Assembly: GCA_007376145.1 (NCBI GenBank) | Contig: VMFP01000001.1 | Location: forward strand, 122,835-186,834 | Origin: Parcubacteria group bacterium Gr01-1014_38 | GTDB lineage: Bacteria; Patescibacteriota; Andersenbacteria; UBA10190; CAIZMI01 | Reading direction: 5' to 3' | DNA length: 64,000 nt | In this document: one piece after another, positions 1 through 64,000 of the stretch | How positions within the stretch are numbered: the first letter of the stretch is position 1 | Layout of the letters: each line of letters opens with the position of its first letter | Position numbers and translations under genes: made by a program | Notes under the pieces: model-generated | Databases searched by the model: none | The model's input: the letters and a program-made list of their open reading frames with translations, nothing else | Told to the model about the DNA's origin: nothing

Positions 1-1133
1 TCTGTCCCGCGGACGCCAAACCCCCCGGGGACGGCAATGCCGGCGGCATGCTGGAGTTCTTCCACGGGGAATTTCCCAGACTCAATCTGCTCCGCGTCTA
101 CCCACCAGAGGTCGAGACTGCGGCCATGCGCCCACGCAGCAGCTTTCAGCGCTTCGATGAGGCTCATGTACGTGTCCTTCATGTTGAGGTACTTCCCGAC
201 CATCGCGATGCGCACCGGCGGCTTGCGCCGCTTGATGGTGGCGACGAGGCGGTGCCAGATTCGATCATTGCGCGGGCGGAAGCCCAGCCCAAGTTTTTGC
301 GCGATGATGCGGTCAAGTCCGTGTGCTTCCATGTGGAGCGGGACTTCGTACATGCTCCCGACCGTTGGGACGGGAATCACCGACGCCACGTCCACATTGG
401 CGTAGAGGCTCAACTTTTCCAGTTGGGACTTTGAAATCGGATGGTCCGCACGGGCAATGATGACATCGGGTTGGATGCCGATGGCGCGAAGGTCCCGGAC
501 CGAATTCTGCGCTGGCTTTGTCTTAATTTCATCGCTGGCGGCGAGGTACGGCAGGAATGCGACGTGGACGTAGAGGACATTCTCCTTGCCGTCGTCGGCG
601 GCGAGTTGGCGTACGGCTTCCAGGAAGTGCGCGCCTTCGTAGTCGCCGACGGTTCCGCCCACTTCCACCAGGTGGATTTCTGCGTGACTCCGCCGGGCCG
701 CGGCCCACATGCGCCGCTTCACTGCATCGGTGACGTGCGGGATCATCTGCACAGTTTTTCCTAAGTACTTTCCTTCCCGCTCGGCCTGCGTCACCTCAAG
801 GTAAATTTGACCGGTCATCACCGAGCAATCTTTCGTCAGCGACTGATCGAGGAAACGTTCGTAGTGGCCGAGGTCGAGGTCGGTTTCCGCTCCGTCGTCC
901 GTCACGAACACTTCCCCGTGCTCACCGGGGTTCAACGTTCCCGCGTCCACATTGAGGTACTGATCAAATTTCTGCGTGTTCACGCGGAACCCGCGCGCCT
1001 TCAAGATGTTCCCGATGCTTGCGGTCGTTACACCCTTCCCAAGTCCAGAGAGCACCCCGCCGGTGACGATGATGAGCTTCGGGATTTTCCCGCGAGTGCG
1101 TTCGCGCCGCGCTGGTTTATGCTTTGCCACCAT
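1..1133 (-). CDS. pyrG: CTP synthase, first ~377 codons; the 3' end runs off the left window edge
   Basis: Absent from the ORF track because no stop lies in the window. My minus-strand translation from ATG 1133..1131 reads MVAKHKPARRERTRGKIPKLIIVTGGVLSGLGKGVTTASIGNILKARGFRVNTQKFDQYLNVDAGTLNPGEHGEVFVTDDGAETDLDLGHYERF... and continues to ...IAMVGKY...GIAVPGGFGVRG, the canonical CTP synthase N-terminus and start of the glutaminase domain. The plus-strand ORFs over 37..1229 are antisense shadows. Confidence 0.93.
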   Translation of the reverse strand, partial: MVAKHKPARRERTRGKIPKLIIVTGGVLSGLGKGVTTASIGNILKARGFRVNTQKFDQYLNVDAGTLNPGEHGEVFVTDDGAETDLDLGHYERFLDQSLTKDCSVMTGQIYLEVTQAEREGKYLGKTVQMIPHVTDAVKRRMWAAARRSHAEIHLVEVGGTVGDYEGAHFLEAVRQLAADDGKENVLYVHVAFLPYLAASDEIKTKPAQNSVRDLRAIGIQPDVIIARADHPISKSQLEKLSLYANVDVASVIPVPTVGSMYEVPLHMEAHGLDRIIAQKLGLGFRPRNDRIWHRLVATIKRRKPPVRIAMVGKYLNMKDTYMSLIEALKAAAWAHGRSLDLWWVDAEQIESGKFPVEELQHAAGIAVPGGFGVRGT

Positions 1134-1614
1134 CCGTCTTCTCCTTTCTGCTCCGGGGGGCGTCCTGCAGTTTTCCTCCGACGACGACCGTTACCTCCGC
1201 CTCGAGCCCGTGTGGGAATTCCAACGTGACCGTATGTTGGCCAGGTTCATGGATCGGCAGTGGGAGGCGGACCACATCCGCAGGCAGCGAGATGTGCAGC
1301 GCGTTCTCGATGGCAGCGACAACCTCCTTGGCCGTGACGGCTCCGTGAAGTTTCTCCTGCGGGCCAAGTGGTCGCTCCAGGCGAATGGTTTTTTGGTCCG
1401 TGAGCTCCGCGAGTCTCTGCATCGTCGCGAGTTCTTCTTCCGAGGCCCGTGTGGCCCGTGCCTTCTGTGCTTCGGCTGTTCGGGCGTGGCTTCCGGTTGC
1501 GACGGCGGCCAGTTCGCGGGGGAAGAGGAAATTCCGTGCGTAGCCATCGGCGACTTCGACCACCTCGCCGGCCTGGCCGAGGTTCTTGACATTCTCGAGG
1601 AGTACCACCTTCAT
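1117..1614 (-). CDS. rplI: 50S ribosomal protein L9
   Basis: ATG at 1614. N-terminus MKVVLLENVKNLGQAGEVVEVADGYARNFLFP is the classic L9 signature. It overlaps the pyrG start by 17 nt. Confidence 0.9.
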   Translation of the reverse strand: MKVVLLENVKNLGQAGEVVEVADGYARNFLFPRELAAVATGSHARTAEAQKARATRASEEELATMQRLAELTDQKTIRLERPLGPQEKLHGAVTAKEVVAAIENALHISLPADVVRLPLPIHEPGQHTVTLEFPHGLEAEVTVVVGGKLQDAPRSRKEKTDGGKA

Positions 1615-1632
1615 CGCCTGGGGTGAGGAACT

Positions 1633-1911
1633 CTACCGTGAGCGGATTTCGAAATGAGTAAACTCGCCGGTGGCGAGTTCTTCTGCGACGTCCACCCCCG
1701 TGACCTTTGCACCATCGGGCCCACGGTAACAGAAAGCGCGGAGCACCTCTAGGGTCTCTTCTGCTCCCTCAGCGACCACGTGTACGCCGCCATCCTCACT
1801 GTTACGCACGTAGCCGGTCACGCCGAGCTTCGCGGCGAGTTCCCGGACGCTCCACCGAAACCCAATGCCCTGTACGCGACCGTGAATCGTACAGATCAGG
1901 CGCTTCTGCAT
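1633..1911 (-). CDS. acyP: acylphosphatase (92 aa)
   Basis: Internal ATG at 1911 gives MQKRLICTIHGRVQGIGFRWSVRELAAKLGVTGYVRNSEDGGVHVVAEGAEE..., the acylphosphatase motif (V.G.VQGVGFR ... G.V.N). The ORF-track start at 2046 would overlap the upstream peptidase gene, and its extra residues are Arg-rich junk. Confidence 0.85.
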   Translation of the reverse strand: MQKRLICTIHGRVQGIGFRWSVRELAAKLGVTGYVRNSEDGGVHVVAEGAEETLEVLRAFCYRGPDGAKVTGVDVAEELATGEFTHFEIRSR

Positions 1912-1969
1912 CGTCGGTCCCTCGTATTCCCCCTGTCCTGTGCTCTCTTCCGTCAACCTCCTGCGTGCC

Positions 1970-3190
1970 CTATGGCCGCACGCGCTGGCGGAGCACTTCG
2001 AATCCCTTTTCCAGGATCTCGTCCGGGTCTTCCGTGGGGTTCTCATCCTTCACTTCGATCGATGGTGCAATGCCCTGCTCATCAATCTCGCGCCCGCGTG
2101 GTGTGTGCCAGCGCGCCACCGTGACACGAACCGTCGCGCCATCCGAGAGTTTCACGAGCTCCTGCACGGAACCTTTCCCAAAGGTCCGTTCGCCGATCAC
2201 GGAGATGTCGCGTTGCTCCTGAAACGCGGCGGCAAGAATTTCCGAAGCTGAGGCCGATCCGCCGTTCACGAGGACGACGAGTGGGAGTGAAACAAGATCT
2301 CCTGGACCGTCCGTGCGGTTTTCGGTTCGCGGGAGGCCCTGTCGTGGGACTTCTTCAACGACGAGCGTTCCTCGCGGAAGGAAATGCCCGGCGACGGCCA
2401 CTCCTACGTCGAGGAGGCCGCCGGGGTTATTGCGAAGGTCGAGCACGATTCCCCGCGCCCGTGTCGCGAGCAGTTCCCGCGCGGCCTGATCCACACGGCG
2501 CGGGGTATCTTCATTGAAGGCGCTGATCATCAGGAGCGCAAGCCCATCCCGCAGCTCGAGCTTCACGCTCTCAATGGCAATGCGCTCGCGGCGAACGGTG
2601 AAATCGAGGAGTTCCTCCCCTCCTTCGCGGGCAATGGTCAGGCGCACCGTGGTCCCCGGCTTCCCGCGAATCTTGGACACGATGTCGGCGAGCGTTATCC
2701 GTTGATCGACGGACTGTCCGTCGATTTTCACAATTACGTCGCGCGCGCGAATACCCACACGTTCCGCCGGTGAGCCGCGCAGGGGCGCAATGACCGTCAC
2801 GAGGCTGCGCCGGAGACCGATCTCGATGCCGATCCCTGAGAACGCGCCATCGAGATCCTCCTCGAACTGTTTGCTTTCCTCTGGATCGGCGTAGGCGCTG
2901 TACGGATCGCCGGTACCGGCGACGATCCCCCGGAGCGCACCGCGGGCCAGACGCTCGTCCTCCAAGGGTCCCGAAAACTTGTCGTGGAGGACATCCCACA
3001 CCTCGCGCATCTGGTCCGTATCCAGCGGGGCCGGAAGCTCGCCTGGCGCCGTGAGTCGTGGACTCGAGCTGGCGGTCGTGCGGAGAGCCGGTTTCAGCGT
3101 TTGGACGTCGAGTCGCCCGACGGCCACGCCGCCGAGGAAGGCCGCGATGATGACGGTCGCCGTGGAGAAGCGCTTGATGGGCAGGTTCAT
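1970..3190 (-). CDS. S41 family C-terminal processing peptidase (Ctp/Prc-like), membrane anchored
   Basis: N-terminal hydrophobic anchor, a PDZ-like segment (GIGIEIG...[29 protein letters not shown]) and S41 catalytic motifs ([37 protein letters not shown]). Confidence 0.9.
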
Positions 3191-4575
3191 CGGGTCAGTT
3201 GCATATGGAGCTCCTGGAGCTGCTCCCGTTCTAGGGGGGATGGAGCGCCGAGGAGTACTTCTTCCCCGTTCTGGTTCTTCGGGAACGCAATCACTTCTCG
3301 AATGCTCGGCTCGCGGAGCATGACCATGAGCAGGCGATCCACCCCAGGGGCAATGCCGCCGTGTGGAGGAACACCGAATTCAAAGGCCTCTAAGAGGTGC
3401 CGGAATTGCTGCTTCGCCTTCTCCATATCAAGGCCGATAAGCCCAAAGATCTTCTCCTGGAGCGCGCGGTCGTGAATGCGGATGCTTCCGCCGCCCACCT
3501 CGACGCCGTTGCAGACGAGGTCGTACTGTGTGCTCCGCACGCGGTGCGGATCCTGGTCGAGCACGAGGATGTCCTCCGGGAGGGGAGACGTGAACATATG
3601 GTGGGAAGGAGCGTAGTGCCCCTCTTCGAGTTCCGACTCGAAGAGGGGGAAATCCATCACCCAGGCGAACGCGAGCGCTCCCGACGCTTTCTCGGTGTCG
3701 GTGCGAAGGTCCGGGCGATCCGTCCCGTACTTCTCCATCGCTTCCGTGTAGGAGAGCCGCGGAAAAGGCTGCCGCGCAATCGGCGCGCCGAGGCTGGCCA
3801 CGACCGTCGTGAAGAGGTGTTCAGTCAGGTTCAGGACATCCTCGCGGCCGACGAAACTCATCTCGAGGTCGAGTTGGGTGAACTCGGGTTGCCGGTCTCC
3901 TCGCTGATCTTCATCGCGGAAACACCGGGCGATTTGAAAATACCGGTCGAACCCGGCCACCATGAGAAGCTGCTTGTACTGCTGCGGTGACTGCGGGAGA
4001 GCGTAGAACATCCCGGGATAGAGGCGGGAGGGAACCACGTAATCACGAGCGCCTTCTGGCGTACTCTTCGTGAGGATCGGGGTCTCAATTTCCAGGAACC
4101 CCTCCGCGTGAAGAAAGGCGCGAATTTCCGTGATGAACCGATCGCGCAGCGCGAGATTCCGCTGGAGGCGAGTCCGCCGGAGATCCAGGAAGCGGTACCG
4201 GAGGCGCACGTCCTCGCCGACCGGTGTTTCCTGTGCAATCTCAAATGGCGGAGTCTTTGCGACCGCGAAGGTCTCCACGGTCGCGACGTGCACTTCAATA
4301 TCCCCCGTCGGGATTTTCGGGTTCTTGAGGCGCTCCGGACGTAGAGCGACGGTGCCACTGACGCGGATCACGTCTTCGTCGTGAAGTTCGACCGGTGGTG
4401 CTTCTGCTTTGAATACGAGTTGTGTCACGCCGTACCGGTCGCGGAGATCGACGAATCGTACGCCGCCGTGGTCACGGCGGGCATGGACCCATCCGCAGAG
4501 CGTCACCGTCTGGCCGGCGTGTTCAGCGCGGAGCGCTCCGCAGGTGTGCGTCCGGTAGGTTGTCGCGTCCGTCAT
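3187..4575 (-). CDS. aspS: aspartate--tRNA ligase, bacterial-type core but only 462 aa
   Basis: ATG 4575. OB-fold N-terminus. Class II motif 2 region reads [52 protein letters not shown], and the C-terminus has GGGSIRIH...[16 protein letters not shown]. There is a 4-nt ATGA overlap with the peptidase gene. Confidence 0.94.
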
Positions 4576-4614
4576 GTGTGGTCAGCGTAGCCGAGAACAG
4601 CGCCACGAGACAAG

Positions 4615-4648
4615 AAAAAAGACCCGTTCCTCCGGAACGAGTCTTTTT
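4615..4648 (-). terminator. bidirectional-type intrinsic terminator after the 217-aa gene
   Basis: A6 tract, then GACCCGTTCC-tcc-GGAACGAGTC (10-bp stem with one mismatch), then T5. Read on the minus strand, the hairpin is followed by TTTTTTCTTG, 22 nt after the stop at 4670. Confidence 0.7.
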
Positions 4649-4669
4649 GGTAGGCTCTTCTTCCTCCTT

Positions 4670-5323
4670 TCAGACGGCCGTCGCTTGCGGAGCTGGGTGC
4701 ACCTGAATTTGGTCTCCGGTGAAGCGAAGAAGGTAGTCGGGCTGAATCGGCGTGGCCGCGTCACCGAGGCGATTCCCGTCTGCGTCCTTCCGCCACACCT
4801 TCACGGGGTTACCGAGGTTGTCAAGCAAAGGCTTGCGAGCCGTGAGGCAGATGTCCACCGCGTGTTCCCCGCAGACCTCTTGGCCGCCCACGATGAGGGG
4901 GTTGAGGAACGCTCGCACCTGCCACATTGCTTCTACGCACATCGTGTGGAGTGCCTGCTGAACAAGAGGGCGAGTATTGACGAACTGATTGGTCGGTTGG
5001 GCGTACTCACACCGTGCGAACACGAAGCGCACCACGGAGAATCCCTTGTTGTCCTGATTGCGCCGCTGCGAGAAGGCGTCCACCATTGCATAGCCACCCC
5101 GCTCCAACTCGCCGAGGAACTCGACGAGCCCGACGTTCTCGACGGGCGCGATGGCGGGTTCACGGCTTGGAGGGCGCGCACGCTTGCGCGTCTCGTCCGG
5201 TGTCTCGTCCTCGCGTTGATGTATACAGCGAGGGACGACCTTGGGGTTGGAGAAGCTGAACTGCAAAGCGATCAGCCTCACCGCTCTGCTCACGTTGATC
5301 AGACCTTGCGTTGTAGCGTCCAC
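4670..5323 (-). CDS. hypothetical protein, 217 aa, no motif I recognise
   Basis: GTG start at 5323 with GGAG 6 nt upstream (5333..5330) and an in-frame TGA just upstream. Third-codon positions are mostly G/C, as in the surrounding genes. The overlapping 292-aa plus-strand ORF (4574..5452) is Arg/Leu/His-rich antisense noise. Confidence 0.7.
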   Translation of the reverse strand: MDATTQGLINVSRAVRLIALQFSFSNPKVVPRCIHQREDETPDETRKRARPPSREPAIAPVENVGLVEFLGELERGGYAMVDAFSQRRNQDNKGFSVVRFVFARCEYAQPTNQFVNTRPLVQQALHTMCVEAMWQVRAFLNPLIVGGQEVCGEHAVDICLTARKPLLDNLGNPVKVWRKDADGNRLGDAATPIQPDYLLRFTGDQIQVHPAPQATAV

Positions 5324-5337
5324 TACCGGCTCCTTTC

Positions 5338-5368
5338 AAAAAGAGAAACGAACTCGTTGACAACGAGC
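5338..5368 (-). terminator. terminator/attenuator-like hairpin just upstream of the SD of the 217-aa gene
   Basis: Minus strand reads CTCGTTG-t-CAACGAG followed by TTCGTTTCTCTTTTT, then GAAAGGAGccggtaGTG. Confidence 0.45.
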
Positions 5369-5619
5369 GAAAGCTTTGAAAGAACGAAGCTCCGTACTCT
5401 ACCAGCGTCCTACACGCGCGCACCTTCACTGCGTAGTCGCTGGCCGGAGTAATGCCCCTGGGACCAGGGAGTCGGGAACGCCCGCGTTGTTCCTTAGATC
5501 CCTCCAGGAGTGGCGGCGCTGTGGAGGGACAGCACCGCCGCTCCCGGAGACGTCTCTGTGGATACAAGCTTGTACCGGTGGGTATCGCTTGAAACCCCAG
5601 GGAGAACCCCCATGACGAA
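5369..5619 (-). promoter_or_regulatory. long GC-rich structured 5' leader (candidate cis-regulatory RNA or separate sRNA)
   Basis: Lies between a near-consensus promoter and the attenuator hairpin. On paper it contains a ~20-bp interrupted hairpin at 5502..5549 (CTCCGGGAG/CGGCGGTGCTGT loop CCCTCC ACAGCGCCGCC/CTCCTGGAG on the minus strand), CCCTGGtcCCAGGG at 5456..5469, a GGTACAAGCTTGTATCC palindrome and further stems. A 39-43 codon uORF (5494..5613 or ..5622) is an alternative reading. Confidence 0.4.
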
Positions 5620-5625
5620 CATCGC

Positions 5626-5654
5626 ACTATACCGCGGGCTTGTCTGTCTGTCAA
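5626..5654 (-). promoter_or_regulatory. sigma70-type promoter for the leader and 217-aa gene
   Basis: Minus strand: TTGACA (5654..5649), a 17-nt spacer, then TATAGT (5631..5626). Confidence 0.6.
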
Positions 5655-5668
5655 GAGGCCGCTAGACT
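5640..5668 (+). promoter_or_regulatory. candidate promoter for tRNA-Lys
   Basis: TTGTCT (5640..5645), a 17-nt spacer, then TAGACT (5663..5668). The -10 ends 7 nt before the first tRNA nucleotide. It overlaps the divergent minus-strand promoter. Confidence 0.45.
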
Positions 5669-5674
5669 GCGCCT

Positions 5675-5749
5675 GCCCCCGTGGCGTAATGGCAGCGCAC
5701 GCGCCTTTTAAGCGCTGAGGTCCCAGTTCGAATCTGGGCGGGGGCACCA
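5675..5749 (+). tRNA. tRNA-Lys, anticodon UUU, CCA encoded
   Basis: Hand-folded cloverleaf. Acceptor GCCCCCG/CGGGGGC; D arm GCGT-AATGGCA-GCGC; anticodon stem with loop C-U-UUU-A-A; variable loop GAGGT; T arm CCCAG-TTCGAAT-CTGGG; discriminator A; then CCA. One C-U mismatch at the 27:43 position. Confidence 0.93.
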
Positions 5750-5826
5750 CACTTCGCCCTCGGCCCGGCTCGGGCTTCGCGTGTCAGGCCATGCCGCTTC
5801 ATCTCGGGGGCCTTCGAGTACTTCCC

Positions 5827-5869
5827 GCGAAGTGTGCCCCGCGAAGCGAAGTAGCGAAGTGGGGCACCC
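5827..5869. repeat. cluster of CGAAG / CGAAGTGGGGCAC motifs forming a 7-bp hairpin
   Basis: gcgaagtGTGCCCCgcgaagcgaagtagcgaagtGGGGCACcc. CGAAG occurs four times. GTGCCCC (5834..5840) pairs with GGGGCAC (5861..5867). The same CGAAGTGGGG(C/T)AC motif recurs at 8751..8834. Confidence 0.6.
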
Positions 5870-5961
5870 TATGCTATGCTTGTGGATAAGGGGATCTCAG
5901 CTTTCAGCAGGATTTTCCGGACGTCCTCCACTCGTACCAGCACAAAACACCACATCGTGAC

Positions 5962-6597
5962 ATGAAGCGTGCCTTTCTCTTCTCCAGCGGGATCACCGCG
6001 ATCATCGTCGGAGTGTTTGCCCTTGCCTACCTCACGTCGGCGGGCACCAGTCAATTCGCTTTCACGGGCCAGGCGACCGTCCGTGGGCACGACGTGAGCG
6101 GGAAAACCATGGACGTGTACTTTACGAAGCTCTCGGAGCGCGCGCAGGCGCTGGGGTTGGGGAACAGCATCACGGTCAGCGTCGGCAGCGCGACATTCCA
6201 TAAGCGCGCGGCGGACGGAACGCTCCGGCGGGTGAAACAGGGGAACATCGCTGTCGGGGATCGAGCGACCGTCCGGGGGTCGGTGAAGAACAACGACCGC
6301 TTCGTCGCGTCCCGGGTCGAGGTTGTGGATACGGGTTTCGTCATGACCGGGAAGCTCCGAACATTTAATCGGACTCTCCGCCGGATGACGGTTGACGTCA
6401 CCACCTCGACGTACAAGCCCACTCGGTACCAAGACAAGACTGTGGAGTTCATCTTCTCCGAAGCGACGAAGTTTTATACGCAGGGCGTGGGCAAATCAAT
6501 TGAGGACGTGACCGCGAGCGATCAGAAGGTCCGCGTGCAAGGAAAGGAAGTGGGTACAGACCTCGAGGTCACGTCCATGAATGAAAATGTTCCCTAA
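5962..6597 (+). CDS. hypothetical secreted or membrane-anchored protein, 211 aa
   Basis: N-terminal MKRAFLFSSGITAIIVGVFALAYL anchor, then beta-rich repeats of the type V.V.G....V.. . The N-terminus is paralogous to the next gene. Confidence 0.72.
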   Translation: MKRAFLFSSGITAIIVGVFALAYLTSAGTSQFAFTGQATVRGHDVSGKTMDVYFTKLSERAQALGLGNSITVSVGSATFHKRAADGTLRRVKQGNIAVGDRATVRGSVKNNDRFVASRVEVVDTGFVMTGKLRTFNRTLRRMTVDVTTSTYKPTRYQDKTVEFIFSEATKFYTQGVGKSIEDVTASDQKVRVQGKEVGTDLEVTSMNENVP

Positions 6598-6619
6598 TTC
6601 TTAACACACCAAACGACAC

Positions 6620-6994
6620 ATGAAGAAACGCGCTTTTCTGCTCTTGGTGGGCATCGCCGCAGCTTTCGTGGTGGTCGCGAGCATCGCCGCCGTGACCCTC
6701 GCACAGACGCCGCCCTACGCGGTCAAGATCCGCGTGGTGGATAAAATCGAGTCGGCGAAGATCTTCGAGGGATTTGTGCTCGAACAGACCCGAGGGAAGA
6801 CCTCGATTCTCGGGGATCAGATAAACTTCCGGGTCCTGAGCACGACCACCGCGTTTACGAAGGGAAGCAAGGGGCGGTCAACCAAAGACTGGCTCAGCGG
6901 TCTCAAGAACGAGGACGTTGTGACGGCCACCGGGTGGTATCGGTCGTCCGACAAGACATTCGAGCTGGCGAAGGTCGTCAATCGCTCACGGTAG
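6620..6994 (+). CDS. hypothetical secreted or membrane-anchored protein, 124 aa (small paralog of 5962..6597)
   Basis: The MKKRAFLLLVGIAAAFVVVASIAAV anchor resembles the preceding gene. Same strand, 22-nt gap. Confidence 0.68.
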   Translation: MKKRAFLLLVGIAAAFVVVASIAAVTLAQTPPYAVKIRVVDKIESAKIFEGFVLEQTRGKTSILGDQINFRVLSTTTAFTKGSKGRSTKDWLSGLKNEDVVTATGWYRSSDKTFELAKVVNRSR

Positions 6995-7083
6995 TCGGAG
7001 CCTCTCAAACGCGGGCGCGCCAAACCGACCGGGCAATGCCCGGCGGGGCGTTGCGCCCGTCCGGCAGGTAGGCGAGACGCCTC

Positions 7084-8178
7084 TTATCTCCGCAGTGTTC
7101 CGGCTTCCACAAACCGGCGGAGAAGTTCTTCTTGTTCGCGATTCACTCGCTTGGGGACGTCAATCACGGTCGTGATGACGTGATCGCCTCGTTTCCCCGT
7201 CTCTCCGCGTCTCCCGATCACGATGCCGCGTCCACGCAAGCGGAATTCCGATCCCGACGGCGTGCCTCGAGGGATCTCCAGGGTCGTTTTCCCATCGAGC
7301 GTCTCTACTTCGACGGTTCCTCCTAAGACTGCGGTGGTGAACGGCACGGCAATGGTTGAGCGGACGTCCTGTTCGTCTCGGGAGAAGGCGGGATGCCGCT
7401 TCACGCGCACGGTCACATACAAGTCTCCCGCTGGTCCCCTGCGCGGCCCGACTTCTCCCTCACCGGTGATGCGGATGCGTGTGCCGTCATCGAGCCCCGC
7501 CGGAATTTTCACGCGCAGCGTCTCGCGCTGATGGGCACGGCCGGTCCCACTGCACGCCGAGCAAAGCGTCTGCGGTCGCTTCCCTTCCCCACCGCAGTCG
7601 GGACACACCGACCGGTGCAGCATGGCGCCGAAGAACGTTCGGACCTGGCGCTCGACAACACCGGAGCCGGCACAGGTTGCGCAGGTGGCAATGGGCGTGC
7701 CGGGTTTCGCTCCGCTCCCCCCGCAGGTGGGGCACGTGCGGAGACGCTCAAGGATCAGGTCGCGCGTCGTCCCGCGTGCCATCTCTTCGAACGAGATTGT
7801 CACGTCGGTTGCACGGTCATCGCCACGCTCCGCCACGCGCGTTCGGCGACGCCCAAAGGCGCCGCCGAAGAGATCTCCGAAGAGGTCCTCGAACCCCGTA
7901 AATTCCCGCTGGAACACCTCGAACGGGTCGAAGCCGAAGCCCTGTGCGCCGCCGGGAGACCCGCCACTCTCGAACGTAGCCCCAAACCGGTCGTACTGCG
8001 CGCGTTTCTCCGAGTCGCCGAGAACCTGGTACGCCTCGTTGATTTCCTTGAATTTCTCTTCGTTCCCCGTCGGCTTGTCGGGGTGATACTGAAGTGCGAG
8101 TTTCCGGTAGGCACGCTTCACCTCGTCCGCGGAAGCGGAGCGTTCAACGCCGAGGGTGTGGTAGTAGTCTTTGGGCAT
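7084..8178 (-). CDS. dnaJ: molecular chaperone DnaJ
   Basis: J domain [31 protein letters not shown], a G/F region, and four CxxCxGxG zinc-finger repeats ([32 protein letters not shown]). Confidence 0.96.
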
Positions 8179-8195
8179 CGGGCTTTTGAGTTCTG

Positions 8196-8456
8196 TTACC
8201 GCTCGTACACGTCTTTGCGGTGCCCAATCGTGGCGAATAACGCGGTATCGGTTTCCGTGAAGAGGAAGAGCACGCGATAGACCTGCGTCACCCGGAAGGA
8301 GAACGTCAACGACTCCCCGTGGAGTTTCTTGACGTGGAGTCGTGGGTCACGCCAGTTCTTCCGAAAGATCCCTTCCTGCCTGCGGTACAGGACCTGAATG
8401 TCTCGTGGGAGTTTCCGGAACTGTTTAGAAAATTCGTCAGTGTAGAGAATCTTCAT
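8196..8456 (-). CDS. type II toxin, RelE/ParE superfamily (86 aa)
   Basis: [21 protein letters not shown]...[26 protein letters not shown]...[10 protein letters not shown] matches the RelE/StbE pattern (F.K.F.KLP ... KKL.G ... yRv..yRvlf ... i.hRkdvY). There is a 4-nt overlap with the upstream antitoxin. Confidence 0.86.
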
Positions 8457-8686
8457 ACGCGCCGGCGGACACGCCCTGCACGCCAGTCACGGACTGCACG
8501 ACGCAGGGAGGCGCGGAGCCGCGCGGCATCTTTGTAGTCATTGAACGATTCCTCTGGGATCTCCGAGCTTAGCTCCTCGAAGACTCGCCGGGAGAGCTCC
8601 GAGAGGGAAAATCCATAGCGAAGCGCCAAGCGAGCGAGACGATCTTTCGTCTGCTTCGGGAGGTCAATCGTGAGTCTAGTGCTCAT
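8453..8686 (-). CDS. ribbon-helix-helix antitoxin (77 aa)
   Basis: Internal ATG 8686 gives MSTRLTIDLPKQTKDRLARLALRYGFSLSELSRRVFEEL (beta strand plus two helices, RHH-like). The longer ORF-track start (8848) covers the promoter and repeat region. Confidence 0.75.
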   Translation of the reverse strand: MSTRLTIDLPKQTKDRLARLALRYGFSLSELSRRVFEELSSEIPEESFNDYKDAARLRASLRRAVRDWRAGRVRRRV

Positions 8687-8694
8687 TGGAGAGG

Positions 8695-8724
8695 AGTGTA
8701 CCTTGGCTAAACATTCGGAGTCAA
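8695..8724 (-). promoter_or_regulatory. promoter of the RHH-RelE pair, apparently leaderless
   Basis: Minus strand: TTGACT (8724..8719), an 18-nt spacer, then TACACT (8700..8695). The antitoxin ATG follows 8 nt after the -10 and has no SD. Confidence 0.5.
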
Positions 8725-8734
8725 AGAGCGCGAG

Positions 8735-8834
8735 CTTCCGGAGCCGGAAGGCGAAGTGGGGCCTGCACCGCGAAGTCCCGCCGCAGGCGGGACGAAGTGG
8801 GGTACGCGCGCTTGATATCGTCGGAAGGGGCACC
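8735..8834. repeat. GC-rich hairpins plus repeated (G/A)CGAAGTGGGG motif
   Basis: CTTCCGGagCCGGAAG (8735..8750); gcgaagtgggg (8751..8761); gcgaagtccc (8770..8779); hairpin GTCCCGCCgcaGGCGGGAC (8775..8793); acgaagtggggtac (8792..8805); gaaggggcacc (8824..8834). Confidence 0.6.
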
Positions 8835-8836
8835 TC

Positions 8837-8865
8837 TTGACACCCCAAGGACAGAATAGTAATCT
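8837..8865 (+). promoter_or_regulatory. sigma70-type promoter for 8910..9200
   Basis: TTGACA (8837..8842), a 17-nt spacer, then TAATCT (8860..8865). An SD GAGGTGAGG lies upstream of ATG 8910. Confidence 0.5.
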
Positions 8866-8909
8866 TGAGATGGCATTGGTTCCTTCTTTTAAAGAGGTGA
8901 GGTGCGCTG

Positions 8910-9200
8910 ATGTTGAATCAGGAGGGTATGTCGGAGGTTGGCTCACACATCCAGAAGGCTGTTGGTCTACGGCTCCGCATTAGGCAGCTTTCCTCTCAAG
9001 AATTTGCGGAGTTCCATGATTTGATTCGGCGCATGAGCGTTGATGACCTCTGGCAATTCGTACTTCTTGTGGAGAAGTACTCAGGTGGGCCGCCTCCCGA
9101 GAGCGAGCTCGAAGCAATGAGGACCAGGGTGTGGGAAAAGCTTCGGCAACACCTAATCCAGAGTCGGCTCGAGCGCAGCGAAGAATCAGAGACTTTGTAG
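8910..9200 (+). CDS. hypothetical protein, 96 aa, opposite strand to the heat-shock operon
   Basis: ATG with an SD, its own promoter and its own strong terminator. It is more AT-rich than its neighbours by eye. No recognisable motif, only weak HTH-like resemblance in VGLRLRIRQLSSQEFAEF. Confidence 0.5.
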   Translation: MLNQEGMSEVGSHIQKAVGLRLRIRQLSSQEFAEFHDLIRRMSVDDLWQFVLLVEKYSGGPPPESELEAMRTRVWEKLRQHLIQSRLERSEESETL

Positions 9201-9212
9201 TTCCTGCTATTC

Positions 9213-9247
9213 GTGACCCAGAAGGGATCATCTGGGTCACTTTTTCT
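9213..9247 (+). terminator. intrinsic terminator of 8910..9200, overlapping the dnaK stop codon
   Basis: GTGACCCAGA-agggatca-TCTGGGTCAC (perfect 10-bp stem) followed by TTTTTCT. The dnaK stop (9237..9239) lies inside the 3' arm. Confidence 0.78.
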
Positions 9248-11108
9248 CTGCCTCTCCCTCGACGGTCTTTCCGCCAGCGGGTTCTTGAACTGGCTGTTGC
9301 GCAGCCTGCTGCTGATACATCGCAGCTCCGATCTTCATGACCGTCTGGTTTAGGTCTTCGATGGCTTTCTTGAGCGCGGGGGTGTCTTCGCCTTTCTGCG
9401 AGGACTGCACAGCCTCGAGCTTTCCTTCAATCTCCTTCTTCACGTCGGCCGGCACTTTGTCGCCCATTTCCCGGAGAGTCTTTTCCGTCTGGTACACCAT
9501 CGCTTCCGCTTGATTACGGGTTTCGATCGCTTCCTTCTTCTTCTGGTCTTCCTCCGCATGCGCGGCCGCATCCCGCGTCAGACGCTCGACTTCGTCCTTC
9601 GAAAGGCCGGAAGACCCTTGGACGGTAATTTTCTGCTCCCGGCTCGTGGCCTTGTCCTTTGCGGAGACGGTCAGGATCCCGTTCGCGTCAATGTCAAAGG
9701 AGACCTCGATCTGGGGGACGCCGCGCGGCGCGGGCGGAATGCCGTCGAGGATGAATCGCCCCAGACTCTTGTTATCGGCAGCCATCTCGCGCTCTCCCTG
9801 GAGGACGTTGATTTCCACCTGCGGCTGGCTGTCGGACGCCGTCGAGAAGACTTGTGACTTCCGCGTCGGCACCGTCGTGTTCTTCGCAATGAGCGGGGTG
9901 CGAACGCTCCCGAGCGTTTCGAGGCCCAGCGTGAGTGGTGTCACGTCGAGGAGGAGGACGTCCTTCACGTCGCCCTGGAGAATCCCGCCCTGGATCGCGG
10001 CGCCGACCGCGACGACTTCATCCGGGTTTACGTCCTTATGCGCCTTTTTTCCAAACAAGCCTTCGACGGCCTCGATCACCTTCGGCATGCGGATTTGGCC
10101 GCCGACGAGGACCACTTCGTCGATATCCTTCGGCTCCAGTTTGGCTTCCGCCAGTGCTTCTTTCGTGAGCGCGATGGTGCGGTCCACGTATTCGCCGACG
10201 AGCTCTTCGAGCTTCGCGCGGGTGAGCTTTAGGAGGAGGTGCTTCGGGCCGGAGGCATCGGTGGTGATGAATGGCTGGTTGATCTCCGTTTCCGACACTG
10301 TGGAGAGCTCGATCTTCGCCTTCTCCGCGGCTTCCTTGAGGCGCTGGAGCGCGATGGGATCCTTGCTCAAGTCGATGCCGTACTGCTTCAGGAACTCACC
10401 TGTCATCCAGTCAATAATCTTCTGGTCAAAGTCGTCTCCGCCGAGGTGCGTATCCCCGTGCGTGGCTTTCACTTCGATGGTTTCCGGAGCGACCTCCAGG
10501 ATGGAGAGGTCGAACGTTCCGCCGCCCAGGTCGTATACGACGATCCGTTCTTCTTTCTTCTTCTCGAGCCCATAGGCCAAGGCAGCCGCCGTCGGTTCGT
10601 TCAGGATGCGGCGGACGTTGAACCCGGCAATCGTGCCGGCATCTTTCGTCGCCTTACGCTGGGAGTCGTCGAAGTACGCGGGGACGGTGATGACGGCATC
10701 GGTGATGTTCTCGCCAAGTTTCTCCTCTGCATCGGCCTTGAGCTTCTGCAAGACCATGGCGGAGATTTCCGCCGGCTTATACCACTGGTCCCCCATATTC
10801 ACCTCGACGCCGCCCTCCGCACTCTCGCGGATATCAAACGGCAGGAGGTCTTGGTCGCGCTGGATTTCGGGGTCGGAGAACCGCCGGCCGATGAGTCGCT
10901 TAATGGAGTAAAGTGTGTGTTCGGGGTTCGTCACCGCTTGGCGTTTCGCCGTAATGCCGACGTGACGATCGCCGGTCTTCGCGATTGCAACGACGGACGG
11001 AGTTGTCCGCGCTCCCTCGCGATTTTCGAGAACGCGCGGCTTGCCACCTTCGATGATGGCCATACAGGAGTTCGTCGTTCCGAGGTCGATTCCAAGAATC
11101 TTGGGCAT
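9237..11108 (-). CDS. dnaK: molecular chaperone DnaK (Hsp70)
   Basis: [22 protein letters not shown]..., [20 protein letters not shown]; full-length 623 aa. Confidence 0.98.
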
Positions 11109-11158
11109 GAGTGTGAAGCGTAGGAGTGAGAGGATGAGTGCTCAGACGCGAGCTGGTC

Positions 11159-11671
11159 TCACGTCTCAGAACTCTTTGAAACCTTTACGCGCGCTGCCCG
11201 CAAGACCTGACCATTCCGCAGATACCCGGCCGCAAGCACTTCCGTAATCGTGCCAGCGGAAAGATGGGATGGCTCTTCCGCGACTGCCTCGTGAAGCTTC
11301 GGATCGAACGGCGACCCGACCTCACCAGTGGCAGTCACTCCGGCCTCTTGGAGGAACGAACGAAAGGCTTGGTAGATCTGGACGATACCCGTGGTCCACG
11401 GATGGGATTTGAGTTCCTCCGGGGTGTGGCGCATTGCTGCCTCAAAGTAGTCCAGAAGAGAAATCAAGTCCTTGAGGACGCTATCTTGCGCTGCATCGGA
11501 GGCATGTGCAAGACGGTCTTCCAGATCCTTCCGCAGGTTCTCGTAGTCCGCGAGTGCCCGCTGCCAGCCGGCAAGATGCTCGGAGGCGGCAGCTTCTGCC
11601 GCTGCCAGTCGGGGATCCGTGTTCGTTCGGTGGACGGTTCCCGCTGGGAGACCGCGGAGCGGAGCCGGCAT
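11159..11671 (-). CDS. grpE: nucleotide exchange factor GrpE
   Basis: ALADYENLRKDLEDR ... GTITEVLAAGYLRNGQVLRAARVKV is a GrpE-type coiled coil plus beta domain. It sits between hrcA and dnaK. Confidence 0.9.
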   Translation of the reverse strand: MPAPLRGLPAGTVHRTNTDPRLAAAEAAASEHLAGWQRALADYENLRKDLEDRLAHASDAAQDSVLKDLISLLDYFEAAMRHTPEELKSHPWTTGIVQIYQAFRSFLQEAGVTATGEVGSPFDPKLHEAVAEEPSHLSAGTITEVLAAGYLRNGQVLRAARVKVSKSSET

Positions 11672-12387
11672 CAGAGAGACCGGAGGGTATGGACTGCGCG
11701 GAGAATCCGCATGTTTCTCGTGTACGGCATGCGGAGGGGCCCGATGAGTGCCGCAAGCAGCTGGAGTCCGGTGGGCAGCATCGGCGCTGTCACGAGCATG
11801 CTGACATGCTCCGCCCGTGCGACTGGATTCTCTCCATCGATAAAGACGGTCGGTTGCCCATCGGCCACGTGGGCCATCAATGTCTCACTGTGTTCCTCGA
11901 ATGCCTGGAGGACACGCTCCAGATCGTGGGCCGTCTCCCCGTCGGTGAGTTCACGCATGCGGAAGAGATTGGCCAACCCGGCTGGCTCCCGGACCACTGC
12001 CTCCGGAAGTATCGCCACCACCGCCAACGTCCCCGAGAGACGCGCGAGCAGCTGCGCCAGTTCGCGGGCGAGTGCGGCTTCCTGACTCGGATCAACGGCC
12101 GGTGCGAACCGGCGAAGCGCGGCAACGGCGGCTGGCGACGGAGCGCGGGCTCCCGCGTGATCCACGTAGTAGCGATACCCCAAGCGCGTTGGGACGCGTC
12201 CAGAAGACCGATGCGGATGTTCCAGAAACCCTTCGTCTTCGAGTTGAGCAAATTCGGCGCGGACGGTCGCGGAACTCCAGGGAAGGCGTACCCGTTCCAG
12301 CAGAGCTTCTGACCCAACCGGAATCCCCGTCCGGATGTACTCCCGAACGGCGGTGCAGAGAAGCGTGGATTGTCGGTCCGTGAGCAT
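11671..12387 (-). CDS. hrcA: heat-inducible repressor HrcA, short form (238 aa)
   Basis: ATG 12387 gives MLTDRQSTLLCTAVREYIRTGIPVGSEALLERV...TVRAEFAQLEDEGFLEHPHRSSGRVPT.LGYRYYVDH, the HrcA winged-helix N-terminus. CIRCE lies 3 nt upstream, so the ORF-track start at 12477 is rejected. Confidence 0.88.
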   Translation of the reverse strand: MLTDRQSTLLCTAVREYIRTGIPVGSEALLERVRLPWSSATVRAEFAQLEDEGFLEHPHRSSGRVPTRLGYRYYVDHAGARAPSPAAVAALRRFAPAVDPSQEAALARELAQLLARLSGTLAVVAILPEAVVREPAGLANLFRMRELTDGETAHDLERVLQAFEEHSETLMAHVADGQPTVFIDGENPVARAEHVSMLVTAPMLPTGLQLLAALIGPLRMPYTRNMRILRAVHTLRSL

Positions 12388-12389
12388 GT

Positions 12390-12416
12390 TTAGCACTCTC
12401 GCGCTTTGAGTGCTAA
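12390..12416 (-). promoter_or_regulatory. CIRCE operator (HrcA binding site), perfect consensus
   Basis: TTAGCACTC-tcgcgcttt-GAGTGCTAA, i.e. TTAGCACTC-N9-GAGTGCTAA with no mismatch. Confidence 0.95.
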
Positions 12417-12417
12417 A

Positions 12418-12447
12418 AGTATGCGCCCCCGCTCTTGCCGTTGTCAA
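12418..12447 (-). promoter_or_regulatory. promoter of the hrcA-grpE-dnaK operon
   Basis: Minus strand: TTGACA (12447..12442), an 18-nt spacer, then CATACT (12423..12418), abutting CIRCE. Confidence 0.6.
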
Positions 12448-12475
12448 GGGTTGTTTGCTACGGTGAAGGGCTTCC

Positions 12476-13027
12476 ATGAATCAAACACGTCTCACAATCA
12501 TCCTCTCCGGCCTTGCGATCGTCGTGGTCGCAGCCGCTGCCGGGTACGGACTCGGAATGCTGGCGGAAAAGCGGGTCGCTCCAGAAGCGCCGCGCACCCC
12601 GGAAGCTACCGCATTGCCGTCTCCCAGTCCTTCCCTTCCCTTACCCAGTCTGACTCCGACCGCGTCGCCCCTCCCCGCTTCTCCGCGGGTTCCCGCCGCC
12701 GCCCCCACCGGGCCGGACCAAGGACCCCCAGAGCCGGTATTCCGCGTGGTGATCGAACCCTTCCCCACGGTCGTGCGGGCCGGAACCCCGCTGCGTGTCC
12801 GCTGGCAGATTCACGGACCCGCCGGGCTCCAAGGCGCCGCCACGAGACTCGTCGTGGTTCCGGAACAAGGGTCACCGGTGGTCAGTGCAGTCGCGCCCTC
12901 CGCTCTCTTCCCCGCGCGCTTCGAGGCGACGGTGACGGCCCCGGATCGCGGTCGCATGCTGCTCGTCGCCGAAGCCACGGCAAATGGTCAAACGGTGCAC
13001 GCCAAGCAGCGCGTCGTGGTTGAATAA
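12476..13027 (+). CDS. hypothetical membrane-anchored protein with a Pro-rich linker (183 aa)
   Basis: ATG 12476; TM segment LTIILSGLAIVVVAAAAGYGLGML; P/S/A-rich linker; C-terminal beta-rich domain. Confidence 0.62.
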   Translation: MNQTRLTIILSGLAIVVVAAAAGYGLGMLAEKRVAPEAPRTPEATALPSPSPSLPLPSLTPTASPLPASPRVPAAAPTGPDQGPPEPVFRVVIEPFPTVVRAGTPLRVRWQIHGPAGLQGAATRLVVVPEQGSPVVSAVAPSALFPARFEATVTAPDRGRMLLVAEATANGQTVHAKQRVVVE

Positions 13028-13153
13028 GTAACCCCCACAACGCGTAAGCGGCACGAGGGCGCTCCTCGCTTTCCTCGCTCGCCCCACCATGATGGACCCT
13101 CTGCGGTGGACGTGCCGGTGACTGGCATGGTAGTGTGATCGCGCGTCCACCGT

Positions 13154-14452
13154 ATGGGGTCCATCACACGCTCAATGCAGACGCCGCCAATACAGCCGGT
13201 CCCTCCACAGGAAGGAGGAGGAAAGAAGAAAAATCTTTTGATGCTCGTGGTTGTGGCCACGATGGTGGGGGTGGCTTCTGTGTTGTTTCTTCTCACCATT
13301 CGCATACAACAAGGGGATGGAGGACTTCCGGAGAGAACTTCCGAGGAAGTTGGGCAGCCATCAACGATGATGCCGCAGTCTCAAGTAATCCCCCCGCAGG
13401 CGACCGGACAGAGGACAAGAGTTATCTACGCAACGTACGAGGACCCAAACGTGAATATTTACTCTGCCCTGCCAGACGGCTCTGACCGGAAGATCGTAGT
13501 TTCCGAAAAGCCGCCGGCGTTCCAGTCCGGTCTCGAGGCCATGCTCCGGTTGAGGGTTTCGCCACGACGCGATCTCCTTGCCTACGCACTCTATCCCAGA
13601 GACACCATTTCAATTGTCAACACTACTGGTGAGCGCCTCCGTACCGTACGCGGCGATTTCCAGTCCTTTGGGTGGTCGCCTGATGGGGAAAACTTTCTGT
13701 ATAATCTACAGCTTCCGTCGTCTTCATCGGATACGGGGGGCGTATCTCTGCAAGGGCCTGCTCGAGAATGGTATCTTCTCAATGCGGGAACCGGAGAGGA
13801 AAGTCTCCTTGCTTCACGCGATGTTCACCGCGACGAGCTTATCGCATGGGCGGAACGCGAAAAAGTTTTGTTCGCCGATCACGTCCTGGGAAGTAAAAGC
13901 TATTACCTCTTTGACGTGAACAAGAAAGAATCATCTCCGCTGCCCAATGTTGAACAGTGGATGGACATGAGGAAAGTTTCTGTAAGCCCATCAGGTAGAC
14001 GGCGAGTACTATTTGCAGTACCCAGTCCCATCGGTCGTAGCGGCGGGTTGTGTGAATTTCTTGAGTTTGGAGAGGAATGGCAGTTCAAGCAACTCCTGTT
14101 TTCAGAGAGGTGCCAGTCGGGGAGCCTCTACGGCGATCTCGGGTGGAACGGAGACGACGAGTTGTTTTATACGGAAGCAACGACGGAGCCACCACAGGGG
14201 TTAAGTCTTGTCAACGACTCGATCAATAAATATGATTTTCGGACGAGACAGCGAAAGCCAGTTCTCTCGCGTGCAGGACGAGAAAGGTATCAGCTAGCGG
14301 GAGTGCTGGAAGGACAAGGGCTCCTCGTTTTGAAGAGGGTCATCGGGAACCCGGAGTACGTATTAGAGGTTCGCAGTTTTGATGGTCGTGAGCCCGTGAC
14401 TATTCATTCGAGTAATCAGGAGGGTATGATTGTTGATTGGGTGCGAGAATAG
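13154..14452 (+). CDS. hypothetical membrane-anchored TolB/PD40-like beta-propeller protein (432 aa)
   Basis: TM segment LLMLVVVATMVGVASVLFLL, then repeats containing SPDGE, SPSGRR and LPDGSDRK (PD40-like). More AT-rich than its neighbours by eye. Confidence 0.68.
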   Translation: MGSITRSMQTPPIQPVPPQEGGGKKKNLLMLVVVATMVGVASVLFLLTIRIQQGDGGLPERTSEEVGQPSTMMPQSQVIPPQATGQRTRVIYATYEDPNVNIYSALPDGSDRKIVVSEKPPAFQSGLEAMLRLRVSPRRDLLAYALYPRDTISIVNTTGERLRTVRGDFQSFGWSPDGENFLYNLQLPSSSSDTGGVSLQGPAREWYLLNAGTGEESLLASRDVHRDELIAWAEREKVLFADHVLGSKSYYLFDVNKKESSPLPNVEQWMDMRKVSVSPSGRRRVLFAVPSPIGRSGGLCEFLEFGEEWQFKQLLFSERCQSGSLYGDLGWNGDDELFYTEATTEPPQGLSLVNDSINKYDFRTRQRKPVLSRAGRERYQLAGVLEGQGLLVLKRVIGNPEYVLEVRSFDGREPVTIHSSNQEGMIVDWVRE

Positions 14453-14538
14453 AACGAGCGATTTCAACGTGACACATCCCCGACTTGGGGTTACGTTGAA
14501 TAGTTGGGGGCGTTCCGCGTTGGTCGGCGGAGGGAACG

Positions 14539-15699
14539 TCAGCGTCTGAAGACCAGATAGAGACGGTTTGCGTGAACCGGATCTGCCACGACGAAGCGGA
14601 GGGAGGCGCGGAGCGGCGTGTCGAGCGCGCGCCAGGTGTTGCCGTCATCGGTTGAGGAGAACAGTACGGAGCCGGACGCCGCCCAGAGTGTCCCGTTCGG
14701 ACTCTGGGCGATGCTGACGACTGGCGTCCGGACCGTTCCGGATGATGGAAGCTTCAGCTTCGTCCATGTGTCGCCGTCATCATCGGAACGGTAGAGCGCG
14801 GATTGCGTTCCGACGAGCATTGGCGTTCGCCCTTCGACGGGTTTCAGAAAGAGCACCGCATGCGCCGGATCCCGCGGCTCGCCGAACCCAACCGGGAGGA
14901 GTCCAGGGTCATCGCGTTCTCTCTGGTCTCGTGTTCGGCCCAGCCGCACGAGATCCCCACTCGTCCCGCCATCGGATGAACGCACCAAGCTTCCGTCCGT
15001 CAAGCGGATGAGGAGCAGCGCTCCGGCGGCGGGGGACACTTTCAAGCCCGTAATGCCCTGTTGGAAGGAGCGGCGTGTCTGCCAGTGAATGCCTCCGTCG
15101 GTCGAGACGAGGAGTGCGCCCGTGCTCGTTCCCGCGTACACGACTTCCGGAGAGCGAGCATCGTGTGCCACCACCGTGACCATGGCACGTACCTCGCGTC
15201 GCCGTCGGACGAGTGCTCCCACCTCCACCGTGGCCGTTGGGGCGGTGAACACTTCCGCCCAGGTTTCCCCTGCGTCGAGCGACTTCCAGATTTTTCCGCG
15301 CTGATTCGGAGCAGGTGCCGCGCCGGCCGCGAGGAGAATGCGGGGATTCCGGGGGTGGACGCTCACGCCGTGGACTTCTCCCGCGGGAATCGCGAGACGC
15401 TCCCAGCGGTCCCCCGCCGATGTCGTGCGGAACAAACCTTCGTCTGCCGCGAGATAGAGCGTGTCTGGAGCGACGCGAGCCGATTCTACGTGGCGCGGCC
15501 GAACGGCGGAGAGGTTTCCGCCGTCAGCGAGGAGGACCTTCTGAAAAAAGGTGATGCCCCCGTCGTCCGACCGATAGATGCCGCCGGGAGGAAGGGGGGA
15601 TGCTTGTGGGCCGGATTCCCGCACGCATCCTGCGCCGACGAACGGAAATGCTCCAAGGAGCACTATCAGACGGATCAATCCTTGACGGGTCGTCCACAT
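14539..15699 (-). CDS. BNR/Asp-box repeat protein with N-terminal signal (386 aa)
   Basis: ATG 15699 (MWTTRQGLIRLIVLLGAFPFVGAGC). Six S-x-D-x-G-x-T-W/F type Asp boxes (SDDGGITF, SLDAGETW, STDGGIHW, SSDGGTSG, SDDDGDTW, STDDGNTW). The ORF-track start at 16194 overlaps the divergent CorA-like gene and is rejected. Confidence 0.8.
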   Translation of the reverse strand: MWTTRQGLIRLIVLLGAFPFVGAGCVRESGPQASPLPPGGIYRSDDGGITFFQKVLLADGGNLSAVRPRHVESARVAPDTLYLAADEGLFRTTSAGDRWERLAIPAGEVHGVSVHPRNPRILLAAGAAPAPNQRGKIWKSLDAGETWAEVFTAPTATVEVGALVRRRREVRAMVTVVAHDARSPEVVYAGTSTGALLVSTDGGIHWQTRRSFQQGITGLKVSPAAGALLLIRLTDGSLVRSSDGGTSGDLVRLGRTRDQRERDDPGLLPVGFGEPRDPAHAVLFLKPVEGRTPMLVGTQSALYRSDDDGDTWTKLKLPSSGTVRTPVVSIAQSPNGTLWAASGSVLFSSTDDGNTWRALDTPLRASLRFVVADPVHANRLYLVFRR

Positions 15700-15741
15700 G
15701 CCACCATCCAGCTTCTCGCAAACTGGCTCTCTTGAAAACCC

Positions 15742-16815
15742 ATGGAACGAGGAGGTCTTTTTATGCGACGTTCTGAAGGGTTGCGCCCGCTCTTTGCCGT
15801 CGTCGCGGATTTTCATCTCCGGACGCCGGCCGAAGAAGCGTACGAGCGCTTTCGAGGGCATGTTCTTTCTTTTGCCATGGTTCCTGAAAGATTCTATGCT
15901 GACGATATGCGGAGGGAAATTTCCACCGGAGAGCTCCGCTGGATTCATATCACGGATCCGAAGGAAGGCGATCTCCAGTTCCTTCGCGAGGAACTCGGCT
16001 TTCATGCGCTGGACGTTGAGGAATGCCGCCGTCCCAGCCTCCGCCCAAAAGTGGAATCGCACCCCGAGTACCTGTTTCTCGTCGTCCATGCCCCGACGCA
16101 CCTGCGCGAGGAACGTGCCACCCTCCCTGCCGAGTTCGATGTCTTCGTTACCCCAAACACCCTCGTCACGGTTCACGCCGCTTCTGCGTCGCACCTGGAT
16201 GGGTTCTTCCGCGACGTCTCAACAAACGACGACCTGAAAACGCGCGTCGTCGGACGCGATACGGCGTACCTTCTTTACCGCATCCTCGACCACCTGTTCG
16301 AGACGGCCTTTCCCATGCTCGACCACATCACGGAGCACCTGACAGAGGTGGAGAAAAAGATTTTCACCGGCCACGAGCGGCAGATGGTTTCCGAGCTTTC
16401 GCTGATTCAGAGGGATCTCACAGGATTTCGGAGTATTGTGCGTCCCCAGCGGCACCTGTACGAAGCTGGGACGCTCCACGGCAGTTGGAATTCCCCCGCC
16501 GTCGCGGTCGTCTTCCGAAGCGTGCACGGAAAACTGACGCGCTTGTGGGACCACCTGGAAACTTTGTGGGAGCGCGCTGAAGCGCTCGCGGAGACCAACG
16601 CCGTGCTCGTGAACTACAAGCTCAATGAGTTTGTAAAAATCCTCACGGTCCTCGGCGCCTTCTTTATCCCGCTCGGTCTCATTGGACAGACGGCGGTCTT
16701 CATCCACGGCGGAATTCCCTTGCTGAATCGCCTTGTGTTCTTGGGCATCATCTGCGTCATGCTGCTCGTGGTCTACGTGGTGTTGTGGAACGCCAAGAAA
16801 CGGAAAATTCTCTAG
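15742..16815 (+). CDS. CorA-like divalent cation transporter family protein, GMN motif absent
   Basis: N-terminal WIHITDP...ELGFHALDVEEC..PKVE...YLFLVVH and two C-terminal TM helices fit CorA architecture. The true start is uncertain (in-frame Met codons at 15763, 15877 and 15907). Confidence 0.78.
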   Translation: MERGGLFMRRSEGLRPLFAVVADFHLRTPAEEAYERFRGHVLSFAMVPERFYADDMRREISTGELRWIHITDPKEGDLQFLREELGFHALDVEECRRPSLRPKVESHPEYLFLVVHAPTHLREERATLPAEFDVFVTPNTLVTVHAASASHLDGFFRDVSTNDDLKTRVVGRDTAYLLYRILDHLFETAFPMLDHITEHLTEVEKKIFTGHERQMVSELSLIQRDLTGFRSIVRPQRHLYEAGTLHGSWNSPAVAVVFRSVHGKLTRLWDHLETLWERAEALAETNAVLVNYKLNEFVKILTVLGAFFIPLGLIGQTAVFIHGGIPLLNRLVFLGIICVMLLVVYVVLWNAKKRKIL

Positions 16816-16862
16816 CCGCTCGCGCCGAGGTTGCCGCATGGGTCTCCCGCGCGCTCGGCGGC

Positions 16863-17462
16863 GTGGTGGAGTGGAGTCGTCGCTGCGCGGTACGGCCGGT
16901 CGTCCGCGTCTTACCGACTAAGGTGACGCCGAACCGGCTTTCCGGGTTGCGGCTGGTACTTGCGGGGATGCTTGCTGGGCTGCTCTGGCGCGGAGAGTTT
17001 CTTTTCGCCGCCTGGACGTATGCAGGAGCGCTGTATACCGACGCGCTCGATGGAGAGGTCGCGCGGCTCCGAGATGCGCGCACCCGGTTTGGCGCACGTC
17101 TTGATCCCTCTGTGGACAAAGTCCTCCACGGCGTCCTGTTTCTGTATTTTTGGAGCGAGGCTCCGGTATTGCTCGGTCTGCTCTTGCTTCTCGACCTCGG
17201 TCTCTTTCTCATCGGTTTGACACTGGTCTTGAGGTCAAGAGCACCATCGCGGGATCTGTCGGCTTCCGTCTTCGGCCGCTGGAAAATGATCTTCCAGGCC
17301 CTTGCCTGCGCGGCCTTGTTGTGGAACGTGCTCATCCCTTCCCTCCCCTTCCCGCGTCCGACGGTCGTCGCGCTCTTGTCGCTTGCGCTCGCTTTTGCCT
17401 TCTTGTCCGTGGTGGGGTACATCCGGAGATTTCGCGTAAGAGAAAAGAGCCCCTCGCTTTGA
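16863..17462 (+). CDS. CDP-alcohol phosphatidyltransferase family protein
   Basis: Signature D-G-x2-A-R-x8-G-x3-D-x3-D is present as DALDGEVARLRDARTRFGARLDPSVDK. The start is placed at GTG 16863, after the CorA-like stop. The ORF-track start at 16785 is possible but overlaps that gene. Confidence 0.84.
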   Translation: MVEWSRRCAVRPVVRVLPTKVTPNRLSGLRLVLAGMLAGLLWRGEFLFAAWTYAGALYTDALDGEVARLRDARTRFGARLDPSVDKVLHGVLFLYFWSEAPVLLGLLLLLDLGLFLIGLTLVLRSRAPSRDLSASVFGRWKMIFQALACAALLWNVLIPSLPFPRPTVVALLSLALAFAFLSVVGYIRRFRVREKSPSL

Positions 17463-17492
17463 ACGAGAGGCTCGTTGAAAAAACGGAACACG

Positions 17493-18410
17493 TTACGGTG
17501 CGGCCTGCAGCTCCTCGTACACCTGCCTGGCGATGTTGTCGAGGTAGGTGGCGAGTGGCAGGGTGAGTGAAGAGATGAGTCCACAGGCGCACATGACGAA
17601 ACCTTCACCGCCGAACGAATGCTGAAAGACTGACTGCACCGGAGCACCGCACTCGCGAAGAGCGCGCTCGACCACGAGATTTTGATACTCCACGAAGGGC
17701 TGGTTCGAGAGTACCAAGTAGAACCCAGGTCGCGGCTTGTGCTTGGTAAACCACTCCTTGGCGGTGTCACCAGTGTTCGGTGGTCGCGTTCCGCCGTCAG
17801 TCTTCGGTTGGAGCGGTGTGTTCACCAGTTCGTACTTCCACTCTGGGGGAAGCTGCGACTGCTGCCAGGTGAACTCCATCATCTCGGCCTCGGTCGTCGG
17901 CATCCGCTCTGGCGCAGTCCACCCCTCCTTGAAGGGAAGTTCGGCCGGAGTACAGAGCACCTCACGACTCTCTTTCACGGGATCGAGCGGGCGAGCGCCA
18001 CCGAAGAGGTAGGCTTTCCAGTCGCGCTGGAAATCAACGCGCGGTGCGAACGTGGTGAAGTCCTGCAGGCGGCTGACGACACGAGGTCGCAGTGCGCCGA
18101 GGAGGACCATGCCTTCGTAGATGACGGGTCGCGGCTCAGACGGCGGGTACTCCGGTGGGAACTCCAGGAAAGGTGGAACTTCATCGATGCAGTCCAGCTC
18201 ACGCAACAGAGCGAGATCGTCATCCTTCGGCGGCTCCCCCTTGATCTGGAATCGAAGGTAGCCCTCCTTGAACCACTTTTGCTGGAGACGGTCGTTGAGG
18301 TCCTTGGGCGACACGTCGTCGGGCACGTCAATGCCGTACTTGCGGCAGAGGACGAGCAGCTTCGGAACCGGTCGGCTATTCTGAAGTGGGCCATTCTGAA
18401 TCAAGCGCAC
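17493..18410 (-). CDS. hypothetical protein, 305 aa
   Basis: GTG 18410 with GGAGGG 6 nt upstream and its own promoter. The N-terminal KLLVLCRKYGIDVPDDVSPKDLNDRLQQ resembles a SAP/HeH helix-extension-helix motif. The rest is unrecognised. Confidence 0.7.
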   Translation of the reverse strand: MRLIQNGPLQNSRPVPKLLVLCRKYGIDVPDDVSPKDLNDRLQQKWFKEGYLRFQIKGEPPKDDDLALLRELDCIDEVPPFLEFPPEYPPSEPRPVIYEGMVLLGALRPRVVSRLQDFTTFAPRVDFQRDWKAYLFGGARPLDPVKESREVLCTPAELPFKEGWTAPERMPTTEAEMMEFTWQQSQLPPEWKYELVNTPLQPKTDGGTRPPNTGDTAKEWFTKHKPRPGFYLVLSNQPFVEYQNLVVERALRECGAPVQSVFQHSFGGEGFVMCACGLISSLTLPLATYLDNIARQVYEELQAAP

Positions 18411-18477
18411 GGTATGCCCTCCGCATACGAGGAAATAGGTTGTGAGAGTTCAGATCCCAGAACGTCTGGGGACCAAA

Positions 18478-18506
18478 ACCATAGCATGTCTCATCCCCCA
18501 TGTCAA
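18478..18506 (-). promoter_or_regulatory. promoter of 17493..18410
   Basis: Minus strand: TTGACA (18506..18501), a 17-nt spacer, then TATGGT (18483..18478). The -35 lies 5 bp from the IS end. Confidence 0.5.
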
Positions 18507-19558
18507 GGAAATGTATTGTGCCACCACATTTTGCACTGCTCCGGGTACTTTTCCCCAAGGAACTGAACCGGTGATTTGAGCCCGAGGGCGTGGTGCGGCC
18601 GCTCGGTGTTGTGCCAGAGGAGATGCTCGACGAGCCGGACGTTGAACCGTCGAACGTCAAGGAGGAGTCCCGCGTGATAGTTCACGAACTCCTCCTGAAG
18701 GGTGCGGTTGAACCGCTCGTCGTGCGGGTTCATGCGCGGGCACTGCGGGTACGTCTTCCAGTGGGTGAGGTGCTGGTTCCGGACCTCGGCGGCAAAGCGC
18801 TTCTTGAACTCACTCCCGTTATCGGAGAGGACGTAGACCCAGGGAACCGGGAAGACCCGACGGACAAGGCGGAAGAACTCCGCCGCAGCCTGGGAGGCAT
18901 GACTCCGTGTCGCCCACGCGAAGGAGAACCGGGAGTGCGTATCGGTGAACGTGAGGAGGTACCGCCGCGTCCCGTGGAGGAACCGTTCAATGGTATCAAG
19001 GGTCACGAGATGGCCGGGATAGTCCGCGTGGAAGCCCTTCGGCTTCCGGAGGACATGTTCTCGCTTCCTCGGAACGATCCGCCCGTCGTGCCGGACCTTC
19101 TCCGGGAACAGGCGGAGGCCGCCGAGGTCGTGAATGAGACGAGCGACCGTGCGCGCAGAGGGAACGGAGAGCCTCCGTGCGATGCAGAACGGTCGGAGGA
19201 GCACGGCACACTTCGCGGGGCCGAGGTTCGGGTGTTCCTCACGGAGACGCCGGATCTCCGCGAGGACCTCCGGGGGCCACTCCGCGGTTCTCCGCCGGAG
19301 CGTGTGCGGCTTCGTACTCTTCGGGTTCAGGGCTTCCGGCATCCCACCACCCTCACGGAGCTGCTGCTTCCAGAGGAAAAGGGTTCTCCGAGACACACGG
19401 AAGGCCTCCTGGGTGGCCGCGAGGCCGTGCCGCTCCCAGAAGGCGAGGATGCGGGCGCGGTCTGTCGCTGAGCGGGTGATCATATGGGACCAGCGGAGCG
19501 CATAGTCCGACAGGCGCACAAACCCCCGGACACCGTACGAGAGACGGAGCACCCGCAT
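18503..19558 (-). CDS. IS481-type DDE transposase (HTH plus rve integrase core), 351 aa
   Basis: rve core: LVTLDTIERF...LLTFTDTHSRFSFAW...VLSDNGSEFKKRF...CPRMNPHDERFNRTLQEEF...WHNTERPHHALG. The last 3 codons and the stop lie outside the terminal inverted repeat. Confidence 0.92.
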   Translation of the reverse strand: MRVLRLSYGVRGFVRLSDYALRWSHMITRSATDRARILAFWERHGLAATQEAFRVSRRTLFLWKQQLREGGGMPEALNPKSTKPHTLRRRTAEWPPEVLAEIRRLREEHPNLGPAKCAVLLRPFCIARRLSVPSARTVARLIHDLGGLRLFPEKVRHDGRIVPRKREHVLRKPKGFHADYPGHLVTLDTIERFLHGTRRYLLTFTDTHSRFSFAWATRSHASQAAAEFFRLVRRVFPVPWVYVLSDNGSEFKKRFAAEVRNQHLTHWKTYPQCPRMNPHDERFNRTLQEEFVNYHAGLLLDVRRFNVRLVEHLLWHNTERPHHALGLKSPVQFLGEKYPEQCKMWWHNTFP

Positions 19559-19613
19559 CAGCGCTTCCGTGAACCACGCTCCAGGGAGTGCAAAATGTTT
19601 CTGGCACTATGCA
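18512..19613 (-). mobile_element. intact IS481-family insertion sequence (about 1.1 kb) with 5-bp target duplication
   Basis: Imperfect terminal inverted repeats TGTATTGTGCCACC-ACATTTTGCACT (from 18512) and TGCATAGTGCCAGAAACATTTTGCACT (reverse complement from 19613). Flanking direct repeat GGAAA at 18507..18511 and 19614..19618. Confidence 0.85.
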
Positions 19614-19646
19614 GGAAAAACCGCCTAACGCGAGCGCGCTAGGCGG
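19614..19646 (-). terminator. intrinsic terminator of the YfiH/PgeF-like gene
   Basis: Minus strand: CCGCCTA-gcgcgctcgcgt-TAGGCGG followed by TTTTTCC. The U-tract coincides with the IS target duplication. Confidence 0.6.
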
Positions 19647-19668
19647 TGCTTTGGAGAACGAGGAGCGG

Positions 19669-20466
19669 TTACTGCTGTTCCAACCACGCGATGCTGAAGT
19701 TGCGTCCGTCTACGTCTTGCTTTCCAGATTTGAAACGCGTGTACGACCAGTACGGCGGCTCTCCATTCTCCATCGCGCAGCAGGTGCACGTCGTGTCCCA
19801 GCTGATATTCTCTTCCGGGACGCCGACCTGCAGGAGGAGTCCACGCGCCAACGCGTAGAGGTCCACGGAGACGTGACCAGGCCCTGCGGGACTTTGCGTC
19901 GTTCTCCCGAGACACTGGGCAAGAAGTTCGGGACGGCGACTGCGTTTCGGCTCCAGAATCTCTGGCTTGTCGTCGTACTCTGGCAGCCAACAGCACGGAC
20001 CGACGCCGCCCTGAATCCACGCGTGCGTCTGTTTTGGATCGAAATACTCGATCGCCGACTCGATGACGTTCTTTCCATCTTGGTCAGCGCGAATCAGACA
20101 GCGATACCCGGCGTGGAGCACGGCCAATTGATCATTCTGCTGCAGGAAGACGAGCGGGCAGTCGCCGTTGAAAATGGCGATACCCGTGAGTGGGCCGGTC
20201 ACGATGCCGCCGTCCGCCGGGCTGCGCGTGCGGACAAACCCCGTCGGCCACGAGTCTCCTGTGGTCCAACTATCGTCGTCTTCGTGGAGGTGGGCAACGC
20301 GGTTGCTGAATTGCACCCATGGTCCAAAGATCCATGGCATGTGCGGAGGGAGATGCTTCTCCTTTGCCCGCATCAGCGTCTTGAGGAATTCTTCCCGGGG
20401 CTGGCTTGTCGGATGAAAGTTTCCGTCTTTGACACCAATCATTATTCGTCGCATGATCAGCGCCAT
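19669..20466 (-). CDS. YfiH/PgeF (DUF152, laccase-domain) family protein, divergent
   Basis: GDCPLVFL...LAVLHAGYRCL, VGPCCW, VDLYALARGLLLQVGVPEENISWDTTCTCC...YWSYTR...GRNFSIAWL follow the DUF152 pattern (aDC.Pv, lHaGWRG, iGP.I, dL......L...Gv....i.....CT....ffSyRR...GR). ATG 20466 with an AAAGGAG SD. Confidence 0.68.
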   Translation of the reverse strand: MALIMRRIMIGVKDGNFHPTSQPREEFLKTLMRAKEKHLPPHMPWIFGPWVQFSNRVAHLHEDDDSWTTGDSWPTGFVRTRSPADGGIVTGPLTGIAIFNGDCPLVFLQQNDQLAVLHAGYRCLIRADQDGKNVIESAIEYFDPKQTHAWIQGGVGPCCWLPEYDDKPEILEPKRSRRPELLAQCLGRTTQSPAGPGHVSVDLYALARGLLLQVGVPEENISWDTTCTCCAMENGEPPYWSYTRFKSGKQDVDGRNFSIAWLEQQ

Positions 20467-20551
20467 CAGTTGTTCTCCTTTCGTTTGAAAAGAACCGGGC
20501 GATGCATGCCAAAGGCGAGTCTATACGATCCCCGGCGCTTTGTCCAGAATC

Positions 20552-20648
20552 TGTATTGTGCCACCACATTTGGGACTCCGCGCGGGAGTGCTCCACATCA
20601 CGCGCTTCTTCACGCAGTGGTGAGTGCAGGGTAGGCTGAAGAAAGTCC
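20552..20648 (-). mobile_element. solo end / truncated remnant of a related IS481-type element
   Basis: 20552..20571, TGTATTGTGCCACCACATTT, is identical to the first 20 nt of the intact IS end at 18512. The adjoining ~80 nt still translate on the minus strand to a diverged transposase C-terminus (..LHSPL...QMWWHNT vs ..LKSPV...KMWWHNT). Homology stops at the cysS start. Confidence 0.55.
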
Positions 20649-22157
20649 ATGGTCTTGCACCTCTCGAATACGTTGACGAAAACGAAAGCAGAGATCACGC
20701 CAAGCAATCCCGACGGGATTCTGCGTCTGTACCACTGCGGGCCGACGGTGTACGGCACGCCGCACTTGGGAAACATCCGGCGATTCTTGGTCGCGGATCT
20801 CCTCGTACGGACCGCGCGGTTTCTCGGATACCGCGTGCGGAGCGTGATGAACATTACGGATGTCGGGCATCTCTTGGACGCTGACCACAATGCTGCGGGC
20901 ACTGACCGCATGCTCGTTGCCGCCCAGCGAGAGGGGAAAACGCCGCAGCAGATTGCGGCAAAGTACACAGCGGAGTTTTTCGAAGCACTCGCCGCAATAC
21001 GCGCGGAACCCGCGGACTACTACCCCCGCGCAACGATGCACATTCCGCAGATGCAGGCGATCATCCAACGCTTGATCGAGAAAGGATTGGCGTATGAGAC
21101 AAGCTCTGGCGTGTACTTCGATGTCACGAAGTGGCCGAGCTACGGGAAGCTCTCCGGGAATACGCTCGACGCTATCCGTGCCGGTGCGCGGGTGGATGTC
21201 CGCGAGGAGAAACATCATCCCGCGGACTTCGCACTCTGGGTCAAAGCGCCCAAAGAGCATCTCATGCAGTGGGACTCTCCGTGGGGCCGTGGCTATCCCG
21301 GTTGGCACATTGAATGTTCTGCGATGAGCATGCAGCTCCTCGGAGAGACCATTGATGTGCACACCGGCGGTAAAGACAATGTCTTTCCGCACCACGAGAA
21401 TGAAATCGCCCAAAGCGAAGGAGCGACGGGAATCCCCTTCGTCCACACCTGGCTCCATAACGAATTCCTCGAGCTGCAGGACCCTTCGACGGGCTCTGGG
21501 CAAGAGGAGAAGATGTCTAAGAGTGAGGGAGACATTCTGACCATCAACGATGTAAAAGCTCGCGGCTATGATCCGCTCGCTTTTCGGCTGCTCTGTCTCC
21601 AAACGCATTACCGCTCGAAACTCCACTTCTCGTGGGAGAGCATGGATGCGGCGGCATCTGCGCTGAAGAGTCTCCGTGATTTTGTCCGGAGGCTGGGAGA
21701 AGTGCGGGATGCGGCAACGGACAACAGGCAGCCGGTAGCAGGGAACGGACTTGCGGCGTTGGAGCAGCGATTTACCGACGCGCTGGCTGACGATCTGGGC
21801 TCCCCGCAAGCACTTGCGGCGGTGTTTGACTTTCTTCGTGAAGTGAATCCAAAACTCCAGTCAGGCGAGTTGGGCGCGGATGACGCAGAGGCGATTCGCG
21901 TGACGTTCCGGAAGCTCGATACCGTGCTCGCGCTCCTGGATGTGGACGTGCCACTTCCCTCCCCCGACGTTCCCGCCGAGGTTCAAAAACTTGTGGCCGA
22001 TCGCGAAGACGCCCGCCGCCGCCGGGATTTCGCTGCCGCCGATCGTCTCCGGAGCGACATCCGCGCTCATGGCTATACTGTCGATGACACGCCTCAAGGT
22101 CCGCGCGTTACGCAAAGTTCTACTGCTGGCGGAAATCGTACAGCGCGGACTTCTTGA
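20649..22157 (+). CDS. cysS: cysteine--tRNA ligase
   Basis: LYHCGPTVYGTPHLGNIRRF (HIGH-type motif), W.IEC, KMSKSEG. The 399-aa minus ORF 20610..21809 is its antisense shadow. Confidence 0.96.
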   Translation: MVLHLSNTLTKTKAEITPSNPDGILRLYHCGPTVYGTPHLGNIRRFLVADLLVRTARFLGYRVRSVMNITDVGHLLDADHNAAGTDRMLVAAQREGKTPQQIAAKYTAEFFEALAAIRAEPADYYPRATMHIPQMQAIIQRLIEKGLAYETSSGVYFDVTKWPSYGKLSGNTLDAIRAGARVDVREEKHHPADFALWVKAPKEHLMQWDSPWGRGYPGWHIECSAMSMQLLGETIDVHTGGKDNVFPHHENEIAQSEGATGIPFVHTWLHNEFLELQDPSTGSGQEEKMSKSEGDILTINDVKARGYDPLAFRLLCLQTHYRSKLHFSWESMDAAASALKSLRDFVRRLGEVRDAATDNRQPVAGNGLAALEQRFTDALADDLGSPQALAAVFDFLREVNPKLQSGELGADDAEAIRVTFRKLDTVLALLDVDVPLPSPDVPAEVQKLVADREDARRRRDFAAADRLRSDIRAHGYTVDDTPQGPRVTQSSTAGGNRTARTS

Positions 22158-22258
22158 CACGTGCCCGGCGCCCATGATAATTTCGTTTGCTGCTTCGTGT
22201 TGCTACTTCAGGGAAGTAGCGGGTGTCCTTTCACAATCTGAATCTGGAGGAACAAGCG

Positions 22259-23173
22259 ATGAGAAGATCCTTTCTAGAAAAGCTTGCTCGGTATTCCGAC
22301 GATTACTCTGCGGAGTGCCTCGTTCCCACCGGCAGCTTTTCGCAAGGCTGCTCAGTGGCCGATCACCGAAAAATGTGTGAGGAGTTTGATTACCACGTGT
22401 ATCCTCTTTCTTGGTTTGATGATGAGACTCCACAGCGACGGGTGTTCCTCTCCGCCTACTACATTGATCGCTACCCCATTACTAACGCGCAGTTTGCCCT
22501 TTTCGTTCTTGAGACTGGTTACGAGACAGTGGCTGAACAGTCGGAAGGTGGACTGGTGTTCACTCGGCGCGGGTGGGAGTGGGTAAGAGGTGCGTGCTGG
22601 TACAGACCGACGGGTCCGCGAAGTTCCGTCGGCAGGCGTCAGTATCACCCCGTTTGTCAGATTTCTTGGCGTGACGCTCATTCCTACGCCGCTTGGAGAA
22701 GTAAAAGGCTTCCAACGGAGTCTGAATGGGAAAAGGCCTGCCGAGGCACTGATGGAAGAAGATGGCCGTGGTCTAATGAGTGGAAACCAGGTGTTTGTGG
22801 CTCAGTAGAATATCACGCAAAAGCCAACTTTAACACTCGAGAGGAGTGGCGCAACTGGTGGGAATCAGTCTATCGGCCCCACCTTACTTTCACCAAGCCG
22901 GTTGGATCTTACCCTAGGTCAGTGTCTGTGTATGGCATCCACGACATGGTGGGCTGTTTGTACCAATGGGTAGAAGACTGGTATGGCCCCTACAGCAGGA
23001 AAGCTACGTATAGAGGAGAATACGGTTACTTTCTAGGAAGAAACACGCTGAAGGTTGTGCGTGGCGGATGCTGGATGAATTTTAAGTTCCAAGTCAGAAC
23101 GTGTGAACGCATGGCGTCAGCCCCGCTTGTCTCTACATTCGTGCACGGTTTCCGATGCGCTCGCACCGCGTAG
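22259..23173 (+). CDS. FGE-sulfatase (SUMF1/DUF323) domain protein
   Basis: YYIDRYPITNAQF, HPVCQISWRDAHSYAAWRSKRLPTESEWEKACRG, GIHDMVGCLYQWVEDWY, VVRGGCW...GFRCAR. The start is placed at ATG 22259 (GGAGG 8 nt upstream) rather than GTG 22223. Confidence 0.85.
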   Translation: MRRSFLEKLARYSDDYSAECLVPTGSFSQGCSVADHRKMCEEFDYHVYPLSWFDDETPQRRVFLSAYYIDRYPITNAQFALFVLETGYETVAEQSEGGLVFTRRGWEWVRGACWYRPTGPRSSVGRRQYHPVCQISWRDAHSYAAWRSKRLPTESEWEKACRGTDGRRWPWSNEWKPGVCGSVEYHAKANFNTREEWRNWWESVYRPHLTFTKPVGSYPRSVSVYGIHDMVGCLYQWVEDWYGPYSRKATYRGEYGYFLGRNTLKVVRGGCWMNFKFQVRTCERMASAPLVSTFVHGFRCARTA

Positions 23174-23281
23174 GACGGTTTGTGTTCGGTTTTACCGAGT
23201 CTCAGATTTATACACAATCGAGTCAGAAATCAGGCTGAGTCTTGGTGGCTCGGCGTAATGACAAAGAAAGAGAGGCATCCT

Positions 23282-24034
23282 ATGGACAGACCTAATGTAG
23301 GACTCGTTGTTACAGGTGGAAGTACCGGTATCGGTCGCAGCATTGCTCTCGAATATGCTGCAGCCTATCCAAAGTCGAGCGTTGTCCTTGTTGCACGGGA
23401 GAAAGGTAGGCTCACAAAGGTTAAAGGAGAGATTGAGAGGCGCGGATCAAGGTGTATTGTATATGCAGGCGACCTGCGTGACCCAGCATTCATTCAGGGT
23501 TTCATTAGGGACATAAGGCTTCGAGGTCTCTCGATAACCCATCTGGTGAATAATGTGGGGTCGTCGCGCGAAGGCTCAGGAATTCTGAGCGTCACCGGGG
23601 AGGAGTGGTACGCTTCACTTCAGCTGAACCTAAACGCCGCATTTTTCTGCGCTAAAGGCGTGGTCGAACTGATGCTAAGCAAGGGTTGGGAGGGGGCGAT
23701 TGTGAATGTAAGCGCAATTGCTGCCCGTATCGGAATGCCTAAAGTTGCATTCACAACAGCGAAAGCTGGGCTGATTGGAATGACACGGTCACTCGCTCGT
23801 GTATTAGCCGCTCATGGAATTCGAGTGAACGCAGTTCTCCCTGGAGCTATCGATACTCCCGCAACTCGACATTGGACAGAAAGACAACGCAAGGACATCT
23901 GCCGGAAGATTCCTCTCGCCCGCATCGGCAAGCCCGAGGAAGTGGCTTCGGTCGTGGTATTCCTGCTTTCAGAGAAAGCCTCGTACGTTACCGGCCAGAC
24001 CATTGACGTTAATGGTGGCTGGCACATGAAATGA
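23282..24034 (+). CDS. short-chain dehydrogenase/reductase (FabG-like) with FxxxK in place of YxxxK
   Basis: TGGSTGIG, NNVG, NVSAIAA, VAFTTAKAG, PGAIDTP. ATG 23282 has GAGG 6 nt upstream; ATG 23258 is an alternative. Confidence 0.87.
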   Translation: MDRPNVGLVVTGGSTGIGRSIALEYAAAYPKSSVVLVAREKGRLTKVKGEIERRGSRCIVYAGDLRDPAFIQGFIRDIRLRGLSITHLVNNVGSSREGSGILSVTGEEWYASLQLNLNAAFFCAKGVVELMLSKGWEGAIVNVSAIAARIGMPKVAFTTAKAGLIGMTRSLARVLAAHGIRVNAVLPGAIDTPATRHWTERQRKDICRKIPLARIGKPEEVASVVVFLLSEKASYVTGQTIDVNGGWHMK

Positions 24035-24050
24035 GGTTACTGATTATTCC

Positions 24051-24083
24051 GAGCGTATTCACGCGGTGGGTACGCTCTTTTCT
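24051..24083 (+). terminator. intrinsic terminator after the SDR gene
   Basis: GAGCGTA-ttcacgcggtggg-TACGCTC followed by TTTTCT. Confidence 0.68.
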
Positions 24084-24267
24084 GTGTCTGTACAAAGATG
24101 GATGATGTGGAATATGCTTTCGTGGCTTCGAAGAGATTCTGAGGCAACGGACCTAGTACCGCTTTCGTATCAGTAGTGCAAAAAAGTGCTTGAAAGACAG
24201 ATTCGTGACCTTTCACTGAAGCTTATGATTCAATGCCAACCACGAGATTCAAAAAGTCAACCAAGTA

Positions 24268-24765
24268 ATGTTTATCGTCTCTATGGGGAATAACGCGTTG
24301 GTAGAGTGTACAACTCTCTACGGGGATCGGAAGTTAGTGAAAGCAAGTGCACTGACGTTCCGCCCAGCGGCTTACGCACTTGTTTTGCGTGAAGGCAAGT
24401 TGTTGCTCGTAAATACGCGGAGTACAGGAAAGTGGTTCTTCCCGGGCGGCGCAATCGAGCGGGGGGAGACGATGAGAGATGGTATCCTGCGAGAGGTCCG
24501 GGAGGAAACCGGAGTCGAAATTGAAGTCAGGGAATTGTTTCAGTGTAAAGAGAGCTTTTTTTACTATGATCCTTGGGACGCCGCATACCATAGTTTCTCC
24601 TTCTTCTACACCGCCGTTCCAAAGACCTTTGAATTGACGGAAGCGTATAACGCAGAGGATAAGGAGGCGAAAAGTCCCGCGTGGGTAGACGTGAAACAAC
24701 TTAAAGCAAGCGATTTCCAGTTACTCGCGGGAGAAATATTTGAGGCATTCATTCGCACAACATAA
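24268..24765 (+). CDS. NUDIX hydrolase
   Basis: The Nudix box G-x5-E-x7-REUxEExGU is present as GGAIERGETMRDGILREVREETGV. Confidence 0.88.
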   Translation: MFIVSMGNNALVECTTLYGDRKLVKASALTFRPAAYALVLREGKLLLVNTRSTGKWFFPGGAIERGETMRDGILREVREETGVEIEVRELFQCKESFFYYDPWDAAYHSFSFFYTAVPKTFELTEAYNAEDKEAKSPAWVDVKQLKASDFQLLAGEIFEAFIRTT

Positions 24766-24826
24766 AATCTGTGGGGGTATGTCTCGGAAGTGGACGCACG
24801 TTTTACCGTCGCGTTTCGTTTTTCAC

Positions 24827-25546
24827 TCAATCGGTGGGCGTCACGTGACTTTCCGGCGGATACTTTTGCGCCCACAGTTGAAGCCAGGTGGCTTGTCTCG
24901 CGTTTACCCCGCCGCGGAACGCGCGGGATTCCTGAATGGCAAGGTCCATCGGCCATCCTTGTACGGCGTACCGGTAGAGCGCGGTCATGGTCCCCGTGCG
25001 GCCGATGCCGCCACGGCAGTGGATGTGGACCGGCTGGTTCTCCGGATTCGTGACAAACCACAGGAACTGCTCGGCTTGATCTTCGGTCGGCGGCTGTCCG
25101 TCTGTGAGCGGGATGTGGAGATACGTCAGCCCGAGATTGGTAAAGCCTTGGAGTTTCGCATCGTCGCCAATTTCTCCGCGTTCCCCATCCGTTCGGAGAT
25201 TGACGACCGATTTCCACCCACGCTCTTTCAGCCAGGTAAACTCTGAAACGAGAGGCTGGCCGGAGCGCGAGAATACCCCCGACACCGGTATAGCAAAGGA
25301 CCAGAATCCGTAGGCCGACGGCGCATCGTCCGGAATCTGTTCACGCGGTCCGACGAAGGAGACTCGCTCGGCGACTGGCGCCGCCGAAGATCCGGGGCTG
25401 ACCAACGATGCGGCTGGCGTGGATAACGCCTCTGGCGCGTTTCCCCCGGTGCGCATCCGCCATCCGGGGAGGCGCACCAGGGCAACGACACCCGTGACGA
25501 ACGCGAGGAGGGTGACCACCGCGATGCTCAAGCGCAGCGGCCTCAT
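24827..25546 (-). CDS. protein tyrosine / dual-specificity phosphatase family protein with N-terminal anchor
   Basis: CX5R P-loop HIHCRGGIGRTG; N-terminal hydrophobic LRLSIAVVTLLAFVTGVVALV; 4-nt ATGA overlap with the upstream beta-propeller gene. Confidence 0.85.
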   Translation of the reverse strand: MRPLRLSIAVVTLLAFVTGVVALVRLPGWRMRTGGNAPEALSTPAASLVSPGSSAAPVAERVSFVGPREQIPDDAPSAYGFWSFAIPVSGVFSRSGQPLVSEFTWLKERGWKSVVNLRTDGERGEIGDDAKLQGFTNLGLTYLHIPLTDGQPPTEDQAEQFLWFVTNPENQPVHIHCRGGIGRTGTMTALYRYAVQGWPMDLAIQESRAFRGGVNARQATWLQLWAQKYPPESHVTPTD

Positions 25547-26637
25547 GACTCACGGTGATCAAGAGCAAGTGAGGACGGAAATCCGGCCGACGCACCTTGT
25601 CTCGGCGTTCCTGCTCCATACTGCCAGACGATCTCGCGGGTGCGGGGGTTCACTTCAATGATACGGTTGCGGCCCGCCTCGGCAATGAGGACATTCCCGT
25701 TTCCCAGCTTCGCGGCATCTGCCGGGTACTGAAGGCGCGATCCATCCGCGAGCTCGTGGAGCGTCCAAAGAATCTCTCCGCGGTGATTGATTTCAAAGAC
25801 CTCGTTCTTCTGACGGTCCTCGAGCACAAACGTGCTTTCCACGGTCGGGAATACGTGCTGGAGCCATTTCGCGTCCGGTTTCGTCCACTCCCAGAGGATC
25901 TCCTGCGTGGCGCGGTCAACGAGAATCAGTTTCTTTTCCAGGGTGTCAGTGATGAGAATCTGCTGCCCGTTCTCGAGAGGGATTGCGTGGGTATTGCCAC
26001 GGAGGAGACCGGGGCCTGTTCCCATGGTCAGCGTTTTTCCATACTGCCAGACGACGTCATTCGTCCTCTGGTCCACAACAATCACTCGTCGGTTGTTTCC
26101 GTCGTTGATGAGCACTTCATGGTCGTTGAGCTTGAAGGCTTTGTCTGGCTGGTGGAGGTAGCCCTTCCCATGTCCCTGGACGCCGCGGACGCCGTACTGC
26201 CAGACCAGCGCGTGGGTCTTCCGATCAAGTTCTTGCACCATCATGCCTTCCCCATCCGCGATGATGAGATTCCCGTTCGGCGCAGCGGTGACGTACTCGA
26301 TGTGGACACTGTAACTCCGCAGGGGGATCGGCGGGCTCGCCATGTGCTACTCCCAGACGCGTTCTCCCGCGCGGTTCACCGCGTATACGGTGTTGCCGGT
26401 AAAGTTCGAGATCCAGAGGGTGGTGAACCCTGCTTGGGGAAAGAACGGAGGTTGGCGGGTTGCGAGCGGAAGAGCGATGCGGTCGCGCGCGATCCAGAAC
26501 CCGATGCCCAGCGCGGCAATCGCCAGCACGACGAGGAGAAGACGGGGCACCCACGGCATGAGTATTGCTGTGCTGTTCTTAAGCATAGCGGACGTTGCGC
26601 AGCAGCACATTTCGCGAATGAAAAGAACCCGCGGCAA
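25543..26637 (-). pseudogene. membrane-anchored beta-propeller gene interrupted by one in-frame TAG (26349..26347)
   Basis: ORFs 26347..26637 and 25543..26343 are in the same frame, separated only by TAG-CAC. The blade-end motif (V/I)(V/L)W(Q/E)(Y/W/L) recurs six times, and the stop falls exactly at the Y/W/L position of the first blade (GERVWE-stop-H). The downstream 266 codons could still be expressed from ATG 26343. Confidence 0.7.
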
Positions 26638-26664
26638 CCAGTGGCTGTCGCGGGAGTGTTGGAA

Positions 26665-26997
26665 CTACCCTGCGGGGGAGACGACGCTCTGCCTCAGGAC
26701 ACGGGACACAAACCCTGCGAGATCCTCGACCGTTACCAGTGAGGGGATCGTCGCGATGATGTTCGCCAGGCACTGTCTCCGTTTCTCGAGCGAAGGGCCA
26801 GGGAGACCTCGGATGGTGGCGATCAGGTCCTCGGCAGTGTGCACCTTTTGCTTTCCGAGCTCTCCTGCAGCCTGGGCGAGTGCAGCGGTACCCCTCGGGA
26901 CAATTTCCGTCAGCTGCGTACAGAACCCGGTGATGTGCGATTCTTCCCACCCACGGATGTCTTCCGGTGTCGGCCACGCGCTTGGGGACTCTTCCAC
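26665..26997 (-). CDS. hypothetical protein, 110 aa
   Basis: GTG 26997. Codon third positions are G/C-rich like the neighbours. It is the first gene of the apparent 110aa / beta-propeller / phosphatase string. No motif recognised. Confidence 0.5.
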   Translation of the reverse strand: MEESPSAWPTPEDIRGWEESHITGFCTQLTEIVPRGTAALAQAAGELGKQKVHTAEDLIATIRGLPGPSLEKRRQCLANIIATIPSLVTVEDLAGFVSRVLRQSVVSPAG

Positions 26998-27087
26998 GGC
27001 GCACTCCTTTCTCTCCGGTGCCGTGTGAACGAACGTTCTTGAAGGAGAGGGTCGAGAAACCGCTTCTCGGTCTCCTCAAGAGAGGCA

Positions 27088-27096
27088 TGATATACT
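27088..27096 (+). promoter_or_regulatory. extended -10 promoter element upstream of dnaB (near-leaderless)
   Basis: TGaTATACT ends 9 nt before ATG 27106. I can see no SD and no clear -35. Confidence 0.4.
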
Positions 27097-27105
27097 CGTT
27101 CTGCC

Positions 27106-28509
27106 ATGCCTGTAAAGTCTGGAGTCTCCGGCGACCATCTCCCCCCGCATAACCTCGAAGCGGAGGCATCCGTGCTCGGAGCGCTTCTCCTCGACCACGA
27201 AGCGGTCGTGAAAATCGCCGATTTTCTCCGGCCACAGGACTTTTACTCCCCAAGCCACGCGACGATCTACGCCGCGATGGTTGAACTCTTCGAGCGCCGG
27301 GATCCGATCGATGTCCTCTCCGTCACGAACCGCTTGGCGGAAAAGAAAGAGTTGGAGATCGTCGGTGGCGAAGCCGCTCTCGCTTCTCTCGCCGCGTCTG
27401 TTCCAACGGCAGGTCACGTTGTCCACTACGCGCGGATCGTCCAGAAGAAAGCCACGCTCCGCCGCCTCATCAGCGCCGCGGCAGACATCCACGATCTCGG
27501 GTTCACCGAGGAAGAGGAAGTGGATCGCGTGCTCGACGACGCCGAGCAGAAGCTCTTTGCCGTGTCCCAGCAGCACCTGCGCCAGACCTTTGTGCCGGTC
27601 CGTGAGGTGCTCGCCGACGCGTTCCAGCGCATTGATGCGCTCCACAAGGGCGGCGCGGCCTACCGAGGCATTCCGTCTGGATTGAAACCGCTCGACGATA
27701 TTCTCTCCGGACTCCAGAAGTCCGATCTCGTGATTCTCGCGGCGCGCCCAAGTGTCGGGAAAACGTCCCTCGCCCTGGACATTGGCCGGCATATCGCCGT
27801 TCGGGAGAAGGTTCCCGTGGGGATCTTCTCTCTCGAGATGAGCAAGGAGCAGCTCGCCGACCGTTTGATCTGCGCGGAAGCCGCCGTGGACTTATGGAAA
27901 ATGCGCACCGGGCGTCTCTCCAGCGAGGGGTTCCCCCACGACGATTTCTCGAAGATCAACCATGCGATGGCGATCCTTGCGGAAGCGCCGATCTACATTG
28001 ACGATTCCGCCACGAGCAACGTCTTGGAAATTCGCACGCTCGCGCGCCGTCTTCAGGCGGAGCACGGCATCGGGTTTCTCGTGCTCGACTACTTGCAGCT
28101 CATGGAGGGCCCGCGGGCCCGCGAAGGTCGCGTGCAGGAAGTGAGCGAGATTTCGCGCGCGCTCAAAGGACTCGCGCGAGAGCTGAATATCCCCGTGCTT
28201 GCCGTTTCCCAACTGTCGCGGGCGGTAGAAGGACGGAGTCCTCCCGTGCCGAAGCTCTCTGACCTCCGTGAGTCTGGCTCCATCGAGCAAGATGCGGACG
28301 TCGTCCTCTTCCTCTACCCGAGCGGCCGACACGAAAAGACCGTGGAGCACCCGAACATCGTCGACGTCATCATCGCCAAGCACCGGAATGGTCCCATCGG
28401 AACGGTGTCGCTCTTCTTCCGTTCCGAGAGTGCGTCCTTCTCGGTGCTGGATGTTCGACACGCGGAGACTCCCGCGACCGCTCCGGCGGCTGCGGTGGTG
28501 AGCCGCTGA
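27106..28509 (+). CDS. dnaB: replicative DNA helicase DnaB
   Basis: PPHNLEAEASVLGALLLD, GLQKSDLVILAARPSVGKTS (Walker A), FLVLDYLQLM, ELNIPVLAVSQLSRAVE, IIAKHRNGP. At 467 aa there is no room for an intein. Confidence 0.97.
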   Translation: MPVKSGVSGDHLPPHNLEAEASVLGALLLDHEAVVKIADFLRPQDFYSPSHATIYAAMVELFERRDPIDVLSVTNRLAEKKELEIVGGEAALASLAASVPTAGHVVHYARIVQKKATLRRLISAAADIHDLGFTEEEEVDRVLDDAEQKLFAVSQQHLRQTFVPVREVLADAFQRIDALHKGGAAYRGIPSGLKPLDDILSGLQKSDLVILAARPSVGKTSLALDIGRHIAVREKVPVGIFSLEMSKEQLADRLICAEAAVDLWKMRTGRLSSEGFPHDDFSKINHAMAILAEAPIYIDDSATSNVLEIRTLARRLQAEHGIGFLVLDYLQLMEGPRAREGRVQEVSEISRALKGLARELNIPVLAVSQLSRAVEGRSPPVPKLSDLRESGSIEQDADVVLFLYPSGRHEKTVEHPNIVDVIIAKHRNGPIGTVSLFFRSESASFSVLDVRHAETPATAPAAAVVSR

Positions 28510-28545
28510 CGCTTTTGAGCGGGTTGACGCCGTCAGTCGCGCGGT

Positions 28546-29169
28546 ATGGCGATTCCTCTCCTCCCCGCGTCGCTCCGAAACCTGATGAGAGATTTGGAGC
28601 GACTCCCCGGGGTTGGCCCGAAGAGCGCCCAGCGGATGGTCTTCGCCCTCCTCCGGCGACCCGCGGAAGAACTGGAGCGCTTTGCGTCTGACCTCCTCGC
28701 ACTGCGCGCCGCGAAGACCTGTCGGACCTGCGGCATGCTCGCCGAACAAGAGCAGTGCACGATCTGCCGCGATCAAACACGTGTGTCCGCGATCCTCTGC
28801 GTGGTGGAAACCCCACTCGACGTCATTGCCATTGAACGGACGGGCGAATACCGGGGGCGCTACCACGTGCTCGGAGGTGTCCTCTCTCCGCTTGAACACA
28901 TTGGTCCCGAACAGCTTTCGATTCCCCAACTCCTTCAGCGCGTGAAAGACGAGTCTCCGCAAGAAATCATCCTCGCGTTGAATCCGAGTACCGAAGGCGA
29001 AACCACCGTGCTCTACCTCCAGGACTTACTGAAAGAATTTTCCGGGACAATCACCCGCCTCGCCCGCGGGCTGCCGACGGGCGCAGCGCTAGAATTCGCT
29101 GATGATTTGACCATCGCGCGAGCCATTGCAGAACGACGAGAAGTACAGCGGCAGCCAGCCGCCGCATGA
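28546..29169 (+). CDS. recR: recombination protein RecR
   Basis: LPGVGPKSAQRMVFALL (HhH), a C4 zinc finger CRTCG...CTICRD, and a Toprim region VVETPLDVIAIE...YHVLGG. Confidence 0.95.
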   Translation: MAIPLLPASLRNLMRDLERLPGVGPKSAQRMVFALLRRPAEELERFASDLLALRAAKTCRTCGMLAEQEQCTICRDQTRVSAILCVVETPLDVIAIERTGEYRGRYHVLGGVLSPLEHIGPEQLSIPQLLQRVKDESPQEIILALNPSTEGETTVLYLQDLLKEFSGTITRLARGLPTGAALEFADDLTIARAIAERREVQRQPAAA

Positions 29170-29171
29170 GG

Positions 29172-29206
29172 AATAGAAAAGCGCTGCTGGCAATGACCAG
29201 CAGCGC
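29172..29206 (-). terminator. intrinsic terminator after the M16 peptidase gene
   Basis: GCGCTGCTGG-caatga-CCAGCAGCGC (perfect 10-bp stem). On the minus strand it is followed by TTTTCTATT. Confidence 0.7.
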
Positions 29207-29231
29207 GTGTTGAAGCAGTAAATCTCCAACC

Positions 29232-30503
29232 TTACTCAACCTGCCCCGTGCCTAGGAAAATGATCGTCCGGGCCCGGTCGGGTGTAAGAGCATCGAGGAG
29301 CTCCACCACTTCTTGGTGCGGCGTTCCCGTGAGCAAGTGCACGTACGTCTCATCGTCGAGCTCTTCGCCCGCAGCCGTAAGACGTCGGTCAGCGATCTTC
29401 GTGTACGCATGTGGGTCAACGACCCGCATGCCGGGGGTGGAGCGAATTGCATCCTGACTATACTCGTACCAGCTTGGATCCCTGGGCTGGGCGTCTTGCA
29501 GGACATCCCGGAATGCCTCACGAAGGGCATCGGTCTTGTCTATCTCTGTTCCTGCGAGGAATCCCCAGAACCCGCCGTCTGGACCGAGTACACTAAAGAT
29601 CTCTGCACCATAAACAAGCTGTCGCTCTTCTCGGGTGATCCGGAGGAGCGGAGCGGTCGTATCACCGTCAGTGAGGAGGTGCTCGAGTCGTGTCCAGCGG
29701 CGGAACTGTGCCGGATCATCGCCCCGGGAGGCTACCGGGAACAAGAGGAAGACGACGGATGTCTGAAAGGGCGTCTCAATCTCGGTCGTGTTCCCACACT
29801 CCCAAGAAGGAAGTTCACCATACGACGCAGGGGCTCGTCGCTCCGTAAGAGGGAGATTAGAAAGCGCTGACGCGCTTTCCGCCACCACCTCACGGAGTTC
29901 GTCGGGAGAGCAATCTCCGGCAACGAAGAGGACTGTCCGTGACCGTGCATACCCCCGCGCGTGGGATCGCCGGAGCAGTTCAGGAGTCATGCCGCTGACG
30001 GCTGCCTCCGAACCAATCGGGAGATGGCCAAGAGGGTGATCGCCCCAGAGAAGAGGAAAGAGGTGGTAGAGAGCCGATGCAAATGCGTCGGAGAGGCGGT
30101 CACGGCGTTCTTTCACGATGATTTCCCGTTCGGCCGTAATGGCGGCGTCTGTCATCATCGGTTCCGCGACGAGGTTAGCAGTCACGTCGAGTGCTTCGCG
30201 CCAGAACCGTTTCGGCACGTGTGCCCAGAAGGTGGTTGAGACCAAGCCAGTCTCCGCAGTCACAAGACCGCCGTACCGTGCATACCGATCCGCAGTTTCG
30301 GCTGGACCATTCGGATATTTCTTGGTCCCGCGGAACGGAACATGCTCGAACCAGTGGTAGATCCCGTCGTCGCCAACCGTACGATCATCGGCACTCCCCG
30401 TGAACATGATCCACCGGATGCTAAAGGGATTCACTGCCTCGGGGAGTTGCTGGAAAAAGACAGGAATCCCATACGCGCCATCAATTCGCCTGAACTGAAT
30501 CAC
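29232..30503 (-). CDS. M16 (pitrilysin/insulinase) family zinc peptidase
   Basis: Inverted zinc motif HxxEH in HWFEHVPFRGTKKYP; a two-domain protein of 423 aa. Confidence 0.84.
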   Translation of the reverse strand: MIQFRRIDGAYGIPVFFQQLPEAVNPFSIRWIMFTGSADDRTVGDDGIYHWFEHVPFRGTKKYPNGPAETADRYARYGGLVTAETGLVSTTFWAHVPKRFWREALDVTANLVAEPMMTDAAITAEREIIVKERRDRLSDAFASALYHLFPLLWGDHPLGHLPIGSEAAVSGMTPELLRRSHARGYARSRTVLFVAGDCSPDELREVVAESASALSNLPLTERRAPASYGELPSWECGNTTEIETPFQTSVVFLLFPVASRGDDPAQFRRWTRLEHLLTDGDTTAPLLRITREERQLVYGAEIFSVLGPDGGFWGFLAGTEIDKTDALREAFRDVLQDAQPRDPSWYEYSQDAIRSTPGMRVVDPHAYTKIADRRLTAAGEELDDETYVHLLTGTPHQEVVELLDALTPDRARTIIFLGTGQVE

Positions 30504-30643
30504 GAGTGTCCTCCCGTGGAACTTCGCGCTCCACTCAAAACTCTACTGACATTCAAATGAACAGCACCGTGCTGTTCACGGTGCCCAGCAGCTTATATCA
30601 CCATGATATTTTCGTCAAGGCAAACTGTTCCCTCCAAAAATCG

Positions 30644-30964
30644 CTAGAAGTTAATCTCCCCTATTTTCACTTCCGTATAGTGTTGCCGATGGCCGAACTT
30701 TTTGCGGTAGCGCTTTTTGGCCTTGAATTTGATGCCGATGACTTTGTCGTGGCGGCCGTGTTTCGCGATCGTGCCAGTGACGACAGCGCCGGGCACCGTC
30801 GGGTGGCCCACGCGGACCTCTTCCCCACGCGCGAGGAGGAGGACTTCGGGAAACGTCACCGCTGCCGACGGCTCACCATCGAGTTTCTCCACGCGCATCG
30901 TGTCGCCCGGCCGGACGAGCACTTGTTTTCCACCGGTGGCGATCACCGCGAGCACGTCACTCAT
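30644..30964 (-). CDS. rplU: 50S ribosomal protein L21
   Basis: MSDVLAVIATGGKQVLVRPGDTMRVEKL...HGRHDKVIGIKFKAKKRYRKKFGHRQHYTEVKI. Confidence 0.94.
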   Translation of the reverse strand: MSDVLAVIATGGKQVLVRPGDTMRVEKLDGEPSAAVTFPEVLLLARGEEVRVGHPTVPGAVVTGTIAKHGRHDKVIGIKFKAKKRYRKKFGHRQHYTEVKIGEINF

Positions 30965-30965
30965 A

Positions 30966-31082
30966 CCCCGTTAGAAACTACGTAAAAAGCGCGCCCCGAG
31001 CGCTTTTTCGCGAAGAGAATAGTGAAACGGAAGACGGAGTATCTCATGTGGAAGTGGAGGCTGCTAGATGTTTCTAACGGGG
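30966..31082 (-). promoter_or_regulatory. structured element immediately upstream of the rplU start codon
   Basis: A 13-nt perfect inverted repeat CCCCGTTAGAAAC (30966..30978) / GTTTCTAACGGGG (31070..31082) encloses an inner hairpin AAAAAGCGC-gccccga-GCGCTTTTT (30984..31008). The outer stem ends 1 nt from ATG 30964. Confidence 0.45.
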
Positions 31083-31096
31083 CATACCGCGACATG

Positions 31097-32101
31097 CTAG
31101 GGATTCTTCCCTTTCCCGTCAACCAAGAAGGTCGGCCGGCGCGTAAGGGTGAAGAAAATCACCGCAGCGCCGCTCGCCGCGAGGAGGAGCACTTTCCAGG
31201 GCGTGGGAAGCGTCACAGCGGCCACGGCGAGTCCGGCAGAGACCACGGTGTACAACGCGAGGATGGACCGAGGAGACCAGGCCTTGGCGAGCAGACGGTG
31301 ATGGAAATGCGTGCGGTCGCCTCGGAACGGTGAACTGCCCCGGCGAATCCGCGCGGTCACCACAGAGACCGCGTCGAGGAGCGGGATGGCTCCGACGACC
31401 GACAGCGTGGCGATCTTGCTCGATCCTTGGACGGAGAGGACCGCCAGGAGGAACCCCAGGAACCACGCGCCGGGTGTCCCCAACACAAGGCGGGCCGGCG
31501 GGAAATTCCAGAAAAGGAAGCCGGCGGTCGCCGCCGCAGCGAGGAACGCTGGCAGGGCGACCACTGGTTCATTCACCTGCGGGAGCAGACTCGTTACCCC
31601 GATGGCGAGAAAACCAATGGTGCTGACGGTTGCCGCGAGACCATCCATGCCGTCGAGGAAATTCACGGCGTTCATGAGAACGAGAATCCAGAGCACCGTG
31701 AGTGCCGCGCCGGGGAACGGAAACCCCCCGATCTGCCAGTGGTCTAAGGTGATGAGCCCGCCGGTTGGATTGGTCACGTACTCCACAGCGATGCCCCCGA
31801 CGAAGACAGCACCGATGCTCGCCAGGAGCTGCCCGAGGAGCTGCGGGAGTGGACCGAGCCCCCGCCACAGATCCCAAAGCCCGACCGCCACGATCGTGAT
31901 CGTCGCCAGGCCCATGCCCAGCGCACTCCGTGGCGAGAGACTTCCGGTGAGCCCGCTCAAGATCCACCAGGCCAGCAGTGTGCTGATGCCTCCGGTTGCC
32001 GCGACGCCGCGCGCCGCGGTGAGTCGGATCCGTTCACCGCCCCAGCGTGCCGCGCTTCCCAGTGCCAGACTGAGAGTAAACGCACCAAAGAACGGAATCA
32101 T
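31097..32101 (-). CDS. glycosyltransferase family 4 polyprenyl-phosphate sugar-1-phosphate transferase (MraY/WecA family)
   Basis: Polytopic membrane protein with NAVNFLDGMDGLA and a C-terminal RGSSPFRGDRTHFHHRLL motif, typical of the WecA/MraY family. Confidence 0.88.
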   Translation of the reverse strand: MIPFFGAFTLSLALGSAARWGGERIRLTAARGVAATGGISTLLAWWILSGLTGSLSPRSALGMGLATITIVAVGLWDLWRGLGPLPQLLGQLLASIGAVFVGGIAVEYVTNPTGGLITLDHWQIGGFPFPGAALTVLWILVLMNAVNFLDGMDGLAATVSTIGFLAIGVTSLLPQVNEPVVALPAFLAAAATAGFLFWNFPPARLVLGTPGAWFLGFLLAVLSVQGSSKIATLSVVGAIPLLDAVSVVTARIRRGSSPFRGDRTHFHHRLLAKAWSPRSILALYTVVSAGLAVAAVTLPTPWKVLLLAASGAAVIFFTLTRRPTFLVDGKGKNP

Positions 32102-32126
32102 TCCGTTGGCTGGAGACGCGCGTTGG

Positions 32127-33866
32127 TCACCGCCGACTCACCGCCGTCGTGAGGAGCGGTGCGCGCACTCGCATCGGTTCCACGCGCACTTTCGGTGTCA
32201 CCCAGAACCCGAGGTACGTTCCCAGGAGCAGGCGGGTCTGCGCATCCACGGCCGGAAGTGCACCGAGGACGGAAGTAATGATCGGCGTCAGCACCCACTG
32301 GAACACCATCCAGAGGTACCGCCGACGCGGCGTTCCTGGTGGAGCCGGAGGGAGCAGGAGCAGCGAGAGCGTCGCGTTGAGGATCAGACCCACCATACCG
32401 ATGGTGAGGAGCGTGCGCGTGACGCGGGGGAGGTTGAACGCCAGCACGGTTCGCTGGAATTCGACGTTGCCGAACAGCACGGGGATCCAGCCGAGGAACG
32501 CGAGGATGAGCGCGGCGGTGGCCCACGAGTGCCAAGCCTCGAGCATCGCCCCGGCGCGCAGGAATCGTTCACGAACCGGAATTGCAGAACGTTGCAGAAA
32601 TGCCTTCGCAATGAACGGAAAGTTCTCAATGCCCCACGCCCAGCGTCGCTTTTGTTTGTACTGATTGATGAACGTCTGCACGAGCGTCGGCGCGCAGGTC
32701 ACGTCCATGGAGACCGTCGCGTCCATGGGCACGGTGCGGTACGCGCCTTGGTAGTGAACATACGCCTGCCAGAAGATGCGCGAGTCCTCCGACACGACCG
32801 TCGGGTCCCAGAATCCTGCGTCGACGAGGGCGCGGAAGGGCATAGCGTGGGAGGAGTACGTCACCATCCGCTCGGACCGCGCGAACTGAATTAAGATCCA
32901 GAATGTTGAGTTTGTGGAGATTACTCGCGTGAACGCCGGTGCTTCCCAGATATTATTGTGGTAGAGCGGGAGTGGCTGATAGCTGCAGCGGAGGCGGTCT
33001 GCAGTCACGAGGTACGTATACGTTAGCACGCCAAAGTACTCGGGCGACGGGACGGTGTCGGCGTCGAAGTTGGAGATGAGCACCTGTTCGTACGGAATTC
33101 CCCCGGCATCAAGGAGTTGTTGAACGACGCGCGCCGCGTAGCTCGCGTTTGCCGACTTTACCTGCCGCTCGCCGGGAATCCCGTCAGGGTGCACGGTGGT
33201 CAGGAAGCGACCGAAGGTGTTTTTGTACCGCGCTTCCAGTGCTCGCTGTACGACCGCGGCGTGCTCGCCAGCCCGTTCTTCCAGCGCCACGATCACCCAG
33301 AGGCGCTCTTTGGGATAGATCGCCGCCGCCAGAGCGTCGAGGCTCTGCGTGAGGAGCAGCAGCGGCTCTTTGTAGGTTGGGAGAATCACGACGTGGAGAA
33401 TGTCGGTCCACCGAGGAACATCCGTTGGCCACTGATCATCCGGCCGCCGCAGCCGCAAGAGATCGTTCCGGAACAGGAGTTCCTGCCGGAGAGTTTTTCC
33501 CGATCTCTGACGCTCACTGCCCGAGGTTTCCGCAACCTGTCGTTCAACATCGCGGATGCGGGCGTCCACCACCTCCAGCGCGCGGCGCGGATCGTCCAGC
33601 AGCTGAAGGCGGGCGATCCAGTCCGTTCCCCGCATGCGCCGGAGCGTCCGGTAGCTGGCAATGAGGTTCGTGGCGACGTGGAGCGCACGCACGAGCCAGT
33701 AGAAGTCGTAGAAGATGAGGAATACCGCCACCAGGAGCGGTTGCGTGAAGGCCAGAACCGTCAATCCGACGAGCGTGCCCCAGACGAGGAGCCCGGGAAT
33801 GCTCTCCAGGGTGCGCCGGAGCAGGAGTTCGCTATCGAACGTGAGGAGAGGAGTCGCGTGACGCAT
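32127..33866 (-). CDS. processive family-2 glycosyltransferase (cellulose/chitin-synthase-like), polytopic
   Basis: VVILPTYKEP, NFDADTV, QYKQKRRWAWG (Q-x-x-R-W), flanked by multiple TM helices. Confidence 0.88.
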   Translation of the reverse strand: MRHATPLLTFDSELLLRRTLESIPGLLVWGTLVGLTVLAFTQPLLVAVFLIFYDFYWLVRALHVATNLIASYRTLRRMRGTDWIARLQLLDDPRRALEVVDARIRDVERQVAETSGSERQRSGKTLRQELLFRNDLLRLRRPDDQWPTDVPRWTDILHVVILPTYKEPLLLLTQSLDALAAAIYPKERLWVIVALEERAGEHAAVVQRALEARYKNTFGRFLTTVHPDGIPGERQVKSANASYAARVVQQLLDAGGIPYEQVLISNFDADTVPSPEYFGVLTYTYLVTADRLRCSYQPLPLYHNNIWEAPAFTRVISTNSTFWILIQFARSERMVTYSSHAMPFRALVDAGFWDPTVVSEDSRIFWQAYVHYQGAYRTVPMDATVSMDVTCAPTLVQTFINQYKQKRRWAWGIENFPFIAKAFLQRSAIPVRERFLRAGAMLEAWHSWATAALILAFLGWIPVLFGNVEFQRTVLAFNLPRVTRTLLTIGMVGLILNATLSLLLLPPAPPGTPRRRYLWMVFQWVLTPIITSVLGALPAVDAQTRLLLGTYLGFWVTPKVRVEPMRVRAPLLTTAVSRR

Positions 33867-33881
33867 GGGTCGGCCCGACGT

Positions 33882-34262
33882 TTACGGCGTGAGTCGGAAA
33901 TTCAGTCTCGCGATGAAGAGCAGGACGCCGAGGAACCCGATGAGAATGGGGATGGTTGCCGCCAGGAACATAACCGCAGCCGCCGGCTGCGAGGAGCGGA
34001 GTCTGACAGCCAGAAGGGTGTTGCCGGTGACCATCGTCGCCGCAATGCCGGCCAGCCACTGAAATTCGGCACGGGTTCCGAGAAGATCCACGCCCGTGTC
34101 GATGTTGGCGTGAAGCTTCACTCCCTCTAGGGGGAGAGTACGCCAGAGTGCGAAAAACCCTGCGCCGAACAGCACGAAGAGGAGCACGTCGCAGAGCGCG
34201 AGGAGCCGAATGGGTTTCGGGACACTCTGCAGCGTGAGGAGACGCATGAAGGGAGAGAGCAT
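33882..34262 (-). CDS. small polytopic membrane protein (126 aa), function unknown
   Basis: ATG 34262 gives MLSPFMRLLTLQSVPKPIRLLALCDVLLFVLFGAGFFALW... with 3-4 hydrophobic helices. The alternative start at 34319 overlaps the helicase stop. Confidence 0.55.
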   Translation of the reverse strand: MLSPFMRLLTLQSVPKPIRLLALCDVLLFVLFGAGFFALWRTLPLEGVKLHANIDTGVDLLGTRAEFQWLAGIAATMVTGNTLLAVRLRSSQPAAAVMFLAATIPILIGFLGVLLFIARLNFRLTP

Positions 34263-34302
34263 AGGCCATTCCGGCGCCTGCGGCAAGCGGAGTCGAAAGA
34301 CG

Positions 34303-37212
34303 TTAGGGAAGCTCGGCATAGTCGCAAATCTTCCGGAAATCGCAAAAACGGCAGTGGTGTCCTGGCGTGGGACGGAAATCTCCACTCCGAATCCGCGCCG
34401 CGATGTCCTCAACCCGCTTCACCGTTTCCGCATCCTGTTCCGGCGTGCGGGTGGTTTCCTTCTCTTCCCCCGTTTCCACATACGCGAAGCGTAACCGCGC
34501 TGGTTCGAGCCCGAGCGCTTTCCGTGCCGCGAGGGCATAGATGGAGAGCTGCGTATCGCTCCTCGCGTCTTTTCCCTTCCCCTCCCCGGTTTTGAAATCG
34601 GTAATCAGGACTTTGCCGTGGTCTTTGGTCCGGTCAATCCGGTCAATGCGGCCGGTGACCCGCGTCGTTTCGAGGAGAAACGAAAACGGAATTTCCGCTG
34701 CCAGCGGCGGAACCATCAGGAGTTCCGGGTGTGCAGAGAGGTATGTCTGGAGTGCCGCGCGCCCTGCCTCTTTCCGCGCCGCTTCGTGCTCCGGACTTTC
34801 ATAGCCCTCGGAGATCCAGTGTTGTTCGAACCACGTGAGCACCTCGAGGAGAGAAGGCTTGTGCCCTGAAGCAATCGCCGTTCCGACGCGGTGCAACACC
34901 GCGTGGATCGTGTTGCCAAACGCAAGCGTGTGTTGCGGCCTGGTTGGGACGCGGAGCACGTAATGGAACTCGTACTTTAAGGGACAGGTTTCGTACTCGG
35001 CAATTTTTGAGGCGCTCAAACTGAGCGCACCATCCACGATCCGCTCCGGCGGGGTTGCCACGCGCAGCGGAAGGGAGAGCTGTTCGCTCGGCGACTTTGG
35101 TTCGCCGGTCACGGTGACAGAGGGAATCTGCGCTTCCGCGATGAAGGGCGAGGGTTTCCGGTGCGTCTTGGATCCCGCTGCCATCGTCGACGACGTGACG
35201 ATGAAGCGCTCTTGCGCGCGCGTCATCGCGACGTAGAAAAGGCGGCGCTCTTCGAGGACGTGCATGGTCCGTTCATCCAGGGTCCCCTGGAGCGCGCTGG
35301 CCGGGACAAGCTCCGACGGAAGCTCGAGCAGCCGCCGCCTCCCGCGCGCCGGGTAGCGATCGGCGGTCGCACCAATGACGAAGACAATCGGAAATTCCAA
35401 TCCTTTCGCCGCGTGGACGGTCAGGAGATGCACGGCGTCGGCCTCTGGCGGGAGGTCGGCGGCCGGCGGGCCCTGACCGCTGTCGGAAGCCGCGTCGAGG
35501 AGTTCAAGGAACTCGAGAAAATTCCCGTCAGGCATACCTTGTTCCAGCGCTCGGATGTAGGCGAGAAACGCCTGGAGGTTCGGCAGCACTTCTGGGTGTC
35601 CTTCGCTCTCCTGAATCGCGTGCTTCAAGATGCCGCTGTGTTCGAGAAATTCCAGGTAAACGGTGGACGGGCGGAGCGTCCGGAACGCCGTGAGGTGCCG
35701 CTCGAGGAGTGCGACGAGGCGCGCGAGTCCGTCCCTGCTTGACGTCGCCAGGGTTGCCGACGTCGTCGGCCGCTTCAAGAACGGAAGGACGGCGTCGGGG
35801 TTCTGCCGGAGCTCGCTCAAGAGGCGTGCCCGGTCGGAAGTGCTCACTCCGAGCGCTGGATGCGTGATGAGACGAAACAGCGCGCTGGCGTCGCGCGGAT
35901 CCCCGAGGAGGCGCAGGTATGCCAGAGCATCCTTAACTTCCGGTCGGGCGAGGAGACCGCGCGCTTCGGACACCGTGTGGGGGATGTCACGTCGGAGAAG
36001 CGAGGAAGCGAGATCGCCCGCTTGCGCATTCGTGCGGGCGAGCACCGCCATCTCGCGGTAGGCTTTCCCCTCGTCCACGAGGCGGAGAATCTCCTCCGCC
36101 ACCCACGCGAACTCTTCCTCTTCGGTGGCGAAGTGCCGGTGCTCCACGAGCACTCCCGGCGGTGCAGAGCCTTGACGAACCAAGCGCTTGCTGATGTCTG
36201 CGGTCGCCTCCAGACGGTACGGGTTATTCTGCTGGATGAGTCGGTAGGCGGCGTCTAAGAGTACTTGCGGCGAACGGAAGTTGTCCGTGAGGACCATGAG
36301 TGATGTCTTGGGAAACCGCTCGCGGAACTGGAGGACATTCCCGACGTTAGAGCCGCGGAAGGCAAAGATCGCCTGGTCGTCGTCCGAAGCGACGAAGAGG
36401 TTTCCGGCGGGCCCGGCCAGCAATTCCAGAAGGTGCAACTGCGTCGCATTCGTGTCTTGGAATTCGTCGACGAGGATCTCCGTGAATCGTCCGCGGTACT
36501 TCTGCGCAATCGCCGGGCGCTCCTGGAAGACGCGGATGGTTTCGAGGAGGAGATCGCCGAAGTCGAAGACGCCCTTCTCGCGCTGCAGGGCGACATACGC
36601 GTGGTACACGGCGGCGAGTTCCCGCCAGTGCGCGGAATCTTCCGCGTCCACGCTCGCAACGGTTTCCGCGTGGCGTTCCAGCATCTCGGGCGTGGTCCCC
36701 TGGTCTTTGGCTTGGTTGAAGAATTCGACGAGCGCTTGGACGAATTTGGTCGGGTTGCCTAAGGGGCGGTACCGCGACAGCGGCAAGGAGAAGAGGTTTC
36801 GCTTGAGGAGAAGCCAGGCCTCGGGGGAAGAGAGGATGCGGAATCGAGGGTCGAGACCGATCGCGAATGCTTCTTCGCGCAGGACATATTCCCCGAACCC
36901 GTGGAAGGTTCCGACCCACGGGCGGAAGGCGCTGATGGGGAGCGCGAGGTCGGTTCTCGCCTCGAGTTCGGCAGAGGCCTTTTCGGTGAACGTGAGCGCG
37001 AGGATATTCTGCGGGGGGACGCTTTGGTGGTTCGTGAGCCAGGCGATCCGCTCCACGAGGACCCGTGTTTTGCCGGTTCCCGCTCCGGCGAGCACGAGCG
37101 CTGGTCCCTCGCCGTGCGTGACTGCCGCGCGCTGGGCATCCGTGAGATGCGAGAATTCGCTTGCCTCGGTGCGTTCCTGCGTCCGTGTTCGTGCACGTTG
37201 CTTCCTCGCCAT
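34303..37212 (-). CDS. UvrD/PcrA-type SF1 helicase fused to a C-terminal PD-(D/E)XK, Cas4/AddB-like Fe-S nuclease domain
   Basis: Walker A AGAGTGKT, ILVDEFQDTN, VHAAKGLEFP. C-terminus has CPLKYEF..., GRIDRID...VLITDFKTG (D..DxK), QLSIYALA (QxxxY) and HHCRFCDFRKIC. ATG 37212 (GTG 37218 is also possible). Confidence 0.92.
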   Translation of the reverse strand: MARKQRARTRTQERTEASEFSHLTDAQRAAVTHGEGPALVLAGAGTGKTRVLVERIAWLTNHQSVPPQNILALTFTEKASAELEARTDLALPISAFRPWVGTFHGFGEYVLREEAFAIGLDPRFRILSSPEAWLLLKRNLFSLPLSRYRPLGNPTKFVQALVEFFNQAKDQGTTPEMLERHAETVASVDAEDSAHWRELAAVYHAYVALQREKGVFDFGDLLLETIRVFQERPAIAQKYRGRFTEILVDEFQDTNATQLHLLELLAGPAGNLFVASDDDQAIFAFRGSNVGNVLQFRERFPKTSLMVLTDNFRSPQVLLDAAYRLIQQNNPYRLEATADISKRLVRQGSAPPGVLVEHRHFATEEEEFAWVAEEILRLVDEGKAYREMAVLARTNAQAGDLASSLLRRDIPHTVSEARGLLARPEVKDALAYLRLLGDPRDASALFRLITHPALGVSTSDRARLLSELRQNPDAVLPFLKRPTTSATLATSSRDGLARLVALLERHLTAFRTLRPSTVYLEFLEHSGILKHAIQESEGHPEVLPNLQAFLAYIRALEQGMPDGNFLEFLELLDAASDSGQGPPAADLPPEADAVHLLTVHAAKGLEFPIVFVIGATADRYPARGRRRLLELPSELVPASALQGTLDERTMHVLEERRLFYVAMTRAQERFIVTSSTMAAGSKTHRKPSPFIAEAQIPSVTVTGEPKSPSEQLSLPLRVATPPERIVDGALSLSASKIAEYETCPLKYEFHYVLRVPTRPQHTLAFGNTIHAVLHRVGTAIASGHKPSLLEVLTWFEQHWISEGYESPEHEAARKEAGRAALQTYLSAHPELLMVPPLAAEIPFSFLLETTRVTGRIDRIDRTKDHGKVLITDFKTGEGKGKDARSDTQLSIYALAARKALGLEPARLRFAYVETGEEKETTRTPEQDAETVKRVEDIAARIRSGDFRPTPGHHCRFCDFRKICDYAELP

Positions 37213-37412
37213 ATCCACTAGCCAGTATACGGCGTTTCCCTACCTTTCTTGACAAGGTGCCAGCGGCATGCGACACTCTCCCTTACGAGGGAAACGTTCC
37301 TCATCAGCAGACGTGCATAGACTATTCGCGTATACCAATCGTGAGGGGTCGAGCGTCAGCGAGAGCGAAAGCCAACCTCGGTCTCTTCACGAAAGGCGGT
37401 GACTACTTCTTT

Positions 37413-37706
37413 ATGAACCAGGATTCTGGTGAGCGTCAGATGTTTGACGCCACGTGTTCGAATTGCAACCAACCCACCCAGGTGCCGTTCCAGCCGACGG
37501 GTGAACGTCCGGTCTACTGCAGCAACTGTTTCCGGCAGGTCCGCGGCGAGCGTCGCGGGCCGGGAGGGGGTGGACAGGGTGGCGATCGGCCAATGTACGA
37601 CGCGACGTGCTCCACCTGCGGCAAGCCGACCCAAGTGCCCTTCCGTCCCACGGAAGGTCGCCCGGTCTACTGCCGCGAGCATTATCGAGGCCCAAGCCGC
37701 GCGTAA
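37413..37706 (+). CDS. small protein with two tandem CxxC-x17-CxxC zinc-ribbon repeats (97 aa)
   Basis: ATG 37413. MFDATCSNCNQPTQVPFQPTGERPVYCSNCF and MYDATCSTCGKPTQVPFRPTEGRPVYCREHY are separated by a Gly-rich linker. The ORF-track N-terminal extension (from 37161) overlaps the helicase start. Confidence 0.8.
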   Translation: MNQDSGERQMFDATCSNCNQPTQVPFQPTGERPVYCSNCFRQVRGERRGPGGGGQGGDRPMYDATCSTCGKPTQVPFRPTEGRPVYCREHYRGPSRA

Positions 37707-37728
37707 CAGACGCGGCTCAACCGAGTAC

Positions 37729-37764
37729 GAAGAGCGCGCCGCAAGGCGCGCTCTTCTTGTGTGT
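37729..37764 (+). terminator. intrinsic terminator after the CxxC gene
   Basis: GAAGAGCGCGCC-gcaa-GGCGCGCTCTTC (perfect 12-bp stem) followed by TTGTGTGT. Confidence 0.72.
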
Positions 37765-37777
37765 AGAACGGGAATGC

Positions 37778-39082
37778 TCACAGTCCGCGCGCTTCGTACT
37801 CTTTCGCGACGGCCAAGACGCGATCCCCGTACCACGTGAATCGCTGCCAGTTGGGCCCTGCGAAGTATCGGTTCACCGCTTCAAATTCGCTGCCGGACGC
37901 CGCACCGGCGTTTCGGAGAATCACCGCGGTGCCGACGAAGGCGTCAAGGAGTTCGAACGGACTCGGGATCTCCTTTCCGGTGATCCGCGCCACATCCGAC
38001 TCGATGCGCTCCCAGATGCCCGGGAGAATTTGGCCTGGCCCCATCGCGCCTCCCCAGCCTGCGTAGCTGGTCGGTTTTGCGGATACGGGTGTGGTCGCCG
38101 GATCGAGGTCCAGTCTCTTCGTGACGCGGAGGAACGCGTCTCGGTGGTCGGGGTGAATGTCATCCGGATACCGGCCGGACCCCACGTTCGTTCCGATGTT
38201 TGATTCGACCTTTAAGACGCCGAGGAGAAGCGCCGGCCGCACGCCCGCTGCGCTCCCGGCGAACCGCGCGAAATCCTCCGCTTGCTTGAGGGAAAGCCGG
38301 ATTCCGGCATTCCGCAACAGGAAGATTTCCTGCTGGATTTCTCGGCGCGCCTCTTCTGCCTCTGTGACGAGCGACGAGAGCCGAGCGGCTTCCGCCGCCG
38401 TGCGGGAGAGCGCCGTCCGCTTCCGGCTCTCATCCTCTTGCAGCGCTGCGCGCTGGGCCGCTTGAAGTTTGGCGAGTTGTTGCAGATCGTCACGGCGATT
38501 GCGCAGATCGGCTTCCCGCGCTTCGCGAGCCGTTTTCAGCTCCTGGGTCTGCACCAGGAGCGCGGTCGCGTGCGTCTGAATTCTCACCAGCGCTTGCTGG
38601 GTGCTGAAGAAATCGGCAAAGGTGTCACCGGTGAGAAATGTCTCCAGCGGTGAACGTTCGTCAACGGTGGCCAGAAGACGAAGGGTGAGTCGCATCTGCT
38701 CCCGCAGTCGCTCCTGCTTCTTGGAAAGGCCGCCCAGCTCTTCCGTGGTTTGACGGATCCGGATTCGAGCTTCTTCGATGGACACCCGCGTGTAATCCAG
38801 TTCGAGGCGCGCTTGTTTCACGCGGTCTTCCAGAATTTCAACGGCGTCCGTGAGTCGCGACTGCTCTCCCTCCTTTTTGGAGCGAGCGTCTTTGAGCACG
38901 CGAATTTTCTCTTGGAGTTCCTGGAGCTCCGCTTCCTTCGCCCCCAGTTCCGACGACAGCGGATCGTCTGCGGACGGCGTGCTTGCTGGTTGATCCTGTC
39001 CGTGAGTGTTGGAGACAGCCGCGATCACTCCGCCAAGGAGCACGATGCCGAGAACGAGGAACCGGCGCATCGTGCTGATCAT
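37778..39082 (-). CDS. coiled-coil protein with C-terminal lytic transglycosylase (MltB/SLT_2-like) domain
   Basis: N-terminal anchor MISTMRRFLVLGIVLLGGVIAAV, a long heptad-like region, and a C-terminal LLLGVLKVESNIGTNVG...YAGWGGAMGPGQILPGIW. Confidence 0.8.
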   Translation of the reverse strand: MISTMRRFLVLGIVLLGGVIAAVSNTHGQDQPASTPSADDPLSSELGAKEAELQELQEKIRVLKDARSKKEGEQSRLTDAVEILEDRVKQARLELDYTRVSIEEARIRIRQTTEELGGLSKKQERLREQMRLTLRLLATVDERSPLETFLTGDTFADFFSTQQALVRIQTHATALLVQTQELKTAREAREADLRNRRDDLQQLAKLQAAQRAALQEDESRKRTALSRTAAEAARLSSLVTEAEEARREIQQEIFLLRNAGIRLSLKQAEDFARFAGSAAGVRPALLLGVLKVESNIGTNVGSGRYPDDIHPDHRDAFLRVTKRLDLDPATTPVSAKPTSYAGWGGAMGPGQILPGIWERIESDVARITGKEIPSPFELLDAFVGTAVILRNAGAASGSEFEAVNRYFAGPNWQRFTWYGDRVLAVAKEYEARGL

Positions 39083-39149
39083 AGCACGTACGCTTCGTCC
39101 GGTTCTGCGTCGCGTGCGCGTAAACGAGGCGCGCGTGTGCGGCGGCGCG

Positions 39150-39617
39150 TTACCGAATGCCGATCAAGCGTGCAAGATCCTGCCAGCCGCTTCCCCGCTC
39201 TTCCGACCGGAGGTTCTCGAGCGTGAGCGGCCGTACGATACGGATCGGAGCGGAGCCGCCTTCGGGTCGGTACGGATCCAGGTTCAGGAGGTGGCGGTCG
39301 TTGGTAATCACCGCATCTGCTTTTCCCTCCACCGCAGCCGCGAGGACCTTGTCGTCCTCGGGGTCATCCTGAACGACGTGGGGCACCGTCGCCGGGTGAA
39401 CCGTTTCCGCCGCAGCGAGAAACGCGCGAATCTGTTCCTCGTGCCCACGGACGTTCACGGTCTTGGAAAGGATTTCCTCGTACTCACCCCGCAGCGCCGG
39501 GCTCACGATCGCGGTGAGCTCTTCCCGCATACAGGCCTCCACAATCTTCCACGAGGCGGAGAGTTCATCATACGCGCTGCTCACGAGCACGTTGGTGTCC
39601 AGGACAACCCGTTTCAT
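39150..39617 (-). CDS. PIN-domain toxin (155 aa)
   Basis: MKRVVLDTNVLVSS..., ...DDKVLAAAVEGKADAVITNDRHL carries the PIN acidic residues (D in VLDTN, E, D in ITND). Confidence 0.88.
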   Translation of the reverse strand: MKRVVLDTNVLVSSAYDELSASWKIVEACMREELTAIVSPALRGEYEEILSKTVNVRGHEEQIRAFLAAAETVHPATVPHVVQDDPEDDKVLAAAVEGKADAVITNDRHLLNLDPYRPEGGSAPIRIVRPLTLENLRSEERGSGWQDLARLIGIR

Positions 39618-39621
39618 GCCA
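39524..39621. repeat. 98-nt segment (PIN 5' end) duplicated at 42538..42635
   Basis: Manual alignment: 90 of 98 positions are identical to 42538..42635. 6 of the 8 differences are synonymous third positions. Confidence 0.9.
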
Positions 39622-39883
39622 TGGAAAATTTCCCTTCAACAACTTCCTTCGTCAGTGCTTCGATGACGCGCGGCATGTCGGTGTCGGGAATTGTACCATC
39701 CGTGGACAGCGCATCCGCTTCCGCGAATGCCAAAGTACCCGTGGGAGCGAATCTCCGTGTCGGGATGAGGAACGCGCGGTTCGGCATCGTGACGGGTCCG
39801 GCGGACGCCGATAGCCAGGACATGGCTGTATCTCCACGCAGTCTCGGGAAGAACAAAGCACCAACGCATTCCACGATTTCCAC
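39614..39883 (-). CDS. candidate antitoxin upstream of the PIN toxin (start uncertain)
   Basis: ATGA overlap with the PIN start. The C-terminus ..DMPRVIEALTKEVVEGKFSMA weakly resembles the small ORF upstream of the truncated PIN copy. No recognisable fold motif. Internal Met codons give 20-57 aa alternatives. Confidence 0.42.
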   Translation of the reverse strand: MEIVECVGALFFPRLRGDTAMSWLSASAGPVTMPNRAFLIPTRRFAPTGTLAFAEADALSTDGTIPDTDMPRVIEALTKEVVEGKFSMA

Positions 39884-39973
39884 CCATCCTAACCTCGCCG
39901 CCGGGCTGCTTCAAGGAAAAAGAGACGAGAAAAAAGGCGAGCATCCGTACGGTCGGTACACAGATCACAGTCA

Positions 39974-40010
39974 CAAAAAAGCCCCGCGACAGTATACGTG
40001 TCAACGGGGC
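39974..40010 (-). terminator. intrinsic terminator after the lipoprotein / exoprotein cassette
   Basis: Minus strand: GCCCCG-ttgacacgtatactgtcg-CGGGGC followed by TTTTTTG. Confidence 0.62.
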
Positions 40011-40087
40011 ACTAAAGTGCAGTTTTACCATAGAAACATCATGCTCGTGGAAGAAAGTTCGCCAACCCATGCAAGTGTCCTTCACCG

Positions 40088-40528
40088 CTAATCAAACTTC
40101 TCCTTCAGAATCTCCACGGGCCTGCCTTCGTGTTTCGAGACGACCTCGTTGATTTTCTGGTAGAAGGCATCCGATTCCAAGTACAGCATCCCCCACTCGG
40201 TGGCCAGGTTGGTTGGCTCCGGGGAGAACTTTGCTTTGAAGCGCTTTTCCTCGGCAGGGAAGAAGAACCATACCACGGCGACGTCAGGAAAGGCAGGATG
40301 CACATCCTTCCATGTCTCCCTCACCTTCACCGTCGAGATGATGTCTTTCACCTGCTTGGGATCGGAGATGACCAGGGATTTCGGTTGCTGGTTGATGTGA
40401 TAGTCGATCTTGAGCTTGTTCGCCTGTCGTAGATCGGGTAGTTCCGGCTTCTTAAGACAGCCGGGGACCAAGAACAGAGCGAACAATGAACCAATCGCCA
40501 GGGAACCTCGTGGTAAACTACATGCCAT
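40088..40528 (-). CDS. probable lipoprotein, 146 aa, unknown function
   Basis: ATG 40528 with a strong AAAGGAGG SD. The signal ends in FLVPGC (lipobox-like Cys). More AT-rich than the genome by eye. Confidence 0.7.
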   Translation of the reverse strand: MACSLPRGSLAIGSLFALFLVPGCLKKPELPDLRQANKLKIDYHINQQPKSLVISDPKQVKDIISTVKVRETWKDVHPAFPDVAVVWFFFPAEEKRFKAKFSPEPTNLATEWGMLYLESDAFYQKINEVVSKHEGRPVEILKEKFD

Positions 40529-40549
40529 AGAGACCTCCTTTTACTTGGT

Positions 40550-42427
40550 TTAGTCGGGTCTTCCGTTCGTGCTGACGCGCAGTCGGGCACCGCGAGGGAC
40601 TCCGACCCAGCCAGCGTGACCACGATCCGGCGCGATACTATAGACACACTCGGTATACCCTCGCACCTTCGCCGTGACCGTCGCGTTGCTCAGGAGCATG
40701 GACAGAAGATGCAAGTAATTGTCTGGACGATCGATGCCGGACGAAATATGACAACCCATCAGGCTGAGTGTATCAATCTTGCCGCGCAGGAGTTCGCCAA
40801 ACGCCGAAGCCTCATGGAGCGGGTTCTGCCGAAGACAACGATTTTCGCCTGCTCGGTTACACAGCCTGTTGCCAGCACCGACATGCTGCGCATCGGCACT
40901 GCCATGTCCATAGATCCACACATGTAACGGGCTGCCGCGGTAGTAGTCACGCACCGTCTGGATGGCAGCGGGGATGGAGGCAACAAGCATTGTATAACTA
41001 GCAAGCCGGCGGGATCTCATAATCGCAAGATCAGTGTCGTGAGTGGCGTCCCGATACTCTGGAGGTGGGTTTTCGATCAGGATCAGCGTGGTATTGGCCG
41101 CAGTTGGGTGTACAGCCGCAACGAATTTTTCCGTCTGGCCTTGGCCTTGTCCCGCATCAGCCGGCGGGCTGGCAACATTGATGAAGAAGGTGCGCGTTTC
41201 GCCTCCCCTAAACGCGACCTGCACCCCATACACGCCTGGCCGACGAGCCAGAAAGTATACTTCAGAACAGTTCTCTGCCTCGTAACAATCACCGTCGGGA
41301 TCGTCGGGATGACGGTTCAAGCGAAAGAAGCCATCGTAGTCCCAATCCGGGTCCGTGATGGACTGTTGAGCGCGGTATGGGTCGCTCTCCCCCCGAGGAT
41401 CAGGTGCCACGATCCGCAGCTCTTCCATCCTTTGGGGATACGATTCGTAGTACCATCCCCCCTCGCCCATGAAAGCCATCGGGTGCTCGGCCAGCTCTGG
41501 CCCTTCCCAGCTCGTGTCCGCGTCAGTGTCGTATAGCGTCACCGTTCGATCATAGACGAGCCCGTTGTACGCCGGATCCTCACTGACCGTTGTGTGTCGA
41601 AGGGTGCCGGTGTGTATGAACGGCTCATTACGGAAGTCTCTGCATCCCCTGACGACGATCTCCTCACTGCCCTGCCACCAAGAGGCGTCGAAGAACAACC
41701 AGCTCTCACTCGGACAGACCTGATTGTCTGGCGATGTAATGAAAACCTCGACATTGGCGCTGGGCTGGCTGGTCAGTCCGACGTCATACACATTCCGAGG
41801 CCACCAGCTGTCAGGATCTCCTTCCTCACTGAATGACTCCGGCGCCTGGACACCGGTCGGATGGCGAGGAGTGATAACGAGGCCAGCCTCGCTAGCTCCT
41901 GTGCTGCCACTGGATGCGCTGACTGCCCCAGTGAGAGCCGTCACCGTATTATTCCAGTGGATTGCCAAGAGGAGCACAGATGCATACGTGCCTCCGCTAG
42001 AAGCTTCCAGCGCCGGTGTCGCGGCACCCCAGTGGCTACCACCGTTATCCAGGGTAGAGGCAGCGGGTGCAATGGCACGGGAGGGAGTACGAGCGACAGA
42101 AAGCCATGCTTCGCCGAAATCTCCGAAATCGCTGTTGACCGAAGGAAGCGATGGCTCATCGTCTACACTTTGAGCTGCTGGCCGGTCCTGGCTTTGCCGT
42201 GGCGGTTCCTCCGGGAAAAGTGACCACCATTTCTCATCCCGAGCCTCATCCTGCTGGTCTGCACCAGCGATACTGATTTCCATCGGCTCCTCAGTCAGCA
42301 AGCGAATCTGATCGGCTGTATGTGCTGCCCCGAAATCAGGCAGTGCAAGTGCAAGCAGATCGCCAGGTGGCAGGCGATCTTCCAGGGCTTCAACCCGGAA
42401 TACGGTACGTCTTTTGCCTTTGAGCAT
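40550..42427 (-). CDS. large secreted-type protein (625 aa) with an LEDR-type N-terminus, an adhesin-like middle and a C-terminal His/Cys domain
   Basis: ATG 42427 with a GAAAGGAG SD. N-terminus MLKGKRRTVFRVEALEDRLPPGDLL. Middle segment SQPSANVEVFITSPDNQV...WWQGSEEIVVRG...HTGTLRHTTVSEDPAYNG...VTLYDTD. C-terminus LHVWIYGHGSADAQHVG...LSLMGCHISSG. Confidence 0.75.
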   Translation of the reverse strand: MLKGKRRTVFRVEALEDRLPPGDLLALALPDFGAAHTADQIRLLTEEPMEISIAGADQQDEARDEKWWSLFPEEPPRQSQDRPAAQSVDDEPSLPSVNSDFGDFGEAWLSVARTPSRAIAPAASTLDNGGSHWGAATPALEASSGGTYASVLLLAIHWNNTVTALTGAVSASSGSTGASEAGLVITPRHPTGVQAPESFSEEGDPDSWWPRNVYDVGLTSQPSANVEVFITSPDNQVCPSESWLFFDASWWQGSEEIVVRGCRDFRNEPFIHTGTLRHTTVSEDPAYNGLVYDRTVTLYDTDADTSWEGPELAEHPMAFMGEGGWYYESYPQRMEELRIVAPDPRGESDPYRAQQSITDPDWDYDGFFRLNRHPDDPDGDCYEAENCSEVYFLARRPGVYGVQVAFRGGETRTFFINVASPPADAGQGQGQTEKFVAAVHPTAANTTLILIENPPPEYRDATHDTDLAIMRSRRLASYTMLVASIPAAIQTVRDYYRGSPLHVWIYGHGSADAQHVGAGNRLCNRAGENRCLRQNPLHEASAFGELLRGKIDTLSLMGCHISSGIDRPDNYLHLLSMLLSNATVTAKVRGYTECVYSIAPDRGHAGWVGVPRGARLRVSTNGRPD

Positions 42428-42492
42428 GCGAGTGCTCCTTTCAAAAAGAAAGAAAATTGTCTAAAGAGCTGGAAAAATACTACACGAAGCGA

Positions 42493-42521
42493 AATATAGA
42501 GAAAAAGAGGGCAACTGTCAA
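42493..42521 (-). promoter_or_regulatory. sigma70-type promoter of the 625-aa gene
   Basis: Minus strand: TTGACA (42521..42516), a 17-nt spacer, then TATATT (42498..42493). The TGA that ends the truncated PIN copy lies inside this -35 hexamer. Confidence 0.6.
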
Positions 42522-42631
42522 GCCTCCGGTCTCTCTCCCCGCATGCAGGCCCCCACAATCTTCCACGAGGCGGAGAGTTCATCATACGCGCTGCTCACCA
42601 GCACGTTCGTGTCGAGTACCACCCGGTTCAT
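42518..42631 (-). pseudogene. truncated PIN toxin paralog (37 codons)
   Basis: MNRVVLDTNVLVSSAYDELSASWKIVGACMRGERPEA-stop. The first ~31 codons match the intact PIN gene at 39617, then homology ends abruptly at 42538. A 34-codon antitoxin-like ORF (42628..42732) overlaps its ATG by ATGA. Confidence 0.72.
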
Positions 42632-42635
42632 GCCA
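42538..42635. repeat. second copy of the 98-nt PIN 5' segment
   Basis: See 39524..39621. Confidence 0.9.
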
Positions 42636-42791
42636 CCGCGAACTCCTCTTCAACAAGTACGCCTTCGCGAACTACCACTGGTTTGTCGGCGCACTCCTTG
42701 CCTTCGGTGCCGCGGTGGGAATGGCGGAGCATGCCGCCGGGTCGGCCAGCTCCGCTCCGGCAGCCTCGTCTCTCGCGACATCACATCAAGG

Positions 42792-43544
42792 CTACCGGCG
42801 GATGAGCATGCTGATACTCGTGGCGCCAAGGTTGCTGATGAGGAGCGAGACAAGGAAGGGGTCGGGAATCGGCAGCCTGCCCCCCGGGAGCGAGAACAGC
42901 AGGGTTAGGACTGCGACGCCAGCGCCAAACGCTGTTCGCAGCCATGCGGGCTGATACGCGGTTGTCACCGGCTCGATGAGCATGACGGTGGCGAAAAAGA
43001 ACAGGGTGCCATCTACGAAGAGCGCGCGGAGATCGGCGACGCTTCCTCCGCGCGAGAGGAGGAGCGCACTTGCTCCAACCACGTAGACGACAAGGAAGGC
43101 AAGCGCGGTTTTCCAGCGCTTCACCCGGAACATCGTGACGATGCCGGAGAGCACGATGACGACGAGCGGAATCCGGCCCCACGCCGAACCCCACCAGGAC
43201 ACGATCGCTGCGGACGGGAAGAGAAACCCGAGGAGAACCAGCGCCGAAGCAGCGGGGTTGAAGATGTGCTTCTGCTTGTAGCGGATGAAGTGCTTGCCGA
43301 GGCTTGCCACGACGGGCGCGAAGAGCACGGCAAGCCAGGGCGCCGCGGGGGCCAGCACGAGAGAGAGAATGAGTCCGGAAATCCACGCGGAACTTGGGGC
43401 AATGAACTTCCCTTCCCGCCGTTTCGAGAGAGCGAGGTCCAGGACGGTGTAGATCGCGACTATCGCCAGACCGCGCCAGAGGAGAGACCAGTTCCCCACT
43501 CCCCACGCGCCGAGCACAAGAAGAAAGCCGAGGTAGAGAACCAT
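42792..43544 (-). CDS. RnfD/NqrB-like polytopic membrane protein (orphan)
   Basis: About 8 hydrophobic helices, with KHIFNPAASALVL resembling the RnfD/NqrB family FNPA segment. ATG 43544 is chosen. The ORF-track GTG 43730 adds a low-complexity 62 aa and overlaps the secA end. Confidence 0.55.
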   Translation of the reverse strand: MVLYLGFLLVLGAWGVGNWSLLWRGLAIVAIYTVLDLALSKRREGKFIAPSSAWISGLILSLVLAPAAPWLAVLFAPVVASLGKHFIRYKQKHIFNPAASALVLLGFLFPSAAIVSWWGSAWGRIPLVVIVLSGIVTMFRVKRWKTALAFLVVYVVGASALLLSRGGSVADLRALFVDGTLFFFATVMLIEPVTTAYQPAWLRTAFGAGVAVLTLLFSLPGGRLPIPDPFLVSLLISNLGATSISMLIRR

Positions 43545-43714
43545 CGGCGGCTTACTCGACAGGCCGCTCAAGCGTGCGAAAAGACTCTTCGGCTGCGGCG
43601 GAGATAGCGGAGATGGAGGAACGCCGACCGCAGTATCCACACCTCTACGGTACTGCTGCCGGCGAGACGAGTGCAACGAGGTGTACTCCCCGGGAAGCCG
43701 AGCGGTCGCCGAGG

Positions 43715-46366
43715 TTATTTCCCGTGGCACTTCTTATACTTTTTCGCCGACCCGCACGGACACGGGTCGTTGCGGCCCACTGGCGGCTTGGCGCGAAGCG
43801 GGCTGCCGGTGGCGGCCTCGGCTCCTTGGGCGGCTGGCACGGGAGTGAGTGATGTCAGTACGCCGGCCGGTGTACGTTCGTCCACTTCCTGGCCGATGGC
43901 GCCCGTGGGCGCAGGCGCCGTCGGGTGGCTCACGACGAGTTTCTCCGGCTGCGGAATGGGCGGTGGAGGAACGAGCGCTGCGGCCTGCGGGTGAATGGTG
44001 ACGTGGAAGAATGCCGATGCCGCTTCCTGGTGGAAGTGCGCGAGGAGGTTCTTGAACAGGTGGTGGCTTTCCTGCCGGTACTCAACGAGCGGATCGCGCT
44101 GACCATAGCCGCGGAGCCCGATACCGGTGCGCAAGTACTCCATGGTGTCGAGGTGATCCGTCCAGAGGAGGTCGAGCGTTTGGAGAAAGAGGGTTCGAAC
44201 GACATCCGGGAAGATTCCTTGCGGGAATTCCGCGGTTTTGCGGTCGTAGGTTTTCTCAACAAACGCGCGGAGGACAGCCCGCGTTGTTTCTGGAAGTTCG
44301 GGACCCGCCTCGCGCGGGAGGGTTTCAGAAATTTTCTGCCACTCGTCGTCGGGAAGATTGATATACCGCTGAAGCGCATCCCGCGAAACCTTGTCCAGAT
44401 CGCTCTCGGGCGAGGCGGCGACCCGAGCTTCTTGCACGGCGCTCGCCAGTGCTTCGGTGAGAATGTCCGCCGCGTGCGTGCGGAACGCCGCTGCGTCGGT
44501 GCTTCCCTCTGCCAGGCTTCGCCGCAAGCGGTAGAAGCTGTCCCGCTGCTTGTTCATCACGTCGTCATATTCCAAGACGTGTTTCCGGGAGTCGAAGTAG
44601 AAGCCTTCGACTTTCGCTTGGGCCGCTTCCACCGCGCGGCTCACCATCGCGGACTCGATCGGCTCGTCCTCCGGAACCTTCAGCCGTTCGAGGAGACGCT
44701 TCATCCGCTCGCCGCCGAAGATCCGCATGATGTCGTCTTCCAGGCTGATGAAGAACCGGGATTCGCCCTGGTCACCCTGACGTCCCGACCGTCCGCGGAG
44801 TTGGTTGTCAATGCGGCGCGCCTCATGCCGCTCGGTGCCGAGCACGAAGAGTCCACTAAGCTTCGTCACGCCCGACCCCAGTTTAATGTCCGTTCCTCGA
44901 CCCGCCATGTTTGTGGAGATGGTCACCGCGTCCCGCTCCCCCGCTTTTGCGACAATCTGCGCTTCTCGCTCGTGGTGCTTCGCGTTTAGGACCTCGTGCG
45001 GAATCCCTTCGCGCGTGAGCAGGGCGCTCAAGCGCTCGGATTTCTCGATCGCGATGGTCCCGACGAGTACGGGCTGGCCTTTCTGATGACGCTGCACCAC
45101 TTCGCGCGCGACAGCGCGGAACTTCGCCTCCTCGGTCCCGTAAATGCGATCGGGATGGTCGGTGCGGATCATTGGCTTATTCGTCGGAATCAACACGACG
45201 TCGAGATCATAGACTTTCTGAAACTCCTCGCGGCTCGTGTAGGCCGTTCCGGTCATGCCGGCGAGCTTCTCGTAGAGGCGGAAGTAGTTTTGGAACGTAA
45301 TCGTGGCGAGCGTCCGGCTTTCGGCCTGCACACGAACGTCTTCCTTCGCTTCAATCGCTTGGTGAAGACCTTCCGAGTACCGTCGACCGGGCATAAGGCG
45401 GCCGGTGAAAGCGTCCACAATCACCACATCCCCGTCTTTCACAACGTAATCCACATCGCGCTTGAAGAGCACGTGCGCCCGGAGCGCCTGCTCCAGGTGA
45501 TGGATGTGGCGGATTTCTCCCGCACCGTAGAGGTCTTTGATGTTCAGAAGTTCTTCCATACGTGAGATGCCTTCATCCGTGAGCGTCACCGCGCGCTGCT
45601 TTTCATCGACCTCGTAGTGTTTTCCGCGCTCGAGTTTCGGCACCAACCGCGAGAACTGCGCGTAGAGCTTCGTGGATTCTTCGTCTGGCGCGCTGATGAT
45701 GAGCGGCGTGCGCGCTTCGTCAATGAGAATGCTATCCACTTCGTCCACGATGGCGTACTGGAGCGGACGTTGCGCGCGATCCTGCGGGCGGTACGCCATG
45801 TTGTCCCGGAGGTAGTCAAAGCCGAACTCATTGTTCGTGCCGTAGGTGATGTCGGCGGCATACGCGGCGCGCTTTTCTTCCGGTGATTGGCCATGAAGCG
45901 TCACCCCCACGGTAAGTCCGAGTGCCTGGTAGATTGCCCCCATCCACTTCGCGTCACGATTGGCGAGGTATTCGTTTACCGTGACCACGTGGACACCTTT
46001 CCCCGAGAGCGCATTCAACACGACGGGCATGGTTGCCACGAGGGTCTTCCCTTCCCCCGTTTTCATTTCCGCGATGTTCCCTTCGTGGAGTGCGATACCG
46101 CCTTGGACCTGCACGTCGAACGGGCGCTCGTTGAGCGTCCGCCGCGCGGTCTCGCGGACGAGCGCAAACGTTTCGGGGAGAAGGTCATCGAGGGATTCTT
46201 GCCGCTCCTGGTGACGAACCTTCAACTCCCGCAACTTCTCAGGAAGTTGCTGATCAGAGAGTTGTCGGACGGATGGTTCCAGCGCGGTCACCCGTTCCGC
46301 CAGCGCTTGCAACCGTTTCACCTCTCCCGTTCCAGCACGGGAAAACAGATTTCCGAGAAATGCCAT
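43715..46366 (-). CDS. secA: preprotein translocase ATPase SecA
   Basis: MAFLGNLFSRA..., GEGKTLVATMP, TNMAGRGTDIKLG, and a C-terminal zinc motif CPCGSAKKYKKCHG. Confidence 0.98.
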   Translation of the reverse strand: MAFLGNLFSRAGTGEVKRLQALAERVTALEPSVRQLSDQQLPEKLRELKVRHQERQESLDDLLPETFALVRETARRTLNERPFDVQVQGGIALHEGNIAEMKTGEGKTLVATMPVVLNALSGKGVHVVTVNEYLANRDAKWMGAIYQALGLTVGVTLHGQSPEEKRAAYAADITYGTNNEFGFDYLRDNMAYRPQDRAQRPLQYAIVDEVDSILIDEARTPLIISAPDEESTKLYAQFSRLVPKLERGKHYEVDEKQRAVTLTDEGISRMEELLNIKDLYGAGEIRHIHHLEQALRAHVLFKRDVDYVVKDGDVVIVDAFTGRLMPGRRYSEGLHQAIEAKEDVRVQAESRTLATITFQNYFRLYEKLAGMTGTAYTSREEFQKVYDLDVVLIPTNKPMIRTDHPDRIYGTEEAKFRAVAREVVQRHQKGQPVLVGTIAIEKSERLSALLTREGIPHEVLNAKHHEREAQIVAKAGERDAVTISTNMAGRGTDIKLGSGVTKLSGLFVLGTERHEARRIDNQLRGRSGRQGDQGESRFFISLEDDIMRIFGGERMKRLLERLKVPEDEPIESAMVSRAVEAAQAKVEGFYFDSRKHVLEYDDVMNKQRDSFYRLRRSLAEGSTDAAAFRTHAADILTEALASAVQEARVAASPESDLDKVSRDALQRYINLPDDEWQKISETLPREAGPELPETTRAVLRAFVEKTYDRKTAEFPQGIFPDVVRTLFLQTLDLLWTDHLDTMEYLRTGIGLRGYGQRDPLVEYRQESHHLFKNLLAHFHQEAASAFFHVTIHPQAAALVPPPPIPQPEKLVVSHPTAPAPTGAIGQEVDERTPAGVLTSLTPVPAAQGAEAATGSPLRAKPPVGRNDPCPCGSAKKYKKCHGK

Positions 46367-46382
46367 TGAGCAGGCTCCTATC

Positions 46383-47531
46383 CTACCGTAGAAATCCCGA
46401 CTGGGAAACTATCCGCACCTCGCGTCGTTGCCAGGTGTTCCAGGCGTCCGCCACGAATGCGCGGATCCCCTGACGGAAGCGCTCCGCCGCGAATCGTGCG
46501 GCGTGGGCGCGAATGGTCTCTCGGTCGTACGAACCTTCGTTCTCCAAGAAGCGCCGGACGCAGTCCGCCAGCAGTTCTTCGATGGGCGCGTCAAAGAATT
46601 CGCCGGTGATTCCCTCGACGACAGTTTCGGTGGCTCCGCCGCGGCGCAGTGCGAGCACCGGCGTTCCCTGCGCCATCGCTTCAATGGGAACCAGTCCAAA
46701 GTCATCATCGCTTGGGAACAGTACCGCCCGCGCTCCGGCGTACAGCGCCACGAGTTCTTCATCAGGGACGAACCCGCGGAACGATATCGTCGGGCCCTGC
46801 AGGCGTCGCACCGTCGTCGCCTCCCGTCCCTCGCCGACCACGACGAGGGGAAGTTCGAGCTTATTGAAGGTATCGAGGACGACACGCACGCCTTTGTACG
46901 GCGACAGGCGGCTCACGAAGAGAAAGTACCGCCGAGGGTCGGATTCGCCTTGGGCGGCACGCGGGGTAAGCGGCTGGCTGAGCGGTGGCGGGAGCACTGC
47001 GGCTTCGCGCCGGTAGTACTTTTGAATCCCCGCCCTGGTGGTTTCGGAATTCGCGAGGAAGAGATCCACGCGGCGCGCCGCTGCCCGGTCCCACAGGCGC
47101 AGTCCGTGCATGAGCGTCTGGAAGAGTCCGCGACGGATCGTCCCCGAAGGGAATTCCTCCAGCAGCTCGTGGTACGCATCCCAGAGGAAGCGCGTCGGCG
47201 AGTGGCAGTAGCAAATGTGGAGCGTTCCGGGACGGGTGACGATCCCCTTCGCGAATCCTGACGCGCTGCTCACCACGACGTCGTACGCGGAGAGATCGAA
47301 CGTTTCCGCCGCGATCGGGAAGAGCGGAAGGTGCGCCCTGGACCGCCGGAGGACGCGCGGGAGTCCCTGGAGGAACGAGGTGGTGAGTTTCTCTGGTGGG
47401 AGGAACGGGGCGCGGAGCCGCGTTTCAAGAGTGTAGACCGGTGCGCCCGGAAATGCCGCGATGAGTTCCACGAGGACGCGCTCCGCACCCCCGAGCGTGG
47501 TGAGAGACTCGTGGACGAGCGCCAGCTGCAT
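46383..47531 (-). CDS. GT4 (GT-B fold) glycosyltransferase
   Basis: MQLALVHESLTTLGGAERV... and the C-terminal EX7E region FPSDDDFGLVPIEAMAQGTPVLA. Confidence 0.88.
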   Translation of the reverse strand: MQLALVHESLTTLGGAERVLVELIAAFPGAPVYTLETRLRAPFLPPEKLTTSFLQGLPRVLRRSRAHLPLFPIAAETFDLSAYDVVVSSASGFAKGIVTRPGTLHICYCHSPTRFLWDAYHELLEEFPSGTIRRGLFQTLMHGLRLWDRAAARRVDLFLANSETTRAGIQKYYRREAAVLPPPLSQPLTPRAAQGESDPRRYFLFVSRLSPYKGVRVVLDTFNKLELPLVVVGEGREATTVRRLQGPTISFRGFVPDEELVALYAGARAVLFPSDDDFGLVPIEAMAQGTPVLALRRGGATETVVEGITGEFFDAPIEELLADCVRRFLENEGSYDRETIRAHAARFAAERFRQGIRAFVADAWNTWQRREVRIVSQSGFLR

Positions 47532-47537
47532 GTGCGC

Positions 47538-48548
47538 TCACCGCGCCACGACGAGACTCCGCCGGTACGCGGGGAGATTTTCCAGGGCCATGCCGATTCC
47601 CTGGATCACGCAGCGCAGGGGGTCGTCTGCCACCGTGCAGGGGACCATCGTGATCTTCGCGATGAGCTTGTCCATGTTGCTCAAGAGGGCGGTCCCTCCG
47701 GTGAGGACAATCCCCTTGTCAATGATGTCGGCGGCGAGTTCCGGCGGGGTTTCTTGGAGCACCTGGCGTGCCGTGTGCGTAATCGTTTCGAGTTCTTCCT
47801 GCATGGCCTCGGTGACTTTGTTCGAGGTGATGGTCACTTCCTTCGGAAGACCCGTTGCGACGTCCCGGCCGCGGATCTCGTGCGGACGATCTTCCTCGGT
47901 TGGGGTCGCAGAGCCGATCGCGATCTTGATCTCCTCCGCGGTGCGTTCGCCAATCGCCAAGCCGTACTTTTTTCGCACGTATTCAGCGATTGCAGCATCG
48001 AGCCGGACGCCGCCGACGCGCGCCGAGGCGGTCGCGACCAAGCCGCCGAGCGAGATCATCGCCGCTTCCGTGACCCCGCCACCCATGTGGACGATCATGT
48101 GGCCGGACGACTCCGCAATCGGCAGACCCGCGCCGATCGCCGCCGCCACCGGTTGCTTGACCAGGTAGACGCGTCGCGCGCCTGCGCGCATGGCGACTTC
48201 GAAGACCGCGCGGCGCTCGGTCGAGGTGATCCCTGCCGGGACCGACACCATGACTTCGGGACGGAACACGCGGAAGGTGACGCCACCGACGCGCTCCAGG
48301 AAGAGTTCCAGCATTGCTTCGGTAACGCGGAAGTCAGCGATGGCCCCTTCGCGCAATGGCTGGGAGGCCTGAATGTTCTCTGGTGTGCGCCCGAGCATCT
48401 CCTTTGCCGCTTGACCGATGGCGAGGACCCGATGGTCATCAAGGGCGAGCGCGACGACCGACGGCTCGTGGATGACGATCCCGCGACGAGGCAAGTACAC
48501 GATGGTCTTCGTGGTGCCAAGGTCAATCCCGACGCGGCGCGTCAGCAT
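47538..48548 (-). CDS. mreB: rod shape-determining protein MreB
   Basis: ATG 48548 gives MLTRRVGIDLGTTKTIVYLPRRGIVIHEPSVVA..., an actin-fold ATPase motif. Confidence 0.93.
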   Translation of the reverse strand: MLTRRVGIDLGTTKTIVYLPRRGIVIHEPSVVALALDDHRVLAIGQAAKEMLGRTPENIQASQPLREGAIADFRVTEAMLELFLERVGGVTFRVFRPEVMVSVPAGITSTERRAVFEVAMRAGARRVYLVKQPVAAAIGAGLPIAESSGHMIVHMGGGVTEAAMISLGGLVATASARVGGVRLDAAIAEYVRKKYGLAIGERTAEEIKIAIGSATPTEEDRPHEIRGRDVATGLPKEVTITSNKVTEAMQEELETITHTARQVLQETPPELAADIIDKGIVLTGGTALLSNMDKLIAKITMVPCTVADDPLRCVIQGIGMALENLPAYRRSLVVAR

Positions 48549-48590
48549 AGTTGCAGGGTACCAAGGTATTCTGCTAGAAGGAAAGTGCTC

Positions 48591-50045
48591 GTGCATCCAA
48601 CAACGCGACGCGCCTTCCGCACGATGGCGTGGGTGATCTTCCTTGTGGGGTCACCCCTTCTCTTGGCCTATGCCTGGGGGTACCGCGTGTCGCTGTCGCA
48701 CCCCCGTGCATCGCTCGTTCCTGCCGGACCGACGGTTGGCGCGATGGTCATCCGCTCCATCCCGCGCGGCGCGCGTGTGCTCCTTGATGGGCGTGTGGTC
48801 GACGAGCGCACTCCCGCCGGCATCAGCAGGATTCCTGTCGGGGTGCACCTGGTACGGATTGAGAAGCAGGGGTATCGGCCGTACGAGAAGCGACTCGAGG
48901 TGTTCGGCGGACAGGTGGCCGATCTCCTTCACGTGCGGTTGATTCCCCAGACCATCGAGGAGGAAATTGTCCGCACCGGAGTATCCGGCGTGTGGATCTC
49001 GCCCGATGAACGCTGGGTGATTCTCCGGGAAGAGCCGCTGCTCACCATTCTCCCCCGGCGCGTGCTCACCACCCTCTCGCCCGAGAGAACGGTGCGCGAG
49101 GCTGATGGTCTCCAGGTCCGCCTGCCCCGCCACCGGACCGGCGAGATCGCGTTCTTCTGGGCGCCGAGTGGGGAGAGCGTGGCGGTTGGTCTGCACCGGG
49201 CGGAAGAGACCGAGCAGATGACGTTCTTCCCAGACAGTCTCGCGCTGATCGATCTCGCCGATGGCCGACTCCGGCCGATGCCGCCGCGGACCAAGCTGGT
49301 GGGATGGAGTCCCGTCGGGCCAGAGCGCGTCCTCCTCCTCACGGCGGAGGGAGACCTGCTGGGGCTTCCCGCGCAGGCCACGACGCCAGAGAAACTCGCC
49401 TCCGGCATTCTCGCAGCGGCGATTCATCCTCGCGGCATCCTCGTCCAGCGCGCGACGCAAGGTGCGAGCGAACCACCCTTTGGTTTCGTGCGCGACGGAG
49501 GAGAATTTCAACCCTTCACACCACCGTTTCCTGAACCGGCCGGGGCGCTGCAGGTTTCTCCGGAGGGAACTCTCGCGGGGGTATCGAAGGACGGAACGCT
49601 GTTCCTCTTCACTGCGGAGGATCAGGCCTGGCGAGCCGTCGCGCAGGGCGTGCGCCGCTTCGCCTGGTCTCCCGACGGTCAGAAGCTGCTCATCCAGGAA
49701 TCCGCGTTCGATGTCTCGGTGCTGAACGTGTCGGAGGATCGCAGCGTCTTAAAAAGGCTTCAGCCGGAATTTCTCCTGCGGATGTCACTCCCTCTCCGGA
49801 ATCTCCAATGGTTCCCGGACAGTCAACATCTCCTCTATTTCGATCAGGATATTCTTCGTCTCCTCGACATCGATCCCCGTGGCGGGCATCGAACCGAGGA
49901 CCTCATCTCCGTTGATCGTGGTGGTGCCCTCGCCGTCGTTTTCGAGGGCGGTGCGCTCGTCACCGTGACGGCACGCCGTTCCGTCTCCGACCGCTCAGCG
50001 GATGTCCTCCTTCGTCTCTTCCTCCGGACGCCGGACGACCGCTAA
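48591..50045 (+). CDS. membrane-anchored PEGA-domain plus TolB-like repeat protein
   Basis: Only the 3' third of the 904-aa ORF-track entry is real. GTG 48591 is preceded by AAGGA 8 nt upstream. The basic N-terminus plus TM (MAWVIFLVGSPLLLAYAW) is followed by a PEGA-like RIPVGVHLVRIEKQGYRPYEKRLEV, then SPDERW, APSGES, SPEGT, SPDGQK repeats. ATG 48624 is an alternative. Confidence 0.75.
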   Translation: MHPTTRRAFRTMAWVIFLVGSPLLLAYAWGYRVSLSHPRASLVPAGPTVGAMVIRSIPRGARVLLDGRVVDERTPAGISRIPVGVHLVRIEKQGYRPYEKRLEVFGGQVADLLHVRLIPQTIEEEIVRTGVSGVWISPDERWVILREEPLLTILPRRVLTTLSPERTVREADGLQVRLPRHRTGEIAFFWAPSGESVAVGLHRAEETEQMTFFPDSLALIDLADGRLRPMPPRTKLVGWSPVGPERVLLLTAEGDLLGLPAQATTPEKLASGILAAAIHPRGILVQRATQGASEPPFGFVRDGGEFQPFTPPFPEPAGALQVSPEGTLAGVSKDGTLFLFTAEDQAWRAVAQGVRRFAWSPDGQKLLIQESAFDVSVLNVSEDRSVLKRLQPEFLLRMSLPLRNLQWFPDSQHLLYFDQDILRLLDIDPRGGHRTEDLISVDRGGALAVVFEGGALVTVTARRSVSDRSADVLLRLFLRTPDDR

Positions 50046-51298
50046 GGTTCACCGCGTTCCCGCACACCGTCGCGGGCACAGCGGTCGTAGTATTGGAGAA
50101 GCTGGTTGGCGATGGATTGCGGAGCAAACCGCTCCTTGACGTACGCGCGCGCAGCGTCGCCCATCGCCGTGGCGTCGTCCCGATTCCGGAGAAGACGAAT
50201 CAGTGCTCCCGCGAGTGCTGACGGATCGTTGGGCGGTACGAGTGCTGCCGTCTGCGACGTCGTCGTTTCTAAAACGCCGCCGAGATCCGACGCGACGAGA
50301 GGCCGAGCACGGGCTCCGGCCTCCAATGCTGCGCGCCCGAACGGTTCTTCCCAGAGGTGAGCGGACACGACGATGGCCGAACGGTCCATGAGGTCGGAAA
50401 CCTCGGCTGGTGGGACGGCGCCGTGGAACGTGACGGCATCACGGAGGCCTAAGCGATCAGCGAGCGCGCGGTACCGCGGGAGTTCTCCACTGCCGGCGAG
50501 GTGGAGGCGGAGATCAGGAAATGTCTTTTGCGCCTCCGCGACGGCCTGGAGAAGAATGTCCGTTCCCTTCGTCGTTTCCAGGCGGCCCGCCGCACAGAGG
50601 ACATTTTCCTCCGGACGGGGGACGAGCGGCGTCGTCAGCCAACGTGGATCCACGGGGTTTTGGAGGATCATGGTCTGCACCGTCGGGGGAGGACGGAGGC
50701 GCGCCTCCACGCGCCTCCGGAGGCACTGACTCGTGTAGAGGTGGTGAGGAATGCGGCGGAAGGCGCGGGTACGAAAGCCGAGATTTCCTTTGTACTGCGC
50801 CACGCGGAATGGCTTCCGCGGGAGGGAGGCTTCCACGACGCGGTGGCACCGAAAGAGGACGTTCGTCCAGAAGCAGCCGTCGCAGGAGGAGCCGTCCCAC
50901 CACATGTTGTTCGTGGTCCCGCAGATCGGTGCGTAGTCGCGGATCGTGACGATGCGGTGCGGATGGGGGAGGAACGAGAGCGACAAGGCGCTGCGGAACT
51001 CTTGCGCATGGATGACGTCGGGCTGCAGCGCGTGTCTTGGAAGCAGCGCGGCGACGGTCTGTGCCGCTGCGCGACTCACCAAGACTTCCCGAAGCGGCTT
51101 TGACCACCAGGAGAGGAGCGGGCGCGTGCGGATCACCCGGACGCCGTGGAGAACGTCGTCCCCTTCCCCCGCCGCTCCGCAGACGACGGTGACGCTCGCG
51201 CCGGTCGCCGCCAGTGCTTCCGCGATCAGCTGCGTGGAGATTTCCCCGCCGCCGAGGACATCCGGCGGGTAGCGGGCGGAGAGGAAGAGCACCCGCAT
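50042..51298 (-). CDS. GT4 glycosyltransferase (1 of 4 tandem)
   Basis: ATG 51298 gives MRVLFLSARYPPDVLGGGEIST... and C-terminal HLWEEPFGRAALEAGARARPLVASDLGG. The ORF-track extension to 51547 is Arg-rich overlap with the upstream gene. Confidence 0.85.
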   Translation of the reverse strand: MRVLFLSARYPPDVLGGGEISTQLIAEALAATGASVTVVCGAAGEGDDVLHGVRVIRTRPLLSWWSKPLREVLVSRAAAQTVAALLPRHALQPDVIHAQEFRSALSLSFLPHPHRIVTIRDYAPICGTTNNMWWDGSSCDGCFWTNVLFRCHRVVEASLPRKPFRVAQYKGNLGFRTRAFRRIPHHLYTSQCLRRRVEARLRPPPTVQTMILQNPVDPRWLTTPLVPRPEENVLCAAGRLETTKGTDILLQAVAEAQKTFPDLRLHLAGSGELPRYRALADRLGLRDAVTFHGAVPPAEVSDLMDRSAIVVSAHLWEEPFGRAALEAGARARPLVASDLGGVLETTTSQTAALVPPNDPSALAGALIRLLRNRDDATAMGDAARAYVKERFAPQSIANQLLQYYDRCARDGVRERGEP

Positions 51299-52425
51299 CA
51301 GCCGCTCCGCGGGCTCAAGACCTTCGCGTAGACCGCCAGGGTCGCGGCGAGCATGTTCTCTCGCGTGAACTGCGCGGCACGGGCGAGTCCGCGCCGCCGG
51401 AGTTCTGCGCGGAGCGGCGCGTCGGTCAGGACCAAGGCGAGGCCTTCCGCGATTGCTTCGGTGTCTTCCGGGTTCACGAGGATCGCCGCATCGCCTACGA
51501 CTTCCGGAAGGCTGGAACGGTTCGACGTCACCACCGGCGTCCCGCACGCCATGGCTTCAAGCGGCGGGAACCCGAATCCTTCGTCGAGCGACGGGAATGC
51601 CAGCACCGTCGCTGCGTGGTACCAGAGGCGGAGCGCCGCATCGTTTGATTCCTCCACGAGACGGACGGTGCGGTCGAGGTGAAGTCGCGCAATCGTCTCA
51701 CGGAGTTCACGGCGACCGGACGCCACGCCCGCATCGCCAATCTTCACGAAGCGAACGTTCGGAACCCGTTGCCGGACGAGCGCGAGTGCTTCCAAAAGGC
51801 GACGGAGGTTCTTCCGCCGGTGCTCACTTCCTACGTAGAGAACCAGGGGAGGGTGATCGCAGAGATCTGCATCCGCAAGGAACCGCTTCCCTTCCTCGGT
51901 CTGCCAGAGCGCTCCTTGGAAGCGCAGGGATTCCGAACCCGAGGGGGGAATGACGGAGAGCCGCGCGTCCGGCACTTTATACTGTGCCCGAACATCCCGC
52001 GCGGTCGCCTCTGAATAGGTGAGAAGGTGCGCCGCATTTCTGATCCCGCGGTAGAGGATGCGCGCTACCGTTCCCCCAAAGAGCACCTGCGGGTCGCGGA
52101 GCTCGATGAGGTCCCAGACCGTGACGACGGATCGTTCAGGGGCTCTCCGTGCAAGAAACGCGAGCGTTTGGTTGGTGAAGTGCAGGATGCCCTCTGGCGG
52201 CGTGCGCAGGAGGCTTCCGGCAACGAGCCAGAACGCCGGCTTCCCGCCCGGCAGGCGCGGAACGATCCGAACGATCCTCCCGTTCTGCTCAATCGCCGAC
52301 ATCCGATGATCCAGCGTCAGGATCGTGACATCCTGTCCAGCGGCACGTAAGGCCTCCCGAAGCATTCCCACCGGCTTTCCGACGCCGGACGTTGCAGACG
52401 CGTTGGTGATGAGTGTGATCTTCAT
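51298..52425 (-). CDS. GT4 glycosyltransferase (2 of 4 tandem)
   Basis: ATG 52425 gives MKITLITNASATSGVGKPV... and C-terminal FPSLDEGFGFPPLEAMACGTPVVTS. TGATG 1-nt overlap with the next gene. Confidence 0.85.
   Translation of the reverse strand: MKITLITNASATSGVGKPVGMLREALRAAGQDVTILTLDHRMSAIEQNGRIVRIVPRLPGGKPAFWLVAGSLLRTPPEGILHFTNQTLAFLARRAPERSVVTVWDLIELRDPQVLFGGTVARILYRGIRNAAHLLTYSEATARDVRAQYKVPDARLSVIPPSGSESLRFQGALWQTEEGKRFLADADLCDHPPLVLYVGSEHRRKNLRRLLEALALVRQRVPNVRFVKIGDAGVASGRRELRETIARLHLDRTVRLVEESNDAALRLWYHAATVLAFPSLDEGFGFPPLEAMACGTPVVTSNRSSLPEVVGDAAILVNPEDTEAIAEGLALVLTDAPLRAELRRRGLARAAQFTRENMLAATLAVYAKVLSPRSG
51533..51582. repeat. 50-nt tract identical to 52675..52724 in the neighbouring GT4 paralog
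   Basis: accggcgtcccgcacgccatggcttcaagcggcgggaacccgaatccttc is present in both genes (it encodes EGFGFPPLEAMACGTPV on the minus strand). The flanks are diverged. Confidence 0.85.
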
Positions 52426-53579
52426 GGTGCCGGCCGCTCGGGCTCTCCGGTGTGTTCGAGCACCCGTGCGTAGACCTCCAAGGTCTGGCGCGCGGTTCGC
52501 TCCCATGTGAATTGCTGAATCCAGGCTCGGCCCTGCTCGACGAGGCGCGTCCGTACGCCTTGGTCCGCGAGGAGGAGACGAAGCGCGGACGTGATTTCTT
52601 CTTCGTCCTCCGGATCCACGAGCAGCGCCGCAGGGCCGACGACCTCCGGGAGGCTCCCGCGCGCACTCACGAGGACCGGCGTCCCGCACGCCATGGCTTC
52701 AAGCGGCGGGAACCCGAATCCTTCATCCTGGCTCAAGAACGCAAAGGCATCGGCACTGCCGTACAGCGTTGGAAGATCCGCGCTCTCCACCCGACCCAGA
52801 AAGCACACGCGATCCTTCAGTCGTGGGTCACGGGCGGCAGCGACGACGCGCTCGGTTTTCCAACCCCACCGACCTGCAATGACGAGGGTATGCGGGAACT
52901 CGCCGACCACGCGTGCAAAGGCTCGGAGCAACCGGTCGACGTTCTTCCGTGGCTCAATGGTTCCGACGGTGAGCACATACGGTGTCGCACCGAGACCGAG
53001 CCGCGCCAAAAGCGCCGCGCGAGCGTCTGGTGCCGCCGGGGCAAAGGTCGGTTCGATGCCGGGGGTGGTCACGGTAATGCGGTCTGCTGGCACACCGAGC
53101 GTATCCACGATGGCCCGTTTCGATGCTTCGGAAATCGTCACGATCGCCGTGGCGTGACGTGCGGCGGCAGGCAGTTCCAGGCGCCAGTAGGTCCGCTGGG
53201 CGACCGTCTGCGTTCTTGGATGCGTGAGGGAGATCACGTCGTAGATCGTCGTGACGACCGGTGGGAACCCGCGGCGGAATGGAGTGCCGCTTGGCTTCGT
53301 CAGGTGCACGAGGCGAGGGCGCAATCTACGAATCGCGCGCGGGAGCGCCACAAGGTTCCAGTAGGGGCGCAGCCACGGCGTGGCCGGCGGTACCGCCAGA
53401 CTCGGGAAATTTCTGACGGCGGTCTGGCCCCGCTGGTGGTCACAGATAACCGTGAGCGTAAGCGGTGGGTCCAGCTGCGTAAAGCCGTCCAGCAAGCCGC
53501 GGATGTACCGAACGACTCCCCCCGCTGGCCCGGACAGTGCGCGGGCCTCGAGAGCCACCAGCGGTGGCGATGCCGTCAT
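52422..53579 (-). CDS. GT4 glycosyltransferase (3 of 4 tandem)
   Basis: MTASPPLVALEARALSGPAGGVVRYIRGL... and FLSQDEGFGFPPLEAMACGTPVLVS. ATGA overlaps on both sides. Confidence 0.88.
   Translation of the reverse strand: MTASPPLVALEARALSGPAGGVVRYIRGLLDGFTQLDPPLTLTVICDHQRGQTAVRNFPSLAVPPATPWLRPYWNLVALPRAIRRLRPRLVHLTKPSGTPFRRGFPPVVTTIYDVISLTHPRTQTVAQRTYWRLELPAAARHATAIVTISEASKRAIVDTLGVPADRITVTTPGIEPTFAPAAPDARAALLARLGLGATPYVLTVGTIEPRKNVDRLLRAFARVVGEFPHTLVIAGRWGWKTERVVAAARDPRLKDRVCFLGRVESADLPTLYGSADAFAFLSQDEGFGFPPLEAMACGTPVLVSARGSLPEVVGPAALLVDPEDEEEITSALRLLLADQGVRTRLVEQGRAWIQQFTWERTARQTLEVYARVLEHTGEPERPAP
52675..52724. repeat. second copy of the 50-nt identical tract
   Basis: See 51533..51582. Confidence 0.85.
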
Positions 53580-54766
53580 GGGCGCTCCTGCAATTGCCCG
53601 ACGAGAATGCGGGTGGAGCGGACCGTCTTCGTGAGTCGGGCAAACAGAGCCTCATAGCGATCAGCGATGTCCCGGATGAGGAACGACTGCATGGCGTGGC
53701 GGTTCGTCTCCGCGAAACGCTTCCGAAGGTCCGCATCCGCGAGGAGCACGCGGAGCGCTGACGCGAGTTGGTCCGATCGCTGCGGAGGAGTGAACAGCGC
53801 GTTCTCCCCGGCGCGGAGGATGTCTGTCTGGCCGCCTTGGTCCGTACAGACAATGGGAAGCCCCGCGTACATCGCTTCGAGGAACACGATGCCGAATCCT
53901 TCATGGAGCGAAGCGGAAACAAAGAGGTCGGCGGCTCGAAGGAGCTGCCATTTCCGGTCTTCCGTCACTGCGCCTTCGAACGTGACCTGCGGCCGCACGC
54001 CAAGGCGCTCCGCCGTACCTTCGAGTGGGTGCAGAAGCGGACCATCCCCCATGACATGCAGGTGCACATCCTTTCTTTTCAGGAGCGCGAGAGCCTCGAG
54101 AAGGTCCTTGTGGGCCTTTCGGGGTATGAGACGCCCAACCGTGACGAGGCGCCACGGTGCACCGTGACTCGCGGTGACGGGAGGGAGCACAGCCGGCGGA
54201 ACCAAACCGAGGGGGATGACGGCGAGGTTGTTCGGCGCGCGGTGGTACAAGATTGCGCGCCGTTTCGTATCCTCCGAAATCGCCGTGACCGCGTCCGCGT
54301 GACGGATCACCCACCGTACCACGGCCCGAACCACCGGATTCCGGTGGGCAGCGATTCCCGCCGTGGGATTGGGATCAAAGATATCCGCACCGATGAGCGT
54401 GAGGACCACCGGAATTCGGCGCAGGCGCCCGAGGAGGACTGCGGGGAGTCCCGAAGGAACGGCGAAAAGGGCGTGAATGAGGTCCGGGCGAGTCTTGTTG
54501 GTCGCACGCAGGCCAGCGAGGAGCGCGGACGGAACGAACGTCGCCATGGAACGGAGCGTCGCCACCGGCATCTGACATCGCCCCCACACCGGAACGCGAA
54601 TGATCCGGACGCCGTTGACGACTTCCGCCTTGGGGAGGCCACGGAAGTGCGTCGTGAGGATCGTGACCTCGTTCCGCGCGGCGAATGCCTCCGCGAGATC
54701 CCGATGGGCCACTCCTCCTCCGCCCCCGAGAGGCGGGTATTCGTAATTGATGAGCAGCAGCCTCAT
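53576..54766 (-). CDS. GT4 glycosyltransferase (4 of 4 tandem)
   Basis: MRLLLINYEYPPLGGGGGVAHRDLAEAF... and SASLHEGFGIVFLEAMYAGLPIVCTDQGG. Confidence 0.88.
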   Translation of the reverse strand: MRLLLINYEYPPLGGGGGVAHRDLAEAFAARNEVTILTTHFRGLPKAEVVNGVRIIRVPVWGRCQMPVATLRSMATFVPSALLAGLRATNKTRPDLIHALFAVPSGLPAVLLGRLRRIPVVLTLIGADIFDPNPTAGIAAHRNPVVRAVVRWVIRHADAVTAISEDTKRRAILYHRAPNNLAVIPLGLVPPAVLPPVTASHGAPWRLVTVGRLIPRKAHKDLLEALALLKRKDVHLHVMGDGPLLHPLEGTAERLGVRPQVTFEGAVTEDRKWQLLRAADLFVSASLHEGFGIVFLEAMYAGLPIVCTDQGGQTDILRAGENALFTPPQRSDQLASALRVLLADADLRKRFAETNRHAMQSFLIRDIADRYEALFARLTKTVRSTRILVGQLQERP

Positions 54767-56823
54767 CGCGGGCCTTTTCTCACCGAAGGATTTTCCACAA
54801 AAAGTTCCGAGCCGTCAATGGAGAAGGAGAAGGCATGCGATCCCGGCGCAAGGGTGCCGAGAGGAATGAAGGCGGTTCCATCGGACGACACGGTGACCGG
54901 TGCCGGTCCGGTCGGGGTTTGGAGCTGAATCTTCCGCGTCCTTGGGTCGAGGACGCGGAAGGAGAGCGTGGCGGGAACCGCGTCTCCGCCAAGTACCCGG
55001 ATGGAAAACGTCGCACGGGGTTGAATCTTGACGCGTCGCCGATCTCCAGAACTCGAGGGCACGGCGTCCCACCCTGACCCAGGGACTCCCACCAATGCGG
55101 ACGTTGTTTCGGGCCATGGCGGCACGCGGTAGAGCGTCGTCCCCTCGCCGACGTTCTCTGCATGCAGACCCGCGCCACGGAGCAGCCGGTGGAGGACGTG
55201 GAATTCTGCTGGCGTCACCGCGACCAATCCTTTTGGACTGGAACGGAGTGTCGGCATCCCCATCACGTATTCGTGAATGATCACCGCGATGACTCTCTCG
55301 CTGGCAAGTGCGGCATGGACCATTTCGGCGGGCATCTGGCCGAAGAGCGTCGAACGCTCGAAGTCGTCGGGACGAACGGCGAGGAGCGCACCGACGACAG
55401 GGACGCGGAGCGGAGCTTCGCGCGCTGCCCGATCTTGCACGCGCTCGAAGACGTTGCTGGCGAGAATACGGCGGCGGTGGACCGTGGACGCGTACTGGGC
55501 GCGTGAGGCAACGAGGTAGTCGGTGGCGGCAGGAATTTCGAGGAGGAGTCCTGCTGGTCCAGCGGTGAGCGTGGTGGAGAATTGGGAGATCGTCGCTTCC
55601 TGCACCGGGAAGGTGCTTGGAAGAATTTCCAGCACGAGCGCTCCCGCGAGAAGAAACGCGGCGGCCCGCGGGAGCCTGCTGACGCCGATGCTCGCCAGCA
55701 GCGGGAGAGCCAACGCCGGCAAGACGAGAAATCGGTTTACCGTTCGAACCGCGGAGAACACAGGGAACTCGTCATAGAGCTGTGCGCCAAGCGAGGTGCG
55801 CGGCGCAAACGCAAGGAGGAGCCCGGCGACGACCAGCGAGCCGAGGAGCGCGAGGTGCTGCCAGCGACCTTCCCGCCAGAGTCTCCGCACACCCACGACC
55901 GCGACCACCGGCGCGAGGAGGCCGAGAGTATGGACGTAGTCGGCCACGGCCTGGCGCGGAGTCCCATACCGATTCGGAGAGTGGCGAAAGAGATGGAAGG
56001 TCGGAGGGGAGAGTATCGTTTCGACCGTTGGTGCAAACCGCCGTCGCTGTTCCGAACCGAGGTTGAAGGCGGAGTCGGCGCGCGATGCTTTCTTCAGCTC
56101 TTCTCGGAAGGGGAACATTCCAAGCGCGCCGACGAGGAAAAGGAAGGTGAGGGCGAGGATGATTCCTTGGCGAGTCCGAAGCGTCTGCACAGCCTGGTGC
56201 CAGAAGATGGCTATCGTCAGTGCGGCGGCAAGGAGTGTCGCAAGAAACAGCATATGCTCGGTCCACGACGTCCCGACGAACGCCGCAGCAGCGACGAGCG
56301 TTCGTGGGAGTGACGGACGCTGGAGCAGCCACAGGAGCGCTGCCATGCTGAGTGGAATCCAGAAGAGTTGCATGGCGCCGAAATGCCCGAGGCTCTGCGC
56401 GATGCGGTACGGCGCGAACGCCGTGAGGAACCCGGCGACCGCCGCTGGTCCACGCGCGATTCCCAAGCGTCGAGCGAGTCCATACGTGGCGAGTGCCGTC
56501 AGCGGGAATTGGAGAATCCACACGAGGTTGTATCCCAGAGGATCGCCGAAGACTCCGTGGAGCGGGATCCACGGCAGCGGGCCAAAGTTCCTCACGGGGT
56601 CGTCGGCAATGGTGAGCGTCCGGCGGGACAGCGCTTCGGTGAAGGCGGAGGAACGCCAGAGCGTCTGATACGGATCGCCGCCGAGCCCGAGCACCGACGT
56701 CCGGAGATTCGGCAGGTGCGTGCCGATGAGGAGCAATGCCCCGATGAGCGCCAGCGCGCACAGCGCGAGCGGAACCAGGACACGACGTCGGGCCTCTGCT
56801 TGGAAAAGCGGGAGCGCCTGCAC
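54763..56823 (-). CDS. large polytopic GT-C-like membrane protein with a C-terminal extracytoplasmic domain (686 aa), family uncertain
   Basis: GTG 56823. 10 or more hydrophobic helices after GGDPYQTLWRSSAFTEAL...PLPWIPLHG, then a soluble beta-rich C-terminus. It sits between the GT4 genes and the GT39 genes. Confidence 0.7.
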   Translation of the reverse strand: MQALPLFQAEARRRVLVPLALCALALIGALLLIGTHLPNLRTSVLGLGGDPYQTLWRSSAFTEALSRRTLTIADDPVRNFGPLPWIPLHGVFGDPLGYNLVWILQFPLTALATYGLARRLGIARGPAAVAGFLTAFAPYRIAQSLGHFGAMQLFWIPLSMAALLWLLQRPSLPRTLVAAAAFVGTSWTEHMLFLATLLAAALTIAIFWHQAVQTLRTRQGIILALTFLFLVGALGMFPFREELKKASRADSAFNLGSEQRRRFAPTVETILSPPTFHLFRHSPNRYGTPRQAVADYVHTLGLLAPVVAVVGVRRLWREGRWQHLALLGSLVVAGLLLAFAPRTSLGAQLYDEFPVFSAVRTVNRFLVLPALALPLLASIGVSRLPRAAAFLLAGALVLEILPSTFPVQEATISQFSTTLTAGPAGLLLEIPAATDYLVASRAQYASTVHRRRILASNVFERVQDRAAREAPLRVPVVGALLAVRPDDFERSTLFGQMPAEMVHAALASERVIAVIIHEYVMGMPTLRSSPKGLVAVTPAEFHVLHRLLRGAGLHAENVGEGTTLYRVPPWPETTSALVGVPGSGWDAVPSSSGDRRRVKIQPRATFSIRVLGGDAVPATLSFRVLDPRTRKIQLQTPTGPAPVTVSSDGTAFIPLGTLAPGSHAFSFSIDGSELFVENPSVRKGPR

Positions 56824-56825
56824 GG

Positions 56826-58919
56826 TTACTCCATCACTGGTCGGAGTCCAAGGAGCCCGCGAGAGCGATGCGTGGTAAGGAGGTCGCGCGGAGAGACCGT
56901 TCGGTTTCCAACGCCAAAGTGAGGAGCCGATTTCTCCTGCGGGGCAGCGCGGAGTGTTGGCGCCTCACCAGGGCTCGTTCCTTCGGTGGTGAGCAGCGTG
57001 ATGAATGTTCCCGGCTCTTGAACCAGCAGCGGCTCAAGAGAGAAACGCACCCACTGGTTATCGTCTTCGCCGCGGATCGGGAGACGATTTGCGCGGACAT
57101 CGGGTCCCTCCACGGTCTGGCGGAGACGGAGGACGAACGTTCCCATATCCGCGCGTCCGGAATAGGTTGCGACGAGTGTCTCCACGCCACGGAGCGTTCC
57201 GGCGGAGACGGGAAGCTCCGCCACCACCACTGATTCCTGCGTTAGCTCGCCGAGAATACCCGTATAGGCCGGCTGGTGGTATACCCATGCGTAGGGCAGC
57301 CCGTTCACCGTCGCGGTGAAGACGGGCGTCCGTCGGCGGTAGTATTCGTCGATGAAATCGTTCGCGGGGTGATCGGGAGACCGGCCAAACATGTTGCGGT
57401 AGAGCACGACGTATCCAACCCGGAGTTGATCTCGGGCACTCAAATGAAAGACTGGCCGGTGGACGAGCGCCTTGAGCTCTTCTGGGTACCAGGAGGCCAC
57501 GGCGATCTTCCCGCCGTCATCGAGTTGATTGAGGTACCGCGCAACCTGATCGAGTCCCTCCCCCCAGCCGAGCTCCTGACTGAAGCTTGGTGGAAACAAG
57601 CGGTTATAGTACGCGAGCGCATACGGGCCAAGGAAGAGAAGTTCTCCCGCCAGCGGCAGGACGGCAAGGAGGAACACCGTTTTTGCCGCTCGGGCTTCCG
57701 TCCACTGCGGACGAACACGGCTGACGAGCGCCGCCAGCCCGATCACGCCGAGGAGGTTCACCACGGGGAACACGGGAAGCAGATAGCGGTCGCCCTTCTT
57801 GGCCCCAAACGTCATGGCCGCGGTGAAGAGCACGACGAACGCGAGAAGGATCCAAAGCGTACGGCGGGATGTCCCGCTCAGCGTCGCGAGCTTTGGCATG
57901 CTTACCGGCAGAAGCAGGAGAAGGGCGGCCAACCCGATCAGTGAAGGGATGGTCGTGCGTGCGAGCAGCGTGCTGGGGTAATGCCAGGGCTTAATGCTGT
58001 ACGCATCGGCCATGTGGTGCGGGGTAGAGAAAGCCGCCGAAAGGTCACGCTGAACAATTTTGACGTTTCCCACCGGATCCGGTACCCAGAGCAATCCCGG
58101 CCACAAGACCAGGGTCGTCGCCACGATGATCACCAGCCACTGCCCGAGAAGGCGAAGGCGGACTCGCCCCTCTTCCCTCCCCCAGGCCTGCCGATCCGCA
58201 AACAGGCTGAGTGTTGCCATGGGCAGCAGAATCAACCCAGGGATCTTCGAAAGGATCGCGAGTGCGCCAAAGATTCCCGACCAGACGAGCGCGGCGGAGG
58301 GCACGGTGTGCGGATGTTCCTCTCTCCCCTGCATTGCGGCGAGAAAGAGGATGAGCGAGAGTGCGGTAAAGCCCGCGAGGAGCGCGTCGACATGCACCAC
58401 CTTGCTGTAGCCGATCAGGAACGGATCGAGCGCGATCACGAGTGCCGCTGCACGTGCCACCCAAGGTCTCGTCAGGCGCCGCAGAGCAAGGAACAGCGCG
58501 GCGACCAGTACGCTGTTGAGGAGCGCGAACGTCACCTGGGTCCCCTGGATGAAGAGTTGGAGCGACTCTGCGGTGAACGGGATATTTTTTAGGCGTGCAA
58601 TGATCCGCACGCTGATTCCCACCAGCCACAGGGTGGGAATGCCCGGATGCGTCGTCTGCAAGGTCTCATTGAAGTGAAACTCCTGGACCGCTTGGAGGAA
58701 ATTCACGCCTCGCCCCATCCAGCTTTTCTCGTCTGCGGTCAGGAACAGGCCAATACCGATGAGGCGTGGCGCCAGGGCAATGAGGAAGAGTACCCCGGTC
58801 TCACCAAGGAGTTTCCGACGTTCTGGAGACTGCAGCCATCGCCGCATTCGCACCGAGTGTACCACCGGTGAGGCCTCCCTGCCCTTTGAGGCGCGGGACA
58901 TCCTGCATGGCTCTACCAC
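56826..58919 (-). CDS. GT39 (ArnT/PMT-type) membrane glycosyltransferase, paralog a
   Basis: FLTADEKSWMGRGVNFLQAV...TTHPGIPTLWLVG plus many TM helices, with a C-terminal ~95-aa module shared with paralogs b and c. The start is uncertain: GTG 58919 (ORF maximum), ATG 58901 (9 nt after a weak -10) or ATG 58847. Confidence 0.85.
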   Translation of the reverse strand: MVEPCRMSRASKGREASPVVHSVRMRRWLQSPERRKLLGETGVLFLIALAPRLIGIGLFLTADEKSWMGRGVNFLQAVQEFHFNETLQTTHPGIPTLWLVGISVRIIARLKNIPFTAESLQLFIQGTQVTFALLNSVLVAALFLALRRLTRPWVARAAALVIALDPFLIGYSKVVHVDALLAGFTALSLILFLAAMQGREEHPHTVPSAALVWSGIFGALAILSKIPGLILLPMATLSLFADRQAWGREEGRVRLRLLGQWLVIIVATTLVLWPGLLWVPDPVGNVKIVQRDLSAAFSTPHHMADAYSIKPWHYPSTLLARTTIPSLIGLAALLLLLPVSMPKLATLSGTSRRTLWILLAFVVLFTAAMTFGAKKGDRYLLPVFPVVNLLGVIGLAALVSRVRPQWTEARAAKTVFLLAVLPLAGELLFLGPYALAYYNRLFPPSFSQELGWGEGLDQVARYLNQLDDGGKIAVASWYPEELKALVHRPVFHLSARDQLRVGYVVLYRNMFGRSPDHPANDFIDEYYRRRTPVFTATVNGLPYAWVYHQPAYTGILGELTQESVVVAELPVSAGTLRGVETLVATYSGRADMGTFVLRLRQTVEGPDVRANRLPIRGEDDNQWVRFSLEPLLVQEPGTFITLLTTEGTSPGEAPTLRAAPQEKSAPHFGVGNRTVSPRDLLTTHRSRGLLGLRPVME

Positions 58920-58942
58920 GCGAAAGACCGATTGTCAAACTC

Positions 58943-58971
58943 TTGACACGCGCTACGGACGGTACCATACT
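58943..58971 (+). promoter_or_regulatory. sigma70-type promoter firing into an ORF-poor 0.7-kb spacer
   Basis: TTGACA (58943..58948), a 17-nt spacer, then CATACT (58966..58971). This is the same -10 hexamer as the hrcA promoter. The -35 is part of the palindrome TTGTCAAactcTTGACA, which gives a back-to-back minus-strand TTGACA (58938..58933). Confidence 0.55.
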
Positions 58972-59327
58972 CGCTTCCACTGGTGTTCTTTGTCATAAAG
59001 TCGTGCCGGTCAGACGGTGACGAAACTCCGAGGAGACGCGCAAGCGTCAAGAGAGTCCCGGAGGTGACCGTTCAAGCCGGTCGAATGCGCGCAGAAGGGT
59101 AGGAATAACATTTCACCTTCCAGGTGTTGCCCTCGTCGCACACAGCAGGACTCGATGAGGGAAATTCCCCACGCCTGAAGGAGGTAGGTGGAACAGTCCA
59201 AACTGCGTACACGCTTGTCTCTTCCGGCCGGAAACGACAAGCGGCGCTACGCGGGGGAGTAGCCGTCGAACGGAGAATACTGCGTGTATGCAGGAAGTTC
59301 AGTCTCAAAAGGGCTCGCGGACTCTCG

Positions 59328-59391
59328 TGGCATATTCGTGAACCTCATGAATATGTCTAGTGGCATATTCATATAAACCTCATGAATATGA
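59328..59391. repeat. two tandem 29/31-nt units, each with an internal 7-nt inverted repeat (operator-like)
   Basis: gtggCATATTCgtgaacctcatGAATATG (59328..59356), then tcta, then gtggCATATTCatataaacctcatGAATATG (59361..59391). Confidence 0.8.
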
Positions 59392-59527
59392 CGCGGAAGG
59401 AGTACTGCCCTGGACGGACTTCTTGATATACCGCATGAAGGGAATATTCCCCTCGACGCTTGCGAAGAGAGGAGGAACCTGCCCCTTCTAAGACTAAACC
59501 TATTCTTCTGCGCGATTTGTCCTCTTT

Positions 59528-59561
59528 CATTGTCGTTCCCAGGCACCATTGTCGTTCCCAG
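59528..59561. repeat. direct repeat cattgtcgttcccag x2 (19-nt period)
   Basis: 59528..59542 and 59547..59561 are identical. Confidence 0.8.
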
Positions 59562-59567
59562 ACATCA

Positions 59568-59616
59568 GGGCATTTGCTCTCTTTATGTCCGTCTGGCCGG
59601 GGCATTTGCTCTCTTT
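59568..59616. repeat. direct repeat gggcatttgctctcttt x2 (32-nt period)
   Basis: 59568..59584 and 59600..59616 are identical. Confidence 0.8.
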
Positions 59617-59630
59617 TGTCTGGGAGCACC

Positions 59631-59668
59631 CCCGCTCGTCCCCATCGGCGAGCGGGATTTTTCTTATT
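59631..59668 (+). terminator. plus-strand intrinsic terminator overlapping the stop codon of GT39 paralog b
   Basis: CCCGCTCG-tccccatcgg-CGAGCGGG followed by ATTTTTCTTATT. On the minus strand the hairpin is not followed by a U-tract. Confidence 0.7.
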
Positions 59669-61649
59669 CCGAGTGCGAGGCGTCTCCTTGGTAGACGAGC
59701 GCGTATGCGAGATCCCCTTCTGCGAGAGACGCCGCCCGCTTCTCTCCCGACCGGAGCGGTCGTCGGAGCACCACCAGGCGTCCCGGGAGGATGTCGTTCG
59801 GTTGATACCGAACGGTGACGGCATTGCCGGGCTCCCCGGAGGGCGAAGTGAGCGCAACGTAGTAGGTCACCCCCTTAGAGTTCGGGAGCGGTTCAAAGCG
59901 AATTTCTTTCCAGGCGTTGTCCTCCAAACGGCTCACGCCTATCCGGACCGTGCGCAGATCGGCACCGTCGGGATTCTCGCGGACGTGGAGGAGAAGCTCC
60001 CCCCGATTGCTCCGAGACGAGAACGTCGCAAAGACCAGCCGTACGCCGCTCAATCCATCCGATTCCGCGACGACTGTTTGGCCGACCTCGACCGTTGTCG
60101 GGGCATTCCCGGTACCGCGCTCCGGCGCGCCGGCACGGACAATTTCTCCTACGTGCTTTGGAAAGCGATCCACAGAATCTCGCGCGTAGATCCAGGCCAT
60201 CTCGAGACCGACAACGCGGATTACCGCTACCGGTTCCACGTTTGCAAATTCCTCGAGGACCCTCGTCGGACCGGAATCCGCCGGTCGCCCCCGCATATTT
60301 CGATAGGTCACCACGTAATCCACGCGCGCATCATCGCGGCTGCTTAAGCTCATGGTTGTCCCGCGGAAAAACTCCCGGAAGATGATGGGATACCAGGTCG
60401 CCACCTGGAGTTCTGGAGCAAGGGGATGGGCATTGAGTACTGCCGCAGCCCGCTCGAGTCCTTCGCCCCACCCCGCTTGGGTGGGCTCTTCCTTCGGACT
60501 GAAGGGACTGACGTACGCCAGGGCATAGGGACTGAGCTGAAGGTTGAGAACGGCAAGAACGCAGATGGTGCCGGCGGCGAGAAGTTTTCCGAAGCGATCT
60601 CGGCGGATGAGTTCACCGAGGCTGACCCCCGCGAAGACATCGAGCACGAGAAGTGCCGGAAGAAGGTAGCGATCGGCGCGCTTCTCTACGAGATTCACGA
60701 AGAGGAAAAACCCTCCGAAGAAGAGGAGGAATACCAATGCCTCCCGGCGCCGGTGGGCAGCGCGAAGACATGCGAGCGCTCCCAGTGCGGCGAACAGGAG
60801 AGTGACCGGCGTCGTGCGGGCAAGAAGCGCACGGGCGTAGAAGAGATTGTCGCGCGTCCGGACTTCCGCCGATTCACCGAAGTGTGACAGCGTAACGACG
60901 GACTGGACGTCGCGAGCAGCGTATCGGACATTCGGGAGAACGTTCAGCCACATGGAGGGCCACAGAATCAGGAAGGTCGCGGTGGTAACACCGACCCAGG
61001 TCGCCGTATCGCGAATCCATCGAGCCCGCATGTCTGGAACGAGCAGAAACACCCCGGCGGCGAAGGGGACGAGGAAGACCGCCGGGAGTTTCGTGAGCAG
61101 CGCGAGCCCCCCGAGAAATCCGGAAAGAACAAGAATCCGGCGTGCGCCTTGGCGGACGTACCAGAGGGCGGTAAGGACCGAGAGGAGCATGAGAATCGCG
61201 AGGAGGGCATCCACATGCGCGAGCTGGGAATACCCAACGAAAAACGGATTCAGGGTAAGGAGCACGCCAGCACCAAGACCACTGCGGACACCCCAGAGTC
61301 GTGCCACGAGGGCAGCAGCCATCCCGGTCCCAAGGGATACCGCGATGGCGATAGGAAGCTTCCCCGCGGAACGGAAGGAGCCGACGGTCGGGCTTTCCAT
61401 GCGCTCTCCCGTCAGCCATTCTCGCGCTTCAATGCCCGCACCGATGAGAAGCATCGCGGTGACGCCGGGATGGGTTCCCTGGAAGGTGCCGCCGGGATCC
61501 CCACGGCGGAGCGCAGTCGTGAACGACTGCGCGCGGAACATCCACTGCGGTTCGTCCGCGGTGAGGATCGCGCCGAGACCCTGCAGTCGAACGAGCAGCG
61601 CGAGCGTCGCCGTGATAAGTCCTACCATGACGAGCGGACGGAATGCCAT
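59664..61649 (-). CDS. GT39 (ArnT/PMT-type) membrane glycosyltransferase, paralog b
   Basis: ATG 61649. LTADEPQWMFRAQSFTTAL...GTHPGVTAMLLIG plus many TM helices, with the C-terminal shared module at 59808..60083. Confidence 0.88.
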   Translation of the reverse strand: MAFRPLVMVGLITATLALLVRLQGLGAILTADEPQWMFRAQSFTTALRRGDPGGTFQGTHPGVTAMLLIGAGIEAREWLTGERMESPTVGSFRSAGKLPIAIAVSLGTGMAAALVARLWGVRSGLGAGVLLTLNPFFVGYSQLAHVDALLAILMLLSVLTALWYVRQGARRILVLSGFLGGLALLTKLPAVFLVPFAAGVFLLVPDMRARWIRDTATWVGVTTATFLILWPSMWLNVLPNVRYAARDVQSVVTLSHFGESAEVRTRDNLFYARALLARTTPVTLLFAALGALACLRAAHRRREALVFLLFFGGFFLFVNLVEKRADRYLLPALLVLDVFAGVSLGELIRRDRFGKLLAAGTICVLAVLNLQLSPYALAYVSPFSPKEEPTQAGWGEGLERAAAVLNAHPLAPELQVATWYPIIFREFFRGTTMSLSSRDDARVDYVVTYRNMRGRPADSGPTRVLEEFANVEPVAVIRVVGLEMAWIYARDSVDRFPKHVGEIVRAGAPERGTGNAPTTVEVGQTVVAESDGLSGVRLVFATFSSRSNRGELLLHVRENPDGADLRTVRIGVSRLEDNAWKEIRFEPLPNSKGVTYYVALTSPSGEPGNAVTVRYQPNDILPGRLVVLRRPLRSGEKRAASLAEGDLAYALVYQGDASHSE

Positions 61650-61660
61650 CGGGGTCTTGG

Positions 61661-64000
61661 CTACTCCCGCCCACCGCGCGACTCGACTGAGCTCGTCGAA
61701 GTCCGGCGGAGAATCGTAATGGGGTTCCCGAGATTTTCGATTTCGGCGATGGGTTCGAACTCCGCGTTCACGAACTGTTCAATCTCGGGGTACTCCCGGA
61801 AGTAGGAAAAGGCGGTCAGCTGCTCATGGACCACCCACCGAATGTCCGAGCGGACGGCGGCGACCATCGCTTCTACGGGCGCCATGTAGATGTTGCGAAC
61901 CTGCGGCTCGATATAGCCGTAGGCGTAGTGGGTCGGGTGGGCGACGTCAAACAAGACCCGGTGCCCGGAGAGTACGGGAAGAGCGACGGCAGCCGTGAGG
62001 ATGGGCTCTTCCTTTGGAACCTGGCGTCGGAGAACCGCCGCGGCTTCCTCCAGCGACGAACGGTCGAATGTTCCGGTATGCGCGAAGACGTATCCGGAAC
62101 GAGCCGAGGCGTACGCGCCCCACGCCACGAGTACTCCGAGGAGAACCAGGACGGGAGCGCGGCGCCGGTACTCGGCGGCAAGCCAGGCGCCTCCGAGCGC
62201 AGCGAGGAGGGTGAGCGGCGGGAGAAACTCCGCGAGGTAGTTCGCAGTAAACTTAATCCACGAGGCGTAGAGGACCGTGGTTCCCAAGAGCCAGAGGAGC
62301 GGAACACCGACAGCAGGCAGGATTGTCTTCCGTAATGCCGGAACCTCCTCCTCTGGGCTCGGGGCCTGTTCTCGTGAGGAGACAGCAAGGATGGCGATGC
62401 TTGCGCTCATCACGAGCCAGAACGGCCAGAGGGCAAACGCGAAGTGCTCCGGACGCTCGTACGCTTGAAGGAAGCGACCAGAGAACCAGACCGCGGCCAG
62501 CGGGATGAGCCATCCCACGCGCGACCAGCGTCGGCCCCGCGCGGTGGAACGGAGAATCTGCTCCATGCTTGCGCCAAGACCGACGAGCGCAAGGAACAAC
62601 ACTGGCAGTCCCTCACGGAAGATCGGGAGCACTCCCTGAATAAGGGCGCGTCGGCGCTCTTCGGCAGTCGCGGTCGTGTCTGGATCGATTGCCGCGACGT
62701 CGACCCCAAGGAAGTACCGGACACCGGGCGTTCCGTACCAGTGCTGGATTTCCGCCGTGAGTCCGCCAAAGGCAATGAGAAATCCCACGAGCGTCCAGCC
62801 GACGCGTTGGAGGCGTGCGCGCCACGGGAGCGTCGAGAAGAGCAGAATCCCCAGAGCGGGGAGCGCGGCCGCGGCGGATGTCTTTCGTGCGCCGAACGCG
62901 AGTGCCAAGAGGACGCCGGCAAGGACGAGGAGCACCCACCCAAGGATCCTCCGCCGCGCTCGGTTCTCTTGAGGATTCACCAGACTGTGCGCGAACAACG
63001 CCAACCCGCCGGCGAGGAGCAAGAGTTGGAGCGGTTGCGCATGAAGGTAGATGCTGAAAATCACCGGAGCAGCAGGAAGGAGCCACAGACCGGCGATGCG
63101 CAGCGATGGGAGGCCTTTTCCATGAGCATTGCGGCCCAGCGCGAGCAGAGGAAGAAGCGTGAGAAGACTCGCGACGATGCTCACGAGCCGACTCGTGAGC
63201 ATCGTCGGTTCGGGCTTGAGACGGAGAAAGGCGGCGACGACCTGAACCACCGTCGGGGTTTTTAAGATTCCATCTCCTCCCGGGAGCCGTCCGTGAGAGA
63301 ACGTCCACGCGTCGTAGAGCATGCTCCCCTCGTCGTTGGTGACGGGTAAACGTTCGGCATACAGGAGACGGAAGAAGAACCCGCCGAGGAGAAGCACCGC
63401 AAGCATGAAAAGGAGCACCGGCCGGCGGACCCGAGGGCGGATCATCGGGGGGGCTCCTACGGCTGCCAGCGCGAGAGCGACTGCCGCTCCGCCGGTCAGC
63501 GAGAAGACGGTGACGCGCCGCGTTTCTTTGCGCATGAATCGCACGGCGTCGAGGACTGCGAGACGCACGCGTTCCCCGAGCGAGATGCGATGCACGACCG
63601 CAAAGGCGAGATCGGCGCTCCGCATCTCCGCTTGCTGAACGGCCTCGGGCGCATTCCGCTCTCCGTGGAATACGTAGAGGCTGGAGGGTCCGCCTTTCAC
63701 GTATGGATTTCCTGCACTGAAATCAACGGTGATCGCGTCTCCCGGTCGAGACTGCGGAGAGCGGAGCGACGCGTAATAGGTCTGCCCCGAGGAGTCCAGG
63801 ACTGGCGCAAACGTGAACGTGTACCATTCGTGGTCCCGGAACTGGCGGGCCGGAACGCGAGCCGTTCGGAGTGCGGTGGGAGCATCGGGACTGCGGCGCA
63901 GCTCAAACACGACTTCCCCCGTTGCTCGCCGGTTGCTGTACGTCGCAATCTGGAACGCGACGCCGCGTAAGGATGGGCGCAGCGATTCAAACGTTTGGCC
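61661..64000 (-). CDS. GT39-like membrane glycosyltransferase, paralog c; the 5' end lies beyond the right window edge
   Basis: The ORF-track start (GTG 63910) is not the real start. The frame stays open to position 64000 (GQTFESLRPSLRGVAFQIATYSNRRATGEVVFELRR...). These residues align with the module that is C-terminal in paralogs a and b. TM-rich GT39-like body follows (LPVTNDEGSMLYDAWTF...). Confidence 0.85.
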   Translation of the reverse strand, partial: GQTFESLRPSLRGVAFQIATYSNRRATGEVVFELRRSPDAPTALRTARVPARQFRDHEWYTFTFAPVLDSSGQTYYASLRSPQSRPGDAITVDFSAGNPYVKGGPSSLYVFHGERNAPEAVQQAEMRSADLAFAVVHRISLGERVRLAVLDAVRFMRKETRRVTVFSLTGGAAVALALAAVGAPPMIRPRVRRPVLLFMLAVLLLGGFFFRLLYAERLPVTNDEGSMLYDAWTFSHGRLPGGDGILKTPTVVQVVAAFLRLKPEPTMLTSRLVSIVASLLTLLPLLALGRNAHGKGLPSLRIAGLWLLPAAPVIFSIYLHAQPLQLLLLAGGLALFAHSLVNPQENRARRRILGWVLLVLAGVLLALAFGARKTSAAAALPALGILLFSTLPWRARLQRVGWTLVGFLIAFGGLTAEIQHWYGTPGVRYFLGVDVAAIDPDTTATAEERRRALIQGVLPIFREGLPVLFLALVGLGASMEQILRSTARGRRWSRVGWLIPLAAVWFSGRFLQAYERPEHFAFALWPFWLVMSASIAILAVSSREQAPSPEEEVPALRKTILPAVGVPLLWLLGTTVLYASWIKFTANYLAEFLPPLTLLAALGGAWLAAEYRRRAPVLVLLGVLVAWGAYASARSGYVFAHTGTFDRSSLEEAAAVLRRQVPKEEPILTAAVALPVLSGHRVLFDVAHPTHYAYGYIEPQVRNIYMAPVEAMVAAVRSDIRWVVHEQLTAFSYFREYPEIEQFVNAEFEPIAEIENLGNPITILRRTSTSSVESRGGRE

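Follow-up and report, generated by a model that had tools for sequence, protein, structure and literature searches.

The 64,000-nucleotide stretch of the Parcubacteria group bacterium Gr01-1014_38 genome analysed here (the window) carries on its minus strand a strongly promoted, self-contained transcription unit with a single gene, which encodes a 217-aa protein (4670..5323). The unit is preceded by a near-consensus sigma-70 promoter (5626..5654, minus strand) composed of TTGACA (5654..5649), a 17-nt spacer and TATAGT (5631..5626), which agrees with the consensus at 11 of 12 positions. This promoter is the sole promoter-like match within 4000..7000 and one of three sites scoring at least 11/12 across the 64-kb window. 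Its -35 element overlaps, back to back, that of the weak divergent promoter of a tRNA-Lys(UUU) gene (5675..5749, plus strand, 62.9 bits), read as TTGTCT-17-TAGACT on the plus strand. The GTG start codon at 5323 is preceded at a distance of 6 nt by GGAG, which is part of the extended Shine-Dalgarno (SD) sequence GAAAGGAG (5337..5330). The predicted N-terminus, MD(A/V)TTQGL, aligns with those of the closest homologues, which supports this start. Downstream, a bidirectional intrinsic terminator (4616..4648, minus strand, AAAAAGACUCGUUCC-GGA-GGAACGGGUCUUUUU; 15 bp, -19.8 kcal/mol, z = -4.7) with an A tract and a U tract at its flanks closes the unit and separates its transcription from that of aspS. 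Promoter, start codon, terminator and adjoining tRNA gene had all been described in an earlier note on this sequence, and each was found as described.

Transcription would be expected to start near 5619, leaving a leader of approximately 296 nt. The same sequence was recovered in an independent Logan assembly (L082; 100% identity over 1071 nt), indicating that the long leader is not an artefact of the metagenome assembly. A look-up of other strains with an identical protein for leader variation returned only identical sequence. The earlier note had regarded the leader as exceptional because other promoters in the window lie 7-10 nt from the start. Leaders of this leaderless type do occur at aspS (8 nt) and tRNA-Lys (6 nt); however, a further promoter (42521..42493, minus strand) is followed by an SD-bearing leader of 65 nt.

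The codon score of the gene (0.217 per codon) is close to the mean of the long ORFs of the window (0.224), confirming its normal codon bias. Two antisense ORFs, one of 292 aa on the plus strand and one of 196 aa on the minus strand that overlaps the tRNA gene, were dismissed as shadow ORFs. No match to the 217-aa protein was obtained in Pfam-A, NCBIfam, PADLOC, PHROGs or PDB sequence profiles, and its confident AlphaFold model matched no fold in PDB or BFVD, in line with the previous failure to assign a motif. The protein had also been called an orphan, which turned out to be incorrect. Searches returned 12 and then 171 homologues, every one annotated as hypothetical, and the family comprises 667 clusters (50% identity) at E≤1e-3 and 550 at E≤1e-10, with cluster representatives nearly all 190-235 aa long. 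Far from missing in related genomes, the ORF has homologues CPR-wide: the family was found in 23 GTDB species genomes labelled as Andersen-, Lipton-, Nealson-, Uhr-, Taylor-, Jorgensen- and Lloydbacteria, WWE3 and Saccharibacteria, two of the 23 being labelled Gammaproteobacteria. The motifs QFSFSN, VRFxFA, WRVRAFxNP and WxKD are invariant. Since the pI varies between 5.6 and 10.3 across the family and is not consistently basic, a function in nucleic-acid binding is not supported by charge. A TIGR-Tas system was rejected as a candidate, as a tandem guide array is absent and the protein lacks any Pfam domain. A literature search yielded nothing on the protein family or its leader motif. Its consensus promoter, extended SD and own terminator suggest that the family is geared to very high expression.

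We surveyed the family leaders at about 60 loci, corresponding to 57 non-redundant upstream regions. Most homologous loci display TTGACA and a 17-nt spacer upstream of the gene, and a promoter match of at least 9/12 occurred in 45 of the 57 regions, 38-146 nt before the start. The promoter at 5654..5626 is likely the counterpart of this family-wide promoter, cTTGACAaa-17-TAnnnT. At about half of the loci, a pyrimidine box (GYUCUUUYC) is followed by a hairpin and then by the extended SD GAAAGGAG. The box was present on the sense strand of 31 of the 57 leaders, compared to 3 on the antisense strand and 2.1 in shuffled sequences, and the 8-mer GYTCTTTY showed no general enrichment across the window (13 occurrences, 9.3 expected). 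Using a looser pattern, the box was missing from 20 of 58 leaders, and some leaders were only about 40 nt long, indicating that the box-hairpin-SD element is not universal in the family.

In the class I leaders, which form the main class, the hairpin comprises 22 bp with 98.6% of the cells paired, as opposed to 43-56% in slid controls, and six pairs show compensatory changes along with many G-U pairs. A covariance model, R1, scored 97-135 bits in the loci used for training and 19-59 bits in nine distinct loci outside the training set, while antisense scores were about one third of the sense scores. In 350 kb scanned, R1 matched only directly upstream of the family gene; the leader in the window was not detected by this class I model. 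With a compensated structure, strand specificity and a fixed position before one gene family, class I leaders show the features generally required of a new structured cis-regulatory RNA motif of the Rfam type. None of the class I leaders of ten homologous loci matched an Rfam family. When the whole window was searched against Rfam 15, the tRNA-Lys alone passed its gathering threshold, and no family was assigned to the leader. E-value scans of 4000..7000 and 5320..5660 gave at best 19.8 bits against thresholds of 50-120, and a second ORF-free region (58900..59700) gave no Rfam match.

In the window, the conserved part of the leader is restricted to its last ~65 nt. It consists, on the minus strand, of the pyrimidine box GTTCTTTC (5378..5385) as the conserved 5' element, a hairpin with the core CUCGY/RCGAG (GCUCGUUG-U-CAACGAGU, 5352..5368; -6.7 kcal/mol, z = -1.4) and, as read from the sequence, the pyrimidine tract UUCGUUUCUCUUUUU leading into the SD (together 5330..5351). 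The closest relatives (62-47% identity) also have the box, the CUCGY/RCGAG hairpin, CCCUUUUUUC and an SD; relatives carry CGUCCCUUUUUUC together with GAAGGAG or GAAAGGAG. In an alignment of six leaders (the window and five close relatives), which starts at the box, three sequences have U-A and three have C-G at the fifth pair of the hairpin, the only covarying pair of the window variant among these six sequences.

Folding predicted a helix of 11 bp between the box region and the SD in the window (5384..5374 with 5341..5331), in which the SD is covered, and a box:SD helix occurred in most minimum free energy (MFE) folds of the family leaders. In class I, 91.7% of the box:SD cells were paired; seven of the pairs displayed one-sided, wobble-compatible changes only, and one pair a single double change. 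Of 30 leaders, 11 had the box as the best SD partner, and in 18 the box ranked within the top five of 125 windows. In the MFE folds of two of the closest relatives (L001 and L076), the SD paired with the adjacent pyrimidine tract instead of the box. U-rich boxes pair promiscuously with purine-rich SDs. A complementary anti-SD segment recurs in the homologues, as is expected of SD-occluding leaders. Given the predicted pairing of box and SD, the likeliest mechanism would be a control of translation through SD occlusion.

The remaining, distal segment of the leader (5404..5622, minus strand; ~219 nt, 63% GC) is lineage-specific and has a very stable predicted structure. The full leader folds at -134.5 kcal/mol (z = -5.17), and none of 200 shuffled sequences folded equally well; for the distal 230 nt alone, z was -4.5 on the minus and -2.9 on the plus strand. 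Windows taken as folding background had a mean z of -0.41 (sd 1.32), with 3 of 98 at or below -4. A hairpin of 21 bp with a CCCUCC loop (5550..5501, minus strand; -42.1 kcal/mol, z = -6.1) and the smaller hairpin CCCUGG-UC-CCAGGG (CCCTGGtcCCAGGG, 5469..5456, minus strand) lie within this segment. The GC-rich, hairpin-bearing leader of the earlier note was therefore found as listed. Conservation applies to the proximal element but not to the distal ~220 nt. These were absent from every relative examined, including the five closest (L001, L076, L077, L079 and L080).

Searching the distal 240 nt by blastn against the window, all 80 loci, phages and plasmids returned the self-match only, indicating that the segment is neither repeated nor derived from a known mobile element. 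No terminal inverted repeats were seen, which makes a classical MITE unlikely. The segment is probably an insertion between the promoter and the conserved leader. It is flanked by two 11-mers, GGTATAGTGCG (5623..5633, minus strand) and GGTAGAGTACG (5393..5403, minus strand), that are identical at 9 of 11 positions and might, speculatively, represent a target-site duplication. As read from the sequence, the left copy contains the active -10 element and the right copy a -10-like TAGAGT after TG, the extended -10 form, with no -35 element upstream. This proximal site, 10 nt upstream of the box, may be either a relic of the ancestral -10 element or a weak secondary promoter; TGgTAGAGT could thus serve as a second promoter. 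In the closest relatives, the -10 boxes (TAGGAT, TAGGCT, TAGCTT and TATTAT) are located 14-20 nt before the box. One of them, L080, differs in that 81 nt separate the -10 element from the box, which indicates that the site between the two tolerates insertions and that a distant promoter can still serve the gene. The distal segment may contribute 5' stability or an additional layer of control outside the conserved element.

Several other readings of the locus were considered. In the earlier note, the last hairpin was proposed to form the expression platform of a riboswitch or attenuator. The ~280-nt leader would then be a ligand-sensing aptamer and the hairpin at 5368..5352 (GCTCGTTG-T-CAACGAGT) with its U-tract a conditional terminator before the SD. 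A terminator scan did pick up this hairpin with its T-rich tail, and both the conserved core with its covarying pair and the strong structure of the leader overall are in agreement with such a device. However, the hairpin is weak compared to the true terminator of the unit (-6.7 versus -19.8 kcal/mol). Downstream of the homologous hairpin, the relatives carry AUUUUGG, UGUUAAG, GCUUUGG, UUAAUGU or AUAUCUC and 20-35 further nt before the pyrimidine tract, indicating that the terminator geometry is peculiar to this genome; the U-tract is not conserved in any of the five close relatives. In addition, the putative aptamer, the distal 219 nt, is conserved in no relative, and no Rfam riboswitch matched. 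While the hairpin itself is present and conserved, we consider its role as a conditional terminator very unlikely. Even less credible is a small protein of 39-42 codons (5622 or 5613 to 5494) encoded in the leader, which the earlier note had listed as an alternative and which would be made by leaderless or near-leaderless translation. The frame is open, and leaderless starts are used in this genome, the ATG of aspS lying 8 nt after its -10 element. However, the two candidate ATGs occupy nt 4 and 13 downstream of the -10 element, compared to nt 7 to 9 for the leaderless starts of this genome. An SD is absent, the codon score is 0.035 per codon (in-frame 0.22±0.20, off-frame -0.30±0.27), and the GC content at codon position 2 is 0.55-0.59 as opposed to 0.41-0.43 in real genes. 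Moreover, the frame crosses the 21-bp, -42 kcal/mol hairpin, and the region is missing in relatives and has no homologues.

It is also conceivable that the locus encodes an RNA-plus-protein pair, the second option of the earlier note. The promoter at 5654..5626 would then produce a separate structured small RNA of ~230 nt (about 5619-5385) that is terminated or processed before the box, and the gene would mainly be expressed from the weak proximal extended -10 element TGgTAGAGT (5404..5396) with a leader of ~70 nt, as is typical of the family. The exceptional structure of the distal segment, stronger on the minus than on the plus strand, is consistent with this, as is its last long hairpin (about 5444..5386), which is followed by the U-rich CUUCGUUCUUUC. 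Relatives' leaders do without the distal segment, which shows that it is separable from the conserved leader. The proximal TAGAGT, just upstream of the box, resembles the relatives' TAGGAT, TAGGCT and TAGCTT, and the 21-bp hairpin exposes an anti-SD-like CCCUCC as do sRNAs of the CcsR type, a likeness that remained below threshold. On the other hand, a scan from 5619 to 5368 revealed no terminator-like site, and the proximal -10 element has no -35 element, whereas a consensus TTGACA is present in most of the family members that were examined. The distal sequence has no homologue or repeat among the loci, phages and plasmids and no Rfam family, so that nothing marks it as a gene of its own, and L080 likewise has extra sequence between promoter and box. 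Based on these findings we regard this arrangement as unlikely. Still less probable, in our view, is the absence of any specific regulation, with the proximal elements (pyrimidine box, U-tract, extended SD and small hairpin) acting as generic signals of this organism for high expression and mRNA stability and the distal segment being neutral inserted DNA that folds well by chance owing to its GC content. A z ≤ -4 is also reached by 3 of 98 background windows. In a second strongly promoted gene of the window (40550..42427, minus strand), box, U-tract and GAAAGGAG are arranged similarly, and GTTCT-like boxes are also found after other strong promoters there; part of the layout may therefore signal high expression in general and not specific regulation. 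However, the class I leader is conserved across CPR in sequence and in structure, with compensatory changes, and was exclusive to the family gene in the 350 kb scanned. The hairpin core covaries among close relatives, and the box occurs at only 1-2 of 14 other promoters scoring at least 11/12 in the sampled loci.

Taken together, we favour, with a probability of roughly 0.55, a family leader that controls translation by SD occlusion and that was extended in this lineage by insertion of the distal segment. According to this model, an mRNA would be transcribed from near 5619, under the family-typical consensus promoter, through the distal segment to the terminator at 4648..4616. The ~219 nt at 5622..5404 would form a lineage-specific, very stably folded insertion in the 5' UTR, followed by the 5' pyrimidine box (GUUCUUUC), the hairpin, the pyrimidine tract and the extended SD. 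Pairing of the box and/or the adjacent pyrimidine tract with GAAAGGAG would occlude the ribosome-binding site, and how frequently the SD is accessible would depend on a trans factor that targets the hairpin. This factor would most plausibly be a protein, possibly the gene product itself. In this model the gene would be controlled at the level of translation, or autoregulated, rather than subject to transcription attenuation. The previous suggestion of a new cis-regulatory RNA was accordingly of the right kind, as a conserved, structured and gene-specific 5' leader exists in the family; the aptamer-like ~220 nt, however, are not conserved. A more far-reaching version, which we put forward only tentatively and regard as doubtful, is that the box-hairpin-SD leader constitutes a new CPR-specific cis-regulatory class, either protein-binding and autoregulatory or riboswitch-like, that controls a protein with a fold absent from PDB. 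In this genome, the structured ~219-nt module (5622..5404) would elaborate it, serving either as an added sensor domain or as a co-transcribed small RNA that exposes its CCCUCC anti-SD loop.

The favoured SD-occluding leader resembles fourU and ROSE RNA thermometers and the autoregulatory leaders of ribosomal and other RNA-binding proteins, in which a U/C-rich stretch likewise pairs with a purine-rich SD within a 5' UTR of about 60-130 nt. Like these, it has a conserved hairpin between box and SD, which could be a protein-binding or sensing site, and it occurs only upstream of one gene family. It differs in matching no Rfam family in sequence or structure, and its box:SD helix is backed by compatibility, not by double compensation. 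Riboswitch and attenuator platforms share with the window a hairpin and a U-rich tract immediately before the SD, but here the hairpin is weak, and neither the adjacency of the U-tract nor the upstream 'aptamer' is conserved. Highly expressed monocistronic mRNAs may carry 5' stabiliser stem-loops, as in the ompA 5' UTR and the Bacillus 5' stabilisers. The unit is similar to these in its consensus promoter, strong SD, own terminator and stable 5'-proximal 21-bp hairpin. Stabilisers, however, normally lack gene-family-specific sequence conservation across phyla, which the class I leader displays. Finally, the hairpin at 5550..5501 presents CCCUCC in its loop as do CcsR1 (RF02791) and other CCUCC-loop sRNAs. 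Membership in CcsR1, the best sub-threshold Rfam match on this strand, was rejected, since only one hairpin matches and the score was 17.3 bits compared to a gathering score of 65.3.

CPR/Patescibacteria represent a large share of bacterial diversity. To our knowledge, almost nothing is known about their gene regulation, and many conserved CPR proteins have no assigned function. The family described here occurs in many CPR lineages, with a confident predicted structure that matches no solved fold. Its family-specific structured 5' leader, which lies outside Rfam and is supported by covariation, could be among the first cis-regulatory RNA motifs of CPR, and the window provides a concrete example of such a leader into which a large structured segment was apparently inserted. 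Should the leader be an autoregulatory site that is bound by protein, RNA binding would become a first clue to the function of the protein.

The minus strand ahead of the gene for the 217-aa protein carries a promoter, TTGACA-17-TATAGT (5654..5626), that matches the consensus at 11 of 12 positions. It is the sole promoter-like site in 4000..7000 and one of three sites with at least 11/12 matches in the whole 64-kb window. The open reading frame (5323..4670, minus strand, 654 nt including the stop codon) starts with GTG, is preceded by the extended Shine-Dalgarno (SD) sequence GAAAGGAG at 5337..5330, and is followed by a bidirectional terminator of 15 bp and -19.8 kcal/mol (4648..4616). Transcription is predicted to start near 5619, about 7 nt past the -10, which would yield a 5' UTR of 296 nt. 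The predicted fold of this UTR had a free energy of -134.5 kcal/mol (z = -5.17), and its distal 230 nt by themselves gave z = -4.5 on the minus and -2.9 on the plus strand. The folding background of the window was -0.41 ± 1.32, with z ≤ -4 in 3 of 98 windows of 230 nt and a minimum of -5.9. The largest leader hairpin (5550..5501, minus strand) comprises 21 bp with a CCCUCC loop (-42.1 kcal/mol). On the plus strand, tRNA-Lys(UUU) is located at 5675..5749; as read from the sequence, a weak promoter, TTGTCT-17-TAGACT, precedes its 5' end by 6 nt, and the palindrome-like TTGACAGACAGACAA is common to this promoter and the -35 on the minus strand. Since promoter, SD and start, structured UTR, hairpins, terminator and tRNA were all present, and an independent Logan assembly was identical over 1071 nt, the arrangement that the earlier note had described at 5654..4616 (promoter, leader, hairpins, start and terminator) was confirmed.

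The protein, previously taken for an orphan, turned out to have a large family of homologues. The only annotation of the exact sequence is that of a hypothetical protein from 'Parcubacteria group bacterium Gr01-1014_38'. A word-indexed search returned 12 homologues; another, with a profile of three sequences, returned 171 at E ≤ 1e-20. When 1.84 billion cluster representatives were searched exhaustively with an HMM, matches numbered 667 at E ≤ 1e-3 and 550 at E ≤ 1e-10, nearly all of 190–235 aa and matched end to end. Relatives are encoded on 48 metagenome contigs and in 23 GTDB species genomes labelled Andersen-, Lipton-, Nealson-, Uhr-, Taylor-, Jorgensen- and Lloydbacteria, WWE3, 'Saccharibacteria' or generic Patescibacteria/Parcubacteria, with two labelled Gammaproteobacteria. 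The family alignment contains the invariant motifs QFSFSN, VRFxFA, WRVRAFxNP and WxKD. Codon usage of the window's gene (0.217) is at the level of the window's long ORFs (0.224). None of the 12 members matched Pfam, NCBIfam, PADLOC, PHROGs or PDB sequences, permissive thresholds included. Gene neighbours are not constant from locus to locus. In 10 of 55 loci, a frequency far above that expected from tRNA density, the start codon is preceded, at approximately 130–335 nt, by the end of a tRNA gene in the same orientation (Arg, Lys, Phe, Glu, Ala or Leu; L004, L008, L009, L010, L022, L029, L031, L034, L044, L065). The window differs from these loci in that its neighbouring tRNA-Lys is divergent.

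Among 57 non-redundant upstream regions of the family gene, 45 contained a promoter at a cut-off of at least 9/12, mostly a near-consensus TTGACA-17-TAnnnT, with 38–146 nt between the end of the -10 and the start codon. A pyrimidine box, G[CT]TCT[CT]T, usually 10–25 nt past the -10, occurred in sense orientation in 31 of the 57 regions and in antisense in 3, compared to a mean of 2.1 (maximum 7) in shuffles. In class I, the main class of family leaders (alignment A3, 13 leaders), a long hairpin and then CCAAAAUCCAAACACCGAAAGGAGGCCCGCCGUG come after the box. Six of the 22 pairs of this hairpin displayed compensatory double changes (RNAalifold); 98.6% of its cells were paired, slid-partner controls across the whole structure reached 43–56%, and the covariation score exceeded that of 500/500 shuffles. 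G-U pairs are frequent, which favours an RNA over a DNA palindrome. We searched 350 kb from 78 sources on both strands with R1, a covariance model of the class-I leader, and matches were confined to positions immediately upstream of the family gene. Training loci scored 97–135 bits and nine distinct non-training loci 19–59 bits (E = 2.6e-11 to 0.17), with antisense scores at about one third of sense. Rfam 15 holds no family for the class-I leader.

The five closest homologues are those of loci L001 (62% identity), L076 (55%), L077 (54%), L079 (49%) and L080 (47%). All five have a promoter with TTGACA or TTTACA, a 17-nt spacer and a -10 of TAGGAT, TAGGCT, TAGCTT or TATTAT, followed after 14–20 nt (81 nt in L080) by a box, G(T/C)TCTTTC(C). 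A 5-bp hairpin 3' of the box, CUCGY-loop-RCGAG, is common to the window and these relatives; at the fifth pair, three of the six sequences, the window included, have U-A and the others C-G. In the relatives, 20–35 nt, CGUCCCUUUUUUC and then GAAGGAG or GAAAGGAG follow. In the window, the box lies at 5385..5378 and the hairpin, extended to 7–8 bp, at 5368..5352 (both minus strand), followed by the pyrimidine tract and SD. The 20–35-nt spacer of the relatives is missing here, which brings this hairpin next to a U-rich tract and lends it a terminator-like look. The hairpin is weak (-6.7 kcal/mol, z = -1.4) and the U-tract adjacency occurs in none of the five relatives, so that a conserved attenuator is unlikely. 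In L001, about 260 nt without annotation (4604..4865) separate the family promoter from a divergent upstream 128-aa gene; they do not resemble the distal segment of the window.

This GC-rich distal segment (5622..5404, minus strand, ~219 nt) is specific to the window. It had no counterpart in 80 loci, the rest of the window, or phage and plasmid collections, and no match in Rfam. The -10-to-start distance of 302 nt is about double that of L080 (160 nt), which ranks second; other leaders reach at most 146 nt. The box is immediately preceded by another -10-like element, TGgTAGAGT (5404..5396, minus strand), which has no -35, and the 11-mer GGTAGAGTACG (5403..5393) is, as read from the sequence, identical at 9 of 11 positions to GGTATAGTGCG around the active -10 (5633..5623). 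Speculatively, some 220 nt may have been inserted at an ancestral -10 with target-site duplication, in which case the left copy would be the functional promoter and the right copy a relic -10; no terminal inverted repeats were seen at the segment. L080 carries an AT-rich 81-nt stretch (1443..1523), unlike the distal segment, between its -10 (TAGGAT) and box, indicating that this position tolerates extra sequence. The segment may serve as a 5' stabiliser or as an additional regulatory domain, or it may be an sRNA in its own right that ends at the U-rich region of the box.

When segments from the box to the start codon were folded, most MFE structures showed a helix of the box (UUCUUUYC) and the SD that closes around the central hairpin (for example in L006, L009, L014, L015, L017, L027, L031, L038, L044, L049, L068, L072 and L075); in the window, an 11-bp helix of 5384..5374 with 5341..5331 is predicted. 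When the 125 candidate 10-mers of each leader were ranked as SD partners, the box came first in 11 of 30 leaders and among the first five in 18. From these observations we infer that the box would occlude the SD and thereby control translation of the family gene, with the conserved hairpin between them as the probable recognition site of a putative factor. The class-I box:SD helix is 91.7% paired, but its variation is solely one-sided and wobble-compatible, and the helix is therefore not proven by covariation. Pairing with GAAGG is also possible for the adjacent tract CCCUUUUUUC of the closest relatives.

WWE3-type genomes have a second leader variant (L018, L019, L020, L050, L053, L058, L060), conserved over ~100 nt upstream of the start codon, with two visibly covarying hairpins and no consensus promoter within 220 nt. 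The first hairpin is CUUUUCCCAAGCCCG..CGCGCUUAGGAAAG; the second, small one covaries (CCGGAUAACCGG versus GUCGCCUCAGGCGAC) and is followed by UUAAAUUUCCAAGCCCUUG and the SD GGGAGG. The partner of the box-like CUUUUCCC is an internal GGAAAG, and the SD could take its place, which gives the leader a switch-like look.

Two other readings of the window's leader were considered. A small ORF (5622 or 5613 to 5494) could be translated from it; however, its coding statistics are ambiguous to poor, it has neither an SD nor homologues, it crosses the -42 kcal/mol hairpin, and its starts do not fit the leaderless geometry of the genome, in which the ATG of aspS lies 8 nt past the -10. The proximal elements might instead be generic signals of high expression, a reading that receives some support from another gene of the window (40550..42427, minus strand; 625-aa product, no Pfam match). 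Behind its promoter (TTGACA-17-TATATT, 11/12, 42521..42493, minus strand), a 65-nt leader, tcgcttcgtgtagtatttttccaGCTCTTTagacaattttctttctttttGAAAGGAGcactcgcATG, matches the proximal layout with a GCTCTTT box, a UUUCUUUCUUUUU tract, GAAAGGAG and ATG. Against this, the box is rare after other strong promoters, and in the 350 kb searched with R1 the class-I leader was exclusive to the family gene.

Further features were observed in the window. Within 4575..4615 (minus strand), the aspS promoter TTGTCT-17-TACGCT ends 8 nt before the ATG (4575); without an SD, aspS appears leaderless, and leaderless genes seem to coexist in this genome with a small number of genes whose leaders are long and contain an SD. 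The region 58943..59660 (plus strand), located between two minus-strand genes, is a candidate for a non-coding RNA or a regulatory region and had no match in Rfam. It has a strong promoter (TTGACA-17-CATACT, 10/12) with a GTTCTTTG box 13 nt past the -10, then ~690 nt without a long ORF, and a terminator-like hairpin near 59630–59655. Direct repeats occur twice each near 59330–59395 (GTGGCATATTC..CCTCATGAATATG), 59530–59560 (CATTGTCGTTCCCAG) and 59568–59615 (GGGCATTTGCTCTCTTT). A 97-nt direct repeat (71% identity, spacing 153 nt) is located at 37427..37676 (plus strand).

Taken together, the finding is real. The core idea of an undescribed cis-regulatory RNA preceding an uncharacterised protein was right in kind, although not in the identity of the conserved part, the attenuator mechanism or the orphan status of the protein. 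Its chief interest lies at the level of the family: a CPR-wide protein whose predicted fold is unmatched, together with a family-specific structured leader absent from Rfam.

Follow-up and report, generated by a model that had tools for sequence, protein, structure and literature searches.

A probable recent CAG-to-TAG nonsense mutation in a membrane-anchored beta-propeller gene of Parcubacteria group bacterium Gr01-1014_38

Introduction

What is a single in-frame amber codon doing inside a beta-propeller gene whose two halves both still look coding? The gene lies in a 64,000-nt stretch of contig VMFP01000001.1 from Parcubacteria group bacterium Gr01-1014_38 (the window). A sequence-only reading of the locus had offered a recent nonsense mutation (leaving a pseudogene or a split gene), an assembly or sequencing error, and stop read-through as explanations. 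We compared the locus with its orthologs, modeled the fold of the product, surveyed how TAG is used in the window, and weighed what the interruption would do to the protein and to the phosphatase gene that follows.

Results

Two annotated fragments belong to one interrupted gene

Read on the minus strand, the site is ...GGA GAA CGC GTC TGG GAG TAG CAC ATG GCG AGC CCG.... One frame runs on this strand from ATG 26559 to TGA 25543 and is broken by a single stop, TAG 26349..26347. The arrangement first described, two same-frame ORFs separated by TAG-CAC-ATG, is borne out, with exactly one stop between them. The features of the gene are as follows.

26347..26349, minus strand: premature amber codon TAG, read from the sequence; the ortholog codons are CAG, CAG, and CAA
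26347..26559, minus strand: 5' fragment of 70 aa (MPWVPR...GERVWE), its start aligned to orthologs, ending at the premature TAG
25543..26343, minus strand: 3' fragment of 266 aa (MASPPIPL...) from the ORF list, ending in TGA, with a PQQ_2 match; the same protein as P0004/TSC73149.1
26350..26354, minus strand: GGGAG, a Shine-Dalgarno-like pentamer in the upstream context of ATG 26343, 6 nt from it

The closing blade is divided between the two fragments: the 5' fragment supplies its first three beta-strands, after a signal-anchor transmembrane (TM) helix and a linker, and the 3' fragment supplies its C-terminal strand, after five complete blades, and carries no anchor. The codon at which translation could restart, ATG 26343..26341, lies 3 nt past the TAG and is in frame with the upstream ORF. 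The upstream 70 aa aligned with residues 1-71 of the ortholog P0001 (69% identity; E 9e-32), the alignment stopping just before Gln72, and 97% of the bridged (read-through) product aligned to an ortholog that is uninterrupted and 339 aa long. Since the upstream and downstream pieces both align to one ortholog, they are parts of one gene and not a chance arrangement.

The gene most likely starts at ATG 26559 (MPWVPRLLL...) rather than at TTG 26637, because the start Met of the orthologs aligns there; TTG 26637 is the first TTG of the mechanically called ORF. Of the span originally given for the gene, 25543-26637, the frame thus stands and the upper end probably does not. The public record starts the 5' fragment at ATG 26610 (TSC73150.1, 87 aa) and lists the two fragments as "hypothetical proteins" G01um101438_172 (TSC73149.1) and G01um101438_173 (TSC73150.1). 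The 266-aa fragment is 100% identical to TSC73149.1, [quoted passage not shown]

An antisense ORF (25597..26742, plus strand) covers the propeller gene and, at 381 aa, exceeds both real fragments in length. This ORF is a spurious shadow of high-GC coding sequence (GC1 > GC3), and a naive longest-ORF caller would choose it, since the true propeller gene is split.

The gene encodes an anchored six-blade propeller

The bridged product matched the Pfam family PQQ_2 (PF13360) with an E value of 5.5e-18 and 65.9 bits, above the gathering score of 27.6. Cut-offs were not reached for the BamB equivalog TIGR03300 (17.9 bits; cut-off, 285.2), the PQQ dehydrogenase model TIGR03075 (20.6 bits; cut-off, 480), or PF01011 (15.6 bits; cut-off, 26.7), and the Pfam NHL repeat scored 19.8 bits with a cut-off of 20. 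The TIGR03300 score, far under its cut-off, rules out identity as BamB, and the "BamB" names that JGI gives to homologs are for this reason domain-level labels only. Identity as a PQQ-dependent dehydrogenase is ruled out by the TIGR03075 and PF01011 scores.

Structure was predicted with AlphaFold2 for P0001, the closest full-length ortholog (84% identity), from a 59-sequence alignment (mean pLDDT, 94.6; pTM, 0.85). The model has an N-terminal TM helix at residues 3-30, a disordered linker, and 24 beta-strands making up six four-stranded blades. Three strands lie at the N-terminal end (48-53, 58-62, and 68-73) and one at the C-terminal end (329-335), with five complete blades between them; the 3' fragment corresponds to strands 90-335. 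Judging from strand order and count, the ring would close by the usual 3+1 "velcro." When the model was compared with the PDB by Foldseek, the best matches were the NHL domains of Thin, TRIM71, and TRIM2 and an archaeal S-layer YVTN propeller (E about 1e-14 to 1e-15; TM score, 0.5-0.76; 13-18% identity), and the target-normalized TM score for NHL was about 0.7. The six blades and the sole membrane anchor in the upstream piece, both proposed from the sequence alone, agree with the 24 strands and the TM helix of this model. The blade-end motifs ALVWQYG, DVVWQYG, EILWEWT, EILWTLH, and EIVWQYG were all found in the translation, and the stop falls at the end of the first repeat motif, as had been described. 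We conclude that the product is a membrane-anchored, presumably extracytoplasmic six-blade PQQ_2/NHL-like beta-propeller.

A database search returned 142 homologs, with named relatives in Andersenbacteria, Pacebacteria, Portnoybacteria, and other CPR bacteria; at 40% identity or more, nearly all homologs are from CPR genomes and metagenomes. One homolog of 57% identity (L021; JAWOBC010000042.1, 140..745) sits on a contig of 13.8 kb that has been binned into a "Thermoplasmatota archaeon" MAG. All other close relatives are CPR bacteria. This contig is probably mis-binned, and transfer is less likely.

The propeller is paired with a tyrosine phosphatase

The neighboring features are as follows.

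24827..25546, minus strand: intact TM-anchored DSP-type protein tyrosine phosphatase (PTPase) gene (PF22741, E 2.9e-23; PF22785, E 6.8e-19)
26665..26997, minus strand: small conserved hypothetical gene of 110 aa, with no Pfam match, ending in TAG
22223..23173, plus strand: FGE-sulfatase-like gene, between CysS and the PTPase gene
23180..24034, plus strand: short-chain dehydrogenase gene, between CysS and the PTPase gene
24268..24765, plus strand: NUDIX hydrolase gene, between CysS and the PTPase gene

The PTPase gene overlaps the end of the propeller gene by 4 nt (ATGA) and keeps the catalytic motif HCRGGIGRTG (HCx5R(T)). The two genes are also adjacent in the loci of relatives, with the same 4-nt overlap in L003 and L004 and with the order reversed in L006, and propeller-PTPase fusions of about 535 aa occur in many CPR relatives (P0025, P0031, P0033, P0035, P0040, P0046, and others). 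Adjacency and fusion together make a Rosetta-stone link, which argues that the propeller and the PTPase work together and suggests a joint extracytoplasmic function; the Lys/Arg-rich N-terminal signal anchors presumably place the joint site outside the membrane.

The three genes between CysS and the PTPase gene have a GC content of 0.53-0.56 compared to about 0.61 in the flanks, and the FGE-sulfatase-like and short-chain dehydrogenase genes fail a codon-usage model trained on the window. In L004, CysS comes directly after the PTPase gene, without the three intervening genes, and 22223..24765 looks like a small acquired insertion. Here, as in L002 and L004, the 110-aa hypothetical gene is flanked by dnaB and the propeller gene. 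It shares the frame of the propeller gene by chance, so that two TAG codons fall within 320 nt in that frame.

Orthologs are uninterrupted and carry Gln at the stop position

We inspected about 35 orthologs (20 aligned proteins and 19 DNA loci, with some overlap), and neither the protein alignment nor the DNA loci showed a split at the position of the stop codon. The closest orthologs, each a single protein (338-380 aa), cover 91-98% of the bridged query at 84%, 81%, and 79% identity. Of the 19 loci searched by tblastn (four reached via protein look-ups and 15 from GTDB representative genomes), none was split at the stop codon, and in 17 a single HSP spans the site without a stop. Synteny is kept, with RecR-DnaB on the opposite strand, the small hypothetical gene, the propeller gene, and the PTPase gene, and the propeller is one gene. 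Comparison at this codon had been proposed from the start, with a natural split at the same place as the finding that would speak against a nonsense mutation; the orthologs are uninterrupted there, in proteins and DNA loci alike, and carry a Gln codon.

Four candidates for natural splits (P0079, P0111, P0073, and P0118) were rejected as the products of a deletion, a frameshift elsewhere, or a contig end. In L006 (P0111; 2248..2520 of the 287-kb contig "contig_29571"), a frameshift lies about 18 codons past the VWEQ motif. In L005 (P0079; 1..330), the TM-anchor ORF is kept in another frame, and the first propeller strands are deleted. Both may have decayed independently, or an assembly indel may explain L006. 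Such 5' damage indicates that members of the family are sometimes lost and does not demonstrate a designed break at the stop position.

The column of the stop is Gln in at least 90% of the 20 aligned orthologs (VWEQHMASPP). The two closest orthologous loci read GAA CAG CAC ATG (L002) and GAG CAG CAC ATG (L003), and the third reads GAA CAA CAG ATG (L004). Because the orthologs carry Gln (CAG, CAG, and CAA) at this column, one substitution away from TAG, the event reads as a single C-to-T transition, CAG>TAG, in a conserved Gln codon. The sequence-only reading was wrong on this point: by analogy with the later internal repeats, it had placed the stop at a conserved aromatic or Leu position and derived it from a Tyr (TAC or TAT) or Trp (TGG) codon.

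The gene shows no decay beyond the stop

An alignment of 59 homologs has 51 columns with at least 95% conservation, and the interrupted gene deviates at none of them (median for family members, 1). Compared with the two closest orthologs, the upstream piece has a dN/dS of 0.17-0.20 and the downstream piece one of 0.07-0.09. With no deviating column, low dN/dS, and the PTPase motif kept, the gene has not decayed beyond the stop, which argues that the mutation is recent. The intact remainder of the propeller gene and the intact PTPase gene fit recency, but they also fit residual function.

TAG is a normal terminator in this lineage

Reassignment of the amber codon (TAG) to Gln is known from genetic code 15 and from recoded phages. 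The tally of TAG at gene ends that had been called for was run on the 64-kb window. Because a GC3-based filter and ungated codon-score calling could not separate sense from antisense frames in DNA of 60% GC, genes were called by codon usage with a greedy nonoverlapping selection, which gave 48 gene-like ORFs. These end in TGA (20), TAA (18), and TAG (10), the counts being approximate. The hypothetical gene upstream of the propeller ends in TAG both here and in its ortholog in L002, at equivalent C termini, and TAG terminates 5 of the 11 genes called in L004. TAG is a normal terminator in this lineage.

Every in-frame stop with coding-like sequence on both sides was then collected from the window. 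Apart from the propeller gene, no coding frame broken by TAG was found in the 64 kb; every other TAG case lies antisense to a longer gene, which accounts for it. Two same-frame "split" pairs, at TGA 47540 and TGA 48653, are not internal stops and were rejected as separate adjacent genes (GT4 and MreB by Pfam). The greedy gene set still miscalls 46.4-50 kb, where Pfam matches put both of these genes on the minus strand. At 46383..48650 (minus strand), the glycosyltransferase gene (GT4), whose stop is TAG, immediately adjoins mreB (ending in TGA) in the same frame, and a stop-to-stop frame of 927 aa on the opposite strand overlaps both genes; only its 3' part, with a PEGA domain (about 48.7 kb to 50045), seems real. 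Gene calling in this region calls for caution.

The window contains no tRNA with a CUA anticodon, its sole tRNA being tRNA-Lys(UUU), and an Rfam scan for a read-through stimulator found nothing. A 123-nt stretch of the RNA (26352..26230), which starts 3 nt ahead of the TAG, folded no better than shuffled sequences (z = +1.03). Since TAG terminates genes, the in-frame instance is single, and no structure was detected, both genome-wide reassignment and programmed read-through are unsupported.

The stop is recorded in several assemblies

Both fragments are recorded from the NCBI, ENA, and Logan assemblies, and the 266-aa ORF occurs on three contigs of three different size classes, with the ENA contig being of MEGAHIT style (k139; 245,521 bp). 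The site, CTGGGAG-T-AGCAC, is neither a homopolymer nor a repeat. That the TAG is seen by different assemblers at such a site makes an assembler artifact unlikely. The option of an assembly or sequencing error is weakened by the presence of the same fragments in all three sources, which possibly share their reads. An exact 29-mer, with the mutated base set to N, was used to look for a variant from the same species and had no matches in JGI metagenome contigs or GTDB representative genomes, and a literature search on the MAG name "Gr01-1014" returned only one paper, which was unrelated. The T at this site may be a majority allele rather than a fixed one.

Predicted consequences of the stop

In the P0001 model, the stop separates the rest of the protein from the TM helix and from three strands of the four-stranded closing blade. 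Translation would terminate after Glu70 and yield an anchor peptide with three orphan beta-strands. Ribosomes could then reinitiate at ATG 26343, 3 nt past the stop. The GGGAG upstream of this ATG arises from the Trp-Glu codons, and the same TGG GAG is present, with no stop after it, in L003; because that locus is unsplit, selection for reinitiation did not produce the motif. Within the window, a Shine-Dalgarno-like motif is found at 11 of 37 first-ATG gene starts. A reinitiated product, having no signal anchor, would stay in the cytoplasm and, missing three of four "velcro" strands, would probably neither fold nor act. A restart of this kind is plausible, and it would leave ribosomes on the transcript to translate the coupled PTPase gene. 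A few ribosomes might also read UAG with a near-cognate Gln-tRNA, which would restore the wild-type protein by coincidence; such trace read-through would be a general property of CAG>TAG mutants and not a feature of this locus.

Because the stop removes the sole membrane anchor and three closing-blade strands, propeller function is likely lost or severely reduced, and the gene is likely a young pseudogene. As far as the model can guide us, a functional extracytoplasmic propeller made from the 266-aa fragment is unlikely.

Discussion

In our judgment, the amber codon is likely a genuine and evolutionarily recent nonsense mutation (CAG>TAG) in the sampled Gr01-1014_38 population. This was the first option listed in the sequence-only reading, and the ortholog and decay evidence supports it. 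We regard it as an ordinary gene-disabling mutation, and neither as a new genetic code nor as a designed split gene.

Formally, the TAG could be a sequencing, consensus, or assembly artifact, or a minority or strain-level allele that entered the consensus, with the functional gene reading CAG. The genome is metagenome assembled, a single-base difference suffices for such an artifact, the assemblies may share the same reads and hence possibly one consensus error, and no second same-species sequence from JGI metagenomes or GTDB representative genomes matched for comparison. The recurrence of the 266-aa and 87-aa ORFs in NCBI, ENA, and Logan, on three contigs of different size classes, and the position of the stop outside any homopolymer or repeat count against this explanation, and we consider it unlikely. 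A functional split gene, in which the anchor peptide and the reinitiated 266-aa fragment are both made and work separately or reassemble, draws on the favorable geometry of a stop and a start 3 nt apart with GGGAG just upstream, on the intact 3' ORF that still overlaps an intact PTPase gene, and on the translational coupling to that gene that reinitiation would preserve. Against it, no inspected locus or protein is split at this place, and the Shine-Dalgarno-like motif and the ATG simply belong to conserved codons (Trp-Glu and Met) that unsplit orthologs also have. Moreover, the downstream piece, with no signal or anchor, would be separated by the membrane from the three N-terminal strands that the closing blade of the P0001 model requires together with the C-terminal one. 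A working split is on these grounds very unlikely.

Useful decoding of the TAG as Gln, through a suppressor tRNA, a code-15-like reassignment (possibly supplied by a phage), or programmed read-through, would fit the ancestral residue, which is exactly the one that TAG specifies in known amber reassignments, and the stop is followed by a C. In E. coli, Gln is among the residues that near-cognate decoding places at UAG (PMC4333366). An ancestral Gln is, however, to be expected by chance, as CAG>TAG is among the commonest nonsense routes, and this is a single in-frame TAG among roughly 48 gene-like ORFs, about a fifth of which TAG terminates, with one such stop position common to an ortholog. The stop is conserved in no relative, the RNA downstream of it folds no better than shuffled sequence, and the window has no tRNA-CUA, only tRNA-Lys. 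We give this explanation next to no credence. Read-through had been proposed earlier, and as a programmed mechanism it is unsupported on the same evidence: the unconserved stop, the unremarkable fold, and the use of TAG as a terminator elsewhere. Pyrrolysine is rejected, given that the ancestral residue is Gln, the event is single, and TAG works as a terminator. It is extremely unlikely, too, that the amber codon leaves the gene active by being decoded as Gln often enough to be of physiological use, whether near-cognate tRNA-Gln reads it in a weak TAG-C context or a suppressor tRNA does so, its gene lying in another part of the genome or in a phage. If it were so, a CPR bacterium would keep an envelope propeller at a reduced, tunable level, while reinitiation at ATG 26343 would keep the coupled PTPase gene translated.

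With a recent nonsense mutation as the preferred reading, TSC73149.1 and TSC73150.1 are halves of one disrupted gene, and a pseudogene or internal-stop label is due. Scans for recoding should be read with caution, as a TAG at an ancestral Gln mimics amber-to-Gln recoding where, as here, a lone CAG>TAG transition has taken place. Beyond annotation, the mutation itself has little significance. The propeller-phosphatase family, with close homologs almost only in CPR bacteria, appears biologically more interesting than the stop codon, and the pairing may merit a study of its own.

Among known systems, the propeller gene is close to the six-blade propellers of the PQQ_2 (PF13360, "BamB-like") and NHL-YVTN kinds, with a PQQ_2 profile match above the gathering score, the six four-stranded blades and 3+1 velcro of the model, and its best fold matches in the PDB. 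It differs in its N-terminal signal anchor and in being paired or fused with an extracytoplasmic DSP-type tyrosine phosphatase. Like the TAG-to-Gln reassignment of code 15 and recoded phages, the locus has TAG where relatives have Gln; unlike it, the window offers one instance, TAG is still a terminator, and no suppressor tRNA is seen there. The closest likeness is to an ordinary CAG>TAG pseudogene, with a single C>T change, uninterrupted orthologs, an unconserved stop, no recoding signal, and two halves that still look coding, and nothing is materially different. The details that stand out from such a pseudogene are the conserved in-frame ATG 3 nt later, the Shine-Dalgarno-like GGGAG, and a cut that parts the anchor and its three strands exactly from the remaining propeller.

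Follow-up and report, generated by a model that had tools for sequence, protein, structure and literature searches.

Flexible genomic islets at conserved hot spots carry strain-specific cell-surface genes. A case related to Campbell-type integration is that of genomic islands bringing along a substitute end for the gene they target. In Campbell-type integration, circular DNA enters by a single crossover that duplicates the homologous segment, as described in E. coli for linear DNA that had been circularised. Such integration is documented, as is homology-facilitated illegitimate recombination (PMC3240628). Displacement that leaves orphan genes behind is likewise documented: the orphan fragments in the T6SS effector-immunity arrays of Vibrio cholerae and in Rhs/CDI orphan modules arose by displacement, which is proposed to proceed by homology-facilitated illegitimate recombination (PMC5361080).

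We analysed a locus in a window (the whole stretch of DNA studied, 64,000 nt) from an uncultured groundwater bacterium of a Parcubacteria lineage. The original prediction described a second PIN toxin paralog, most of which had been replaced by a foreign-looking two-gene cassette. The underlying observation was confirmed and the interpretation was supported in part: the repeated PIN segment is probably a scar of recombination, at a hot spot where insertions vary by strain, its two copies being two alleles of one PIN gene. The features are listed here from 5' to 3' along their strand.

42792..43544, minus strand: RnfD/NqrB-like membrane protein gene, 250 aa (PF03116, E = 1e-11), conserved left flank
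42657..42791, minus strand: spacer U1, no DNA match in any relative
42533..42656, minus strand: upstream copy (R') of the 124-nt repeat, 25 nt 5' of the ATG plus PIN codons 1-33
42518..42631, minus strand: truncated PIN ORF (the remnant), 37 codons, matching PIN_3 profile positions 1-32 (E = 9e-4)
42526..42532, minus strand: illegitimate junction, PIN codon 33 to promoter end of the cassette, with ~3 nt (GAG) of possible microhomology
39881..42525, minus strand: cassette block common with locus L001 (two genes with their promoter and terminator, plus a 92-nt tail), 80% nucleotide identity
42493..42521, minus strand: near-consensus sigma-70-like promoter, TTGACA-17 nt-TATATT, 11/12 matches
40550..42427, minus strand: gene of the 625-aa cargo protein, an ORF with a Shine-Dalgarno sequence
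40088..40528, minus strand: gene of a putative 146-aa lipoprotein (LVPGC lipobox, by eye)
39975..40010, minus strand: intrinsic-terminator-like hairpin plus T6, from folding, with a stem conserved in L001 and L018
39781..39880, minus strand: 100 nt separating the cassette tail from the conserved relic ORF, unmatched in all relatives
39614..39883, minus strand: ORF upstream of PIN, overlapping it by ATGA
39519..39642, minus strand: downstream copy (R) of the 124-nt repeat, the 5' end of the intact PIN gene
39150..39617, minus strand: intact PIN_3 gene, 155 aa (PF13470, E = 6.6e-22; TIGR00305, E = 2e-13)
37778..39082, minus strand: coiled-coil SLT-like protein gene, 434 aa (weak SLT_2 match), conserved right flank

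A repeat search of the window returned the direct repeat at 39519-39642 and 42533-42656 (87% identical; blastn E = 2.8e-39), with no further copy in the 64 kb. It extends to 124 nt the duplication first noticed over 98 nt (39524-39621 and 42538-42635), for which we obtained the same 90/98 identical positions. Six of the eight differences in that stretch are synonymous, as had been stated, and the other two are K2N and E27G; one base past it there is also E32G, again non-synonymous. A 46-nt stretch (+33 to +78) matches perfectly between the copies. The frame of the remnant does end after 37 codons at a TGA (42520-42518) inside the TTGACA -35 box. Its residues 1-33 are 100% identical to the PIN N-terminus of L001, the closest relative, and the first acidic residue motif (VLDTN) is the only one that it keeps. 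At the nucleotide level R' is 91% identical to L001 3749-3869. The predicted 34-codon ORF (42628-42732), with its ATGA overlap with the remnant, is also present and is carried jointly by spacer U1 and the first 25 nt of R'. Its last ~20 codons bear, by eye, a weak likeness to the C-terminus of the ORF 5' of PIN (DKPVVVREGVLVEEEFAVA versus DMPRVIEALTKEVVEGKFSMA), of which the DNA alignment covers the last 25 nt only.

PIN homology stops at 42533 and homology to the L001 cassette begins at 42525; the ~3 nt of microhomology at this junction is uninformative. On the putative anchor side, the RnfD-like gene, the spacer and the PIN 5' end are collinear with the arrangement at empty sites. The promoter proposed upstream of the cassette genes was recovered as the single promoter-like site (42521-42493) in a scan of 38900-43000, and its -35 box is conserved in L001; an Rfam and structured-element search of the same interval found nothing. 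The description of a dead PIN 5' fragment, with a trace of the ORF before PIN, joined abruptly to a self-contained operon of atypical composition, 5' of an intact PIN gene, is supported.

We compared the locus with its relatives, all of them metagenome contigs and several of them short. The order RnfD-like/PIN/SLT-like(/UvrD) is kept in L001, L009, L012, L015, L016 and L017 and the order PIN/SLT-like in L011, L013 and L014, with the SLT-like ortholog after PIN in every relative that extends that far. PIN orthologs share 64-90% amino acid identity at the equivalent position, the motifs VLDTN, EYEEIL, DDK and ND are kept in seven of them (by eye), and dN/dS of the gene is 0.23. The PIN gene is single-copy, syntenic and under purifying selection. 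The slot between the RnfD-like gene and PIN ranges from 0 to >4 kb. It is empty in L012 (2 nt from the RnfD-like stop to the PIN ATG) and in L015 and L016 (32 nt each); it holds coiled-coil, 83-aa and HIT genes in L009, coiled-coil ORFs and an IS1595 transposase in L013, a DDE_3 fragment and a serine-recombinase fragment (PF07508, E = 1.2e-13) in L014, and a 401-aa gene in L017.

These comparisons bear on the idea that an ancestor had tandem antitoxin-PIN paralogs and that, in the upstream one, the cassette took the place of the 3' four-fifths, so that a stub and a dead toxin were left. The PIN 5' fragment and a stub of the same upstream ORF do lie in the orientation of the intact locus, and the order RnfD-like gene, stub, PIN 5' end would suit a first locus. 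However, all nine related loci hold exactly one PIN match and none a second PIN gene, and in the three with empty sites PIN comes directly after the RnfD-like gene with no antitoxin between. The differences between the copies are mostly synonymous, which had been taken to mean that both evolved as functional paralogs, but the same bias is equally expected of two alleles from diverged strains. Nor does replacement of most of a paralog fit L001: its cassette is the same and begins at the same left end, but an unrelated 83-nt spacer comes before it and there is no PIN remnant. We therefore regard tandem paralogs as unlikely.

The placement of the remnant points the same way. Over 99 sites it differs from the L001 PIN at 4, from the window PIN at 9 and from the L014 PIN at 13, and the informative sites are distributed 4:0:0 in favour of (remnant, L001)|(window PIN, L014), a placement resting on 99 nt and four informative sites. 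Because the remnant is nearer to the L001 PIN than to the window PIN, nesting within ortholog diversity and not outside it, it behaves as an allele and not as an old paralog. Gene conversion between tandem paralogs could mimic this allele-like placement. From -165 to +38 of the PIN ATG, the window differs from L014 at 4 of 203 nt (98% identity), and the two PIN genes are 79% identical over nt 99-468. Against L001 the window PIN is 97% identical over nt 200-468, but over nt 99-200 the figure is about 80%. The window PIN is thus a recombination mosaic at its 5' end, and nt 99-200 fit neither a simple Campbell nor a simple illegitimate-recombination model.

The ORF upstream of the intact PIN gene had been called an antitoxin. 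It has no Pfam, NCBIfam, PADLOC or PHROG match, and its conserved part is confined to the last 55 codons (39780-39618). Amino acid identity is 93% to L014 and 47% to L013, where the ORF has no start codon. It is shortened to 25 codons in L011, ~20 in the window's remnant and ~9 in L001; it is missing in L012, L015 and L016, and in L009 and L017 a different gene (in L009 the HIT gene) occupies its position. A conserved cognate antitoxin next to PIN was accordingly rejected, which also weighs against tandem antitoxin-PIN paralogs. The ORF is a relic, variably truncated among strains.

The cassette alignment (blastn) pairs L001 937-3557 with window 42525-39881, a block of 2.6 kb. Its predicted components are all present: Shine-Dalgarno sequences precede the 625-aa (AAAGGAG) and 146-aa (AAGGAGG) ORFs, and the hairpin with T6 lies at 40010-39975. 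A terminator scanner did not call this hairpin, probably because its loop exceeds 8 nt. The claim that the cassette is foreign was not supported, although its composition is atypical. The block is indeed more AT-rich (G+C 56.0% against 61.3 ± 2.8% in windows of the same size) and its tetranucleotide composition is an outlier (+3.8 SD). However, the window and L001 are separated by a dS of 0.36-0.43 in the cassette, compared with 0.30 in the RnfD-like gene and 0.17-0.21 in PIN and the SLT-like gene. The cassette value resembles that of the left flank; the cassette is therefore no recent import and is older than the split between the window and L001. The 625-aa protein evolves fast (dN/dS = 0.55), and this explains the low protein identity of the cassette. 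Searches for a donor lineage found none.

The 625-aa protein has an Arg-rich N-terminus with an ALEDR motif, one close homolog (68% amino acid identity) and no Pfam match even at E <= 10; its AlphaFold model (pLDDT 28) was unusable. A further 574 distant matches (E <= 1e-3) all run through residues ~210-305. This segment recurs in up to 53 copies in giant proteins, and in some of these Pfam Calx-beta or Big_13 domains occur at other places along the chain. Residues ~207-305 match a repeat of ~95 aa in these proteins (W..Q.V.V...D...E...H.G.I.H...S.D..Y.G) and may represent one Calx-beta-like adhesin-type repeat; the remainder of the 625 aa has no assignment. The 146-aa protein has two homologs (85% and 80% identity), both inside variants of the same cassette. 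The two products are probably a cell-surface pair.

Repeat searches found no inverted repeat pairing the cassette termini, profile searches found no transposase in the cassette, and the conserved motif of its tail occurs once in the window; an insertion sequence or transposon was rejected on these grounds. An integron gene cassette was also rejected, given the block's own promoter and terminator and the lack of an integrase among the called neighbours.

The borders of the cassette can be read from L001 and L018. Its left end is covered by the window and L001, and L018 spans the lipoprotein gene and terminator only. In L001 the cassette lacks the left repeat, and L018 departs from the window just past the terminator; cassette ends and repeat therefore fall at different places. 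This is relevant to an alternative in which the repeats are attL and attR of a site-specific element that targets the PIN 5' end and brings a replacement 5' end. Such an element would comprise the cassette, the relic ORF and the PIN 5' end (~3.0 kb) and use a recombinase in trans, such as the serine recombinase with a fragment in L014; exchange between the two repeats would then release the cassette and leave an intact PIN right behind the spacer. Consistent with this, the 124-nt direct repeats flank 42532-39643 and their 46-nt perfect stretch is a possible crossover site. L012, L015 and L016 offer empty sites, a recombinase fragment and IS elements lie directly 5' of PIN in L014 and L013, and three unrelated insertions abut one point at about -165. 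Yet no recombinase or integrase gene lies in or near the window's insert (39643-42532), and the serine-recombinase fragment was found at the equivalent site only in L014. The repeat copies are just 87% identical, and the records show this strain in neither an excised nor an empty form (the 90%-identity PIN cluster has two members, taken as those of the window and L001). Large serine recombinases are not known to make 124-nt duplications. A site-specific element of this kind appears improbable.

We also considered that the assembler had concatenated variants of the locus from two strains. Several strains that differ in slot contents do co-occur in the same samples, L001 and L014 both coming from ERZ27245926. 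However, the junction shares only ~3 nt with either parent, far under any k-mer length, which makes an assembly artefact unlikely. The copies differ at 13% of sites and are thus not a collapsed or expanded repeat, and the remnant ORF is recorded on two contigs of different length classes. We give such an artefact almost no credence.

The reading that we favour, a scar holding two alleles of one PIN gene, is as follows. The interval between the RnfD-like gene and the single-copy, vertically inherited PIN gene is a hot spot for strain-variable insertions, occupied in this genome by an autonomous 2.6-kb operon that brings promoter, Shine-Dalgarno sequences and terminator of its own. R' would be a displaced 5' fragment from an allele of the same PIN gene, dead DNA with a trace of the relic ORF, and an illegitimate junction at the level of microhomology joins it to the promoter end of the cassette. 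Recombination would in this way have set two alleles from co-occurring strains side by side. We infer two possible routes: homology-facilitated illegitimate recombination, with the RnfD-like gene or PIN as the anchor of the incoming DNA, or a Campbell-type single crossover of a circularised fragment. A window-like ancestor whose remnant was later lost in L001 is just as parsimonious.

A more far-reaching proposal, which we hold to be very unlikely, makes the PIN 5' end a dedicated docking site at which promoter-bearing surface-protein cassettes and other small modules integrate and excise through the duplicated segment. The recombinase would act in trans, and the serine-recombinase fragment of L014 would be its relic. 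If this were true, strains could exchange their surface proteins, and an intact PIN gene would be restored each time.

Compared with described systems, the locus resembles the T6SS, Rhs and CDI orphans in that a conserved flank would provide the homologous anchor and the new module be joined illegitimately, that a piece of the former gene remains beside the new module, and that module content varies by strain. It differs from them in that the fragment comes from the 5' end of a PIN gene of housekeeping-like character and not from an immunity gene or toxin tip, that the fragment retains no function, and that the module is unrelated to it and has its own promoter and terminator. As in Campbell integration, the insert lies between direct repeats of a gene end, an intact target gene remains on one side, and the empty site would return if the repeats recombined. 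Unlike Campbell and island cases, there is no integrase, the repeats are 87% and not fully identical, and the L001 cassette has no left repeat. The PIN gene shares with type II toxin-antitoxin systems (VapBC/PIN; PIN_3, TIGR00305) the PIN_3 domain, the conserved acidic residues and, in this genome, a small upstream ORF with an ATGA overlap. Unlike in those systems, it is single-copy, syntenic down to 64% identity and alone in three relatives, and the ORF upstream of it, truncated to varying degrees, lacks an antitoxin-type domain. Finally, the locus shares with flexible islets constant flanks around strain-specific content, a fast-evolving putative surface protein and an atypical composition. 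It differs from them in its very small slot, in its uncultured Parcubacteria lineage and in the duplicated gene end, which forms a visible scar.

The window is part of a 245.5-kb contig from the genome of Parcubacteria group bacterium Gr01-1014_38, which was assembled from a metagenome. Every gene discussed lies on the minus strand, and left or upstream denotes higher window coordinates. The features, from left to right, are:

42792-43544 (-), RnfD-like gene
42657-42791, spacer
42533-42656 (-), upstream copy of a direct repeat (the remnant)
42518-42631 (-), truncated PIN ORF
39881-42525 (-), cassette
40550-42427 (-), 625-aa cargo gene
40088-40528 (-), 146-aa putative lipoprotein gene
39614-39883 (-), ORF upstream of PIN
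39519-39642 (-), downstream copy of the repeat
39150-39617 (-), intact PIN gene, 155 aa
37778-39082 (-), SLT-like gene, 434 aa

A repeat search revealed a direct repeat of 124 nt with 87% identity (39519-39642 and 42533-42656), comprising codons 1-33 of PIN and the 25 nt 5' of its ATG; blastn found no third copy in the 64-kb window (E = 2.8e-39 for the pair). The two shorter segments named in the original prediction are indeed identical at 90 of 98 positions, with six of the eight differences synonymous, and one base past that stretch lies a third amino-acid change between the copies. The upstream copy forms a 37-codon ORF that still matches positions 1-32 of Pfam PIN_3. As had been claimed, its TGA lies inside the TTGACA (-35) of a promoter, followed 3' by the 625-aa ORF, the 146-aa ORF, whose LVPGC resembles a lipobox, and a GC-rich hairpin with T6. 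The promoter (TTGACA-17 nt-TATATT; 11 of 12 matches) is the sole promoter-like site in 38900-43000.

At the junction (42526-42532), PIN codon 33 is joined to DNA 12 nt 5' of the -35 box. The partners have at most ~3 nt (GAG) in common there, which makes this an illegitimate join. Left of it, the RnfD-like gene, the spacer and the PIN 5' end are collinear with the order found at empty sites in relatives. An assembly artefact is unlikely: what the junction has in common with either partner is too short for a k-mer assembler to have made it, the repeat copies differ at 13% of positions, and the remnant ORF is recorded on two contigs of different length classes. The observation of repeat, remnant and cassette is confirmed as real.

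The 155-aa protein is a clear member of PIN_3/TIGR00305; a search of the PDB gave no sequence match. We retrieved metagenome contigs with PIN orthologs at 64-90% identity and determined their gene order by tblastn with the window's proteins. Each related locus has exactly one PIN match, and the order RnfD-like, PIN, SLT-like 434-aa protein, UvrD-like helicase is kept. From this single match per locus and the kept order, PIN is, on comparative grounds, a single-copy, vertically inherited gene, often without a partner.

Content of the slot between the RnfD-like gene and PIN in related loci, with PIN identity to the window. L013, L014 and L011 end before the RnfD-like gene, and their entries give the available DNA upstream of PIN.
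L012: 76%; gap of 2 nt (empty site)
L015, L016: 66%; gap of 32 nt (empty site)
L017: 68%; a 401-aa gene
L009: 75%; coiled-coil protein, 83-aa ORF and HIT-domain gene (ATGA overlap with PIN)
L013: 74%; >4.4 kb with coiled-coil ORFs and an IS1595 transposase
L014: 81%; fragments of a DDE_3 transposase and a serine recombinase (PF07508)
L011: 82%; >0.66 kb, no called gene
L001: 90%; the same two-gene cassette as in the window

Judged by these loci, the RnfD-like/PIN junction is an insertion hot spot. A small coiled-coil family ending in ...LERRIETLE(K/Q)QQ is multicopy in the slot contents (L009 1722-2309; L013 1662-2018 and 2452-2712). The RnfD/NqrB-like membrane protein gene is conserved in the lineage and stands alone in the window (42792-43544), L001, L009, L012, L015 and L017, with no other Rnf/Nqr subunit genes nearby. 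On the other side of PIN, a small ORF precedes the SLT-like gene in L012 (5952-6179, 75 aa) and L009 (~3705-4034, ~109 aa) but not in the window, so this junction is variable too. L001 has a ~127-nt insertion there (4272-4392) that the window lacks; it folds into three strong hairpins (DNA fold z = -3.95) and so resembles a small repeat element, but its main hairpin has no copy anywhere in the window.

The remnant had been taken for a second PIN paralog. If it predated the split between the window and its closest relative, L001, it should branch outside both orthologs, and it does not. Over the 99 duplicated coding bases it differs at 4 positions from the PIN gene of L001, at 9 from that of the window and at 13 from that of L014, and all four quartet-informative sites group the remnant with L001 against the window PIN with L014. 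The two repeat copies thus appear to represent two allelic types, both known from other loci as the single-copy gene; 99 nt is thin evidence for this placement, and gene conversion could mimic the same pattern.

The intact gene is itself composite. Window 39577-39780 (-165 to +38 of the PIN ATG) is 98% identical to L014 929-1132 (4 differences in 203 nt), whereas identity to L014 over PIN nt 99-468 is only 79%. With L001, PIN nt 200-468 are 97% identical (3.4% different over 268 nt) and nt 99-200 (window 39417-39518) ~80%. No available relative is close to the latter segment, which implies further recombination breakpoints inside PIN and disqualifies a simple two-parent recombination. L001 and L014 were both recovered from one sample (ERZ27245926). 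The shifting identities along PIN mark it as a mosaic from homologous exchange among co-occurring lineages, and the 98%-identical tract points to recent recombination between them.

The cassette itself is old. Window 42525-39881 matches L001 937-3557 at 80% identity (blastn), less than the RnfD-like (89%), PIN (92%) and SLT-like (95%) flanks. In L001 an 83-nt unrelated spacer precedes the cassette, the PIN fragment is absent, and the 191 nt after the cassette are unrelated to window 39880-39643. An 803-nt variant, L018 (lipoprotein 85% identical), has the lipoprotein gene and terminator in common with the window and then diverges. These two comparisons delimit the module proper as promoter, 625-aa gene, lipoprotein gene and terminator.

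Nei-Gojobori estimates, window versus L001.
RnfD-like: dS 0.30, dN/dS 0.21
625-aa cargo: dS 0.36, dN/dS 0.55
Lipoprotein: dS 0.43, dN/dS 0.20
PIN: dS 0.21, dN/dS 0.23
SLT-like: dS 0.17, dN/dS 0.10

The dS values indicate that the cassette is about as old as the window/L001 split. The 68% protein identity of the cargo stems from relaxed or diversifying selection and not from a recent import of its own. The cassette had been described as foreign, and its composition is atypical: G+C is 56.0% against 61.3 ± 2.8%, GC3 of its two genes is 0.60 and 0.71 (0.70-0.79 in most other compared genes), and its tetranucleotide distance lies 3.8 SD over the mean, equalled solely by an island at 21-24 kb. Recent import does not agree with a dS close to that of the genome split, and a check of the taxonomic origin of the cargo proteins left no donor lineage nameable. 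The repeat search found no terminal inverted repeats pairing the cassette ends, its conserved 26-nt tail motif is not repeated in the window, and an Rfam search of 38900-43000 gave nothing. The second island (21000-24800, just after cysS) has the most deviant tetranucleotide usage and the lowest G+C of the window (50.9% in a 2.6-kb stretch from 22151), and encodes an FGE-sulfatase-like protein, a short-chain dehydrogenase and a NUDIX protein.

A search of 5.8 billion sequences gave a single close homolog of the 625-aa protein. An exhaustive HMMER search otherwise gave distant matches, all via residues ~207-305, a ~95-aa repeat of which giant proteins have up to 53 copies, accompanied in some of them by Calx-beta or Big_13 domains; a cluster look-up of these matches returned no informative names or taxa. 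Residues 1-33 of the cargo (window 42330-42427; KGKRRTVFRVEALEDRLPP) show no classical hydrophobic signal peptide. Its ALEDR resembles an LE[DEQ]R motif near the N-terminus of 3 of the 127 matches starting with Met, and this motif, common to the cargo and three giant repeat proteins, may direct export or sorting in all of them. Pfam, NCBIfam, PADLOC and PHROGs yielded nothing usable for either cargo protein (the 625-aa protein also in four pieces, E <= 10), except that the lipoprotein weakly matched a PHROG whose function is unknown (E = 0.0036), and viral contigs yielded nothing for the repeat core, the 625-aa protein or the lipoprotein. An AlphaFold2 model of the 625-aa protein from a two-sequence alignment was unusable (mean pLDDT 28), and a supposed likeness of its C-terminal GHG...GC region to DUF4347 was dropped, with no test in its favour. 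We regard the cargo as a putative surface protein that evolves fast (dN/dS 0.55) and has the lipoprotein as its partner.

The ORF at 39614-39883, which overlaps PIN by ATGA, had been called an antitoxin. This is unsupported: the ORF matches nothing in Pfam, NCBIfam, PADLOC or PHROGs, it is variably truncated, and it is missing in L012, L015 and L016. Its conservation is limited to the last 55 codons (amino-acid identity 93% with L014, 47% with L013), and the equivalent stretch of L013 has no start codon. L011 keeps 25 of its codons, the window's remnant ~20 and L001 ~9, while L009 and L017 have another gene there. Substitutions against L013 (28/16/34 by codon position) have a mildly coding look. 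The ORF behaves as the 3' relic, truncated to varying degrees, of a former neighbour that preceded PIN. Derivation from the HIT gene of L009 found no support (BLASTP E = 0.35, no Pfam match). An alternative frame of the L014 recombinase was rejected: it runs into the window only via 95% DNA identity and is not kept in L013.

The conserved part of this ORF starts at ~-165 in three loci (window ~39780, L014 ~929, L013 ~4262), and the abutting DNA is wholly different: the cassette tail, the serine-recombinase fragment and IS1595, respectively. Either a selected element or a favoured site of insertion could explain the common start. Site-specific integration, with the two repeats as attL and attR, would accommodate three different insertions all abutting ~-165 and the recombinase fragment that L014 has at this site; it is weakened by an insert that carries no recombinase gene and by an L001 cassette that has no left repeat.

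Two routes could account for the scar. A linear fragment may have been anchored by homology at one end and joined at the other by illegitimate recombination; such homology-facilitated illegitimate recombination is documented (PMC3240628) and has been proposed for displaced orphan genes (PMC5361080). Alternatively, DNA may have circularised and integrated by a Campbell-type single crossover, duplicating the homologous segment, which is likewise documented (PMC3240628). Either route would give the observed arrangement, from a window-like or an L001-like ancestor; two genomes, that of the window and L001, cover the left end of the cassette.

The sequence features of the original prediction are real, and its interpretation holds in part; paralogy, an antitoxin and a foreign origin are not borne out. 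On the better-supported reading, the remnant would be a scar of recombination, a displaced fragment from the 5' end of an allele of the single-copy PIN gene. It lies at a small insertion hot spot whose content varies between strains and which here carries an operon for putative surface proteins that is old, atypical in composition and fast-evolving.

These results correct an annotation reflex, since this 'PIN toxin' appears to be a conserved, syntenic and often solitary gene, not a mobile toxin-antitoxin module. For an uncultured candidate-phyla-radiation bacterium, they describe a very small insertion hot spot whose content differs in almost all related genomes, and a recent swap of a 200-nt tract between lineages otherwise ~80% identical. 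Together, hot spot and tract swap are evidence that these reduced genomes are shaped by recombination among co-occurring strains. With its lipoprotein partner, the cargo is a reasonable candidate for strain-specific contact with a host or the environment. For work on how candidate-phyla-radiation bacteria recombine and vary their surfaces, the locus represents no new kind of system but a fresh example of known genome dynamics.
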